DNA of 64,000 nt, from assembly GCF_001194135.2 (NCBI RefSeq), contig NC_068982.1, positions 182,999,290-183,063,289 on the forward strand, read 5' to 3'. Position numbers and translations under genes: made by a program. The notes below the pieces were generated by a model that saw only the letters and a program-made list of their open reading frames with translations, did not search any database and was not told the origin of the DNA. Positions 1 to 64,000 of the stretch are shown here, piece after piece; within the stretch, counting starts at the first letter, position 1; each line of letters begins with the position of its first letter. The DNA is from Octopus bimaculoides. Lineage: Eukaryota.

Positions 1-692
1 ATATATATATATATATATACTGGATAATAAAACGAATATATGCGTTTGTATGTATGCTTACACACACAGACACACACACACACACACACACACAGACACA
101 CACACACAATTGATATACGCGAAATTACGATTTCCTTCATACTCACGTACTCGCTCTCAAAAATACATCTGCAGACAAATGTTTATGAAGACATAAACAT
201 GTTTATGGATACAAAATGTGTGCACAAGTTCACAGAAATGTCAAAAATAATAAATCATTTAGTATACATCAAAAATGTTCTAGCTATTTGAAATAGCATA
301 GGAGTTACCATAGCAACGATAAAGGAGGTATCTCTATATTATTTCTAGATCTTCAAAACAGACGTTATCAATGCAATGGTCCTTTAATTCATCTAAATTA
401 CTCGAGTTACTTTCATCTATTTAGGCTCCTTCGTGTCTAGAATAAGTATTCTACAGAATTGGATGTTTACGAAGCATTACATCTAAAAGTAGAATTGATA
501 TATTGAAGCATTCTGCCAAATAGACTACATATATTAAAAGTATATTTAGCCTCGCTATATAAGAAAGAATTGGAGGTTAAGACCCACATTTAGCAAATTA
601 ATGCAGAAATGCATATACGCCCAAAGCCAATGCGATTACATCTATACTAAGGTTTAACGCTTGAATCAGAGTTGATACTAGTGATTCTCAGC

Positions 693-695
<3 letters not shown>

Positions 696-766
<71 letters not shown>
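696..766. repeat. (GT)n microsatellite (representative of dozens)
   Basis: Read directly from the sequence. Confidence 0.97.
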
Positions 767-770
<4 letters not shown>

Positions 771-1216
771 GCGTGCGTGAGGCGGATGAAGAGAAAGATT
801 ATTTCAAAGTATCAGATGTTATCCGTCTCACTTTTCATTGTTCTTTCAACGAAAGGACTTTTGAAGGAAACAAAACTGAAACGTATCTGTATATCATTGG
901 TTTATAGTGACATACGCTTGCGTTCAGTCAAAGAAGAAAGTTTGAAGGTAAAGCATTTTGAGGCTTTGTTTTCCAAATGTTCTTGATAAACTTTACCATC
1001 TTCTAGATATTTTGTCTCTCAATACTAAACAGAATCTACCTGCCCGAGGGATGACTTATTCTTGTGCCAGACACCAAGCACGTACCTACCTTTCTTTTAA
1101 ACCCTAGACCTGCTGATTGCTCAAGGTGTTTTTTAGGTATTACTAAACACCCTCACTTTCTTGTGCACTTTTGGATATATATCTGTGTCTGTCTGTCTAC
1201 CTATCTATTTATCTAA

Positions 1217-1293
1217 ATAGATAGATAGATAGATAGATAGGTAAATAGGTAGGTAGGTAGGTAGGTAGGTAGGTAGGTAGGTAGGCAGGCAGG

Positions 1294-1384
<91 letters not shown>

Positions 1385-1385
1385 G
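1217..1385. repeat. Compound (AGAT)n/(AGGT)n tetranucleotide repeat
   Basis: Read directly from the sequence. Confidence 0.95.
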
Positions 1386-2691
1386 CAGAAAAGACTTCTT
1401 ATTTTAAGCAACGAAACCCGTACTGGTTGGAATTTAGGAGATTGTAATTCACCACCCTTTCAAACACTTTGATGATATGAGAGGTGAACCAGATAATGGA
1501 TTCTGTCTACTAATCAGCAAAAGGAACAGCCTATCCTTTCGAAGGGTTCCCACATAGTTCCGTTGCAAATTTCATTAACAACGCTTCTGACAACCCAAGA
1601 CTGAGTTAGAAAATACTTTCCTAAATTGATATTTAATGGGATGTAGTGCAAAATCACGATGTTGCGAAGTGATCTTTCTAACAACTACACAATTATACCT
1701 GCACCTATGAACAAAATTAGCAAAAATTGAAAAGAAATGTAGTTCCAGGTAGATTACAAACCGTCGACCATTTGGTTTGTATACTGAATCACTAACTACA
1801 CCATCAGTAGAGATTCCATTATTTTCTAACAAGTTGTTAGGCGAATATCACTTCTGAACAAAATCAGTTGTTTATGTGATTGAACGCCTCTGTGTCATCT
1901 GTATGTGCATATGTGCGAGTATGTCTGGAAGTTTGTATGTACGTACGTATTTATGTATGTATATATGTATGAGTGTGTAACTCTGAATGTGGATGTATGG
2001 CTGTATTAGTGGCATGTGTGTGTCTTCGTATGTCTTTGCATATGTATAATTACAAGAATAACTGTGGAAGATGTGTGCACACACCTCTTTGTTTTTCGTA
2101 TATATTTGTGAGTATACCTGTATGTCTGTGTGTGACTATGTGTAGGTTCTAATGCGTGTGATCTTCTCAGTACGTAAATATATCTCATATGTCAAAATAT
2201 TAAAGCAACTCTTGCATTTAAATATCAATATTGTCTTCCATATTTATATCTTTCCTTCAGGAAAATCTTGATGTTCTTCCATCTATTGTTATCATCCACC
2301 CTTTCTCTTTCTATAGCCATACCTATCTTCATGTCTATCTTTATGTCTTCATATATTTATGGCTTCATATAACCATGTATTGTTATCTTCAATGTTTCAT
2401 ATCTTTATGCCAGCCCATCTTTCTGTTAGTCTTTCTACTTATCACTCTGGTGAAGTATAATAAGATTTCTCTGCCAGTGGGACCAAGGAAATTCACTTTC
2501 CTCTTTCAAATAGCTTTTATGTGTTTGCTTTTCTTTATATTCCGTTCCGTTCTTTATCCGTTTATCTCACTCAGCAGTTTTATTCTTCATCTGTTTAAAT
2601 CCAGACATCATTCATTTATAAAGCCATTTTGGATAGCTTTTATATTATATATTATTCATGAAAAAACACTGTAATTCATACACAATTATAA

Positions 2692-2792
<101 letters not shown>

Positions 2793-2891
2793 CATATATA
2801 TATGTATATATGAATGTATATGTATATACATATATGCATGTATTCATACATACGTATATACAAATGTATATGAATACATTTATATATACAA

Positions 2892-2927
<36 letters not shown>

Positions 2928-3664
2928 GTACAAATATACGTATGTGTTTGGATGTATATATGTATATGTATCTCATTATGCAACAACATACTCACCAACA
3001 GTTAGCATATACAATACACCCACACACAAACACACACTCCTTCTTCCTACCCCCACACACATTCACTGCACTCACGCTTTCATTACAGTCCCCGGTGATA
3101 CCCATCTTCGCACCTATAGCAGCATGTATATAACAACGCGACCCTACTCCCCGACACCTATTACTTTTGTCACCTCTATTCTACCTAACACCTATATCCA
3201 GTATGACAAACATAACATCGTCATACACACACATACAGACATAAACACATATGCATGCGCGCATACACGCTTTTTCACATGCACAAACATACACATTAAA
3301 CATACATACAATAGCTTCATGCATACACATACAGAAGTCTGATAGCTCATATACACCGAAACACACACACAGAAAACAGGGCCACGCACACTTCTACACA
3401 CACACAAACACACACAATATGTACATACACAGTAGCTTCATACACACGAGTATGTGCATGCATGTCTCATAGCCTCGTACACACACACGTAAACACAGAT
3501 ACACACAGCATACAAACATAACAGCTTTATATGTACGCGCGCGCTTGCACTCACACACACACATAAACACACATACTTGGATAACCTCATACACAAACAC
3601 GCATACACAAAAGATAGACTAATGCGCACAAAAAATATGGTCGCTCACACGTGGGCATACACGC

Positions 3665-3938
3665 ATTTGCTGGCACTCCGTCGCTTACGACGTCGAGGGT
3701 TCCAGTTGATCCCATCAACGGAACGGCCTGCTCATGAAATTAACGTGCAAGTGGCTGAGCACTCCACAGACACGTGTACCCTTAACGTAGTTCTCGGGGA
3801 TATTCAGCGTGGCACAGTGTGACAAGGCTGACCCTTTGAATTACAGGCACAACAGAAACAGGAAGTAAGAGTGAGAGAAAGTTGTGGTAAGAGAGTACAG
3901 CAGGGTTCGCCTGCCGGAGCCTCGTGGAGCTTTAGGTA
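3665..3938 (-). mobile_element. Family E SINE, 5'-truncated
   Basis: High-identity reverse complement of 44170-44445. Confidence 0.85.
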
Positions 3939-4691
3939 TACACGCATATACACACGTACAAATACACAGATTATACATTATCTTCATACACACACATACA
4001 CACACATGCATACACACACTCATGCCACTTTCACAATGAGTGCCACTCACTTCACTAGCAACCTCTTTCTATTCCTGGTCATTTTAGCATGCAGTAACCG
4101 TCTAAATGAGACACGTTTTATATTTTACTTTCTCCATTTTTTTCTTTCTTCGTCTCCTTCAGAGGACCGTATGTTCATAAAAGACATTTTCTTCTATTTT
4201 CCTGAACGTAGACCTAATACTTTCTGTGTGTTTCTTGTTTTTAACGTATCTTCGTCTTATTCATAATCTCCGTATCATATATGTGTGTGTGTGTGTGTGT
4301 GTGTAAGTATGTATGTATGAATGTGCATATGTATGTAAATATATATCTGTTTGTGTGTATGTAACTTTGTAAATATATATGCACTAATCTAAGAGATAAA
4401 AATAAGACAACAGACCAACTAATATACATTACCTATTTATAGTCAATGTTTAAAATCGAATGCTTTGTACTCCCTCATGTCATTAGCGCGTAGCCATAAG
4501 CATTGTATAGTCTGAAATATAAAGAGGCTTGGGTGTCTTAGAAATATATGTAACATAAAAAAAAATTAAGAAATAAATATAAATATTTATTTTGGAAAAC
4601 GAGATTTATAAAAATTTATATATATTTATCTATGTAAAAACATAAAATTTGGTGGTGGGGATTTATCAGTTTAATATTAAATACTAATGAA

Positions 4692-4908
4692 GAAACGGTA
4701 GTATGCCAGGCGAAATGCTTAACGGCATTTTGTCTGCCGTTACGTTCTGAGTTCAAATTCCGCCGAGGTTGACTTTACCTTTCATCCTTTCAGGGTCGAT
4801 TAAATAAGTACCAGTTACGCATTAGGGTCGATGTAATCTACTTAATCCCTTTGTCTGTCCTTGTTTCCCCCCCCCCTATGTTTAGCCCCCTGTGGGCAAT
4901 AAAGAAAC
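4692..4908 (+). mobile_element. Family B SINE
   Basis: B box GAGTTCAAATTCC and central gactttgcctttcatcctttcggggtcgat-like domain. About ten copies in the window. Confidence 0.85.
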
Positions 4909-4984
4909 AAATATTAAATACTAATACTAATATTAAATATAATAATACTAAAAGCAAATGATATTAATATTCTTAATATTACTA

Positions 4985-5180
4985 AGGCAGTGTGCTGGAA
5001 GAAGCGTTTGCACGGCATTTCGTCTGTCTTTACGTTCTGAGTTCAAATTCCGTCGTGGTCGATTTTGCCTTTCATTCCTTCGAGGTCGATAAAATGAGTA
5101 CCAGTTGAGCACTGCGGTCGATGTGATCGACCTAACCCCACTCCATCGAAATTGCTGGCCTTGTGCCAAAACTTGAAACC
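4985..5180 (+). mobile_element. Family B SINE (alternative tail)
   Basis: Same head and central domain; tail gccttgtgccaaaa. Confidence 0.8.
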
Positions 5181-8014
5181 AATATTACCAATATTATTCC
5201 GGGAGCCAAATATAAATACTAGCTTAGTGTTTGACACAAACAAAATACATTGCACTCGCCACGCAGTGCCAATACAACCAGCAATAAGCCTGCGACTTGT
5301 TCTGACAGACGTGGAGTTGAAGCACGAAGGATGCGTGTCTCAGGCACCTCCGAAGTGGGTCCAGTAGGGAACAACAGTTAATATTAATAATCGTCACAAT
5401 ATTTTAAATTTTAATTTGTGACTTGTTGTTATTGCTGTTGTTGTTGTTGTTGTTGTTGTTGTTGACTGCGAGTCCCTCGACAGTATCCTGACAGTTAATT
5501 TTCCGCTGATGTTCATTTTCCCGTCTTTCATTGTTGAGTTTACGTCATCCTTGATTCTCATTAGATCTTTCTCTACTGCATTTAGATATCATCATGCTTT
5601 GGCACAGTTGATGGGAAACACATGAGCATGTGTGCACGCGCGTGAATGTGTGTGTGTCAGTATATGTGTTTGTGTGTTGAGAAAAGCTAAAATGTGTTTG
5701 TCACTATTTTCTTAAAACATATGAATTTCAAAATGGCATTCAATTGAATTTGCATTAAATTCCATATACGCTTCGAACTGAATCGATACATTACCAATAT
5801 GGGACTAAAGATTCTCAGAGTAAACAGCAAATCTGATGATTTCAGTTCTTCATTTTTACTTACAGAAAATTTGCTAAGAATCCCATAGTTTGTGTTCAGT
5901 TCTAAGTAATCATGTACCCGTTTAATCAAGGCGCTACACAGCTAATCAATGAGTAAATAGAATGTTGGTTCAGAACGATTTCTACACTGTGCCTGACAAG
6001 TCAATCTTCTATGCTGGTCCAATGATATTTATTTTTGCAATTGATACGACGTACGACTTGTCGTCGTTGTTATATCTGAATTGTTATAATAAAAATTCCT
6101 GATGTTCTCATATTACTCTCCAACTGTGTATTTTCAACAAGCACTCCACGGTATCTCTATTCAATAATTCCTACGATCTGTACACAATGACTGCTCATTT
6201 GATACCCTTCTCAGACTGTACTGCGAATGCTTATTTATACTAACTAGCATGGTTCACTTAGCCAATTACAGGGGTGTGCAGATTCCCCAAACAACAGTAA
6301 TACACTTTAGTAGGGCTGCATTCACAGTGCCATTCTTTTAAATTTAATGAACATATTTCTCTGTGACACAACAAATTCTTTCAGCGAATGAAACTATATT
6401 GTACTATTTTAAACCCTGTGCTGAACTTTACAGAGTTGTCTGCGCATTCTGTAAAATAACTGTTTCTAAATACTCATTTTTCCAACAAGAAATTTTGATT
6501 TAAATATGAACTTGCTTTTCCAAATAGATCTTCAGTTATTTCCACCAAATATTTAGGAACCTCAGTGTCCCTGATCCAAACTATTTATACTGGAATCTTG
6601 TGTACTGTGTCTGCTAGAAACTTGAGTAAAGCCAATTGTTCGTCTAATTTCCTCATACGCGATCTCCAGTAATGTGTACAACCTTTGAGAAAGAGTTAAT
6701 TTTGTATGAAATAAAAAGAAGTGGCATGCGATCCAAGACAGATTTCTCAGTTTAATGCAGTGGTGTCCTTGCGTTTCAATACCTACCTTCCATTCATTTT
6801 GCTTTGTGATATGAATGATCTCTGCATTTAGAAATGTTCAAAGGTTTCTTGTTCATGACAAGAGAAAAAAACTTTTGACAACATCCTTGGCTGTGTCACC
6901 ATGTATATCAAGAATATTTGTAAATTATTCTCTTGGTATGTCTTTGTGACTATGAAGTTAGCATATCTGGAATGGAATCTAAAGAATATGTAAAATACTC
7001 GTTTTCTTTTATTTCAATTTTGATTTCTTTGAAACGTTTCTTCCAAAAGGATTAATTAACTCATCACATTTAGTAGTTATCATAAACCAGGCACGACCTC
7101 TTCCCTTACCACCTCGTATATTCAAGTGGTTATAAATGGGTCATTGGGGAAGTAGGTCTAATGCTAACCTAAAGTTGCCTTTGAGGGTGCATTTAGAACC
7201 CCATTGGTGCTGAGCTAAATATTTGATACTTGTTATAACTCTTTCCTGGAACATTCTGCATTCTGTTATTTTACTGCCAAAAACAGTCAATTCTTGTTAA
7301 ATTTGAATGCATCGTTAAGTCGGCAGATGTTCTGGGGTTTTCTTGTCTTCAGTCCATACGTCGGTTCACATTTTTCCAACCATTATAGCCACTATAAATG
7401 AATAAGCTCTAGTCACGGCTCTCTCGATTAGAATATAACTTACAAATGAAGTAGAACCCAAATGCTTGTCCTGGGTTAGGGAAATAACAACGCCATGTTC
7501 TCTTTCAATGTTTTCGCCATTGAACGAATGGATTTCATTAAACAGGAACTTTGCGAAAAGCCTCTTATGTTGGTCATCAACTTGTTTTCGGTTACAGAGG
7601 AATCACTGTTAAAGTTTTCACAAAACATTATATATGTACCCAGCAATACTACATTGATTTGGAAATCATTTCCACCCGAAGTGCAGGACACGATTGAAAC
7701 AGTTCTTACATACTTTTTACTAACTGTGTCAGATCTTCACGCTTGTATCAATGGAGTCTTTTTTTATTGTTTGTTTCTATTTGATTTGAGCTGTCATCAG
7801 CAGCATAATGCAGAATGTTTATTGTTACCGGTAGAGGTATCTTTTGAAAATGTTGTAAACATCGATCTTATTGCTGAGGTGTATCGCAATAGAACTTCCT
7901 TCTGTTGCTTCTTTTGTTCTCTTTCCTATGGGTTTATGGATTTGAGCTCCTGATTTGTGATGTCAGGCAAATATTTGTTTAGTTCTGAAATACAAAACTA
8001 ACTCAATAAATAAT

Positions 8015-8095
<81 letters not shown>

Positions 8096-8539
8096 AGAAA
8101 ATATAAATATATAAAATATATGAATCAAGATGTACATAGAAATATCCGTGAATCAATAGCCTATGGTATAACTTTGAAATATTACCAAAAAAAAATATGG
8201 AAATTCATTGGTGACTCGAAGCATGTCTTCTTGCACATCAACCTTTCAAATGCTACGTAAACAAACTTTTCTGCAAGATCACTCTAAATGTCTAAAAGCA
8301 CTGTCCAAAATACCACCATTCTCCTGTATTACTGCAGCATGAATACTTTTGCTGAGCAAGAAGAGACGAGAAACAACACTTGGCAACAAAGACACCATTC
8401 AATGAATGATGTTTCGTTGTTGCTGTCACAGCCACTACTCAAGCCCTACCGAACCGGGTTCCGCTTGAATAATTCCTTGCATACCAGACCAATATTTTAC
8501 CCATATTAAACATTTTTGATGAAAAATACAGTTTTGTGC

Positions 8540-8594
<55 letters not shown>

Positions 8595-8812
8595 TCAAAT
8601 CCTCAATGCGATATTAATCTGCTATTAACAATGGTACACAAGCTCTTCGGCTAGATGAACCTTCTGAAGCCAACACTAGCATTCGGGTTATGAAGAGATT
8701 AAGTTTTTCAAATGTTTTTAAGTTACTTGTGGTACCTATTTACAGTATGACGGTAACCATGACAGGTAGAGGTAGATTTAACTAACGAAGATTCATATAA
8801 TAGACGTTGGTG

Positions 8813-9150
8813 GATATAACATATAAGGTGGATATATAACAGATGTTGTTTAATATAACAGATAAGAGTAGATATAACAGGTGAGCGTGGGTGCAAGAGT
8901 TGTGGGTAGGTGTAACAGATTAGAGACTATATGATATGTGATGGTAGACAATGGGTGAGGTGAAGTATAACAGTTGAGGATTTATATAACTTGTGATGCT
9001 GGGTATAACAGGTGAGGGGAGCTGTAACTGGAGAAGGGAAATATTGATTTGGGTAGACATTATGCATGATGGTGGGGGTAGCAATGGAGGGTGGGTATAA
9101 TATGTGAGAGTTGGCGAGGCATACGATAGGTGGGGAGAAATGTAACAGTT
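8813..9150. repeat. Degenerate 19-bp minisatellite
   Basis: TATAAC(AG)/TGTAAC(AG) at 8835, 8854, 8873, 8911, 8966, 8985, 9004 and 9023. Confidence 0.65.
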
Positions 9151-10105
9151 CTAAGTAGACATAGCAGATGTGTTTAAATACGAGAGAAGATATAGAAAGT
9201 CTATAATTACGTGGAATTTTTAGAGACAATCTTTACATGATATCAGGAATCAGAAAGCGATGAAATAAAAAGACTCGTTTGACTTTCTCAAAAGATTAGA
9301 ATAACTCTAAAATCAACAATTTCCTTAGAACTGTTATTCAAAGTTATTCTTCAGTTTATATCTTCACGTCTTTCGTTTTCATTTCTGTCCAGACACCTCT
9401 AATTTCTGAAAGTAATTCTGCATTTTATTTTAACAACTGCCGATCTTGAAATAAATTTCTGCCATGACAGAAATTTAATAAAAGAAATTCTTGAATAATT
9501 TTCGTGGTTTTTAAATAACAAAGTAGATTTTTTATACATAAAAAAACATCGTTTCTTTGTTGCAGTGTTGTTGTGTTGGTGGTGGTGGTGGTGTTATTGT
9601 GTTGAAGTGAATCAAATTACAGCCATATTTATAAATGCACCACAAAGTCTTCCGACTTTTGATCTCTTTTTTATGTTGTTTCATAGCGTACAAAGGTTAT
9701 TGTTAGTGATTAAAACATTACTCTGTAACATATGATCGGTCACATTCACATAAAAGATCGCCTTGCCTCTGACTAGTTCTAACACGAGTGGAAAACACTC
9801 AACACAGGAAGAAATACATTTTTATACGGTCGTTAAAGTCTCTTAAAAATTCGTAACTTCTGTTGTTACTTTTATATTCAACAGTCTTTTGGAAACATCG
9901 CGAATACACTATGTCAGACTACAGTTGTATGGCGTAGTAGTTAGATATTACATTACATTGTCATATCGTAAATTGCTACGTTCGAATCAAGAAATATTCT
10001 TCTCAGTATCTAAAGAAGTGTATTATATTTGTAGTATAGAAAGAAGGATAACAGGGTAACGCCGTTCGTAGGAGAGGCTAGGAAGTGAAAAGACGAGGAT
10101 AAAAT

Positions 10106-10274
10106 ATTCTTTTCTATTCTCGGCACAAGGCCCAAAATTTTGGGGGAGGGGCCAGTCGATTAGATTGACCCCAGAACGCAACTGGTACTTAATTTATCGA
10201 ACTCAGAACGTAAAAACAGACGAAATACCGCTAAGCATTTCGCCCGGCGTGCTAACGTTTCTAGCAGCTCGCCG
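10106..10274 (-). mobile_element. Family B SINE with an internal deletion
   Basis: Reverse-complement homology to family B. Confidence 0.8.
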
Positions 10275-10643
10275 AGGAGGAGGTTGAAATATTGTAACTG
10301 AATAAGTCAGAGTAAGTTATGTCAAGTTAAGAGAAGTTAGAAGAAGTCAATAGTGCTTCAGAACAAGACAAGAAAAGGTGGAAAAACGAGAAAGTGGAAA
10401 CTGAAAATTGAAACATTGAAAATATGAAAATGTGTGAAAGGGTAAGGATATTAATAAACTACACATACTTCAAAAGACCCTCGAAGAAAAAGTTTCTGGA
10501 ACAACGCACAGAATATCAAAACTTCTCAAAAGATTCTCAAAGACTCTCAAAATATTTTGAAGGCTTCTGAGTCATGAAGTTATAAAGTTTTAAAATGTAA
10601 AGGTTTAAAGTAGACAGACAGACAAACAGACAGACTGACAGAC

Positions 10644-10706
<63 letters not shown>

Positions 10707-10928
10707 ACCTACAAGTGGCCTGTAATCTGTAGATAGCTTGTTGCTAGTTATTATGTTAAGTTCACATTTGGGAGCGCTTTTGGATCTAAGATCTTTCGTC
10801 AAACGTTCTTTTTGTTTTATGTGAAGGTTATTGCTGGTATTGGTTAGAGGTTCTGGAAGCAGTAGAAGAATTTCCAGCTATCGAGCTCAACCTGGCGGTT
10901 AAGATGCACCACCACATATTTGTTTTAG

Positions 10929-10995
<67 letters not shown>

Positions 10996-11010
10996 CGCGT
11001 GTGCGCGCGC

Positions 11011-11043
<33 letters not shown>

Positions 11044-11304
11044 GATATAAATAAGATTCAGTTGAATTAGGTTCTTAAATTGAGACACCTCGTTAGGTCG
11101 CAATAATATACACACACAACAATATTATGTAAATATCAAACTTGAGACATAAGTACCGGCCGAATGATATTCTTGCAGTATATGTAGACAATTAGACCCA
11201 GCTGAGTGAAGAAATCTGCTCTAGAGCTATTCAGGCATGTACATTATTTTAAATATAGTGTCCATAATATTTACGAAGCGCAGATTCCGAGACAGGCGAA
11301 TGAA

Positions 11305-11831
11305 ATATAAATGAGTAAAAGTAGAGGTACAGGTGTCAATCCATTACGGTTGTTTCTAACGACTCCTTTAATTGATTAATGAAAACATTATGTCATTGTA
11401 AAGAAACCGTTTTCGTCAGATGAATTCATGAACTTCAAAATAAAGTACATTCAAAACGATTTAACATAGTTTGAAATTCACGGAGCAAAAACATTTTTCA
11501 GTGATTCTGCTCTTTCAGTTGACAGAACGGATTTACCAGAATAGTGAATATTTGATCAGAACAGAGAAATTTAGAGGTCGTAGGGTTTTTAGAAGGGGGA
11601 AGGAATAATTGACCCTAGTGACCCAATTATATCTACTTCTAACAAGAGAGGAGGGCGCAGCTCCATTAGTCTTGGGTTTATCTAGATATTAAGGAATTGT
11701 TTAATATCTACTGATTAGTGGCAAGAAAATGATTTGTGGTCAGGTCAACCTACTAAATTATCAATTAAAGGAGTCGTTAGAAACAGCCGTCATGGATTGA
11801 CACCTGTACGTCTACTGTTACTCATTTATAT
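11305..11831. mobile_element. Non-autonomous element with 72-bp terminal inverted repeats
   Basis: Arms 11305-11376 and 11760-11831 are 68/72 complementary, with TA-rich ends and a non-coding interior. Confidence 0.7.
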
Positions 11832-11835
11832 ATAT

Positions 11836-12060
11836 CTATTCTCTTTACTCTTTTACTCATTTACTTGTTTCAGTCATTTGACTGCGGCCATGCTGAAGCC
11901 CTGCCTTTAGTCAAGCAAATCAACCCCAGGACTTATTCTTTATAAGCCTAGTACTTATTCTATCGGCATCTTTTGCCGAACCGCTAAGTTAATGTGACGT
12001 AAACACACCAGCATCGGTTGTCAAGTGATGTGGGTGGGGGGGATAAACGCAGTCACACAA

Positions 12061-12098
<38 letters not shown>

Positions 12099-12260
12099 GA
12101 CGGGATTCTTTCAGTTTCCGTCTACCAAATCCACTCACAAGGCTTTGGTCAGCCCGAGGCTATAGTAGAAGGCACTCGCCTAAGGTGCCACGCAGTGGGA
12201 CCGAACCCGAAACAATGTGGTTGGGAAGAAATCTTCTTACCACAGAGCCACACCTGCGCC
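11836..12260 (-). mobile_element. Family A tRNA-derived SINE, full length
   Basis: Head GGCGCAGGTGTGGCTCTGTGGTAAG with B box GGGTTCGGTCC, internal (CA/TA)n, tail gactgaaacaagtaaa. Repeated across the window. Confidence 0.85.
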
Positions 12261-12446
12261 TATATATATCTTGGTTTTATCTTGAAGAGTTCGTTAAAGG
12301 AAAGAAAGCGGTAATAAAGAATTATCCAAAATTCTGACGGCCTTCTTTTTCATAATATTACAATATTTATATATATATGCATAAGTATATATATACATAT
12401 ATNNNNNNNNNNNNNNNNNNNNNNNNNNNNNNNNNNNNNNNNNNNN

Positions 12447-12499
<53 letters not shown>

Positions 12500-14415
12500 G
12501 TATGTATATATAGCATATTATAAAAGTATATATATATATAAATAGCCAGGCATCCAATCCTCTTCTTATCAATCGGTCTGCTTTTCATCAGATCACACTA
12601 TACTTTATAACCTCCCATAGAGTAAAGATCAAATGTAGTATAGTACAGTTGTACATTATTCGGTTATATATAAAATATATTTTTAATCTGTCGATTAATC
12701 GCGTAGTTACGCCTTTGAAAAATTCTCGTTTCAAAGCATGTTACTAAGTGCAAAATCAATATTTATAGTTAAGGTATGAATGTTATCAATCAAGGCGGGT
12801 TAGCCGTTCGAGTAGATTACTTGGGTTTATAGAATGAAGACCAGAAATTTTCAAGAACTTCGGAAAGAAAGGAGTATCTAATATAAATCTAAAACAATTG
12901 AAGCGTGAAAAATACATAGCCAAAAATACGCGAAAACTTCGTAGCTGACAGAACGAATTTTGACACCAAATGATAGATTTTAAGTTAACAGCTTTTGTGT
13001 ATTTTTGAATAGCTAATGTCTTCTGCGTTTTAATCGGTTTAGGTTCAACATGGTCTCAGACCAAATCACTTGCCTCTTCACATAAATATTTTCAGCAGTA
13101 AACAGGCTAATATATAAGTAGTGATTTTCGTAAGCTTAACGTATGCTGTATTTTATGTCTAACTTCTTACATTCACATTCGGGTGATCACATCTTTGAAA
13201 AATGTTAGCAGCTTTTTGTATCACCAGATACAAAATAGAGGAAACTATTTACTGATTAGTTTAAAATTATGCTCGAAGGATGTGGCCCCGTAGTTAGAGC
13301 ATTGCACTCACAATCGCAAGATTGTGGTTTTGATTTCTGGACCGGCCAGTGCATTGTGTTTTTGTGCAAAACTCTTCATTTCATTTCATAAGCTATAAAT
13401 AAGTAATCTTACAACAGACTGGCGTCCTTTTTAGGGAGAGCGTTATCTCTGTCATTTATACACCGTGAAACCCAAGTAATTGGCTCGAGGACTCAAGTCA
13501 GTAATATCCATTATACATGAGTCTACACTAAAGCCTCTTCATCCAAATATAAACGTTGTTCTATGAAATTAGCGCTTATGTGTAGATGCACGGAGAATAT
13601 TGACGTTTGTAGTAAAGCTTTTCATTGAACAGAAAATATTTTAAAACCTATATCTTCAGTTCAGTACTACTATAAACAATTAAAAAAATACTCTCTCATC
13701 ACCAAAAAGTGTTTTATTCTTCATCATTCTACAGCATAACACTTCATCCAAATTTTAGAATTTCCTTTCCTGCATTAGCAAGCGATAGCTTTTACAATGT
13801 TATACCAACAAGGTGAAGTTTCGCCCCAAAATTCTTGATATTAGAGTAAGCAATACTGTAACCCAAATACATTTGATTCTGGTGGTATGAAGCTTAACAC
13901 CGTTTCTAACACCAGAACCTAGCATTTCCGCCATCATTCGGTCACGATATTTCCTTTAACGCTAAATTAGAAAGCCTGTTTGCTTCATCGCTTTTACTCA
14001 ATAAAGACATTACCACATTTGCTACGGTTCACAAAGCATCGTAAGGATCTTACGTGGAGAGAAGATTTGTCAACGAATACAAAGGCAGTTCTAACTAATC
14101 TAATTAATTCTCAGGTGTAGTCTGATAAAACGGTACGATGATATTTCTCACTTCGTGCTATATAGTTCGACTTTGAACAAGTTGGCAAATACGTGAAAAT
14201 AAAGCGATAGAACGACCTTACTGGCGTAGCAAGGCGGAAAATCGGGTGCAAGCGAAATATTTATCGAAAACTAAGAAAAGAAATGTGCAGTACAGATGTG
14301 ATTAGGTTGGCGGTTTCATACATATGCACATACACATACAGACAAACACATACACATATCAATGTGAGCATGAACACACGTATGCAATCAAACACACATA
14401 TACACACACACACAC

Positions 14416-14458
<43 letters not shown>

Positions 14459-14462
14459 AAAA

Positions 14463-14498
<36 letters not shown>

Positions 14499-14559
14499 CT
14501 ATAGGTATATTATCTAACATATATATATATTATAGAGTATACAAATATACACACATATG

Positions 14560-14600
<41 letters not shown>

Positions 14601-14633
14601 GACACATACACATAAATACATATACTACTTATG

Positions 14634-14669
<36 letters not shown>

Positions 14670-14998
14670 ATGTATGCACATTCATATACATAAATCGATA
14701 ACTTTTTACAATTTGAAGACAAAAACAGCGGAGAAAATCTCAGTCAAATGAAGTTTTGCCATTCACCGTATTACATATGTGAAACTCTACGTTATTTACT
14801 TCCTACAATGCGCTTCTTTGGAATATTTTCTTCTACCCATTATTGACACATTTATATGTATATTTGCTTGTGTATACGCATGTATGCGTTTGTATATTCC
14901 AATTAATTTATTCTTTTGCGTGCATTTTTCTTTGGAATACACAAACACACACACACGCACATACACACACACACACTCATACATACACACATAGTCAT

Positions 14999-15262
14999 AG
15001 GCGCAAGCGTGGCTGTGTGGTAAGAAGTGGTCTTCCCAACCACACGGTTCCGGGTTCAGTCCCACTGTGAGAAACTTTAGGCAACTGTCTTTTACTATAG
15101 CCTCGGTTCGACCAAATTCTCGTGAATGGATTTGGCAGACGGAAACTGAAAGAAGCCTGTCGTATATGTGAAGTATATGTGTGTATGTGTCTATGTGTGC
15201 ACGTCTTTGCGTTTTTTTTCCTACTGCTTTACAATTAGTGTTGGTTTGGTTAGGTCCTGTAG
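14999..15262 (+). mobile_element. Family A SINE, 5' part (tail resumes at about 16255-16345)
   Basis: Homologous to 11836-12260. Confidence 0.8.
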
Positions 15263-15270
15263 CATACGCT

Positions 15271-16177
15271 TGAGGGAAATTCCCCTCTCTCTGTTATATA
15301 TACATAAATACAGACGTAGTAGATAACAGCTGGCCTTCGGCCGCCCTTTTGCACCCTGTTGTGTCCTCTACTCTGGTTGGTTGGTCGGTATTAGCGCAAC
15401 TTGTCTCTTGCTCTATTGCGCGCCAATATGCAACCCAACCAATCGCAGTCTTCTGATAAGGTCACGTGAGACAGTCTGTTTTAAACCTCCTGTGAGCCGA
15501 CTGCACCCTATAAAACTCTAGCTTCACATCGAGTCGAGGTCTTTGGTTCCAGACCTTTTAAGGTCTAGCCACTGACCACACAGGACACAGCCAGTTCCAG
15601 CGACAACATCACAGCAGCTACATGGAGACTCATCAACTTCATCCAGCAGCATTCAGCAACCTCCATCTCGTCTGCTACCATTTGTCCTAACGTCATCACC
15701 TCTCTACGTACACAGCAACCAGCAACTCGCACAGGTCTCAACACAACACTGTTCATGAATTAATTCACCATGGTTAGCAGCAAATACAACCTGCGAGAAC
15801 TTCCTGTACCAAGTGACCGGCAGCAGCATCGTAGCCACAACTTCTTGCACGACAGTACCTCAACCGGCTCTGCATTACAGCCACAACTTCTTGATACAGC
15901 TTTTCAACTATCGTGTACATTGACTACGAACTGGTATTTATCATCCTTGAGTCTGAACCTTCTTCTAACGTCCTATTATAGATTCTTTCAAAGCTCTGTA
16001 CTTATCGCACACGCATGCATTCATGTTTGTACACACACACTTTGTTCTCATGACGGCCTGTCTATTATTATGTATATATGACGCACACACATGTTAACAT
16101 ATAAATAAAATCTTCTCTTAAACATTCGGTTGTGTCTCTCTTTTCCTTCTGGCACATATACGCATTTATTCTTTTCA
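15271..16177 (+). mobile_element. Possible solo LTR inserted within a family A SINE
   Basis: TGA...TCA ends, CCAAT 15439, E-box 15462, TATAAAA 15509, AATAAA 16104. SINE head lies to the left and SINE tail to the right. No clear TSD. Confidence 0.4.
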
Positions 16178-17317
16178 TATTTATTGCATCGACCGTGTGA
16201 TGTGCAAAGGAGCCATTCTCGTCACCTCACTTCGCATGGTCGTTTACAAATAGAAAAACTACTGGAGCCGATTTGTTCGACTAAGACCCTTCGATAGAGT
16301 GCCCTAGCATGGCCACAATCCAATGAGTAAAACAAGTAAAAGACATTATCGATCCTTTGTTAACGACTCGAACCTGTTTCAGAACATTATTCATTGCTAC
16401 AAAACTTCGTTTGCACATCAATTATAAGTTCTAAAACTTCAACAAAGTCCGAAAATCTCTCAAAACTTCTCTTGAAAAGTTAATAAAGCACAAATTATCA
16501 ATATAAAGTAAATGCATATAATAAAAAACAATCCCTTGATAGTACAATACGCTAATAACTAAGAAAATCAAATAGAAAGAATAAAAAACATTAATAAATA
16601 AAAGAAATCTACAGATCATTTGAAAAATCTCTTCCTCACAAAGATATAAAAGATATAAACATTTATTAAATAAACAGGTGTAATTACACGATAAATAGCA
16701 TGAATAATTATGTAAAAAAAACAAGTAATTAATTAAATTTCTGAAAATTAATTAATCATTTAATTAAATTCATGGTAAGTTCCATTCTTTGTTATAAACT
16801 GCTTTGTTATATCTTGCCATGTTATATATATATCATTAAAACGAAATAGCAAAGTAGACGGTCTAGGGTTAGAATTTCTTTTTCACTTTAATAAAATATC
16901 AAGAAGAAACCGATAGAATAAGTGTCAGGCTTTAAAAAGTAAACACCTTGAACGTGATGCCCCAGTGCGGTTGCAGCCCAATGAATGAAACAAGTAAAAG
17001 ATAAAAGATAAGGGGATCACCATAGTCAGTTCTTGTGAACATTCCAAAGGTCTTAATAAACTTCATCAGCAAATTTTTTCAGTCCTGGCTTAATAACCGC
17101 TGACGTAGGTATTGTGGTATCACAATGACAAAAAGAAACCTTCTTTACCTTTTTTCTATATACGCATCTATATTTCGGACGTGGGTGGCACTCCTCAGAG
17201 TTTATTCATTGTTGCACAGATTTAGCCTCTCTTCTCGATAGAAAACCCTAAGCTCTTCACTCTCAGCTCATAAGCACTCAACAAACTTTGAGGAGTTTGA
17301 GATTTCAAAGTCAGACT

Positions 17318-17454
17318 CGGTACGTGACCCGAGAATAAATATGAGAAATAATGCATCATGGACATATTATCAAGACAGCATATATGTATATATGCGTACA
17401 TATATGCATATACATACTTATATATATACATATATGTATGTATGTATACATGTA

Positions 17455-17511
<57 letters not shown>

Positions 17512-17521
17512 GTGTGTGTGA

Positions 17522-17552
<31 letters not shown>

Positions 17553-17997
17553 TGTGTGTGTGTCTGTGTGTGTGTGCGTGTGTACAAGAGTTACAGAATG
17601 GAGTAGATAAGATCCGGGCTGCATATGTTTCACAACGAACGGAACCTCGGAGGTGGTAAATATCCAAGCGAGATGGATACCGCGGTCTACATGTCATATG
17701 AAGGGTATCTTGATCAAATGAAGTTTACATTGTCACAAGGAGATACATTTTAACACACGTGTGTGTCGCAAGGAGGTACATGTTAACACACGCGTGTGTT
17801 AACCTGTACCTCCTCGCGACAATGTAAACTTCATTTAATCAAGATACTCTTGACCTGACGATTAACCTCCGGTATTCACCTCTCTTGGATATTTACCAAA
17901 CGAGGTGTATGAAACATATGTATCGCGGATTTTGTTTACTCCATTCCTTAACTCTTGTATTCTTATTCGCATACCCAGTAACAGTGGTTACGTACCG
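17318..17997. repeat. Large imperfect palindrome (fold-back) centred at 17792/17793
   Basis: Centre TTAACACACG|CGTGTGTTAA. Arm complementarity can be followed clearly to 17583/17960 and weakly across the microsatellite to about 17318/17997. Confidence 0.75.
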
Positions 17998-18189
17998 GGA
18001 AATATATTTTAAAAAATATCAACTTATAGTACTTCGATACGAAAAATCCCACCATAAACCCTCAATAAATCACTATTGTCCCTGAAAGTTGTCTTTATAT
18101 TTACCACGATTTCTTGAAGCTACCTTACTTCCTACATCTCGATCTTGGGATATTATATATATATAATTGTTCATCTCTCGGTGGTGTGT

Positions 18190-18228
<39 letters not shown>

Positions 18229-18234
<6 letters not shown>

Positions 18235-19191
18235 AAAATTCAAAAACTAGAGTAGTGGGGAGAAATATGTACAGTGATGGGTATGTAATCGTGAATTAGA
18301 ATATGTATGGAGATCAAAGTTGGTTATGCGTGCATATTTAGACGTGTTCCGTATTTTTCGATGAATAAATTTTCTTTATTTAAACGTTCTTTTATAGAAA
18401 TTGTATCTTTGCACTAGTAGAAGGGAAAAACTGTGAAATTTGGTTTGATGTTACCCGCACATCTCTCTATGTATCCACTTAAAGGAATCTGTCTGTATTG
18501 CGGAAACCGGATCTGCTCTCTATGTAGAGTGGTTCTCCGTCTGAATGTCATGCTCATCTTTCCTATTAATAAATTAGAATCTCAGAGGCACAGGTGAATT
18601 TAGTTTTAATTGTGAACCTCTCTCCTTGTTTGAAAAGGAAATCCTAGCCTTCAAGTAGGTTGGAGCATGTTCTACATTTTGGGCATCCACATTTTTTAAC
18701 CGTTGGTTTCGTGGTGGTTGTGTAAAGCTTCGCATTTATTACAAGTATCTTTAGCAGTTTGTGCTGCATTATGCAAAGAGAGAGGTTCATAATTAAAATC
18801 AATTTCACTTGTGCCTCTGGGAATCTAATTTATGCAATAACCTGCTCGGGTTGTGGCATGACTATATAGGAAAGACAAGTATGACATTCAGACGGAGAAC
18901 CACTCTACATAAAGAACAGACCCGGTTCCCGCAATACAGACAGATTCTTTTAAGCAAACACATAAAGAGATGTGCCGGTAACATCAAACCAAACTTCACA
19001 GTTTTCTCCTTCTACTAGTGCAAAAATACAATATCTACACAAGAACGTTTAAATAAAGAAAATTTATTCATCGAAAAATACAGAACACGTCTAAATATGC
19101 ACGCATAACCATCTTTGATCTCTATACATATTAACACACGATTACATACCTATCACTGTACATATTTCTCTCCACTACTCTAGTTTTTAAA

Positions 19192-19200
<9 letters not shown>
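18229..19200. mobile_element. Penelope-like (Neptune/Naiad-type) GIY-YIG 3' end present as an inverted duplication
   Basis: Minus arm reads KKCGCPKCRTC...FTCASEILIY. Plus arm reads FTCASGNLIYAITCSGCG/YIGKT...RLNKENLFIEKY. Arms 18229-18625 and 18778-19200 are reverse complements. Confidence 0.8.
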
Positions 19201-19262
<62 letters not shown>

Positions 19263-22200
19263 NNNNNNNNNNNNNNNNNNNNNNNNNNNNNNNNNNNNNN
19301 NNNNNNNNNNNNNNNNNNNNNNNNNNNNNNNNNNNNNNNNNNNNNNNNNNNNNNNNNNNNNNNNNNNNNNNNNNNNNNNNNNNNNNNNTATCAAAGAGAA
19401 AAGAAACCCAAGATTTGAGACGAAAACTGCAAGTTTAGTCTATAATATAAAAACATTAAGTGGCAAACCTTCATTTAATTTTATCACATCTTCTCAAGTA
19501 TGACCTGGAAAAACGAATGGAGAGCGAATATACTTTGATAATATATATATACATGGCGGTTGCCCATTACTCGATGTGTAAGTACTTTTACTGTTTTACA
19601 TGTAAAATCTAAAGTTATTGTTCGATATCAAAGAGAAAAGAAACCCAAGATTTGAGACGAAAACTGCAAGTTTAGTCTATAATATAAAAACATTAAGTGG
19701 CAAACCTTCATTTAATTTTATCACATCTTCTCAAGTATGACCTGGAAAAACGAATGGAGAGCGAATATACTTTGATAATATATATATACAACTATTTGTA
19801 CTAACACATGCTCGCAAAGAATTTAAACACACATTCGTGGATACATTCCCATAAATTAGAAACGAAACACTGTCTCGTTCAATTCACTGAACAGTTAGAA
19901 ATCAATCAGAAAAAAAAAAGCAATCACCCGTGGATACTCCGCTTATTTAAGTTCTGTTTTTCTGACTTCATTGACTCAAACAGAAAGTTCTGCTAACTTC
20001 ATGGTATCATGCCTCCAACTTTATTAGAAGAAACCAGTAATGATCTAAACAAAGAAACGGTTAACAAATTACGTAATAAGTAAGCTCGGAAGATTTGGGT
20101 TTTGACATTAAGTACAGCTTCTTTCTTCGAAGAAATGGTAAGTATCACTTTAAATGTGTTAGCGTTTATTTACGCACTTCATTTTACGTTGATAAAAGGA
20201 CTCGACCCCAAATATCAGAACTCATTTCTTATATATATGACAGACGAAGAGTTAAATCCCATTAGTTACAAGACTCTAAAAGACATTCCTATTTTGGTGG
20301 AGCCCATTACAACCAAAACTTTTTTGAACAAGACGTTTTAGGATTCAGATATAATATAGAGATTATGTCTTTCGATTCAAATATAAGTGGAGTTTGTCTA
20401 TGAATTAGAATATTGCTTCAGTTTTATGACTATCCAGACAAATATATTTACCAGCTCAATAACACCTGCAAAATCATTTATCACAGACGATGACATACAC
20501 ACACATACAAAAAAGAAAGACTCTCACATACACGGATACAAATATACATGCTCGCACGCATACATTCTCACAAATTATAAAACGACGAAACAATGTCTCG
20601 CCACAATTTACTGAACAACCAAAAGTCAATCAGAAACGACCAATCGCCCGTAGATATTCAGATGATTTAAGTTCTGCTTTCCAAACTTCTCTGACTTAAA
20701 TTGAAAACTATGCGAACTTTATGGAAACTTATTGCCAACATTATTAACTCAATTACATCTGAATTCACACATAATTCTTCTCAATAAAGATTATATTTCT
20801 TATAATCTAATTTTCTTGTTTGTAATTCCATTCCAAGAGAACGAACTAAAGATTCATTCATACAGTCAATCTATTTCTTTTTGCTTTCAGGAACGCTTTA
20901 ATAATCCCTTGTACACAGTCACTCCACCACACACACATATATATCAACACAAACACACACACATATATCCACACGTTTATATATATTTACGATGTCGTAA
21001 TCATTGCAATCCATGATTAAATAACAATGTTAAAAACAGAGTAAATATGGCTTACAATGTGGTTAAGGTGTTTCCGGTCACATTTTTTCAGGGGAATCTG
21101 TTCACCCTACACTGCGTGAAGTTTTATATAAATGCATCCTGAAACAGATGAGCTTTCAATATACACTCCACTCCCCATCAGGATGAAGGGAGAGATATGA
21201 TATATAACGTACAAAGTCAGTAGCTCATTGCATTCCTATAAAGAATAGGGAACATGCCAAAAGAATACCTTTTTAGAGGATAAACGAAAGGCATAAGAAA
21301 TTATAATGATCAATAGTTAAAAGGAAGTTATTCAACTAACAATACAAGAAATAAAGTGCAATTTAGTAAGTTTTAAATCCAGTTAAAATAAATATTTTAC
21401 TTTATTCTTGTTCCCTGGTATAACTATAGAACTGTCTGTCCTCTGACGTTTCCAGTAGCATATCGAATTGTGTGTGTAGGGGTGGGGGTGCGTATGTGTG
21501 TGTGTGTATGTGTGTGTGTGTGTGTGTGTGCGTGTGTGTGTGTGACCAAACTGATCTTCAAAGAACATGAATTGTTGGAGTGTGGATGGCTAGAGCTTCA
21601 GTCACTAAAACTGTTGAATTGATCTTTTACGTTATATATAGATATATAAATAGATAGATGAGTAAATAGGTATATATATATATATATANNNNNNNNNNNN
21701 NNNNNNNNNNNNNNNNNNNNNNNNNNNNNNNNNNNNNNNNNNNNNNNNNNNNNNNNNNNNNNNNNNNNNNNNNNNNNNNNNNNNNNNNNNNNNNNNNNNN
21801 NNNNNNNNNNNNNNNNNNNNNNNNNNNNNNNNNNNNNNNNNNNNNNNNNNNNNNNNNNNNNNNNNNNNNNNNNNNNNNNNNNNNNNNNNNNNNNNNNNNN
21901 NNNNNNNNNNNNNNNNNNNNNNNNNNNNNNNNNNNNNNNNNNNNNNNNNNNNNNNNNNNNNNNNNNNNNNNNNNNNNNNNNNNNNNNNNNNNNNNNNNNN
22001 NNNNNNNNNNNNNNNNNNNNNNNNNNNNNNNNNNNNNNNNNNNNNNNNNNNNNNNNNNNNNNNNNNNNNNNNNNNNNNNNNNNNNNNNNNNNNNNNNNNN
22101 NNNNNNNNNNNNNNNNNNNNNNNNNNNNNNNNNNNNNNNNNNNNNNNNNNNNNNNNNNNNNNNNNNNNNNNNNNNNNNNNNNNNNNNNNNNNNNNNNNNN

Positions 22201-22655
22201 NNNNNNNNNNNNNNNNNNNNNNNNNNNNNNNNNNNNNNNNNNNNNNNNNNNNNNNNNNNNNNNNNNNNNNNNNNNNNNNNNNNNNNNNNNNNNNNNNNNN
22301 NNNNNNNNNNNNNNNNNNNNNNNNNNNNNNNNNNNNNNNNNNNNNNNNNNNNNNNNNNNNNNNNNNNNNNNNNNNNNNNNNNNNNNNNNNNNNNNNNNNN
22401 NNNNNNNNNNNNNNNNNNNNNNNNNNNNNNNNNNNNNNNNNNNNNNNNNNNNNNNNNNNNNNNNNNNNNNNNNNNNNNNNNNNNNNNNNNNNNNNNNNNN
22501 NNNNNNNNNNNNNNNNNNNNNNNNNNNNNNNNNNNNNNNNNNNNNNNNNNNNNNNNNNNATATATATATATATATATATATATACGAAGAGCTTCTTTCA
22601 GAGTCAGTTTCTAACAAGTCCACTCACAATGCTTTTGGTCTACCTGAGGCTATAA

Positions 22656-23439
22656 GTGACAACAGAACACCTCCATGCTAACCTTGTGTCAACCAAAACT
22701 GTTTGTCGAAAGCTTCTTAAACCTGGATACCATGGAAAGGCTACAACTGCTAAACTTTTTGTTCCCCTATCAACATTTATGAGCGGATAAAATGATGTCT
22801 ATATTATTAGAAGTGGTCAATTGCTCAATGAAGCTTTTCTTCTTACTTCGGAGCAAGTTGATGTTTGAAGACAGCCCAAAAATCCTTCAGCCCTGAGTGT
22901 CTGTCCTTACTGTTAAGCATGGAGGTGGCCCTGTGATTACTTGGGCAGCCATATCACAGAATTCTCTGCGCCCTTTGGTTGTTCTACATAACAGAGTTAA
23001 CGTCACGGATTATCGGAGTATTTTGGCTGATTATGTTCGTCCGATAGTACAAACATTGTTCCCTGACGATAACAATCCTCCAGGGTGTTGAGGCACCGAT
23101 TTCGCATGGCTAATGTTATTCAAAATTGGTATGAAGAGCACAAAATGTTCCATGTGGATTAGACCCCAAAATCAATGGATCTTAATATAATTGAACATTT
23201 ATAGTGCATTTTCGATCAGTTAGTCAGGTTCCACTTCCCTCGGCCATCGAAAACGATAAAGCCAAAGCAAATTTTACTAGAATAATTGGCACAGAATTCC
23301 CCTAACAACCGTTCAGAACCTGTACAAGTCAATTCCTAGGTATATTAAAGCTGAGATTAATGCCAAAGTTGGACCAACTACGTAATGAATATTAAAATTT
23401 CCATTTAACATGTTTTCATTATTCTATCCAGCTTCTGTA
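22656..23439 (+). mobile_element. Tc1-like transposase fossil
   Basis: TVKHGGGPVITWAAIS and ...MDLNIIEHL motifs, N-terminal VSTKTVCRKL, and a TIR-like end ttttcattattctatccagcttctgta. Confidence 0.8.
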
Positions 23440-24651
23440 TGTATGTATGTGTGTATGCATGTGTGTATGTATGTATGTATGTATGTATGTATGTATGTAT
23501 GCATCATATCAATGACCATTCTTGTTCAATTCATATTGCTCTATATTGCGTGGCAACCCGTGTAACTGTCTTTAGTGCAACATCGACTGTCAAGCATTTA
23601 GATGTGCCGCAAGGTAGCTTATGATAGATATTTCATAATTTTTGTGATATATANNNNNNNNNNNNNNNNNNNNNNNNNNNNNNNNNNNNNNNNNNNNNNN
23701 NNNNNNNNNNNNNNNNNNNNNNNNNNNNNNNNNNNNNNNNNNNNNNATATATATATATATATATATAAGTTCCTTCTTTTTGTTTGCTTAATTCACATGA
23801 AGTTATAGCACCGATTACTTTACGAGCTGTTGTGCACCATCAGTGGTTAAATACTTCACGTAGATGAAGCCACATTGTGCTGTCTAGGTTCATGTACATC
23901 TATCTGATACACGCACACACACGCACCTACGCACGCATACGGTGAAGGAACATGTATTGTAACATCTACATACGTATGTATATACAAGTGTGTCTTTATG
24001 TGTGTGTATGAACCGAGTTAGTGCAATGTACAGGAGTTGGGGAAGAAAACAAAGGATAGAAAGTTGACGACAAGAAGCTATTTATTCAAACATATTCATT
24101 TCGATACAAGCAACTATATTAGCTTCTGAATAGTTTAAATTTTTATTGTAAAGGTCATGGGTTAAATTCAATATCGGCATTGTTCTGTAGAGAATAAGAC
24201 ATTTCGCCAATTTGATAGACTCTGTGTTGATTGGTAAAAGATAGACTTTTGTGAGTGTTTTATCACGGACAGCATAATGAAGATGCTTTCAGTGCCTTCA
24301 AGCAGGACTTCAGCTAGTGACAATGTTTATTTTATCAAATAAACACGACAAATATAAAGTGTTTTATGCTAGATATATGTTAGTGATGAGTGAAATGTAG
24401 TGAAAGAGATATAAGATGAAGGTTTAGTGTGTGAGTTTCTGCGTCCACGTGTGTATGGAGAGCGAGAGAGAGAGAGAAAGAGGGAGAACGGGAGAGAGAG
24501 AGATCTAAGAGTGGTAAGGTGAAGATAGTCGCATACTATTAAGATTGCAAACATACATAGATGGATATACGATAGGGAGGTGGAGGGATAGAGAATGAGC
24601 TTTGTGTAAGATGGAGCGAAGACAGATACATATATGAAAAGTTGCAGCTAG

Positions 24652-24751
<100 letters not shown>

Positions 24752-24753
24752 GT

Positions 24754-24793
<40 letters not shown>

Positions 24794-25377
24794 TTATATA
24801 TGCGTGTATGTGATTGTGCTTTGGTTTACGTAAGAAAAACTTGAGTCTATTGAGACACGTATAAACTGCCAAACGGAGAGACAGCAGGTTCGAAATATAG
24901 ATATTTTTAGCTTATGGTGGTTAATATACTTAAGGTAGTGATGGAAAATGAATTAAACATTTGATGTTACATCTATTAGAGACATTAGGATTAATGACAA
25001 AATTCATTAAAAATGAAATCGTAATATGCAACTGGAAGTGAATGAGGCTGACCTTTGATCGGTTTTGTGTCATTTGTGAACATTTTTCAACTTAATTAAA
25101 CCTTTTCCAGAAAGTATAATCTAACACAGATCTACAAAATGACTTAGAACGGCTTAGAGTAGATACAATTTTTATACCATACATACATGCATGTTCACCC
25201 GCTTTGGTCTCCACTTGGCACCAACTCTCATAATTCACCATTGTTATTTTAATTACAATGCTTAGTTTCTTTATTACTAACCAGATACTTCATTAATGAA
25301 AGAATTCAACTAATATATAGAACGATAATATATATTTTTTTCTACATTGATGACGGAGGCTCCATTTATCTAATGTT

Positions 25378-25413
<36 letters not shown>

Positions 25414-25452
25414 CGCGTGTGTGTGTGTTCGCCCGCGCATGCGTACGCGCGC

Positions 25453-25514
<62 letters not shown>

Positions 25515-26459
25515 AATATTAGAAAAAATAGGTCACAAGAATGGAAACGCCAGTTCTTTGACCATTTAAATCAATTTATATTTGTTTCTTTACCAGAAGA
25601 AACTGGCTTTATCTCTTAAGCTAGCTTACAATTTGTTATTCCTTCGAGTCTCCCATATTTATAACATTTATATATATGAATTCATAGAAAACCTTATAGT
25701 CTTGTAATTTAACTATTTGTGCTTTAAACAGACACATTAAATAAAAGAAGCATTCAATCACAAACATTATCATCAAACATGTTTACCTTAATAGTCTACT
25801 AAATATTATTAATGGAGTGCCATGAAAAACACACCTGTACCTAATCAATGTTTTTTATTTTCTTTTTATTTATTTATTTTAGCAACAATTTATTTGTGAA
25901 AACATAAATTTGTTGTCACTTGTTTCCATAGGTTTGTCATCTGCTGCTTTCAATTTTTTTTTTTTTTGAAAACAAAAATGATTAAACACTTTGTAAAACA
26001 ATTCTGAGAATATTCTGAAGAATACAGACTTTACCAAAATGAGAACATTTGTGCTATAAAATATGCTGTTTGCTTGATCTAAAACCTTCTTTTTAAACTT
26101 GTTTCTGAAAAGCTGTTATTNNNNNNNNNNNNNNNNNNNNNNNNNNNNNNNNNNNNNNNNNNNNNNNNNNNNNNNNNNNNNNNNNNNNNNNNNNNNNNNN
26201 NNNNNNNNNNNNNNNNNNNNNNNNNNNNNNNNNNNNNNNNNNNNNNNNNNNNNNNNNNNNNNNNNNNNNNNNNNNNNNNNNNNNNNNNNNNNNNNNNNNN
26301 NNNNNNNNNNNNNNNNNNNNNNNNNNNNNNNNNNNNNNNNNNNNNNNNNNNNNNNNNNNNNNNNNNACATATATATATCGATTTTTTTCAGACAGTATTC
26401 ATGAAACCGCTATTAGTGGACAATTGTTGTTAGTATGACATTTCTGTACACCTTTCATT

Positions 26460-26612
26460 AATGGGGTAAGGGTAGTGGTAGAGCGGTAACAGGGATGTAA
26501 TGGTAGAGGATATAGCAAAAGAGGTGGTGGACACGCGGTGGTGATAGTTGTTGTACGTGTGCGTGATATGATGTTGGTTGTGGTTTCTGTATTGCTATTG
26601 TTGCTGTTGTTG

Positions 26613-26673
<61 letters not shown>

Positions 26674-27160
26674 CGGTGGTGTAGTAATGAATATAGTGGT
26701 GCAGTTTATGGTTTTGGTGAACGCATTGCAGTTGGTATCGAGACAGTGATTTTGGTGGAAGAGGTTGATTGAATGGCAGCGTTGATGCTGATGGTGATTG
26801 GATGGGGTGCTGCTGATAGTGGTGGTGTTATGGGAGTTATAGAGGTAATGAGTGATGATGATGGTGATGGTAGTACGAGAGGAAGTAGTGTGGGTAGAAG
26901 AGATGGTGATGATGGCGGTAGGGCTTTGAGTATAGTAGTGGTAGCTGCAGTAAGTGGTTCTGATGGCTGTGTAGGTGGTGGTAGAAGTAGTAGTTGTGAT
27001 GCTCATGGTGGAAGTAGTGGTGGTGCTAGTGGTGCTAGTGCTGCTGTTGCTGTTGCTTATCGATGCCATCGACATATTGATTTTGTTGTTGTTGTTACTG
27101 CTGCTGTTGTTATTTTTGTCGTCGTCGTCGTCGTCGTTTTTATTGTTGTTGTTATTCATA
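26460..27160. repeat. Trinucleotide-rich cryptic simple sequence including (TAG)n
   Basis: Mixed GTA/GGT/GAT/GTT tracts. Confidence 0.85.
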
Positions 27161-27501
27161 TCCCAACAGAATTGCAAAGCTACAATACGAATTGAAATGA
27201 CAGAATTTTTGCAACTCTTAATTGACTTGGGACTCGAAATTTCTGGTGAAAACTTGTCTCTGGGGACTGTGCCGCGAGTGCAAGTTTAGTAGAACAATCT
27301 GGATTCCATTCTAAATAGATTTCCATGTCAAAAACGCTGTTCCGATAGAACCTAGTCACCATCATGATCGTCGCCATCTTGGTTATTGTCATCGTCGTTA
27401 TAATGAGATAGATGATATTTATTTATATATTCTATAAAACAGTAATTGCTAAGTCGGTGCAGTCGAAGTATGTGATACTTACGTCGATCAACCACTTATA
27501 T

Positions 27502-27717
27502 GCCTTTCTTTTAAAGACACAAGGCCCGAGATTTGCGGGGAGAGGACTAGTCGATTACATCGACCTCGGTGTTTCTCTGGTACCTAATTTATCAGCCCCG
27601 AAAGAATGAAAGGCAAAGTCGACCTCGGCGGATTTTGAACTCAGAACTTAGCGACGGGCGAAATGCCGCTAAACATTTCGTCCAGCGTGCTAACGGTCCT
27701 GCCAGTTCGCTGCCTTA
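27502..27717 (-). mobile_element. Family B SINE with a 15-bp TSD
   Basis: ATCAACCACTTATAT at 27487-27501 and 27718-27732. Confidence 0.9.
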
Positions 27718-27938
27718 ATCAACCACTTATATTGCTATATTTTGCTATCTAGGAATACCCAGTTATACTCCTTTATGGGAGTTTCTGTCAGTTTTTACAT
27801 TTCATCCTGTTGGTTACAACTATATATTGTTTGATGCTGTTGTTGATATATTAAATCCCGATTTGTTATATGTTAGAGAAGCGTTTAGTGAAGATCTAGC
27901 CATCTCATCTTGAAGAATAAATACAAATTTGTGTTTGA

Positions 27939-28015
<77 letters not shown>

Positions 28016-28030
28016 TAATAATAATCTATT

Positions 28031-28169
28031 ATTTACATTATTTACAATTGACGGATATTTGTCCTCATCTTGTTTGTTGTTAACACAACGTTTCGACTGA
28101 TATACCACCTTCATCAGGTGTGTTGGGGAAATTTCGAACTTGGGTTCTCATTCCTAAGGTATCTTTCGA
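28031..28169 (-). mobile_element. Family C element, 3' half with hammerhead-like motif (core 28111-28117)
   Basis: Minus strand reads AACACAC-CTGATGA-A-GGTGGTATATCAGTC-GAAAC-GTT-GTGTT. Core is intact; stem II is shortened by a deletion. Confidence 0.75.
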
Positions 28170-28297
28170 TGTTGTTGTTGTTGTTGTTANNNNNNNNNNN
28201 NNNNNNNNNNNNNNNNNNNNNNNNNNNNNNNNNNNNNNNNNNNNNNNNNNNNNNNNNNNNNNNNNNNNNNNNNNNNNNNNNNTTATTATTATTATTA

Positions 28298-28590
28298 TTC
28301 AGTAGTTTTATTTTTATAACGTGCTTTCACTTCACTACCGAGCGCAGCTCTGTGCGCCTTGGGTATGTGCTGTGGTTTGCTGTGGTGCTCTTATGTTTAC
28401 TGTATTGAAAGTGTTTTGCGTAGAATGTGTGCAGTACCCAGTAGTGCAATTTTCTGTATGTTATATATATTTGTAAGTCCTGGTGTTTTTGTTATGTATT
28501 TGTCTGAATATTTTTTTATTATACCTAAGGCACCTACTATGATAGGAATTGTTTCTGTTTCTGTTTTTAGATTCCACATTCGACATTCGA
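28298..28590 (-). mobile_element. Second R4/Dong-like 3' fragment
   Basis: ORF ...TIPIIVGALGIIKKYSDKYITKTPGLTNIYNIQKIALLGTAHILRKTLSIQ* with the same 3' UTR as the 47634 copy. (TTA)n on both sides. Confidence 0.8.
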
Positions 28591-28647
<57 letters not shown>

Positions 28648-28654
28648 TCAAACA

Positions 28655-28723
28655 CAGGTGTGTTGGGGAAATTTCGAACTTGGGTTCTCATTCCTAAGTT
28701 ATTTTTCGATGTTGTTGTTGTTG

Positions 28724-28757
<34 letters not shown>

Positions 28758-28828
28758 CATTATTATTATTATATTTATTATTCAGGTCACTGCCTGGAAT
28801 CGAACTCGGAATCTTGGGGTTAGTAGCC
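28655..28828 (-). mobile_element. Family C element, tRNA-like head plus linker and body, truncated inside the hammerhead
   Basis: Reverse complement of the 51058 element from within the head to ...CACACCTG. Confidence 0.75.
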
Positions 28829-30182
28829 AAGATATTCAGCAAAAATGTGTTCTTGATACCAAAATACTACAATGCATATCATAAATCGACTTAGCGAGAA
28901 AAGTGAAACTCAAACTACAGTGGGGTAAGTTAAATAATTATAAATCTCAACAATATCACCATTAGAATGAACAAAATTACTTGGGTTATCTATTGTAGAT
29001 TGCTACTAGAAAATGTGGAGCCATACAAGAAAAATACGTGACTGAGAATTTATATTGATTATCTGACAGAATAATGTAGTCTGACAGATGACGAAATGGA
29101 AGGTGTAGATTAATGAAAGGCATGGTAAAAATTAAATGAAGGTCTTTTAAAAACCCATTAAAAAGTTACTGTTAGCGAGGATGCTGATTCTGACACTGTT
29201 TTTCATTGTGCTAGATCCCCGAAAAGCCTACAGACTCTCTATCGAAAAATATTAGTGGACGATTATATTGTTGATAATAGTAGGTTCACGTTTAAATCAC
29301 AAAATGTTCTGCAAAAGTTTACAGATACTCTCAGCTATAAACCACCCATGGTTGATCTCAAATACAGCATAAAACAAACATATTAGCAGTCAAGTCAGTA
29401 GAAGGAAATATACGCAGTCATAACGCCTCGATTGAAATCGTTTTTCGATAAAACGCCATATTTTTGTCAATGAATTCTCAGCTAGCTTCATTATTTTCAG
29501 ATAGTCAAATATGAGCTCATTTGAATAAAAGATGAGCTTGGTGGTTTAGGTGTGTAGCATAACAAGAATGTTTGTATCACATGTATTAGAGGAGAAAAGC
29601 GAATGGTTGTTAACGAGACCATAGCAGACCTATGCAGGTGTGATTGAGAGGAATTTTGTATTCAGAAGCATAGACAGACTGGAATGTAGCGAGGAATATG
29701 TTACAGAATAAAGATCAATAGAGAAGTTGTCTGCTTCAATATACTGCACACACTTAAATACACATTATTAATATTCTTGAAAATGTGTAGAAGATCGCGT
29801 GTTTGATGGCCTAATATATAGTTGAATCAGTTAGCACCTCACTGCTAAAAGTGAGCGGTCGGTGAGCCGAATTCGTGCCTTGACTATGTTTCCCAAATAC
29901 TACTGTTTCTCTTCACTTACGTCACTAAAACACCTGCGAATGTTAAATGCAGAACATCACCCATTACCTACTTCGGTAAAATCAATAGAAGTTAATCAAA
30001 TATCGATAAATACCTCTAATTATAAAATGTCAATCTGTTCAATCTCTTTATCGCAGTTGCGTGAGACATATACAATATTAATTAATTGAAATTTTTGGTT
30101 CTATGCTTATATAAGAAAACGCATAAAAACTTAATCTTTTTTTCTTTTTCAAAGCCTTTCTCTCCCTTTCTCTCTCTCTCTT

Positions 30183-30217
<35 letters not shown>

Positions 30218-30405
30218 CTATCTCTTTCTCTCTCTCTCACTCTCCCTTTCTCTCCTTCTCTTTCTTTCTTTCTCTATCCCTCTCTCTTTCTCTCTTTCTT
30301 TCTCTCTCTCCATATCTCTCTCCCTCTTACTTTCTTTCTCTCTCTTTCCCTCTCTCTCTCTTTCATTCTCTCTCTTCCTTTCCCTCTTACTATCTTTCTC
30401 TCTTC

Positions 30406-30446
<41 letters not shown>

Positions 30447-31105
30447 ACACACACACACTTTCTCTTTCTTCTTCTACCTCTCTTTCACTTCCTTTTTCTC
30501 TTTCTTGCTTTTTCTCTGAAAGTTTTGAAGCATAAAATTTCAAATGACACATTCTACTCGAGTAACCATCTTACGTACAGAATGCTGTTGAAGGTAAAGA
30601 AGTGATGGCGGTATGTGCTATAGTATGAAGGCAAGTAGTGTACTAATTGAGGAAGTGCTGGATGCTGTGAGCCTAAAGTCGATGTGACGGTAAAGAGAGT
30701 CGAAGAGGCAATAGCGATAACCATGATGATGATGATGAAGGCCATAGACGATTGTACTAATGTAGAAGCTGATGGTATTGATGGTTCCAGATGCCGCTGT
30801 TCCAATTGTTAAAACAGGCCACCTGAATCGCACACACAAAAAACAATATTCTGCAATTGTCAAAAAAATACATATTTTTCATAAGTGAAGGAAACTGCAC
30901 GACACTTGATAGTTAAATTCGATGTTTAGCTCAAATTTTAGCTTGTTTTACTTGTCGAGTTTCTCGGTACAATTTGTGTTACATCGTGCACGCACGAACA
31001 TGTCTCAATAAATACGTGATGTGTATGGTGGAGGAGTATACGTTGCTTATGTGGAATAATTCATATGCTGCTGGTTTTTATGAATGTACGTGAAGATTGT
31101 GAGTG

Positions 31106-31140
<35 letters not shown>

Positions 31141-31393
31141 GTTGTATTTCGATGAGGATATGTGCTTCACTCTGTATATGCGGTGAGAAGATGCGCGCGT
31201 GTGTGTGTGTGTGTGTGTGTGTGTTGCTTGTGTCTGTGCGTGCAATTACAAATGCACAATCATGCGATATAATCGAACACTACATAAGCATCAAAGCTTG
31301 AAATAAAGAAATTAGTACATTTGTATCAGCTGTAGCACGTACACTTCCGCATACACATACGCGCTATCATATGTACATACAAGCACGTATCTG

Positions 31394-31430
<37 letters not shown>

Positions 31431-31524
31431 TGCTTATTTATGTGTATGATACATCAAGCTGTTACACATATATATATATATATACATACGCACGCACACA
31501 CATATATTTATATGTCTATATTTA

Positions 31525-31618
<94 letters not shown>

Positions 31619-31725
31619 TACACACACACACATATATATACATACACATACATATACGCATACACATGCATGTTTATATCTATGTATAAATATTCGTTTT
31701 ACATGAGGAAAAGTACGCGTTTTTG

Positions 31726-31775
<50 letters not shown>

Positions 31776-32501
31776 CACACACACACACATATATATATAC
31801 TTACACACGCGGATTTTCTTTATATATGTTTACGTGTTTGCGAGTGTTAGTATGTACGTACATATGTTGTATGTCTATATTTGTGTGTGTGTGTGTGTGT
31901 GTGTATGCATTTTTGTAGGTACGGGTATGCTGTTATATTCTGTTTTCTTCGTACACACGTGTGTCGTGTAGTCGTGCTACGATGTGGAGAAGGGTGGATG
32001 TTAAAAGAAATCTTTTGCACCGGAAAACCTTCTACATAAAGGAATAGACATACCATGATCTGATTAGAGTTAACACTCAACTTGTTAATATACCTGCAGT
32101 CATCCATCTAAATGACAACGAGTACGCGCTCCCATACACAAACACACGCGCGTATCTGTATCTGTGTGTGTTTGTGAGTGTGTGTATGTGTGTGTATGTA
32201 TGTGTGTGCGCGCGCGTGTACATGGACTTATGTGCCTGACAAATTGGCACTCAACTGAATTATACGCATGCGCACACATACTGTAATTTTTCGTCAAATA
32301 CAAATACACACCCATACATGAATATTTTAGAATGTACATATATATATATATATATCTATATATATATATATATGTATGTATGTATGTATATATACATATA
32401 TGTATTTATATGTATTTATATATATATATATATACATACATACAAACATATGCATGCATACATACATATATACATATATATATATACAAGCATATAGGCA
32501 C

Positions 32502-32554
<53 letters not shown>

Positions 32555-32888
32555 TAAATAAAATTATATATAGTTTGATATACGATTCTGCACACATGCT
32601 GCACCTAATTTTGCCAATACTTAAACGCACGCGGACACTAACACACACATACTCGCACACAAGTACTCACATATACACAGACAGACCTATACGCACACAC
32701 ATACACACCCAGGCACACAGAAGATATATAATAGGATGTTTACACACTAACATATGAACAATTGCATCATAATAACGATGCACAACTTGTTCTTCATGTT
32801 TCCAATTCTTATAAATATATTTTTGACACTTGTTTCTTCAAATAACAAACATATTCACACATCTGTGCACAAGCACAAAAGACTTAAG

Positions 32889-32946
<58 letters not shown>

Positions 32947-33204
32947 GAAGCGTAGGAAGACACTCACACTCACACATATACATATATACATTTATGTGTA
33001 CATACATACATTGATGCATATATACGTAACATTTATACATACATTATTGAGGTATACATACATACATTAATAGATACATACATTAATACATACATACATA
33101 CATACATACATATCAAGGTAATCTACCCGCTGCTGGGTACCTATACCCGAATACTTGCACCGAAAGAAAACATTCTATCATGACTCTTCTTTAACGATTT
33201 ATCT

Positions 33205-33396
33205 GTTATCTCTCTCCCTTTCATTTTATCTACCCTTCTCTCTCTCTCTCCCTTTCATTTTATCTACCCTTCTCTCTCTCTCTCCCTTTCATTTTATCTA
33301 CCCTTCTCTTTCTCTCTCCCTTTCATTTTATCTACCCTTCTCTTTCTCTCTCCCTTTCATTTTATCTACCCTTCTCTTTCTCTCTCCCTTTCATTT
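33205..33396. repeat. 34-bp pyrimidine-rich minisatellite running into a gap
   Basis: Unit ttttatctacccttctctYtctctctccctttca, about 6 copies visible. Confidence 0.9.
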
Positions 33397-34058
33397 NNNN
33401 NNNNNNNNNNNNNNNNNNNNNNNNNNNNNNNNNNNNNNNNNNNNNNNNNNNNNNNNNNNNNNNNNNNNNNNNNNNNNNNNNNNNNNNNNNNNNNNNNNNN
33501 NNNNNNNNNNNNNNNNNNNNNNNNNNNNNNNNNNNNNNNNNNNNNNNNNNNNNNNNNNNNNNNNNNNNNNNNNNNNNNNNNNNNNNNNNNNNNNNNNNNN
33601 NNNNNNNNNNNNNNNNNNNNNNNNNNNNNNNNNNNNNNNNNNNNNNNNNNNNNNNNNNNNNNNNNNNNNNNNNNNNNNNNNNNNNNNNNNNNNNNNNNNN
33701 NNNNNNNNNNNNNNNNNNNNNNNNNNNNNNNNNNNNNNNNNNNNNNNNNNNNNNNNNNNNNNNNNNNNNNNNNNNNNNNNNNNNNNNNNNNNNNNNNNNN
33801 NNNNNNNNNNNNNNNNNNNNNNNNNNNNNNNNNNNNNNNNNNNNNNNNNNNNNNNNNNNNNNNNNNNNNNNNNNNNNNNNNNNNNNNNNNNNNNNNNNNN
33901 NNNNNNNNNNNNNNNNNNNNNNNNNNNNNNNNNNNNNNNNNNNNNNNNNNNNNNNNNNNNNNNNNNNNNNNNNNNNNNNNNNNNNNNNNNNNNNNNATAT
34001 ATATACATATATATATATATATCATAATGCTGTTTGTGAAACTATATGTGAATTTGAG

Positions 34059-34710
34059 AAGGCGTGTGGCCTAGTGGCAAGGCTATTGCACTCACGATCG
34101 GTAGATCGTGGATTCGATTCCTTAACTGGGCGGCACATTGTGTTCTTGAGCAATACACTTCATTTCATGTTGCTCTAGTCCTTTCGATCATGGGGAATGC
34201 TGGCTTGCTCGCCTAGCCAGCAGGGTGGCATTATTTCAATGCTAAAATAATGCAAAGCGCATTGTGACAAGCGATTTGTAACAACCTCTGATAGTCTGGT
34301 CGGTCACGTGATCACGTGTGACATGTGAATCTAAATTAATTGGCCTTGTACCCACGTGATTTCAGGCTTAGTTCCACTGCGCGGTACCGTGAGCTATTGT
34401 GTTTTACAAAAGGCCCTTTCCCCAGCCTTCTAAATGAACTTGGTAGACGGAAACTGGGCAGAAGCCCGACGTGTGTGTGTTTATATGTGTGTCTATGCGT
34501 GTGTGTTTGTCACCACCACCCACTGGTTGACCCAGAGTTGGTTTGTTTAGCTGCTCATAACTTACCAGTGCAGTAAAACAAACCAACAGAATATGCACCA
34601 GGTCTTCAAAATACATAAGTACTAGAGTCGATTTGTTCACGGGACACCTTTAAAGTAGTGCCCCAGTATAGGCTGAAGGCCAATGACTGAAACAAATAGA
34701 AGATAAAAGA
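34059..34710 (+). mobile_element. SINE with an alternative tRNA-like head and a family A-type 3' part
   Basis: Head GGCGTGTGGCCTAGTGG...GGATTCGATTCC, related to 13277-13490. 3' part homologous to the family A tail. Confidence 0.7.
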
Positions 34711-35042
34711 TTAAAGATTAAAAAATTTTCCACCTAAGAAAACAAGTACACTACGATCTATTGATAACTATTTGTCTTTGGACATACATACGTGATTACC
34801 TATATTAATAGCAACAGCCTATCGTACTTTCCTCGCTTTCATATGACGCTATCTTCAACTGTAATGACAGAGCATCGTCGTTTATATTTTGAGTTCTAAC
34901 TGAATAAATGATAATATCTGTCAGCATGAAACCTTGGGTTCCAGAAAGAAAACAAAGATCACATTAAAGGTATGCGCGTGTGTGTGTCGTGTCCTGTGCA
35001 TATGTGTGTGTGTGTGTGTTTTATCCATATATACATATGCAT

Positions 35043-35094
<52 letters not shown>

Positions 35095-35647
35095 NNNNNN
35101 NNNNNNNNNNNNNNNNNNNNNNNNNNNNNNNNNNNNNNNNNNNNNNNNNNNNNNNNNNNNNNNNNNNNNNNNNNNNNNNNNNNNNNNNNNNNNNNNNNNN
35201 NNNNNNNNNNNNNNNNNNNNNNNNNNNNNNNNNNNNNNNNNNNNNNNNNNNNNNNNNNNNNNNNNNNNNNNNNNNNNNNNNNNNNNNNNNNNNNNNNNNN
35301 NNNNNNNNNNNNNNNNNNNNNNNNNNNNNNNNNNNNNNNNNNNNNNNNNNNNNNNNNNNNNNNNNNNNNNNNNNNNNNNNNNNNNNNNNNNNNNNNNNNN
35401 NNNNNNNNNNNNNNNNNNNNNNNNNNNNNNNNNNNNNNNNNNNNNNNNNNNNNNNNNNNNNNNNNNNNNNNNNNNNNNNNNNNNNNNNNNNNNNNNNNNN
35501 NNNNNNNNNNNNNNNNNNNNNNNNNNNNNNNNNNNNNNNNNNNNNNNNNNNNNNNNNNNNNNNNNNNNNNNNNNNNNNNNNNNNNNNNNNNNNNNNNNNN
35601 NNNNNNNNNNNNNNNNNNNNNNNNNNNNNNNNNNTATATATATACAA

Positions 35648-35812
35648 GCGTAGGAGTGGCTGTGTGGTAAGTAGCTTGCTTACCAACCACATGGTTCCGG
35701 GTTCAATCCCACTGCGTAGCACCTTGGGCAAGTGTCTTCTACTTTAACCTCAGGCCGACCAAAGCCTAGTGAGTGGATTTGGTAGACGGAAACTGAAAGA
35801 AGCCCGTCGTAT
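35648..35812 (+). mobile_element. Family A SINE, 5' part running into a gap
   Basis: Homologous to 11836-12260. Confidence 0.8.
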
Positions 35813-35982
35813 ATATGTATGTATGTAATGTATGTAATGTATGTATGTATGTATGTATGTATGTNNNNNNNNNNNNNNNNNNNNNNNNNNNNNNNNNNNN
35901 NNNNNNNNNNNNNNNNNNNNNNNNNNNNNNNNNNNNNNNNNNNNNNNNNNNNNNNNNNNNNNNNNNNNNNNNNNNNNNNNNN

Positions 35983-36041
<59 letters not shown>

Positions 36042-37379
36042 TATATATATATATACATATATATTGGTTCAAACAAAGAAGGGTACCCTTAGTATTACTG
36101 GAACTTGTGAAACTATATATAAAACATGATGAAGAATAACGTTGAAATTTGGAAAAGCCTTGCAAATGTTTGCTTTTCCGTTTACAGCTAGCATTTGCTC
36201 TGTATACGTTAGCTTCTCATTCGCTTTGTTTGCAAATCTTTACTTTTCCGAGATTGTGACTTATATAGATAGTAAAACAACCAAGCGCACTGACAGCAAC
36301 AGAAATTTAAATTTATCTGTATGCATATGTACGTATGCAGGTATATATATATATATATAATATATATTTGTTCAAGTGTATATATATCCATAGACTGGTG
36401 TGTGCTTATCTCTGAATGTATGCGTATGTAGGCATGTGAATGTTTGTAAATATGTGTTGCGATTCTCATCGCAGTCACCCACTGTCATTTACAATGGATC
36501 AAAGATCCGATCTAGATATCGATTTTGACGTTAATCAGTTTCCTGTTACCCATTATTGATATTGAAATATTAAGATTGAGTTTATCTGTGATCGATTGTT
36601 CCACTTTGAAAACAGAATATTTTGCCGAATTTCGATTCCTAATACTGATATCTAATATTGATTAAGAAAATCATGAGAAATATCGATCTAGATTCTTTTT
36701 AAGTCTTTGTTTTGCAGAAAAGAATGGGTGCCATATGACGGCAGAAATGAAAACATCTAAGTACAGGGCTACATGCAGGGAAGAAGTGTCACAATGTCGA
36801 AGACTCGGTGTTTGATTTTACGTGTTTCATATTATGTATAGTGCGCAGAAGAGATTAGAGATGTCAATATAAATAGTTTAAAGGGAGAATGGCAGAAAGT
36901 ATTAGAAAGTTGGTCTGAGGGTTCACAACAAACTAAACGTCTTTAAAGACACCCAAGGATCGTGGGTTGTAAATTTAATCCACCTGGGTAATGATTAAGC
37001 TTACAATCCAAAATTGAGTAAAATTGAGTAGATTTTCGTAATATACTATAATGTAGATGCAAGCAAGAAGCAAGGGTCTTTTCTTTATTTCTTTTCTCTT
37101 TTATTTGCTGGGTCTTGAAGAAGGAACAGCACCCATGGCTTTCGCAGACTTTCTGATACTAGTAAGATTGATTTTTTCTTTTTGTTTATTTTAGTTAAAC
37201 ATGGATAAAAGAAGAGGTTGTGCTCATGGTCTTTGCAGGCCCTCGGAGACTAATCAGCTGAATGCCGTTAATATTCCGTCTTAAACTGTTGCAAATCAAC
37301 AATTGCCGGTAATGTATCACCTGCTTAAGTATGGATCTGTTCGTCGTATTCTTTGCATGAGAGTGAAACAAAGAGGCAA

Positions 37380-37900
37380 TTGATACATAGAAAGAAGAGA
37401 TGCCATTAAATTTCTTTTGGAACCATTGCAAGAAGGAATTCCAGAAATCTCACACCTTGGAAACGAAGAACAGGGCATAGTGATTGTTTTGGGGCCTGGG
37501 GGTTGGACATAACAAGAGCGATGAAAGAAGGAGAAGTGGGTGGATCAAGATTTCTTGCATGGAAGTTCATTAGCCCAGCCAGCTGTGATGAGCAAAGCTC
37601 TTTGTAATAGGCTGTGGGTTTGAAGTTGGAGTGTCTGTAAATGACTTTATGCTGATCAGTTACGTTGCCCTTTCCAGATGCGGTTTAGGATGACGTGTAT
37701 GTGAGCAGAGACGGCACTGCCTCACGTGTAGAAGTAATACTCTGTTGTGGGCTTCACCTGAGCTTTGTTGAGTATCAATAAAAGGCCTGTTGCTGCGATG
37801 CGGCTCTACTTATAAATGTACTTTCACTAGAAATCTTAGGTAATATTGAGGCACAAAATTTGGAGCGACCGTGAAGACTGTAGCAGCCTGCTAAGTGTTT
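37380..37900 (-). mobile_element. CR1/L2/Jockey-group LINE, RT C-terminal fragment
   Basis: LLILNKAQVKPTTEYY..*G resembles LYKAQVRPxLEYCSHIWG; NNHYALFF...FWNS resembles RTxHY..SFFPRT..LWNSLP. Confidence 0.6.
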
Positions 37901-40900
37901 AAGTGAATTGTGGCTTGAAGTTGCTTTGCTGGTATGGATTTGTACTTTCTTGTTGTAGGAAGAGACAAGTTTCTTTCATACTCAATGGAATATGAGTTCA
38001 AGGCCTGTCTTAATAGAATCGCTGTCTGTTTGGACAAATATATTTTACCGTAGTGTCGAGTCGATGGAAGCCTAGTGGTCAAATCGGATAAAAGGAGACT
38101 ATGCGGTAGCACGTCGGATGGACCGTAGCTATAATTCAAAGCTGCAACCAAATCACATTATGTCATGATGATTCTTCTTAAGAATTACGTTAAGAGTACA
38201 CGTGTCTGTGAAATACTCAGACTCTTACACGTTCAATTGATCGAACAATTGAATGGTCAACGTCGTAACGGACAGATAATCCATTATCGTCATCGTCGTC
38301 ATCATTGTCGTCATCGTCGTCGTCGGCGTCATCAATGTCGTATAATATAGCCGCTGTTATCGTTTAGACCTAATTCAGTTCTATGAGTAAAAGCGTTGCA
38401 AACATTACCGCTCCTCATTTTTTTTTTTTTTTAGTCATACTGGACTACATTATCCCGTGTGGTTTTTACTTTAAGATCTTGTAGTTACGTTTGAAGGATG
38501 CTTGTTTGCTGTTTCTAGAAAGTCAGACGACCATGTAAAGACTGCTCTGTGATTCAAAGCTTAGTGTAATAGTCAAATATAATATAAGATTCTTGTTCCA
38601 TCGTTTCATTTGTATACTAGGACTGCTTCTTGCGTGAAGTTGATCGAGATCACACAACAACATTCTAACGCGACTTCTGTTCAGTAGAAGACAATTGACA
38701 AGTTCTCCGTCAAACTCAACGATGATCATAGACTCATAAAATTAATTTATAAACAGCTAATTTTTCCAAAGACACGTGTATCCTCAGTGTACTTCTCAGG
38801 CTGAACAGCGTAGCATTATGTAACAAGCATTGTCTTTTTAATTATTGCCACAATAAAGAGAATGGGATGAGAAGAGAGACAGACAGACAGATAGACAGAC
38901 AGACAGACAGAGAAATCGTTTCTAGTATTGGACAGGTAGTTTGTTTAACAATCCCAAAACGATGAAGGGCAAAGTTGGCCTCGGCGGAATTTGAACTCGG
39001 TGAGCTTGAATGAGTATTGCAAGACATTCTGTTCGACACTTGAAATTATTCTACTAACACGCTGGTTGGATCAAGTGACGCTATACTCTATAGTGTAATG
39101 TGTTGTTGCTTATAGCTGTCTATTATTGTTATACTATCGTGTCGTATAGAATATATCGCCCAGGTTGTTACTATTATTTTACAGTATCAATCACGTGAAA
39201 GTGAGAGAGAAATTTTAGTGAATATGAAAGGGGGAAAAAAATCTATAATAGGCACGGCAAAATATTGAGTTGCTTCCCCTGAAAAGTCTATATAGAGTAA
39301 TCTCCCTTGTATATATTGTGCTTTTGACATGTAATTTTGTATTTTATTTCTAGTCTAGATTTGATGAAAACAGAAGAATCTTACTGAGCCTACCTTATGC
39401 AAGATAAGACAAAAGTTGCTACATGTTCATCGATTTTATATATTTTACAGTCAATTTTCTGTTACGTCTTGTAAATTCTAAATGTTGAAATTTAAAGTGA
39501 CGTTAAGTCAGGCCGTCTATTTCTTAATGGTCACTTTAAATTTCAGCATTTCTATGAATGAAGTGCGAGGGAAATGAGAGAGAGGAAGAGGAGAAGGGAG
39601 AGGAGGAGGAGGAGGAGGAGGTAACGAAGGGGAGGAGGTAACGAAGGGGAGGAGGTAACGATGGGGAGGAGGACAAAAAGGAAGACATGGAGGTGGATGA
39701 AAAAGAGAAGGACGAGGAACAGGAGGATGAGGAAGAGGTTACTGTTGATGATGATGATGATGAGGAGGAGGAGGAGGATGTTGTTCTGGTGCGGTGGGGG
39801 TTGGCGATGGTAGTTGCCTTCGCTCTGTTTGTTTAGCCTCGAGTCAACACTGATTGAGCAAACTTTGAAGATCCGTTTGAAATCACGAATAAAATCACTC
39901 TTATTGTAATCAGTCCGATACTTAGTGGTCCGTAACTGTTCAGCTGTTTACCAAAATGAATCAGAAGAATATAAAAGAACCGCTACTGAAACATTCAAAA
40001 AAGAAAAAAACATTGGCTAAACTCCTAAAGATGATACCGAACCAGCCCAGCATTCAAGGATACACTTAGCGAAGATCAGCTGCTACAAACTCAATAATAG
40101 ACCAACTTCCTGCTATAAAGCGACAACAAAACCGATAGGAATTAAGTTACGGCTGTGCTCCAGCGTGGCCGCAGTTCTACGATTGAAACCATTAACAGAA
40201 CAGAGTTCTTGTCTTGATGATGCTGGCATTTTTCTCTTTTTTTTTTCTTTTTGCCATGTATCTAGGATTACATTCTTCAAAAAATCTACAGAGTGGTTGC
40301 TATATATTAACAAGGCCCATAGCAACCACATGGAACCCTAAAAGTTTCTCGTTTATATCCGTAAAGTATATGTATAGTAATTGTGTTCTGATACTGGGAA
40401 GAGAAACCAGGTCAGAAACGCAAAATTGTTTGTCACATTTGAAGGCCAGATTTGAATTAAATATGCAACAATGGATCTTCATTAAAATGATTTATTTAAT
40501 AAACGTAAAATTATAATTATAAAAATTGAGAATTTGTAAATTATAAATATTAAAGCAATATCTGTAAATGTAAAACTACTCATAACATTTTTAGAGAAAT
40601 TAGATCATTAGAATAGAAATACAAACTTTCTTTGTGTTATATTTAAGATCTTGCCATAATGCAGTGTCTGTAACGCGCAAAGCATTTTTTTTTTTTCGGT
40701 TGACCACCATGTTACATAGAAAGCAATAAGATTTTCGTGGTAGGGACGATATTTTCATAGCAATATGACGATATTTTCATGGCAATATCGTTTCCATAAC
40801 GCGGGGTTGTTTGTATCATTTGACCAATAAAAATATATTTTATACGCAAAACCCTATCTTCTAGATCAGCATGGGTAAAGGCCTAAAAAACATCATGTGA

Positions 40901-41003
40901 CTATGCAACGAAGTCTAATTTGTAATAAGAATTAAAATGTGGTTTGGAGTGGGGAGATTCTTAGTGGATGTAATTTAGCTATTGTTACTTAACTTCGAAC
41001 TGA

Positions 41004-41210
41004 AAGCGGCGAGCTGGCAGAATCATTAACGCGTGGGGAAAATGCCTTGTGGTATTTACTCAAGCCCTGTACATTGTGAATTCAAATCCTAAAATCAATT
41101 TTGCTTTTCAACTCTCCAAAATCGATCAAATAAGCCAAAAGCCAAATATTGGAGTTGGTGGTATCGATTAACTCCTTCCCCTGAAAGTGGCTAAATTAGA
41201 AACTGTTATT
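41004..41210 (+). mobile_element. Family B SINE, diverged
   Basis: Head gcggcgagctggcagaatc and a degraded central domain. Confidence 0.7.
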
Positions 41211-41254
41211 TAATCTTAAATTAACGTTTATCATTAAAAGTTATAATAATCATA

Positions 41255-41570
41255 GATGCAGGAGTGACCGTGTGGTAAGAAGTTTGCTTCCCAACCACAT
41301 GGTTCCGGGTTCAGTCTCACTGCGTGACACCTTTGGCAAGTGTCTTCTACTATAGCTCGTGTGAATGTGTTTGCGTGCTTGTTCCTCACCATCACCTGAC
41401 AACCGATGTTGGCTTGTTTACGCTCTCGTAACTTAGTAGTTCCGCAAGAGAGGCCGATAGAATAAGTACCAGGCTTTAAAATAAATAAGTACTGAGATCG
41501 ATTCATTCGACTAAAATTCTTCAAGGCAGGGCTGCATCGTGGCCGCAATCTAATGACTGAAACAAGTGAC
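41255..41570 (+). mobile_element. Family A SINE with an internal deletion
   Basis: Head and tail homologous to family A; central part after ctactatagc is missing. Confidence 0.8.
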
Positions 41571-42531
41571 AAAAAAATATCATTATTTCAAAATCAACAT
41601 TTATCAGGAACAGCCATAACCATCTTCTTGCACTTTATTTAGCCATCGTGTTTCTACTACTAAATAGAGTATCACTTTTTCAGGTGTGATTTGAAGGATA
41701 TTAGGCTGCTATTTTTAGCATGGCTAAAAACAATATGGAGGGTTTTTTCCTTAACATCTATGCGGTGTTAAAGCTGTTGCCCATAGATGTTGCCTGTGTG
41801 TGAATGATCAGAGAACAACGAAGGGTGGTATCATGTAAAGGTGAGTGCATAATAAAGTTAATCCGTGCCCGGTCCATCAGCAGGACCTGAGTTTAGCTGA
41901 CTTGAGTACAACTCATTCTTGATTGATTTTAATAGGGTCCACTCTGTTTGAAACTACCACTACCACCTGACTTTGGATAGCTTCCATTCAGTTAGAATCA
42001 ATCGGCTCACATCTCAAATCCAATTAAATGGAGTTCATCCTCAATTCCTCCTACCAGTGAGGTAACCCAATATGCAGAGTCAGTGGAGCAACGGATAGAG
42101 TGTTTCGCGGGAATCATTCCGGAGACGGCGGCGGAGGCGGCGGCGAAGACGGCGGCGAAGACGGCGGCGAAGGCGGCGGCGAAGGCGGCGGCGGAGGCNN
42201 NNNNNNNNTTGGTAGTGGTGGTGGTCGTAGTCGTCGTCGTCGTCGTCGTCGTCGTCGTAGTCGTCTTCGTGCTACTGGTGTTAGTGCTAGTGACAGTGGT
42301 AATGGTGCTTAGGATGCCGGTGACGATGGTGGTAGTGATAGAGCTGATAACGATGGAGGTAACTAACATACAGTATATTTCATCCTTTATGGCCCCTATG
42401 GAAATTTGCCATCATTTCACCATTCCTGTCTCGGACATATCTACGGGTTCGGTCACTTGACACTAGCCATCATCATCACCATCATCACCAACACTGCCAC
42501 TACCACCACAATCATCCTCATCATCATCAGT

Positions 42532-42566
<35 letters not shown>

Positions 42567-43256
42567 TATCATCATCATCATTATTATCATCATCATTTCC
42601 GCCGAAGATGACTTGGCTTTCATCAATTCGGGATCGATAAAGTAAGTACCAGTTAAGTTCTGAGGTCGATGCAGACGGCTAACTCCTCCCGGCAAATTTC
42701 AGGCCTTTGTGCCTATTGTAAAATAAAAAGTATTATTATGACGCAAATTTCCCTATCAGTTTCGGTCAAGTGCTGTCATTCTATGAGCGTTTTAGAAACG
42801 TTAGAATTGTTTTTGTGTTAGAAATCCTCTGACGTTGGAATACTATATTGGCAGCAAAGTCGACGCGATATTAAAGAGATGTTCGCTGAAAAGAGCGTTT
42901 CCATTGATCTTCAAATGTGTCTTGTGTTTTTGGTTTAAAGAACCATTATTTTTCCTTTTCAAGCTTTGGTCAGATCACGATGACATAACAAGGATAGAGT
43001 GACAGGGAGAGAGGAAGAGAGAGAGAGAGAGATATCATAACGGTAAAGCTATATTTATTTCAATACTTGTCTGTCTATGTGTCTAGAATATATTTTATAT
43101 CGTACAGGTCAGATGGCGGAAATGAAGATCAGAGTTATAAATCCTAACATTTCGAAGATCTTGTTTTCGTTTATCATCAAAGACTGTAGAACTTCGCTTA
43201 ATATTTCTTAAAAGAACTTTGGCACGACTCTGAATCAAATACTGTTTATGTTTTTC

Positions 43257-43302
<46 letters not shown>

Positions 43303-44065
43303 GTATTTCTAATGTTCGTGTAGCTGCTGTTGTTGTTGATGATGTTGTCGATGTTGTTGGTGTTGTTGGTGTTTTTGTTGTACTTTTAATGTGGCTGAGC
43401 TGTTGTTGTTGTTGTACCACTAATGTTGTTGTAGTAGAATTACTTTCTAACATTTGTGATACTTTGGTTGCAGTTAATGTTAAGGCTATGATATACGAAT
43501 TAAATAATACACTGTGATGTGATTCGTTAAGAGGTGACGGTGGTTGCTTGTGGTGACGGCAGCAGTGTACGCCTATGTATATGCATATTCATATATATAT
43601 ATATATGCATGTGCATATCTGTGTGTGTGCGTGCGTGTGCATGTGCGTGCGTGTGTGTGTATGTGTGTGTATGCATGAATGTATACATGTAAATCTCGTC
43701 GTCGTCGTCATCATCAGCTTTCCTCTCTTTTAGGAGACGATGAAAATGTTCCCTTTTCCTTTCTTTTCCATTTCTAACTCACCCTACTTCCGCTCTACGC
43801 TCAAAATATGCCGACTCATTGTATGTAGTGTCCATTCATGCCAATTCAGAAGTGATGTGACAGCCAGTCCTTATTGCAGTCACCACAGATGACGGCTGAG
43901 TCTTCGTGTAAAGTTGATAGCTTCCACTTTCGTCTTTTTAATGCCAGGAATTGGTTTCGATCGCCGTCCGTTTTATTCACTTCTTCTTTTACAGCATATT
44001 TCCAGAAGAAATGACTCCTTGATATGTTCTCTCGCGACTATTTTAATGTGTGTGCTTAACGGAAA

Positions 44066-44455
44066 GCGGAGGCGCAAGGGCCCAGTGATTAGAGCACCGG
44101 ACTCGCGGTCATAGGATCGCGGTTTCGATTCCCAGACCGGGCGTTGTGAGTGTTTATTGAGCGAAAACACCTAAAGCTCCACAAGGCTCCGGCAGGGGAT
44201 GGTGGTGAACCCTGTCGTACTCTTCCACCACAACTTTCTCTCACACTTACTTCCTGTTTCTGTTGTGCCTGTAATTCAAAGGGTCAGCCTTGTCACACTG
44301 TGTCACGCTGAATATCCCCGAGAACTACGTTAAGGGTACACGTGTCTGTGGAGTGCTCAGCCACTTGCACGTTAATTTCACGAGCAAGCTGTTCCGTTGA
44401 TCGGATCAACAGGAACCCTCGACGTCGTAAGCGACGGAGTGCCAACAACAACAAC
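44066..44455 (+). mobile_element. Family E tRNA-derived SINE, full length
   Basis: A/B-box head, body gagaactacgttaagggtacacgtgtc, (CAA)n tail. Homologous to 3665-3938. Confidence 0.85.
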
Positions 44456-45539
44456 GGAAAGCGCTTTTGTACGTATCTTTATATCACAGGTAACGACGGT
44501 CTATTTGGACGTGATCTGCACTCAAGCATTCTTAGGGCTGCAATCACCGTCCAGCCGCTACTCAGGACCAAGCTGTTCCTATTAATGGCTTCAGACTCAA
44601 TGTTAGATAACTTCAGCTAATTACAGCCAATCGTAATAAAAAAACTTGTCTCTTAATACTAGGATTTATGTGTGAAACGATATATTAACAGATATACAAC
44701 CTATCTTCAAAGATGTGTTGTGAACGTTTTGAAGATAGAAAGTTAATATGATGGCAAGCACCTAGGAATTTACTTGGAATTAGAATAACATTAACTTAGA
44801 TAATCTGGCGGCAAAGTAGATAATCCAACATAGACGGATTATCCAATTTGCCGGATTAATTGAAAATAATCCGTAGTGTATCTACTCGCACGAGCGCGTG
44901 TGCATGTTTATAATATATATGTATATATCTTTTACTTGTTTCAGTCATTAGACTGCAGCTATGTTGGGGTACCATATATGTATATATCTTTTACTTGTTT
45001 CAGTCATNNNNNNNNNNNNNNNNNNNNNNNNNNNNNNNNNNNNNNNNNNNNNNNNNNNNNNNNNNNNNNNNNNNNNNNNNNNNNNNNNNNNNNNNNNNNN
45101 NNNNNNNNNNNNNNNNNNNNNNNNNNNNNNNNNNNNNNNNNNNNNNNNNNNNNNNNNNNNNNNNNNNNNNNNNNNNNNNNNNNNNNNNNNNNNNNNNNNN
45201 NNNNNNNNNNNNNNNNNNNNNNNNNNNNNNNNNNNNNNNNNNNNNNNNNNNNNNNNNNNNNNNNNNNNNNNNNNNNNNNNNNNNNNNNNNNNNNNNNNNN
45301 NNNNNNNNNNNNNNNNNNNNNNNNNNNNNNNNNNNNNNNNNNNNNNNNNNAATATGATGGCAAGCACCTAGGAATTTACTTGGAATTAGAATAACATTAA
45401 CTTAGATAATCTGGCGGCAAAGTAGATAATCCAACATAGACGGATTATCCAATTTGCCGGATTAATTGAAAATAATCCGTAGTGTATCTACTCGCACGAG
45501 CGCGTGTGCATGTTTATAATATATATGTATATATAAAAG

Positions 45540-45902
45540 ACATTAACTGTATAAAAGTCAATACGAAGTGTATTCCATCCAATGAGAGTTCAATATTACT
45601 AAACGTTTCAGCTACATGTACTTATCGCGCTACTAATAGTTTCCTGTACTCGCGTAGGTTCATCAGGCGCCAATCAAAACGCTCAGTAATCTTGACTCAA
45701 AACGAAAAATTGCACAGCACACTCTTCACGTCTGTACTCAACGCGTCACTGCGGGCAAATAGCACGACCAACAGACACGAAAATTTTTCCGCATGCTCAG
45801 GAAGGACTCGATCACTTAATACCCAAGCGGATTTTGCTCACGCATTATTATTTTGTGCAAAAGAAAAGTCAAGGTCAAAAATTTTTTGACTACACCTCGT
45901 AT
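45540..45902 (-). mobile_element. Possible mariner/Tc-derived remnant
   Basis: TIR-like end gtcaaaattttttgactacacctcgta; weak YRK..AR*V remnant. Confidence 0.35.
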
Positions 45903-46524
45903 ATGTATAGATTTTGATTCTCTGACAACCCCTCAATAGGGCAATCAAGACATCACTTTGTTAAAACCAACAAGAAGGACATCTTTGACTAATTTCCCAA
46001 CTATTCTGAACCCTGTCTTTGAAAGCCAGCTTCCCCTCCAATTCATATTATCTGCCATCACAGAACATGACAGTTTCTTAATTGCATATTAACATAATTA
46101 TGTCAGCACGACTGGCGAAATACAGCTTAATTATACAAGAGGTATTCCATATTAATGGTTGTCTAAGCCGAGATATGGAATTAATTTAATCAAAGACAGC
46201 AAAATTTAAATATTAAACAGAACTATTTCTCTTCTTCGTCATTTCCTCAACTGTAATTTGCTAATCTATATTTTTGTTTGTTAGTTTGTTTGTTTGTTTG
46301 TTTTTTTGTATTTTTGTTTTTTTTTTTGTATTTTGTTTTTTGATTAGGACACCTTATCTTGAAACAGGAAGAAAATAGTAACAACGACAATATCAACAAT
46401 AACAAGTAAAATTATATTTCTGATTAGTTCGTCACAAAGACAGCAAACACGACAGCGTTGGAAACTGATATAATGTACAATACAGTGCAGACTTATACAC
46501 TATGCAAGCATTCCTTGCGATGTG

Positions 46525-46602
<78 letters not shown>

Positions 46603-46616
46603 CCTTTCTACTATAT

Positions 46617-46857
46617 CAGTGGTTCCCAACTTGTGGTCCACAGACCTCTGGTGGTCCGCAAAGGCAGTACTGGGTGTCCGTGAACTAAATTCAAAATTTC
46701 ATGGCTGTGTAATAAGTAGTTTGCTTACCAACCACATGGTTCCGGGTTCAGTCTCACTGCGTGGCATCTTGGGCAAGTGTCTTCTACTATAACCTCGGGC
46801 CGACCAAAGACTTGTGAGTGAATTTGGTAGAAAGAAACTGAAAGAAGCTCGTCGTAC

Positions 46858-46956
<99 letters not shown>

Positions 46957-47179
46957 TGTGTTTGTGTGTATGTTTGTGTGTCTGCGTTTGTCCCCCCACC
47001 TTCTATTGACAACTGATGCTGGTGTGTTTACGTCCCCCTAACTTAGAGGCTCGGTAAAATTGACCGATAGAATAGGTATTAGGCTTGCAAAGAATAAGTC
47101 GATTTGTTCAACAAAAGGTGGTGCTCTAACATGGCCGCAGTCAAATGACTGAAACAAGTAAAAGAGAATATATATATAC

Positions 47180-47252
<73 letters not shown>

Positions 47253-47363
47253 TGTGTGTGTGTGTATGTGTGTGTGTGTAAGGATAGGGATATGAAGTGC
47301 GGTCAGTGGAAAAACACATTTAAATAAAAGGGGTCTTAGTACCCAAAAGGTTGGGAATCACTG
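46617..47363. mobile_element. hAT (Charlie-like) MITE with nested SINE and (GT)n
   Basis: TIRs CAGTGGTTCCCAAC / GTTGGGAATCACTG. 8-bp TSD TACTATAT / TACTATAG. Confidence 0.85.
46695..47165 (+). mobile_element. Family A SINE nested in the hAT MITE
   Basis: Homologous to family A, with internal (GT)n. Confidence 0.85.
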
Positions 47364-47569
47364 TACTATAGGGATAAGGCCTACAATTTTAGTGGAGAAG
47401 GTAAGTCGATTAAATCGACCCCAGTACTTAACGTGTACTTAATTTATCGACCCCGAAAGGATAAAAGGCAAAGTCGACTTCGACGGAATTTGAATTCAGT
47501 GCGTAGCGGAAGACGAAATACCGCTAAGCATTTCGCCCCAGCGTGCTCACGATTCTGCCAGCTCGCCGC

Positions 47570-47570
<1 letters not shown>
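47364..47570 (-). mobile_element. Family B SINE split by the hAT MITE (3' end at 46601-46616)
   Basis: The tail atcctttctactat is interrupted at the TSD; compare 10106. Confidence 0.8.
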
Positions 47571-47633
<63 letters not shown>

Positions 47634-48062
47634 GATAGAGAAATTAAGGCAAATAGACCAGATATAGTTGTCAAAGATCATGAAGAAAAAAAATGCTTTC
47701 TAATTGATGTATCAATACCAGCAGATGACAACGTTTCTCTAAAAGAAATGGAAAAACTTTCAAAATACAAAGACCTGGAAATAGAGATAACTCGAACGTG
47801 GAGTCTAAAAACAGAAACAATTCCTATTCTTAGGTATAATAAAAAAATATTCAGACAAATACATAACAAAAACACCAGGACTTACAAATATATATATAAC
47901 ATACATAAAATTGCACTACTGGGTACTGCACACATTCTACGCAAAACACTTTCAATACAGTAACCATAAGAGCACCACAGCAAACCACAGCACATACCCA
48001 AGGCGCACAGAGCTGCGCTCGGTAGTGAAGTGAAAGCACGTTATAAAAATAAAACTACTGAA
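47634..48062 (+). mobile_element. 5'-truncated R4/Dong-like non-LTR retrotransposon (restriction-like endonuclease C-terminus plus 3' UTR)
   Basis: Translates as DREIKANRPDIVVKDHEEKKCFLIDVSIP...KEMEKLSKYKDLE, the RPD..D..KE.EK..KY RLE motif. Net 11-bp deletion near 47828. (TAA)n on both sides. Confidence 0.8.
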
Positions 48063-48063
48063 C

Positions 48064-48132
<69 letters not shown>

Positions 48133-48834
48133 ACAAATAGGGACAATACAACACAAGGGACAAGTGGGGGGTTGGCACAATGTTGTATATAAGATAAATA
48201 ACAAATAATAAAATAAAAGAATAAAAATTCTCTAAATTGGGGCTGGTTCTTCACAGAGACAACCGAAGAACCCTACACATCCTGGTTACCCCGACCACCA
48301 GGGGCACCTTAGTAGGTGCCTCTCTCCTTCTCAACTCCTCGTTTACAAGCGAATGTTCAGAGTAGGTCCATTCATACGAGCCATCCTCGCTACATTCACC
48401 CACCTTTCAACAAAAATACTGAGGGGCAGTACTTCCCTCTCCACCCTCACTTTTTGTTTTTCAAGTAAAATAGTAGAGGTCTTGTTGCAATACGAGGCAG
48501 TGGTTCTCAAGTCTTCTAATCTTAACTGTGTTTTGTCTTGGTTTAAAAGCTACAGCAAATATTCTGCTCAAAACCACAGAACTGCTTGTAGGTTGCTTGA
48601 CCTTAACGAATTGAGCATGTCCCTTAGTGTCTGACGATATGCGAATTTCTGATCATGCGCAAGAGTAGGGGGATAGCATCATAGCCATGTGTTGAGAGTG
48701 TTATTTGGGGATTAGAATAATTCACCTCTGGGGACATGGATGTTTCGTTCATCATCATAAAAAAAACAATCCTTATTTAGGGATCTCTGAGTGGGATAAG
48801 CTACTCGACCTGAGGGAAATTCTAGCTGGGCCTT

Positions 48835-48905
<71 letters not shown>

Positions 48906-50405
48906 ATATATATAAACCATACATATATACACAATATATATAAATACATACATACATACATACATACATACATAGACACACATACACCTTGTCTGAAGAT
49001 ATTATGCAAATCGGTTCTTTTTAATAAAATGAATGTACATAGGAAGCTGAAATTTCAGGATGTTGGTACAAATGCTTTTTCTTAATTGTGACTAAAATTT
49101 GACACACATCTGATCTGTTTTTCGTGAGTTATTGAGAATTTATTGAAATTGGTTGTATGAAGTTATCATGTATCTTCTCCAGTCTGTATCCTTCCTTGGT
49201 AGAGTTGCAGTCTTGGATTGTGTTGGTTGATGATGACGATGCATAACAATAGAATGTGATGACAGAAGCAAAACGAGGCACTTCACTGCCAGAATATGAG
49301 TCGATTAAACAATGAATTTTACCTTCTGTTGAGGATTAATGAAAGGAATTGGCGGTGTTCCCTTTAGACGTATTCTGGACATTGACAATGATACATTGAT
49401 GTAGCATGTTCTGGTGGACTTTCAGATTGAGCATTATAGGAAATAACCAGATATCCTCACTCCATAGTTTGTCAATAGTATTAAGGGTTATATCAGCTGA
49501 TAGCTGCACAGGCACAGACGTACAAACAACAGAGAATGCCTAACATGCAGTGGAGTCCGCGATATTGATCTACACGAGATCAAGTGTTCAGGATGTTTTA
49601 GTTGTGTCGCGTGAGAACAACCAAGTCGTGCAGCGGAGCCACCAAAGTGAGTATTTTGCTGCTTTGCTTCAACAAAGAAGACAGTAGAGTACTTATATAT
49701 CATTTGACAATACAACAGCGGCAGAGTTGTTATTTGATCCATTTCAAATCTAATCGAACAGATTCGTTGATGAAAGGCATTGTGTTCATGACCATCCAGT
49801 TTCTTAGCATGTATCTAATGTGTTTTTTTACTTCTTGAAGACAGTATGATGTGCTTTGAGACAGATTTGGCTACTAATTTTAGCAAGTCGAGTAACCACG
49901 ATAAGGCTTCCGTGATGGATGAGGTTGAAAGATATGTGATTATTTTTTTGATTTTTGTTGTAGTTTTGTTTTGTTTTCCAATTCCACCATATCTTCATTC
50001 TCCTATATCACTTAAAGTGAGATACGAAAAAGATGGCGGAGCAAAGCTGTAAAATTATTGAGTGATATGTGTGATAAGGTAGATTATAAGAGTCAGGCCC
50101 AAACATCCAACACAACAACAACAACAACAACAACAACAGCAACAGACAAATATTAAGTTAAACACTAATATATCTTACTGATTAAAATGAGTTCTAACCG
50201 ACATTGATACAAAAGTATCAGATAAATTTTCGAATTATTTTATTTCATTCTTGTAGAATTTCTTGGATTCAATCAACGGTTTGAATTCTTAAAATATTGG
50301 TTCCATGTTCGATACAGATGTTTGATATTAATGGATTAATTCTCCTTCTTATTTCTTTCTCATTCTTTCACATCGCTTTCATTTATTTTAAACGTACTCT
50401 CTCTC

Positions 50406-50436
<31 letters not shown>

Positions 50437-50470
50437 TTCTCATCACTTTCATTTATTTTAACACGTACTC

Positions 50471-50548
<78 letters not shown>

Positions 50549-50616
50549 TCTTTCTGCTTCTCTGCCTCTCTTTTTTCCTCTTTCTCCCTCCCTCTCTCTT
50601 TCTGTCTACCTCTCTC

Positions 50617-50934
50617 CTTGGGTGTGGACAAGCGAGGTCATACCATCTTTGATCAAAAACTGTCTCACACTCAAGGCAGTGTGCACAACTGCATTGTCGT
50701 GATGAGACCACTACTCTCCACTTTACCACTAGTCGGGACGTTTTCGTCTCGCCGTGTCTCACAGAACTACCAAGTAGAATGTCTGGTTAACAGTTTAACC
50801 AAGAGGAACAAATTCTGTGTGGACAATTCCTTTCGCATCAATGGAACAAATCAGCATCGTCTTCACATTGGACTTCACTTGATGCGCTTTGGCGGGAGGG
50901 CGTGGTGACATTGAATGATTCCATATGCCCGTCT
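50617..50934 (-). mobile_element. Mariner transposase catalytic-domain fragment
   Basis: SPRPPAKAHQVKSNVKTMLICSIDAKGIVHTEFVP..TVNQTFYL...RRKRPD...HHDNAVVHTALSVRQFL, with stop codons. Confidence 0.85.
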
Positions 50935-51057
50935 CTCAACATCTCCTCTTCTTCTCTTCTCCCCTTCTTCTTTCTTTCTATCTATCTACCTATCTATCAA
51001 TTTCCTACTTTTTCATATTTATAAAAGGAAATTCCGTTTTCAGATGTTTCTAGTGTA

Positions 51058-51133
51058 GGGCATATGGCGTAGCGGTTAAGAGCGCGGGCTACTAATCCCA
51101 AGATTCCGAGTTCGATTCCAGGCAGTGACCTAA

Positions 51134-51164
<31 letters not shown>

Positions 51165-51319
51165 TAATAATAACATCGAAAAATACCTTAGGAATGAGAA
51201 CCCAGGTTCGAAATTTCCCCAAGACACGTGATGAAGGCTGGAGGGTATATCAGCCGAAACGTTGTGTTAACAACAAACAAGATGAGGACAAATATCCGTC
51301 AAATGTAAATAATGTAAAA
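51058..51319 (+). mobile_element. tRNA-headed SINE-like element (family C) with an (AAT)n linker and a hammerhead-like 3' part
   Basis: A box TGGCGTAGCGG 51065-51075, B box GAGTTCGATTCC 51108-51119, (AAT)n linker, body, hammerhead-like fold 51223-51268. Homologous pieces at 28031-28169 and 28655-28828. Confidence 0.8.
51223..51268 (+). ncRNA. Minimal type I hammerhead ribozyme-like motif (C3 mutated to G in this copy)
   Basis: GACAC-[G]TGATGA-A-GGCTG-loop-CAGCC-GAAAC-GTT-GTGTT. Stem I, a 5-bp stem II and the palindromic AACGTT stem III are all present. Confidence 0.65.
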
Positions 51320-52309
51320 CCTTACATATTAGCAAAAATTACATAGTAGACTAATCTATATATAACTTAAATTTACTCTCAACATCTTCCCTTCTTCTCT
51401 CTTTCTATCTATCTACCTATCTATCAATTTCCTACTTTTTCATATTTTATAAAAGGAAATTCTGTTTTCAGATGTTTCTAGTGTAGCGGTATATATATCG
51501 AAAGAACTAAGTTCAATAAATTTCATTAAAATAGTTAAGGCTACAGCTTTGTACAAAGAGGATTCTACAGTTTTGCAGGCAGGGCTTTTCTTTATTCCAC
51601 ATGCTAAATATGGATATCTTTATATCTTTTATCGTTAGATCTGAAGTTTAAATTTATCATCTTTTATCTTTCTAATTCATATTCTCATTTGGTCAGACTG
51701 ACATTGCTGTGTTTAACTTTATTGATTTACTATTTCCTCTCGTCTTTTCTGCAATATTCTTCCATTTTCTTGGGATTTCATTTAATTTTTGTTTTTCAAA
51801 TATTCCGAAAGCCAGATGGAAGGTGTGTCTCATTTGATTGATAATTTATTCAAATTCTATTCGCATTTCTCCCTGAAGTAGTATATCTTTATCTATCAGT
51901 CTCAACAAATTGTTGAAATAGTCTCTTGGGTCTTATTTTGAGTTTATTTTATTACTTCATTGCCAACAACAAATATTTCAATTATGATTCGTATCTGAAA
52001 ACTCGTTTATTATCGTCAAATGATAGTAAAGATATGTCTTCATAGATATATCATGTATCAAACCAGTATATTTTTCCATCTCTCACAAAACATCGTTCCA
52101 TCTCACACAGAATTTCCAAAGAATAAAATTATGCCTACAGCACCATAAATTAAATGTTAGTTAATTAACGTTTCTTAGTTCAACATAGTAAATATGTTAG
52201 CACATAGCTACCGCTGTTTATTCAAGCAGAGTATAATTTTTTGTATATTTCCTTATTTCAGTCATCACTCTACTTAGTGTTGTTCGCATATATAAGTGTT
52301 TCCAGTAAT

Positions 52310-52700
52310 GAGAAGGGCACGTAATCCTTCACTGCACAACTTGACTTATCTGCGACTAATCCAATGGCAAGGAGGAGATCCAGGACGAATGAGGTCAGGG
52401 AGAAGATGTAGCGAACTGTCGCGTCCACGGAATGTAGTGCAACCCCTGGCTGTTAATTGGAAGGCATGGCGGTCCGTGTATGATGCTGGGTTGGAGCGAT
52501 TTGAAACCAAACGCAAGAGACTGCATGAAAGGAGGAGACGTCGTCACCAATCGCTAGCGGGTGTTTTTCGGGGTCACTTTCAGTGCTCTCATTACCAGGG
52601 GATCTGACAATCGCGTATCGGTCTTGTCGGCCACGTCCGCTCCCATGAGAAACAATGTGTGCTGGAGACAGAGTAGGATGAATGCCCTGGATCAACTATG
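52310..52700 (+). mobile_element. RTE-clade LINE 3' end
   Basis: AWRSVYDAGLERFETKRKR...FQCSH...SRIGLVGHVRSH matches the RTE C-terminal zinc finger (SRIGLxSHxRxH). Confidence 0.7.
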
Positions 52701-52834
52701 ATGGGATATCATAAGCAAGCAAGCAATGTATACACACACACATACGCGCACACACATACACATATATATATACACACGCACACATACACACATACATACA
52801 CACACACACACACATACACATATACATACACATA

Positions 52835-53646
52835 CACGTGAAGGTAACTTTCATCCATAGTAATGAAACCAGCAAGAAAATTCTCTTCATCGGCTTCTAA
52901 AAGTTCCAGATTGCTCGTGGACAAATTGCACCTGGTGCGGTTCTGTTCAAGAGTCAAAAGGTGAGGGACTCATCTTGCGGAAACCTTTGAGAACCCAAGT
53001 TCTTTTGTCAGCTATCTGACGGCATGTTTATGAGATGCCCAGTCTCTCGGCTATCTGACGACGTTATCATACTAAGAACAAAGTCAAGGTTATCCTTGGT
53101 GGTTGCAGTTGGAGATCTCTCTGATCTGGGATCATCTTCCACACTCTCCCTGCCACGCTTAAATTCATTAACTCAACATTTGACTGTTGCATATGAAGGA
53201 GCATTGTCTGTTAAGGTTCTCACCGTAATATCACGGATTTTTGATGGAGTCATGACTTTCAAATGAAGATACTTTATGACACCATGATACTCAGTTTTCT
53301 CCATTTCCCTTGTAACCTCGACATTTGTTTATTCAAAAATCTGCAACAACAGAAAAATTAAAATATCACAATCATGAAAATACTCCGAAAAGACTGTACT
53401 TACCTGAAAAAATTGTTTCAGCTATCTAGCAGCCCATTTTCTAGGTTAGGCTCGAAACTTTTCATACACACTTTGTAATTCAGATTTGTGAGCTGTCTTC
53501 CCATCATTTTCTTTTTCTCTTTTTTTTTTTCACATTATTGGTGTCATTTTAATTAATTAAAATTTTTGACAGACTGCACGAAGTATATTAACATCGACAT
53601 AATGTCCAATTGCTATCAGTCAGCGGGACTTTTCTTTTTAACTCGT
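52835..53646 (-). mobile_element. Mariner transposase pseudogene, 5' half (irritans-like)
   Basis: ATG at 53304: MEKTEYHGVIKYLHLK...EFKRGRESVEDDPRS...KELGFSKVSAR*VPHLLTLEQ...FITMDESYLH. WVPHEL-like motif and first catalytic Asp are visible, with stop codons. Confidence 0.85.
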
Positions 53647-54245
53647 TTTTTTATACCCTAGTAACTCTATAATAACCTACAGAAGACAATTAAAAATTTT
53701 CTATTATTACATTAACGCTGGTGCGATTATTAATAATATATAAGATTTCTGTTCTAGATATTAGTTAAAATGACATGAGTGACAAGGTCATTGTATCTGA
53801 AATGAAGATTTATATTTACTGAGCCTGAAATCACAGAGAAAATGTTGACTGTTAGAAAATCATATAGAAAAAGAACCACTTTGTGGCTACATGTTCAATC
53901 ATTTCAAAGTGGTGAGTAATATTTTGCTTTTACTTCAGTTCCGAAGTCGTGTCAATAAAGCGAAAATAGGTGAAAAAGTCAGATGAGCTTTCCAGATCTG
54001 AAAAAACAACTAACAATCTAACAGAACATATCGCAACCACGCAAGTATTCTTCCCTGAATTGGGGGAGACTTCACGTGAGTAAATTTAGCATTAAATTAT
54101 TGACGCAAACAAAAGAAATTCAGTGACTGGTGACACAACAATTCAAAGATAGATATTTCTTTCGAAATTAGAATTCAAAGTCGGCACTCGCTCTTGACAT
54201 TGCTGTTTCGAACTTGAAGGTCATCCTTCATACTCAGTAACATCG

Positions 54246-54454
54246 GTTTCAATGTTTCAAGTCCAGCAATTTCGGGGGAGAGAGTAGGCCGATCACATCG
54301 ACCCCAGTATGCAACTGGTACTTATTTTATCGATCCCGAAAGGATGAAAGGCAAAGTCGACCTCGGTGGAATTTGAACTCAGAACGTAAAGACTTACGAA
54401 ATGCCGCAAAGCATTTTACCCGGCATGCTAACAATTCTGCCAGCTCGCTGCCTT
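54246..54454 (-). mobile_element. Family B SINE
   Basis: Reverse-complement homology to family B. Confidence 0.85.
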
Positions 54455-54875
54455 AATTTCATTCTCATACACAATAATATTGCCATCTTCTATAATATTA
54501 CAGACTTTAACCAACCAGCTACTGTAATATTCAATATTTTGTGTTCGATAAGGCGGCAAATAGGGCTGGAGAGGAGATGTTTGAGAGGAGACATGTTTGG
54601 AAAAAGATGGAAGAATGTCGCACGAATGTTGGGCATGAAAGGATCCGCGTGAATGTGTTATGGTTTAAAAACCCAGGTCAGTGGTAAGGCAGGGTTCATG
54701 GGGTGCGTTATAATCCCGCCTCCACTCCATCTTTTATGTCTTATTGTGTCCTATCATCCGTATCATATATATATTTTATAATTTTTAAAAGGACCCCAAT
54801 CGCATTTCTTGTAAAATCATTCGATTTCATTGTGTTGTCCCTTCTATGTATGTCCTTATGGATAATAAAAAATTA

Positions 54876-55074
54876 AGAAACGTTAGCATGCCGGGCGAAA
54901 TGCTAAGCTGTATTTCGTCTGCCGTTACGTTCGGAGTTCAAATTCCGCCGAGGTCGACTTTGCCTTTCATCCTTTCGGGATCAATAAATTAAGTGCCAGT
55001 TACGCACTGGAGTCGATATAATCGACTTAATCCCTTTGTCTTTGTTTGTACCCTCTATGTTTAGCCCCTTGTGG
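54876..55074 (+). mobile_element. Family B SINE running into a gap
   Basis: Near-identical to 4692-4908. Confidence 0.85.
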
Positions 55075-55853
55075 NNNNNNNNNNNNNNNNNNNNNNNNNN
55101 NNNNNNNNNNNNNNNNNNNNNNNNNNNNNNNNNNNNNNNNNNNNNNNNNNNNNNNNNNNNNNNNNNNNNNNNNNNNNNNNNNNNNNNNNNNNNNNNNNNN
55201 NNNNNNNNNNNNNNNNNNNNNNNNNNNNNNNNNNNNNNNNNNNNNNNNNNNNNNNNNNNNNNNNNNNNNNNNNNNNNNNNNNNNNNNNNNNNNNNNNNNN
55301 NNNNNNNNNNNNNNNNNNNNNNNNNNNNNNNNNNNNNNNNNNNNNNNNNNNNNNNNNNNNNNNNNNNNNNNNNNNNNNNNNNNNNNNNNNNNNNNNNNNN
55401 NNNNNNNNNNNNNNNNNNNNNNNNNNNNNNNNNNNNNNNNNNNNNNNNNNNNNNNNNNNNNNNNNNNNNNNNNNNNNNNNNNNNNNNNNNNNNNNNNNNN
55501 NNNNNNNNNNNNNNNNNNNNNNNNNNNNNNNNNNNNNNNNNNNNNNNNNNNNNNNNNNNNNNNNNNNNNNNNNNNNNNNNNNNNNNNNNNNNNNNNNNNN
55601 NNNNNNNNNNNNNNNNNNNNNNNNNNNNNNNNNNNNNNNNNNNNNNNNNNNNNNNNNNNNNNNNNNNNNNNNNNNNNNNNNNNNNNNNNNNNNNNNNNNN
55701 NNNNNNNNNNNNNNNNNNNNNNNNNNNNNNNNNNNNNNNNNNNNNNNNNNNNNNNNNNNNNNNNNNNNNNNNNNNNNNNNNNNNNNNNNNNNNNNNNNNN
55801 NNNNNNNNNNNNNNNNNNNNNNNNNNNNNNNNNNNNNNNAAAAAAAAAAAAAA

Positions 55854-55921
<68 letters not shown>

Positions 55922-56113
55922 TAATAATAATAATAATATTAGTAATCTATCCATCTAATAGGTATATCTATATCATGTATTTATTTTATGCAGTCGTGAT
56001 GTATTCGTGTACATCATATATTCGTATAGTTGATATACCTATATCATGTATTCATGTAGTCAGTATGGTGAACTGAACAGATGAGGACTTAAAAAGCGGA
56101 CAACGTAGAAAAG

Positions 56114-56201
56114 ATGTCAAAATATTTTTTGAAATGGAAACAACGTATTCACAATGAAAATGACGTGTCTAAAGAAGATGTCTTTCAGTTTATCGTAATA
56201 G
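56114..56201 (+). CDS. Rab27-like small GTPase, coding exon 1 (MSKYFLKWKQRIHNENDVSKEDVFQFIVI + first base of Gly)
   Basis: ATG at 56114 with an in-frame TAA upstream at 56090. Ends in a perfect phase-1 donor G|GTAAGT. FQFIVI-G supplies the hydrophobic beta1 strand that precedes a P-loop and splices in frame to GC-GAT of the next exon. Confidence 0.8.
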
Positions 56202-56313
56202 GTAAGTATGGAAGAGAGGATCGCGGTTAGAACGATGTGTAACCTATTGAATATTGAAATATTTCTGTTGCAAGATAAAAACATGTATATAGACACAAAC
56301 ACTCATACATACA

Positions 56314-56348
<35 letters not shown>

Positions 56349-56548
56349 GCATACATATATACATATATATGCATACATATAGAACAATATAAGTATTTTG
56401 ATATTGGTTCCTCGTAACTTTCTGCAAAATGCAGATTTCTAAATGAAATTTTGCAGAGACAGGTTATGCAAGGAGGAAATTATGAATAACACGATATTTC
56501 TATCTTTTCTTTTTTTTTTTTTTNNNNNNNNNNTTTTTTTTTTTTTTT

Positions 56549-56712
56549 TAAATGGAAAAAAAATTAAATTTAGAGTTCTAAAAACAAAAATGGAAAACAA
56601 ATTTCGGGTTCTAAAAATAAAAATGCAAAAACATTTGGGGATTCTAAAATCAAAAATGGAAAAAAATTTGGGGTTCTAAAAACAGAAATGGAAAAAACTT
56701 TGGGGGGTTCTC
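56549..56712. repeat. About 33-bp minisatellite in Rab intron 1
   Basis: About 5 degenerate copies of aaatggaaaaaaatttggggttctaaaaaca. Confidence 0.8.
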
Positions 56713-57266
56713 CACAACAATTTTACTTTTTACCAAAACTGTCTTCAAAATACATTTGCTTCAAGGAAATTTTACTAAGATGAGATTTTGAGAACAATAA
56801 GGTACAACATAAAACAATTATATTTTAAAATTATTTCTTCTCGAAATAATTACAAGCTACACCGTGAAAATGTAAATTAACAAAATTTTATTTAAAAATA
56901 AATATTTCAAAAAGAATCACAAGAAAGAAAAGATAAGAAGTGGAAGACTTTGAAAATCTCCAAAAATATCAATTTTTTTCCCCTTAAACTTATATCTTGA
57001 ATAAGTGTGTTTGCTAAATTTCATTACGCAATATGCATTTTTAAGACAGTTGGGAGGAAACAAAGACTGTGCCAGATACATCTCAGTGGATGGGTTTATT
57101 CATAGACAAACACACACACACACTCTCAAATATATATCCACCCCTACACACGTGCACACACACATGTAAATATGTATATATGCATACATACATACATATA
57201 TATATATATATACACACACATATGTGTCTCTCTCTATATATATATATACACACACACGTATCTGTC

Positions 57267-57535
57267 NNNNNNNNNNTCCATTTGTTGTTTACACCACCTG
57301 TCTTCGTCTGTTGTTTTTTTCGTGAACCCTCCCATACATACATACATACATACATACATACATACTTTTTTTTTCTCTCCTTGTTTCTCTTCTTGTTTTT
57401 TTCTGTGTTCCTTTCTGTTGAAGAGCGTAGGCTCGAAACGTTAAAGACTTTCTCTGTTCCTGAGCGTTATACTAATACATCCATTTGTTGTTTACACCAC
57501 CTGTCTTCGTCTGTTGTTTTTCGTGAATTCTCCTA
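57267..57535 (+). mobile_element. Penelope-type terminal repeat, partly tandem, in Rab intron 1
   Basis: Internal direct repeat ccatttgttgtttacaccacctgtcttcgtctgttg occurs twice. Homologous to 59360-59530. Hammerhead-like motif at 57411-57446. Confidence 0.6.
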
Positions 57536-57598
57536 TACATACATACATACATATATACATACATAACGTCTTTAAAAGCGTCTTTTTGTAGCATGGTG

Positions 57599-57819
57599 TA
57601 CGAGCGGGTGCTGAAAATTTCCTGGCTTTGGGTAAAAGAAAATACATGAGGATCAGTCAGTTATGATTTTATTTAACATATTCTCCTTTCAAATTCAAAC
57701 ACTTATTGCAGCGGTCCTTCAGTTTTTCTAAACCCTGTAAAAGAGCTCGGAAGGTTGGACCTCGAACCAGGCCTTTCGCGACATCCTTAAAGCAAGGAAC
57801 TTTTCAGCACTCCCTCGTA
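57599..57819. mobile_element. Mariner-derived MITE
   Basis: 31-bp TIRs including the terminal TA, 27/31 identical (TACGAGCGGGTGCTGAAAATTTCCTGGCTTT). The interior resembles a mariner 3' end (KGEYVK* on the minus strand). Confidence 0.85.
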
Positions 57820-58074
57820 CAATGATTAATTCATCTTTGGATATTGCCCTTCAGTCAATAAATTCGAGAGGAATTTATCGTGTGTAGGTCCCTAACTTAA
57901 AAGGGTATGCTAACATAAATGTTTTAATTAGGCTCGGTTGACAACTCCGTTAACCTGCTTTACCTTAGAGGCTAGTCATCTTTCTTTGGATGGTCGTATA
58001 ACTGTTTTTCGCATATTTAATATTTCCCTTTTAAAAGTCTGTAACTAACTTTATTATGCATGATTTTATTACAG

Positions 58075-58181
58075 GCGATGCTTCAGTCGGCAAAACAACA
58101 TGGATCAATCATTTTTTCAGCGGCTATACAAGCAGGAGTTTTGCCCCGACGGTCGGAATTGATTTTCGTTGTAAAAGAATG
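58075..58181 (+). CDS. Rab27-like small GTPase, coding exon 2 (G-DASVGKTTWINHFFSGYTSRSFAPTVGIDFRCKRM)
   Basis: Acceptor ttttattacag| and donor ATG|gtcagt. Contains the G1 P-loop GDASVGKT and the switch I/RabF1 motif PTVGIDF. Confidence 0.93.
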
Positions 58182-58499
58182 GTCAGTAACAAGGGAACAC
58201 CTTTATAAAAGGGGTCAATGTAAATAGACTAGTGTTTTTTTTTTAATTATTTTTTGTACACATCTTTCAAAATCATATAACCATATATAGTACTACTGAC
58301 ACGGTACGAATCTATCGTACTATCGACAATGTTACATGCACCTATTGGTCTATTATGATAACACACACATTATACAGTGCTTTAGATACATTACACTCTG
58401 TTGTATAACTAACACGATGTATATTATAGTCCACGTATATAGAGAGGGCTTCTCAATCACAAGAACAAATATCTACATGGGCTTCTGCTCAAATGTTCC

Positions 58500-59530
58500 A
58501 TCATTCCTACACACATCCGGCATCGAACTTGCTATTTACCTTCGACCATACGCTGGCGTCTTCATCATCCAAACTAGAATCCTACTAGGCCCAACCAACG
58601 TTCAGCGTAACCTTCCACATCGAATGTACACCTTCCAAAATACTGCGTACTCTACAATACACTATAGATAGACAAGGCATGTTATTGGCTGGTTGAATGG
58701 TTTCATAAGCTCCTCCCTAGTGTCCATAACAACACTCAAACAGTTCCCGTGGTCAGTCACTTTATCATGTCTGGTCAGTCAGCGTCAACATCTTGGCTTG
58801 TCTTTTCCTAAACTATGGCTCATCTTACTTACGTAAAGGCATGGGATAATGACTTATTTTTATTCTCTGAATCTTTGTTCTGCAAGAAAGGAATGTATGC
58901 CTCAAATTCCTACGAATCTGCTCTACCACCACAAAATTCTTACTGCCCACGTTCGAAGCAGACTTCTCAACCATACAATCATGGCTATCGAATATATATA
59001 TATATTCGATATACCCACATACCCCACCTCTACCTCCACCTCCAGCCTAACCGACACCCCACCCGTGCTTTCCCCACTCTCGCCTCTTCACCTCCCAACA
59101 CCATCACACCACACCACGCTACACCTTACCACGCAACACATCACATCACAACACACCACCACTGACCAATTCCCATCCCCACATTTTCACACCTTCACAC
59201 CTACATACACACACGCATAAGTTAAGATCACCAGCATTCTCTCACACACACGCACGCACCTTTGTTTTGGGATCACTACTACTTTGTTATCTCCCCTTCT
59301 TCTTAACTCCCCTGTGTGACCCTTCTGTCCGGCATTCGCCATGATAGATCGCTGACCACTACACACATTTTTTTGTCTCCTTGTTTTTCTCCTTGTTTCT
59401 TTTTGTGTTCCTTTCTGTAGAAGAGCGTAGGACGAAACGTTAAAGACTTTCTCAATTCCCGAGCGTTATACTAATACATCTATTAATTTTCAACACCAAC
59501 TGTCTTCGTCTGTTGTTTTTTTTTTGTGAA
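58500..59530 (+). mobile_element. Degraded Penelope-like element (GIY-YIG remnant plus terminal repeat with hammerhead-like motif) in Rab intron 2
   Basis: Remnants RTC and WLVEWFHKLLPSVHNNTQTVPVVSHFIMSGQS resemble RLADRFAEHLRSV..PVAxHF..GHS. The 3' repeat 59360-59530 matches 57361-57530. Confidence 0.6.
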
Positions 59531-60729
59531 TTCTCCTTATATATATGTCGAATACCACTATAAATTTAAGTTTGCTATATACCCGTGTATATAAAGAAAT
59601 CTGTATAAGTGCGTGTGTATATGCGAGCGCTTCTATGAATGAGAACATGTATTTATATGTTTATGTACTCTTGCATATATGCGAATGTGTATATCAATAC
59701 AAATCTCTTTTGGTACAACAGCTTGAGTGTGTGTCTATTGGTGCATCTGAATGCTTATATATAATGATATTTACTACAGATGACTTACCGCCATAACATT
59801 AATGGCCTCAATCGCATCTGTCTAGGAGGGCCAGCAAATTCATTTAACTATACAATTACATTAACGTAATGTAACTCTTTGTATATCTAGATGTAATGTC
59901 ACTTAACTCAGCTGAAACCTCACGGGGGTTTTGTGCGTTGCTTTAGCACACAGAAATCCTAATAACTTACTGAGAAATTCTCATTATCTCCCCTGTTCAA
60001 ATAACACTGAGAAGCATATGTGACAGAGTTGACAAAGGCCTGAAGTCGTAAGTACCATCACACACACCTACAGATGGAGTTCATTGAAACACTACATGTC
60101 ACTAAAATGGTCATTGACTTTACAATGCTACAACGGCTCACTTCGGGAGAATGCTGTATCCTGTATCCTTCATAGTTCGAGATTTTTCCTCCTTCATAAA
60201 GATCACAGAATATCGAAATACCCATTAATAGTCCAACCAAGCATCCCATCAAAGTCCCATTGTGTTCCTATTCTGTCCCATATACAAGAGGTTTTACAGA
60301 TGATGAACAACTCATGTGCTTCGTTTTCATTTTACCCCAATCAATCATCTAAAAAGAAATATATCAAAGTTGAACTAAAAGGCTAGAAACATTCTCCCGG
60401 GCAATTCTTTGCAGAAATATCTATGGAGTTTTCGGGATGGCCGAAGAGACACTTTGCATCAATGACAATCAGTGATTCTTTTGGCCCTGTATGAGTCATT
60501 GTACGAGATCAGATCGTGTTTAGAGTTTTTTCCAAGAATATGCAAATGTAATGTCCACTCGAGAAAGAGAATGAAGACTCGGGGAAGTAAATTCCTTATT
60601 CAATAGTGCAGTCGGTTGAGAGTCGAACAGTTCTTTTGCTGTCCGCAGTGAGATTGAATAAGCACAACAGACATTTACGTGTGTTTTATTGCATAACATG
60701 TAAATTTGTTTCATTTATGAGTGCAGTGA

Positions 60730-61368
60730 CAGCTAAAGTTTTGGGTGAAGCCGCCGGGCACAGATTAATGTGCACTAAGTCAGACATTTCCAAGATGGCC
60801 GAAAAAATGTCGATATTGACGAACGTTTTGGGAGACCCGCAACCAGCCGAACTGAGAAAAACATCGTAGATGTGCGTGCAGCTGTGAGGGGAAATCGTCG
60901 AATCACCATCCGTGAGTTATCAGAGGATGTGAAGATTAGTTACGGTTCAGTTCAGTTTATTTTCACTGAAGATTTGGGTATGAGATGCGTGTCTATAAAG
61001 TTTGTGCCAAAAGTGCTTTCAGCTGACACTTGGGTTTCAGTTGCACAAAATCTCCTTGATTGTGATGAGAACGATGAAAACTTTTAGAAAACTTTGTGTA
61101 GGCCTCTGAGTAGATATCGCCAAGCTTTTGGCAAAATTTGATGCCGATTCTCTGCTCAACTTTCTCTGTCATTGTCAATGCGACGAACACACGCTACACA
61201 GGTTAATTCCAAGCACTGCTGTAAATAGCTGAAGTGAGCTAGAACGTTAAAACTTAGTACCAATGCACAACAGAGTTCAAAGTCAATCTGTGCCAAACGG
61301 CTTCACTCTGCGTTCTTTAGCTTCGTTACTTTGGTGACAGTCCGGATACTTATTGATCAGACCTCGCA
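60730..61368. mobile_element. Rearranged mariner fossil in Rab intron 2
   Basis: Minus strand 61090-61368 holds a TIR and MTEKVEQRIGIKFCQKLG. Plus strand 60735-61090 holds DGRKNVD...RRITIRELSEDVKISYGSVQ...KFVPKVL. Confidence 0.8.
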
Positions 61369-61384
61369 TGTATAATACATATAG

Positions 61385-61440
<56 letters not shown>

Positions 61441-62157
61441 CAACATATAGACAACGCAACACAAGACTTTAAAAAAAGACTTTCACTTTGAACAATTTAT
61501 GAAGGTATGCGCTTGACTAACAAATAGTTTTACTGGCAGCGTAACGACGGGTAACGACATACCGTCGTTCATTTTAGTCCCTCTCTTTTGACAACGGTTA
61601 GATTGTATAACCATGACGAGCGTTTTTGTCTCTCTCTAACGTATATAGCAAATTTATTCCGTTTACGAATGCAGAAACAGCTAAAATTTTGGCGTGTACC
61701 CCATTGTGAACTATAGTTCTCTATGTATTTTATTCACAGCTTCGTGTTCCATATTTTTCTGAACAGCAATCTAATTGATCTGTCGTCTGTTTCATCAATC
61801 TTTTTTTTTTTTTCTGCCATCTATTTCACCTAACTTATTCTTCATCCGTCATCTCTTTCATCAGTCATCCGTCTATGAACAATTAATTGAATACCAGCAG
61901 GAGATTGGTCACTATTTAAAATCAACTACTATAATTTTTTTGCACAAAACAATGACAATCTTTAGTGAAAATAAAACTGTTGCTGCTATGATGATGATGA
62001 TGATGATGATGATGACGACGATGACGACGATTGGTGGGGAGGAGAAAAAATGGTGAAAGAGAAGTGTAAATAAGAGGACGAGGTGTTGATATGAAAGAGG
62101 AGATAAGGATCGTTAGTAACTGTTTTTTGTTGCTTTTTTTGTTTTTTCACGTTGCAG

Positions 62158-62252
62158 AACTATAGAATCATCCAAACATTACCGAACGGACAGTCAAAGG
62201 TTTACTATCGCCAAGCATCTGTACAAATCTGGGATACGGCTGGAATGGAAAG
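62158..62252 (+). CDS. Rab27-like small GTPase, coding exon 3 (NYRIIQTLPNGQSKVYYRQASVQIWDTAGME-R); gene continues beyond window
   Basis: Long polypyrimidine tract plus ttgcag| acceptor in phase 0, matching exon 2. RabF2/G3 QIWDTAG. AG|GT donor inside the Arg codon. The long beta2-beta3 insert is typical of Rab27. Confidence 0.92.
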
Positions 62253-62840
62253 GTGCCCCTGTTTGTATATAATTATAAACAAGTATTCATTTTATGTATA
62301 TGTGAGTGTTGGTGTGTGTGTGTATGTATATCTATATATCCATATATGTGTGTTTATTACTATATATATTATATCATATTATGATGTATATATATATATA
62401 TATATATTATTTTGTTTAAACAAAATAATATATTCCTCTATACACAATCATACAAAAAAACCACCTTTTTTGTATTTATTTTTACTCGCATATATATATA
62501 TATATATATANNNNNNNNNNNNNNNNNNNNNNNNNNNNNNNNNNNNNNNNNNNNNNNNNNNNNNNNNNNNNNNNNNNNNNNNNNNNNNNNNNNNNNNNNN
62601 NNNNNNNNNNNNNNNNNNNNNNNNNNNNNNNNNNNNNNNNNNNNNNNNNNNNNNNNNNNNNNNNNNNNNNNNNNNNNNNNNNNNNNNNNNNNNNNNNNNN
62701 NNNNNNNNNNNNNNNNNNNNNNNNNNNNNNNNNNNNNNNNNNNNNNNNNNNNNNNNNNNNNNNNNNNNNNNNNNNNNNNNNNNNNNNNNNNNNNNNNNNN
62801 NNNNNNNNNNNNNNNNNNNNNNNNNNNNNNNNNNNNNNNN

Positions 62841-62881
<41 letters not shown>

Positions 62882-63704
62882 ATATATTATATATATATTC
62901 GTATATATGGGGAACAATTTTTCATTCATGCATGTTTCCTTAAGTACGACACTATGTTCAACCCTTATCTATTTCTATATTAGATTTCTTTTCTATGTTC
63001 TTATTAGTGTTATTCAGTTGGTTAGGAACAGAAGAGTTCCTAAATCCAGATCCGATATTTCCAGACTTTCTCTGCCTCATTGGGTATATTTTGCATTTGT
63101 ATTGGTTGATTACGTGCACTTTCAGTCAAATGTTTTTTAACCCTTAACATCATGAATCATTAGTCACATGTTGATTTGTTTGTTGCGGTTAAATGTTAAC
63201 CGTTATCATTTTACTATTACATGTCGGTAGCCACGTATCAATTTTTTGTTGTATGTGTTTGCGTATTAATTTTGGCATGAGTATGATTTCAATAAAATTC
63301 TATGTGGAATTTTATAAGATATATAAATATTGCAAGTGCACGATGAGCTTACATAACAGACTAGTACAGCATTCAACACAGACACCAAATAAATGTTATC
63401 TTGGAAATGACGCTGTGAATATCTGGAAACGTTTAATGTGGATTTAGGAACTCTATTGTTCTGAACTAACTGTAAAAAAAACAGCTAAGAAAATACCAAA
63501 AAATACTTGAATAAAAATGATAACTTAGTCACGTATTTAATGAAACGTATATGTTTATATGCACATATATGCGCTTGTTTGTGTGTGTAAGTAAATATGT
63601 AAGTGTGTTGTCTTTAATTATTAATTATTTGAAGTCTTCCTGTGAGGAAGGAGTTGTTTTCTAACAAAAACCAAATCCACATTTAGAACTTAAGAAACGT
63701 CTTA

Positions 63705-63880
63705 CATATATATGTATATATGCATGTATGTATGTACGTACGAACGTACGTACGTACGTACGTACGTATGTATGTATGTATGTATGTATGTATGTATGCA
63801 TGTATGTATGTATGCATGCATGCATGCATGCATGCATGTATGTATGTATGTATGTATGTATGTATGTATGTATGTATGTA
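63705..63880. repeat. Compound (TATG)/(TACG)/(CATG) tetranucleotide repeat
   Basis: Read directly from the sequence. Confidence 0.95.
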
Positions 63881-64000
63881 TTGTAGTAGCCAAAATAGTA
63901 TTTTACTAATATTTTAAAATTGCTTTATAACAATCTTCCACTTCAAGTCAATGATGCTTCACCGCGTCTGTTAGTAGTCAGTTGTTGGCCAGTTCTCATA

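What the first reader, a model, noticed from the sequence alone, without database searches (positions are those of the whole stretch)
62158..62252. Rab27-like GTPase with Met replacing the catalytic switch II Gln (DTAGME)
Seen: codon ATG at 62245-62247 gives WDTAGMER rather than WDTAGQER, while the P-loop GDASVGKT and PTVGIDF are intact. Established: this Gln positions the hydrolytic water, and Q-to-L substitutions make Rabs GTPase-deficient; some natural Rabs (Rab20, Rab24, Rab25) also lack it. Inference: a divergent, possibly constitutively GTP-bound paralogue of the secretory-granule Rab27 group, perhaps cephalopod-specific.
Basis: partly seen in the sequence, partly recalled or inferred. 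Interest (0 to 1): 0.7.

Follow-up and report, generated by a model that had tools for sequence, protein, structure and literature searches.

The report
Octopus Rab27-like GTPase lacking catalytic glutamine
This is a real, spliced and expressed Octopus bimaculoides gene for a Rab27-derived small GTPase whose catalytic glutamine is replaced by methionine; octopods conserve that change in a tandem pair of such genes, so it is a deliberate variant of the molecular switch, but its biochemical effect is untested.

Summary
ATG at 62245-62247 lies in a coding exon (62158-62252, + strand) that reads ...VQIWDTAGME(R). A 3,250-nt RNA contig joins this exon, without mismatch, to the start-codon exon (56060-56201) and the P-loop exon (58075-58181). 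The window holds only the 5' half of the gene.

The full product is 237 aa (RefSeq XP_014787369.1, 'Rab-27B-like', Octopus bimaculoides). It has intact G1-G5 nucleotide-binding motifs and a C-terminal CCXX.

PDB searches put it clearly nearest Rab27A/B: 140 bits against 103 for the best non-Rab27 chain.

The methionine is neither an error nor a sign of decay:
- It is present in O. sinensis and O. vulgaris orthologues.
- It is present in a second, tandem paralogue (44% identical) that also exists in Argonauta hians.
- Of 121 homologues retrieved, 115 have Gln. Only the five octopod proteins have Met.
- dN/dS is about 0.2-0.4.

The P-loop is also altered across the whole family (GDSGVGK to GDASVGK).

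The 'constitutively GTP-bound' reading is plausible but untested. Published work on Rab35, Rab1 and Rab5 shows that losing this Gln can impair GAP action, DENN-GEF activation or basal hydrolysis, depending on the Rab.

I could not test whether a canonical DTAGQE Rab27 coexists in Octopus, or whether squids have this family.

Verdict: a new variant of a known kind, of modest interest.

The parts
62158..62252 (+). Third coding exon (95 nt): beta2-beta3 hairpin plus the start of switch II, NYRIIQTLPNGQSKVYYRQASVQIWDTAGME(R)
   Evidence: Sequence and translation. The X12 RNA contig covers 62157-62254 with 0 mismatches and is spliced on both sides. Exon coordinates were reproduced by an exact spliced mapping of P0003 on L001.
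62245..62247 (+). ATG codon = Met95 of the 237-aa protein, at the position of the catalytic switch II Gln (human Rab27A Gln78, Ras Gln61)
   Evidence: alignment. 115 of 121 homologues have Gln here.
58075..58181 (+). Second coding exon (107 nt): P-loop GDASVGKT and switch I PTVGIDF, ending ...RCKRM
   Evidence: The X12 RNA contig matches 58073-58181, and its loose ends are the neighbouring exons. Four other species show only synonymous or conservative changes here. Spliced mapping.
56060..56201 (+). Exon carrying the last 54 nt of the 5'UTR and the start codon (ATG 56114-56116), encoding MSKYFLKWKQRIHNENDVSKEDVFQFIVI-G. An in-frame TAA lies at 56090-56092, upstream of the start.
   Evidence: The X12 contig covers 56060-56202 with 0 mismatches. 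Spliced mapping.
54046..54075 (+). 3' end of a 5'UTR exon (donor CAC|gtgagt). The exon probably begins near 53939, but that boundary is inferred, not verified.
   Evidence: The X12 loose end upstream of 56060 maps here uniquely. X12 holds 37% of the sampled words of 53735-54075.
37284..37308 (+). 3' end of an alternative upstream non-coding exon. In one low-depth contig it is spliced directly to 62158, skipping the start-codon and P-loop exons.
   Evidence: X26 contig; unique match in the window; donor G|gtaatg.

Best explanation
The window holds the 5' half of a functional Octopus bimaculoides gene: 5'UTR exons plus the first three of five coding exons. Its product is a 237-aa prenylatable small GTPase descended from Rab27.

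Shown:
- The gene is spliced and transcribed in a restricted set of samples.
- All guanine-nucleotide-binding motifs are intact: G1 GDASVGKT, G2 Thr in PTVGIDF, G3 DTAG, G4 NKCD, G5 ETSAV. The C-terminus is CCTN.
- The residue that is Gln in essentially all canonical Rab27 proteins is Met. It is Met in every known member of a two-gene, head-to-tail octopod family.
- That family also shares a changed P-loop (Ser-Gly to Ala-Ser) and 11 other derived residues at Rab27-invariant sites.

Inferred:
- Both changes sit where the hydrolytic water and the GAP's catalytic fingers act. I therefore expect the protein still to bind GTP/GDP and Mg2+, but to have a slowed GTPase cycle, with low intrinsic hydrolysis and/or poor response to TBC1D10-type Rab27 GAPs.
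- By analogy with Rab35, it may also respond poorly to the DENN-type Rab27 GEF (MADD).
- It would then dwell long in the GTP state once loaded, acting as a slow or regulator-uncoupled membrane-traffic switch in a specialised, probably secretory, tissue.
For: Gene and transcript:
- three exons joined in a 3,250-nt RNA contig of depth 381, with 0 mismatches.
- an equally spliced contig in another species.

Full-length protein and annotation:
- P0003 = XP_014787369.1.
- the window is the same DNA as L001, and the five-exon model translates exactly to P0003.

Rab27 descent:
- Rab27B 140.6 bits against Rab1A 103.
- the paralogue scores 173.6 bits on Rab27A against 121.8 on Rab26.
- all named top hits are Rab27.
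- the AF2 model has pLDDT 84.5, and its best fold hits are Rab27A/B.

Conservation of Met:
- the codon is unchanged in three other species.
- O. sinensis orthologue, O. sinensis paralogue and Argonauta hians paralogue all read WDTAGME.
- two DTAGME/GDASVGK copies lie 32.7 kb apart on one strand in O. vulgaris.
- 115 of 121 homologues have Gln, and only the octopod proteins have Met.
- 13 shared derived residues.

Selection:
- omega 0.37 (O. bimaculoides against O. sinensis) and about 0.2 (O. sinensis against Argonauta, with dS about 1).

Mechanistic precedent:
- PMC3919270: switch II Gln mutation greatly reduces TBC1D10A action on Rab35 and TBC1D20 action on Rab1, reduces DENND1-stimulated exchange about 30-fold, and lowers basal hydrolysis of Rab5 more than fivefold.
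- PMC5902221 lists MADD (DENN) as the Rab27a GEF and TBC1D10A/B as its GAPs.
Against: - No biochemical measurement exists for this protein.
- TBC-domain GAPs supply their own Gln finger, and some Rab Gln mutants (Rab5, Rab33B) stay GAP-sensitive, so Met may be tolerated.
- The effect of Met specifically, as opposed to Leu or Ala, has not been measured for any Rab that I could find.
- omega of 0.2-0.4 is relaxed for a Rab, and the family evolves fast, so some functions of Rab27 may have been lost.
- The tissue of expression is unknown because run metadata are coded.
- Three 2026 RNA runs gave 0 reads at about 6% sampling.
Confidence: 0.6

Rival explanations
1. An ordinary cycling Rab. The Met is functionally near-neutral because the cognate TBC GAP provides both the Arg and Gln fingers in trans. 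The protein switches normally and merely has a lower basal hydrolysis rate.
For: Pan et al. 2006 and Gavriljuk et al. 2012, as summarised in PMC3919270: the Rab's own Gln does not take a direct part in TBC-catalysed hydrolysis. Rab5 Q80 mutants remain fully sensitive to RUTBC3. All other G motifs are intact.
Against: In the same study, the Rab35 mutant became resistant to TBC1D10A, and TBC1D10A is a Rab27 GAP. Gln is invariant in 62 canonical Rab27 proteins, so it is not a free position. The change co-occurs with a family-wide P-loop change at the same catalytic pocket.
Confidence: 0.25
2. A switch-dead Rab27 relative. Loss of Gln blocks DENN-GEF-mediated loading, as in Rab35 Q67A/L, so the protein is mostly GDP-bound or cycles only by spontaneous exchange. 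It would act as a scaffold, a decoy for Rab27 regulators or effectors, or have a nucleotide-independent role.
For: Rab35 Q67A/L is poorly activated by DENND1, is recruited only slowly to membranes and was found inactive, not dominant active. The Rab27 GEF is a DENN protein. Many Rab27-invariant surface residues have changed.
Against: The nucleotide-binding motifs and the prenylation cysteines are kept under purifying selection in both paralogues over a deep divergence. That argues for a nucleotide-dependent, membrane-bound function. A different GEF may serve it.
Confidence: 0.12
3. Not a functional feature: an assembly or sequencing error at the codon, or an unprocessed pseudogene that happens to be transcribed.
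For: The window is a gapped assembly (15 N runs). The gene evolves faster than typical Rabs.
Against: RNA contigs are identical to the genome. The same codon is found in other species and in the paralogue. The 237-codon ORF is intact, intron positions are conserved in four genes and omega is below 1.
Confidence: 0.02

Closest known systems
Rab27A / Rab27B (metazoan secretory-granule and lysosome-related-organelle Rabs)
   Same: - Best sequence match in the PDB by 37-52 bits over any other Rab, and best fold match.
- Extended beta2-beta3 hairpin.
- Switch II context WDTAG-ERFRSLT, plus the G1-G5 motifs.
- 48 of 99 Rab27-invariant columns are kept in all four octopod proteins.
   Different: - Gln78 (human numbering) is Met.
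- The P-loop is GDASVGK instead of GDSGVGK.
- The hairpin is 2-3 residues longer.
- The N-terminal DYDYLIK motif is replaced.
- The C-terminus is CCXX / CSCI / CTPCS instead of CXC.
- Identity is only about 35-45%.
- 30 Rab27-invariant sites are changed in all members.
Naturally Gln-less Rabs: Rab25 (Leu), Rab24 (Ser), Rab20 (Arg). From established knowledge; not re-tested here.
   Same: A natural replacement of the switch II catalytic Gln in an otherwise complete Rab G domain. The expected result is low intrinsic GTPase activity and an atypical regulatory cycle.
   Different: These belong to different Rab subfamilies, so the loss is independent. Met is a different residue; I know of no described natural Rab with Met here, and 'DTAGME' appears in no relevant paper. 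The distribution here is lineage-restricted (octopods), not vertebrate-wide.
Engineered Rab27A Q78L and Rab35/Rab1/Rab5 switch II Gln mutants
   Same: The same position carries a hydrophobic, non-amide side chain. The PDB Rab27A constructs that align best here carry Leu at this site (alignments).
   Different: Those are laboratory mutants in an otherwise wild-type background. Here the change is fixed, ancient and accompanied by P-loop and surface changes.

Membership tests
Rab family of small GTPases (Ras superfamily) | G1 Walker A, GxxxxGK[ST] | tested here: met
   GDASVGKT at residues 30-37, encoded at 58074-58097
Rab family of small GTPases (Ras superfamily) | G2 switch I Thr, G3 DxxG, G4 NKxD, G5 SAx | tested here: met
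   PTVGIDF, WDTAG, NKCD and ETSAV in P0003. The same motifs are present in P0011, P0012 and P0013.
Rab family of small GTPases (Ras superfamily) | Catalytic switch II Gln (DTAGQE) | tested here: not met
   Met95, codon ATG 62245-62247, in genome and RNA. A minority of accepted Rabs also lack this Gln, so it does not exclude membership of the Rab family.
Rab family of small GTPases (Ras superfamily) | C-terminal cysteine prenylation motif | tested here: met
   P0003 ends ...CNCCTN (CCXX type). The paralogues end CSCI and CTPCS. Actual prenylation was not tested.
Rab family of small GTPases (Ras superfamily) | Small-GTPase fold | tested here: met
   AF2 model: pLDDT 84.5, pTM 0.81. Foldseek top hits are Rab27A/B, Rab8 and Rab1, with target-normalised TM-score (TMt) 0.85-0.90. 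Pfam Ras and Roc domains on the N-terminal part.
Rab27 subfamily | Closest similarity to Rab27A/B over all other Rab subfamilies | tested here: met
   P0003: 140.6 bits (Rab27B) against 103.3 (Rab1A). P0013: 173.6 (Rab27A) against 121.8 (Rab26). All named top hits are Rab27.
Rab27 subfamily | Extended beta2-beta3 hairpin insertion relative to other Rabs | tested here: met
   The alignment to Rab27B spans the insertion, which is 2-3 residues longer here. A loop-deleted Rab27A construct scores lower.
Rab27 subfamily | Conservation of Rab27-invariant residues, including DTAGQE, GDSGVGKT, the DYDYLIK N-terminus and the CXC C-terminus | tested here: not met
   30 of 99 columns that are at least 90% conserved in 62 canonical Rab27 proteins are changed in all four octopod proteins. 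The C-terminus is not CXC.
Rab27 subfamily | Orthology or monophyly with Rab27 in a Rab-wide phylogeny, and its relation to a canonical octopus Rab27 | not tested
Rab27 subfamily | GTP-dependent binding of Slp/Slac2/Munc13-4 effectors | not testable with these tools
   At the switch II specificity positions I recall for melanophilin binding (human L84, F88, D91), the A-type has L, Y, Q and the B-type has L, Y, D. The identity of those specificity residues is from memory, not checked here.

The most novel reading that the evidence does not exclude
Octopods carry a clade of Rab27-derived GTPases about 100 million years old. In this clade the catalytic pocket has been remodelled as a unit (Gln to Met plus P-loop SG to AS), producing a switch that is uncoupled from the canonical Rab27 GAP and GEF. 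In the strongest version, these genes have replaced the canonical Rab27 in octopods, so regulated secretion in these animals would run on a hydrolysis-impaired Rab27.
Probability: 0.15. Interest if true: 0.65.

Novelty: new variant of a known kind. Interest (0 to 1): 0.35.

Why it matters
Rab27 controls the docking and release of secretory granules and lysosome-related organelles, and its Q78L mutant is the standard 'locked-on' laboratory tool.

A natural, long-conserved Met at that position, paired with a P-loop change and duplicated in tandem, offers a ready-made evolutionary experiment. It could show how far a Rab switch can be slowed or uncoupled from its GAP and GEF and still be useful.

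It may also mark a specialised secretory cell type in octopods. It matters for annotation too: 'Rab-27B-like' hides the atypical active site, and the O. vulgaris model fuses two genes.

It does not open a new category of system.

Tried and rejected
- **Short-peptide homologue searches.** The search for homologous proteins with the 68-aa and 107-aa spliced peptides found nothing. This was a word-index limitation, not absence: the exon peptide sent to the search of protein representatives later found the full protein.
- **Read laying on 61850-62500.** Narrowing to 62090-62290 worked.
- **The other hits (P0002, P0004-P0010).** P0005, P0008, P0009 and P0010 were fetched and are repeat proteins that share a 'NG..RVYY'-like motif with the hairpin. 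P0002, P0004, P0006 and P0007 were not fetched and look the same from their multiple matched stretches. All were rejected as chance.
- **Next exon inside the window.** Absent; it lies 2.6 kb beyond the window's end.
- **B-type paralogue near the gene in O. bimaculoides.** Not found within 10 kb downstream. In O. sinensis it starts about 16 kb downstream, so this is uninformative.
- **A-type copy near the Argonauta gene.** None within 10 kb on either side.
- **Literature.** Searches for 'DTAGME', Rab27 + octopus and Rab27 + cephalopod found nothing relevant. A search for the Rab27 effector-specificity residues was unhelpful.
- **Rfam and tRNA scans of the window.** Empty.
- **A-to-I RNA editing as a rescue.** Rejected on logic: editing AUG can give only GUG (Val), never a Gln codon.

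Full report
**1. Observation**

The stretch 62158-62252 (+ strand) translates in frame to NYRIIQTLPNGQSKVYYRQASVQIWDTAGME, with ATG at 62245-62247. It is bounded by a polypyrimidine/CAG acceptor and an AAAG|GTGCCC donor. A six-frame motif scan finds exactly one P-loop (GDASVGKT, 58074-58097), one TVGIDF (58149-58166) and one DTAGxE in the 64-kb window, all on the + strand.

**2. A real, spliced, transcribed gene**

Public runs of the same species hold this DNA. One RNA run (X12, 2015) contains a 3,250-nt contig of depth 381. It matches 56060-56202, 58073-58181 and 62157-62254 with zero mismatches, and its loose ends at each boundary are the neighbouring exon. This gives four exons in the window:
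- a 5'UTR exon ending at 54075;
- 56060-56201, with ATG at 56114 and an in-frame TAA eight codons upstream;
- 58075-58181;
- 62158-62252.

The contig continues with GTTTCGATCC..., so the protein reads ...WDTAGMERFRSLTLSYFR. That next exon is not in the window.

Expression looks restricted:
- Two other runs of the same 2015 study have no contig over the P-loop exon region.
- Three 2026 raw-read RNA runs gave no reads at about 6% sampling.
- About ten further RNA runs of the species hold none of the sampled words.
- A second run (X26) has a low-depth contig that joins an upstream exon ending at 37308 directly to 62158.
- An RNA run of a related species (organism D, X48) has an identically spliced contig of depth 61.

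**3. Full-length product and identity**

A scan of 1.84 billion representative proteins with the exon peptide returned P0003. It is 237 aa, 100% identical, and matches at residues 66-97, exactly the position the exon model predicts. P0003 is RefSeq XP_014787369.1/-370.1/-371.1, 'ras-related protein Rab-27B(-like) [Octopus bimaculoides]', and UniProt A0A0L8FSB4. Its genomic locus, L001 (GCA_001194135.2, CM046602.1), is base-identical to the window at an offset of 46,113. A five-exon model translates exactly to P0003, and the last two coding exons lie 0.8-2.5 kb beyond the window's end.

The protein has G4 NKCD, G5 ETSAV and a C-terminal CNCCTN. Apart from the Gln, the whole nucleotide-binding and prenylation apparatus is therefore present.

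**4. Family assignment**

PDB sequence searches give the following top scores.

| Query | Best Rab27 chain | Best non-Rab27 chain |
|---|---|---|
| 107-aa N-terminal half | Rab27A/B, 62 bits | Rab43, 52 bits |
| P0003, full length | Rab27B, 140.6 bits | Rab1A, 103.3 bits |
| P0013, paralogue | Rab27A, 173.6 bits | Rab26, 121.8 bits |

All named proteins among the best 120 database hits are Rab27A/B. An AlphaFold2 model (pLDDT 84.5, pTM 0.81) has Rab27A/B as its best Foldseek matches. The beta2-beta3 hairpin insertion typical of Rab27 is present and is 2-3 residues longer.

The protein is nevertheless highly derived:
- It is about 35-45% identical to canonical Rab27.
- Of 99 columns at least 90% conserved in 62 canonical Rab27 proteins, 48 are kept in all four octopod proteins and 30 are changed in all four.

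**5. The methionine is an old, conserved, family-wide state**

- Contigs of organisms B, F and G show no listed change at 62245-62247. Within this exon they show only one conservative (Ile to Val) and three synonymous changes.
- The P-loop exon shows three synonymous and two conservative changes across four species.
- The O. sinensis orthologue (P0011, 248 aa) reads WDTAGME.
- The O. vulgaris model (P0001) is a fusion of two adjacent genes, and both halves read WDTAGME.
- In O. vulgaris, the two DTAGME/GDASVGK copies lie 32.7 kb apart on the same strand.
- In O. sinensis, the second gene (P0013, 'Rab-27A-like') starts about 16 kb downstream of the first.
- Argonauta hians has a clear orthologue of the second gene (P0012, 69.7% identity to P0013), again with GDASVGKT and WDTAGME.
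- All four genes share internal exon sizes of 107, 95 and 228 nt, so the family arose by DNA-level duplication.
- The two types are only 44% identical, with saturated dS. They share 13 derived residues at Rab27-invariant sites, including S32A, G33S and Q95M. This points to a single origin of Gln-to-Met before the duplication and before the Octopus-Argonauta split.
- Of the 121 homologues retrieved, 115 have Gln and only the five octopod proteins have Met. The remaining one is a tandem-domain rotifer protein with Glu in one domain and Gln in the other.
- Nei-Gojobori estimates indicate purifying but comparatively relaxed selection:

| Comparison | dN | dS | omega |
|---|---|---|---|
| A-type, O. 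bimaculoides vs O. sinensis | 0.029 | 0.078 | 0.37 |
| B-type, O. sinensis vs Argonauta | 0.217 | 1.01 | about 0.2 |

**6. How it probably works**

Shown: a complete GTP/GDP-Mg-binding G domain with a non-amide, hydrophobic residue at the catalytic Gln position, and an Ala-Ser P-loop in place of Ser-Gly.

From established knowledge, the equivalent Gln orients the attacking water in Ras-like GTPases, and Q-to-L mutants are used as GTPase-deficient forms. The best-aligning PDB Rab27A constructs themselves carry Leu here.

Rabs are not uniform, however. Langemeyer et al. 2014 (PMC3919270) report three relevant results:
- TBC GAPs supply the catalytic Gln in trans.
- Gln mutation greatly reduces TBC1D10A action on Rab35 and TBC1D20 action on Rab1, but not RUTBC3 action on Rab5, where basal hydrolysis falls more than fivefold instead.
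- The same Gln is needed for DENN-GEF exchange. Catalytic efficiency (kcat/Km) for Rab35 falls from 2.3x10^4 to about 7.5x10^2 M^-1 s^-1, and Rab35 Q67A/L was found inactive, not dominant active.

Rab27a is listed with a DENN GEF (MADD) and with TBC1D10A/B as GAPs (PMC5902221).

My best inference is therefore a slowed or regulator-uncoupled switch that is long-lived in the GTP state once loaded. It is not simply a 'constitutively active' Rab27. I put this at about 0.6. Normal GAP-driven cycling is about 0.25, and a largely unloaded or decoy protein about 0.12. Error or pseudogene is effectively excluded. A-to-I RNA editing, common in octopus, cannot recreate a Gln codon from AUG.

**7. What remains open**

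- whether a canonical DTAGQE Rab27 coexists in Octopus;
- whether decapodiform cephalopods or other molluscs have DTAGME relatives (none appeared among the hits, which is weak evidence);
- which tissue run X12 comes from.

The B-type copy was not located in O. bimaculoides itself. L001 ends 10 kb past the A-type stop.

**8. Novelty and score**

The gene models exist in RefSeq under a generic Rab-27B-like name. No paper in the searchable library mentions the motif or a cephalopod Rab27 variant. Natural loss of the catalytic Gln is a known phenomenon in other Rab subfamilies (Rab20, Rab24, Rab25; from established knowledge).

This is a new variant of a known kind: a lineage-restricted, duplicated Rab27 derivative with a remodelled catalytic pocket. 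It is of modest interest (0.35) unless it turns out to be the only Rab27 of octopods.

Noticed in passing
window 37284-37308 (exon end) joined to 62158: A 193-nt contig in run X26 splices an upstream non-coding exon (donor G|gtaatg at 37308) directly to the DTAGME exon. It skips the start-codon and P-loop exons, so it is either an alternative 5' exon with exon skipping or splicing noise. RefSeq lists three transcript accessions for the same protein.
   Followed up: partly
window 56081-56116: An in-frame upstream ATG (56081) is closed by TAA (56090-56092) in O. bimaculoides. In organism G and O. sinensis the TAA reads TTC, which opens an 11-residue N-terminal extension (MRTFKADNIKK; P0011 is 248 aa).
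   Followed up: partly
L003 10001-54667 (O. vulgaris OX597815.1): The O. vulgaris protein CAI9718309.1 (360 aa) is a mis-fused model of two adjacent Rab27-like genes. It joins the first four coding exons of the first gene, through intron-derived residues, to the second gene. A SASH1-like gene lies downstream on the opposite strand.
   Followed up: partly
window 12018-12314 (+), 35680-36165 (-), 41234-41572 (-), 46725-47012 (-): A dispersed repeat carries a conserved ORF fragment (...EDTCPRCHAVRLNPEPCGW...) in at least four copies on both strands, presumably an octopus SINE or other transposable element. The window also has 15 assembly gaps (4,199 N) and very dense microsatellites.
   Followed up: no
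window 58190-58900: Low-depth (3-7x) contigs of RNA run X12 cover intron sequence downstream of the P-loop exon, against depth 381 for the spliced transcript. This is consistent with pre-mRNA or residual DNA in the library.
   Followed up: no
window 44876-45394 and 45482-45889: Two ORFs begin with the identical peptide MYLLARARVHVYNIYVYI about 600 bp apart, across an N gap. This is a local direct duplication or an assembly artefact.
   Followed up: no
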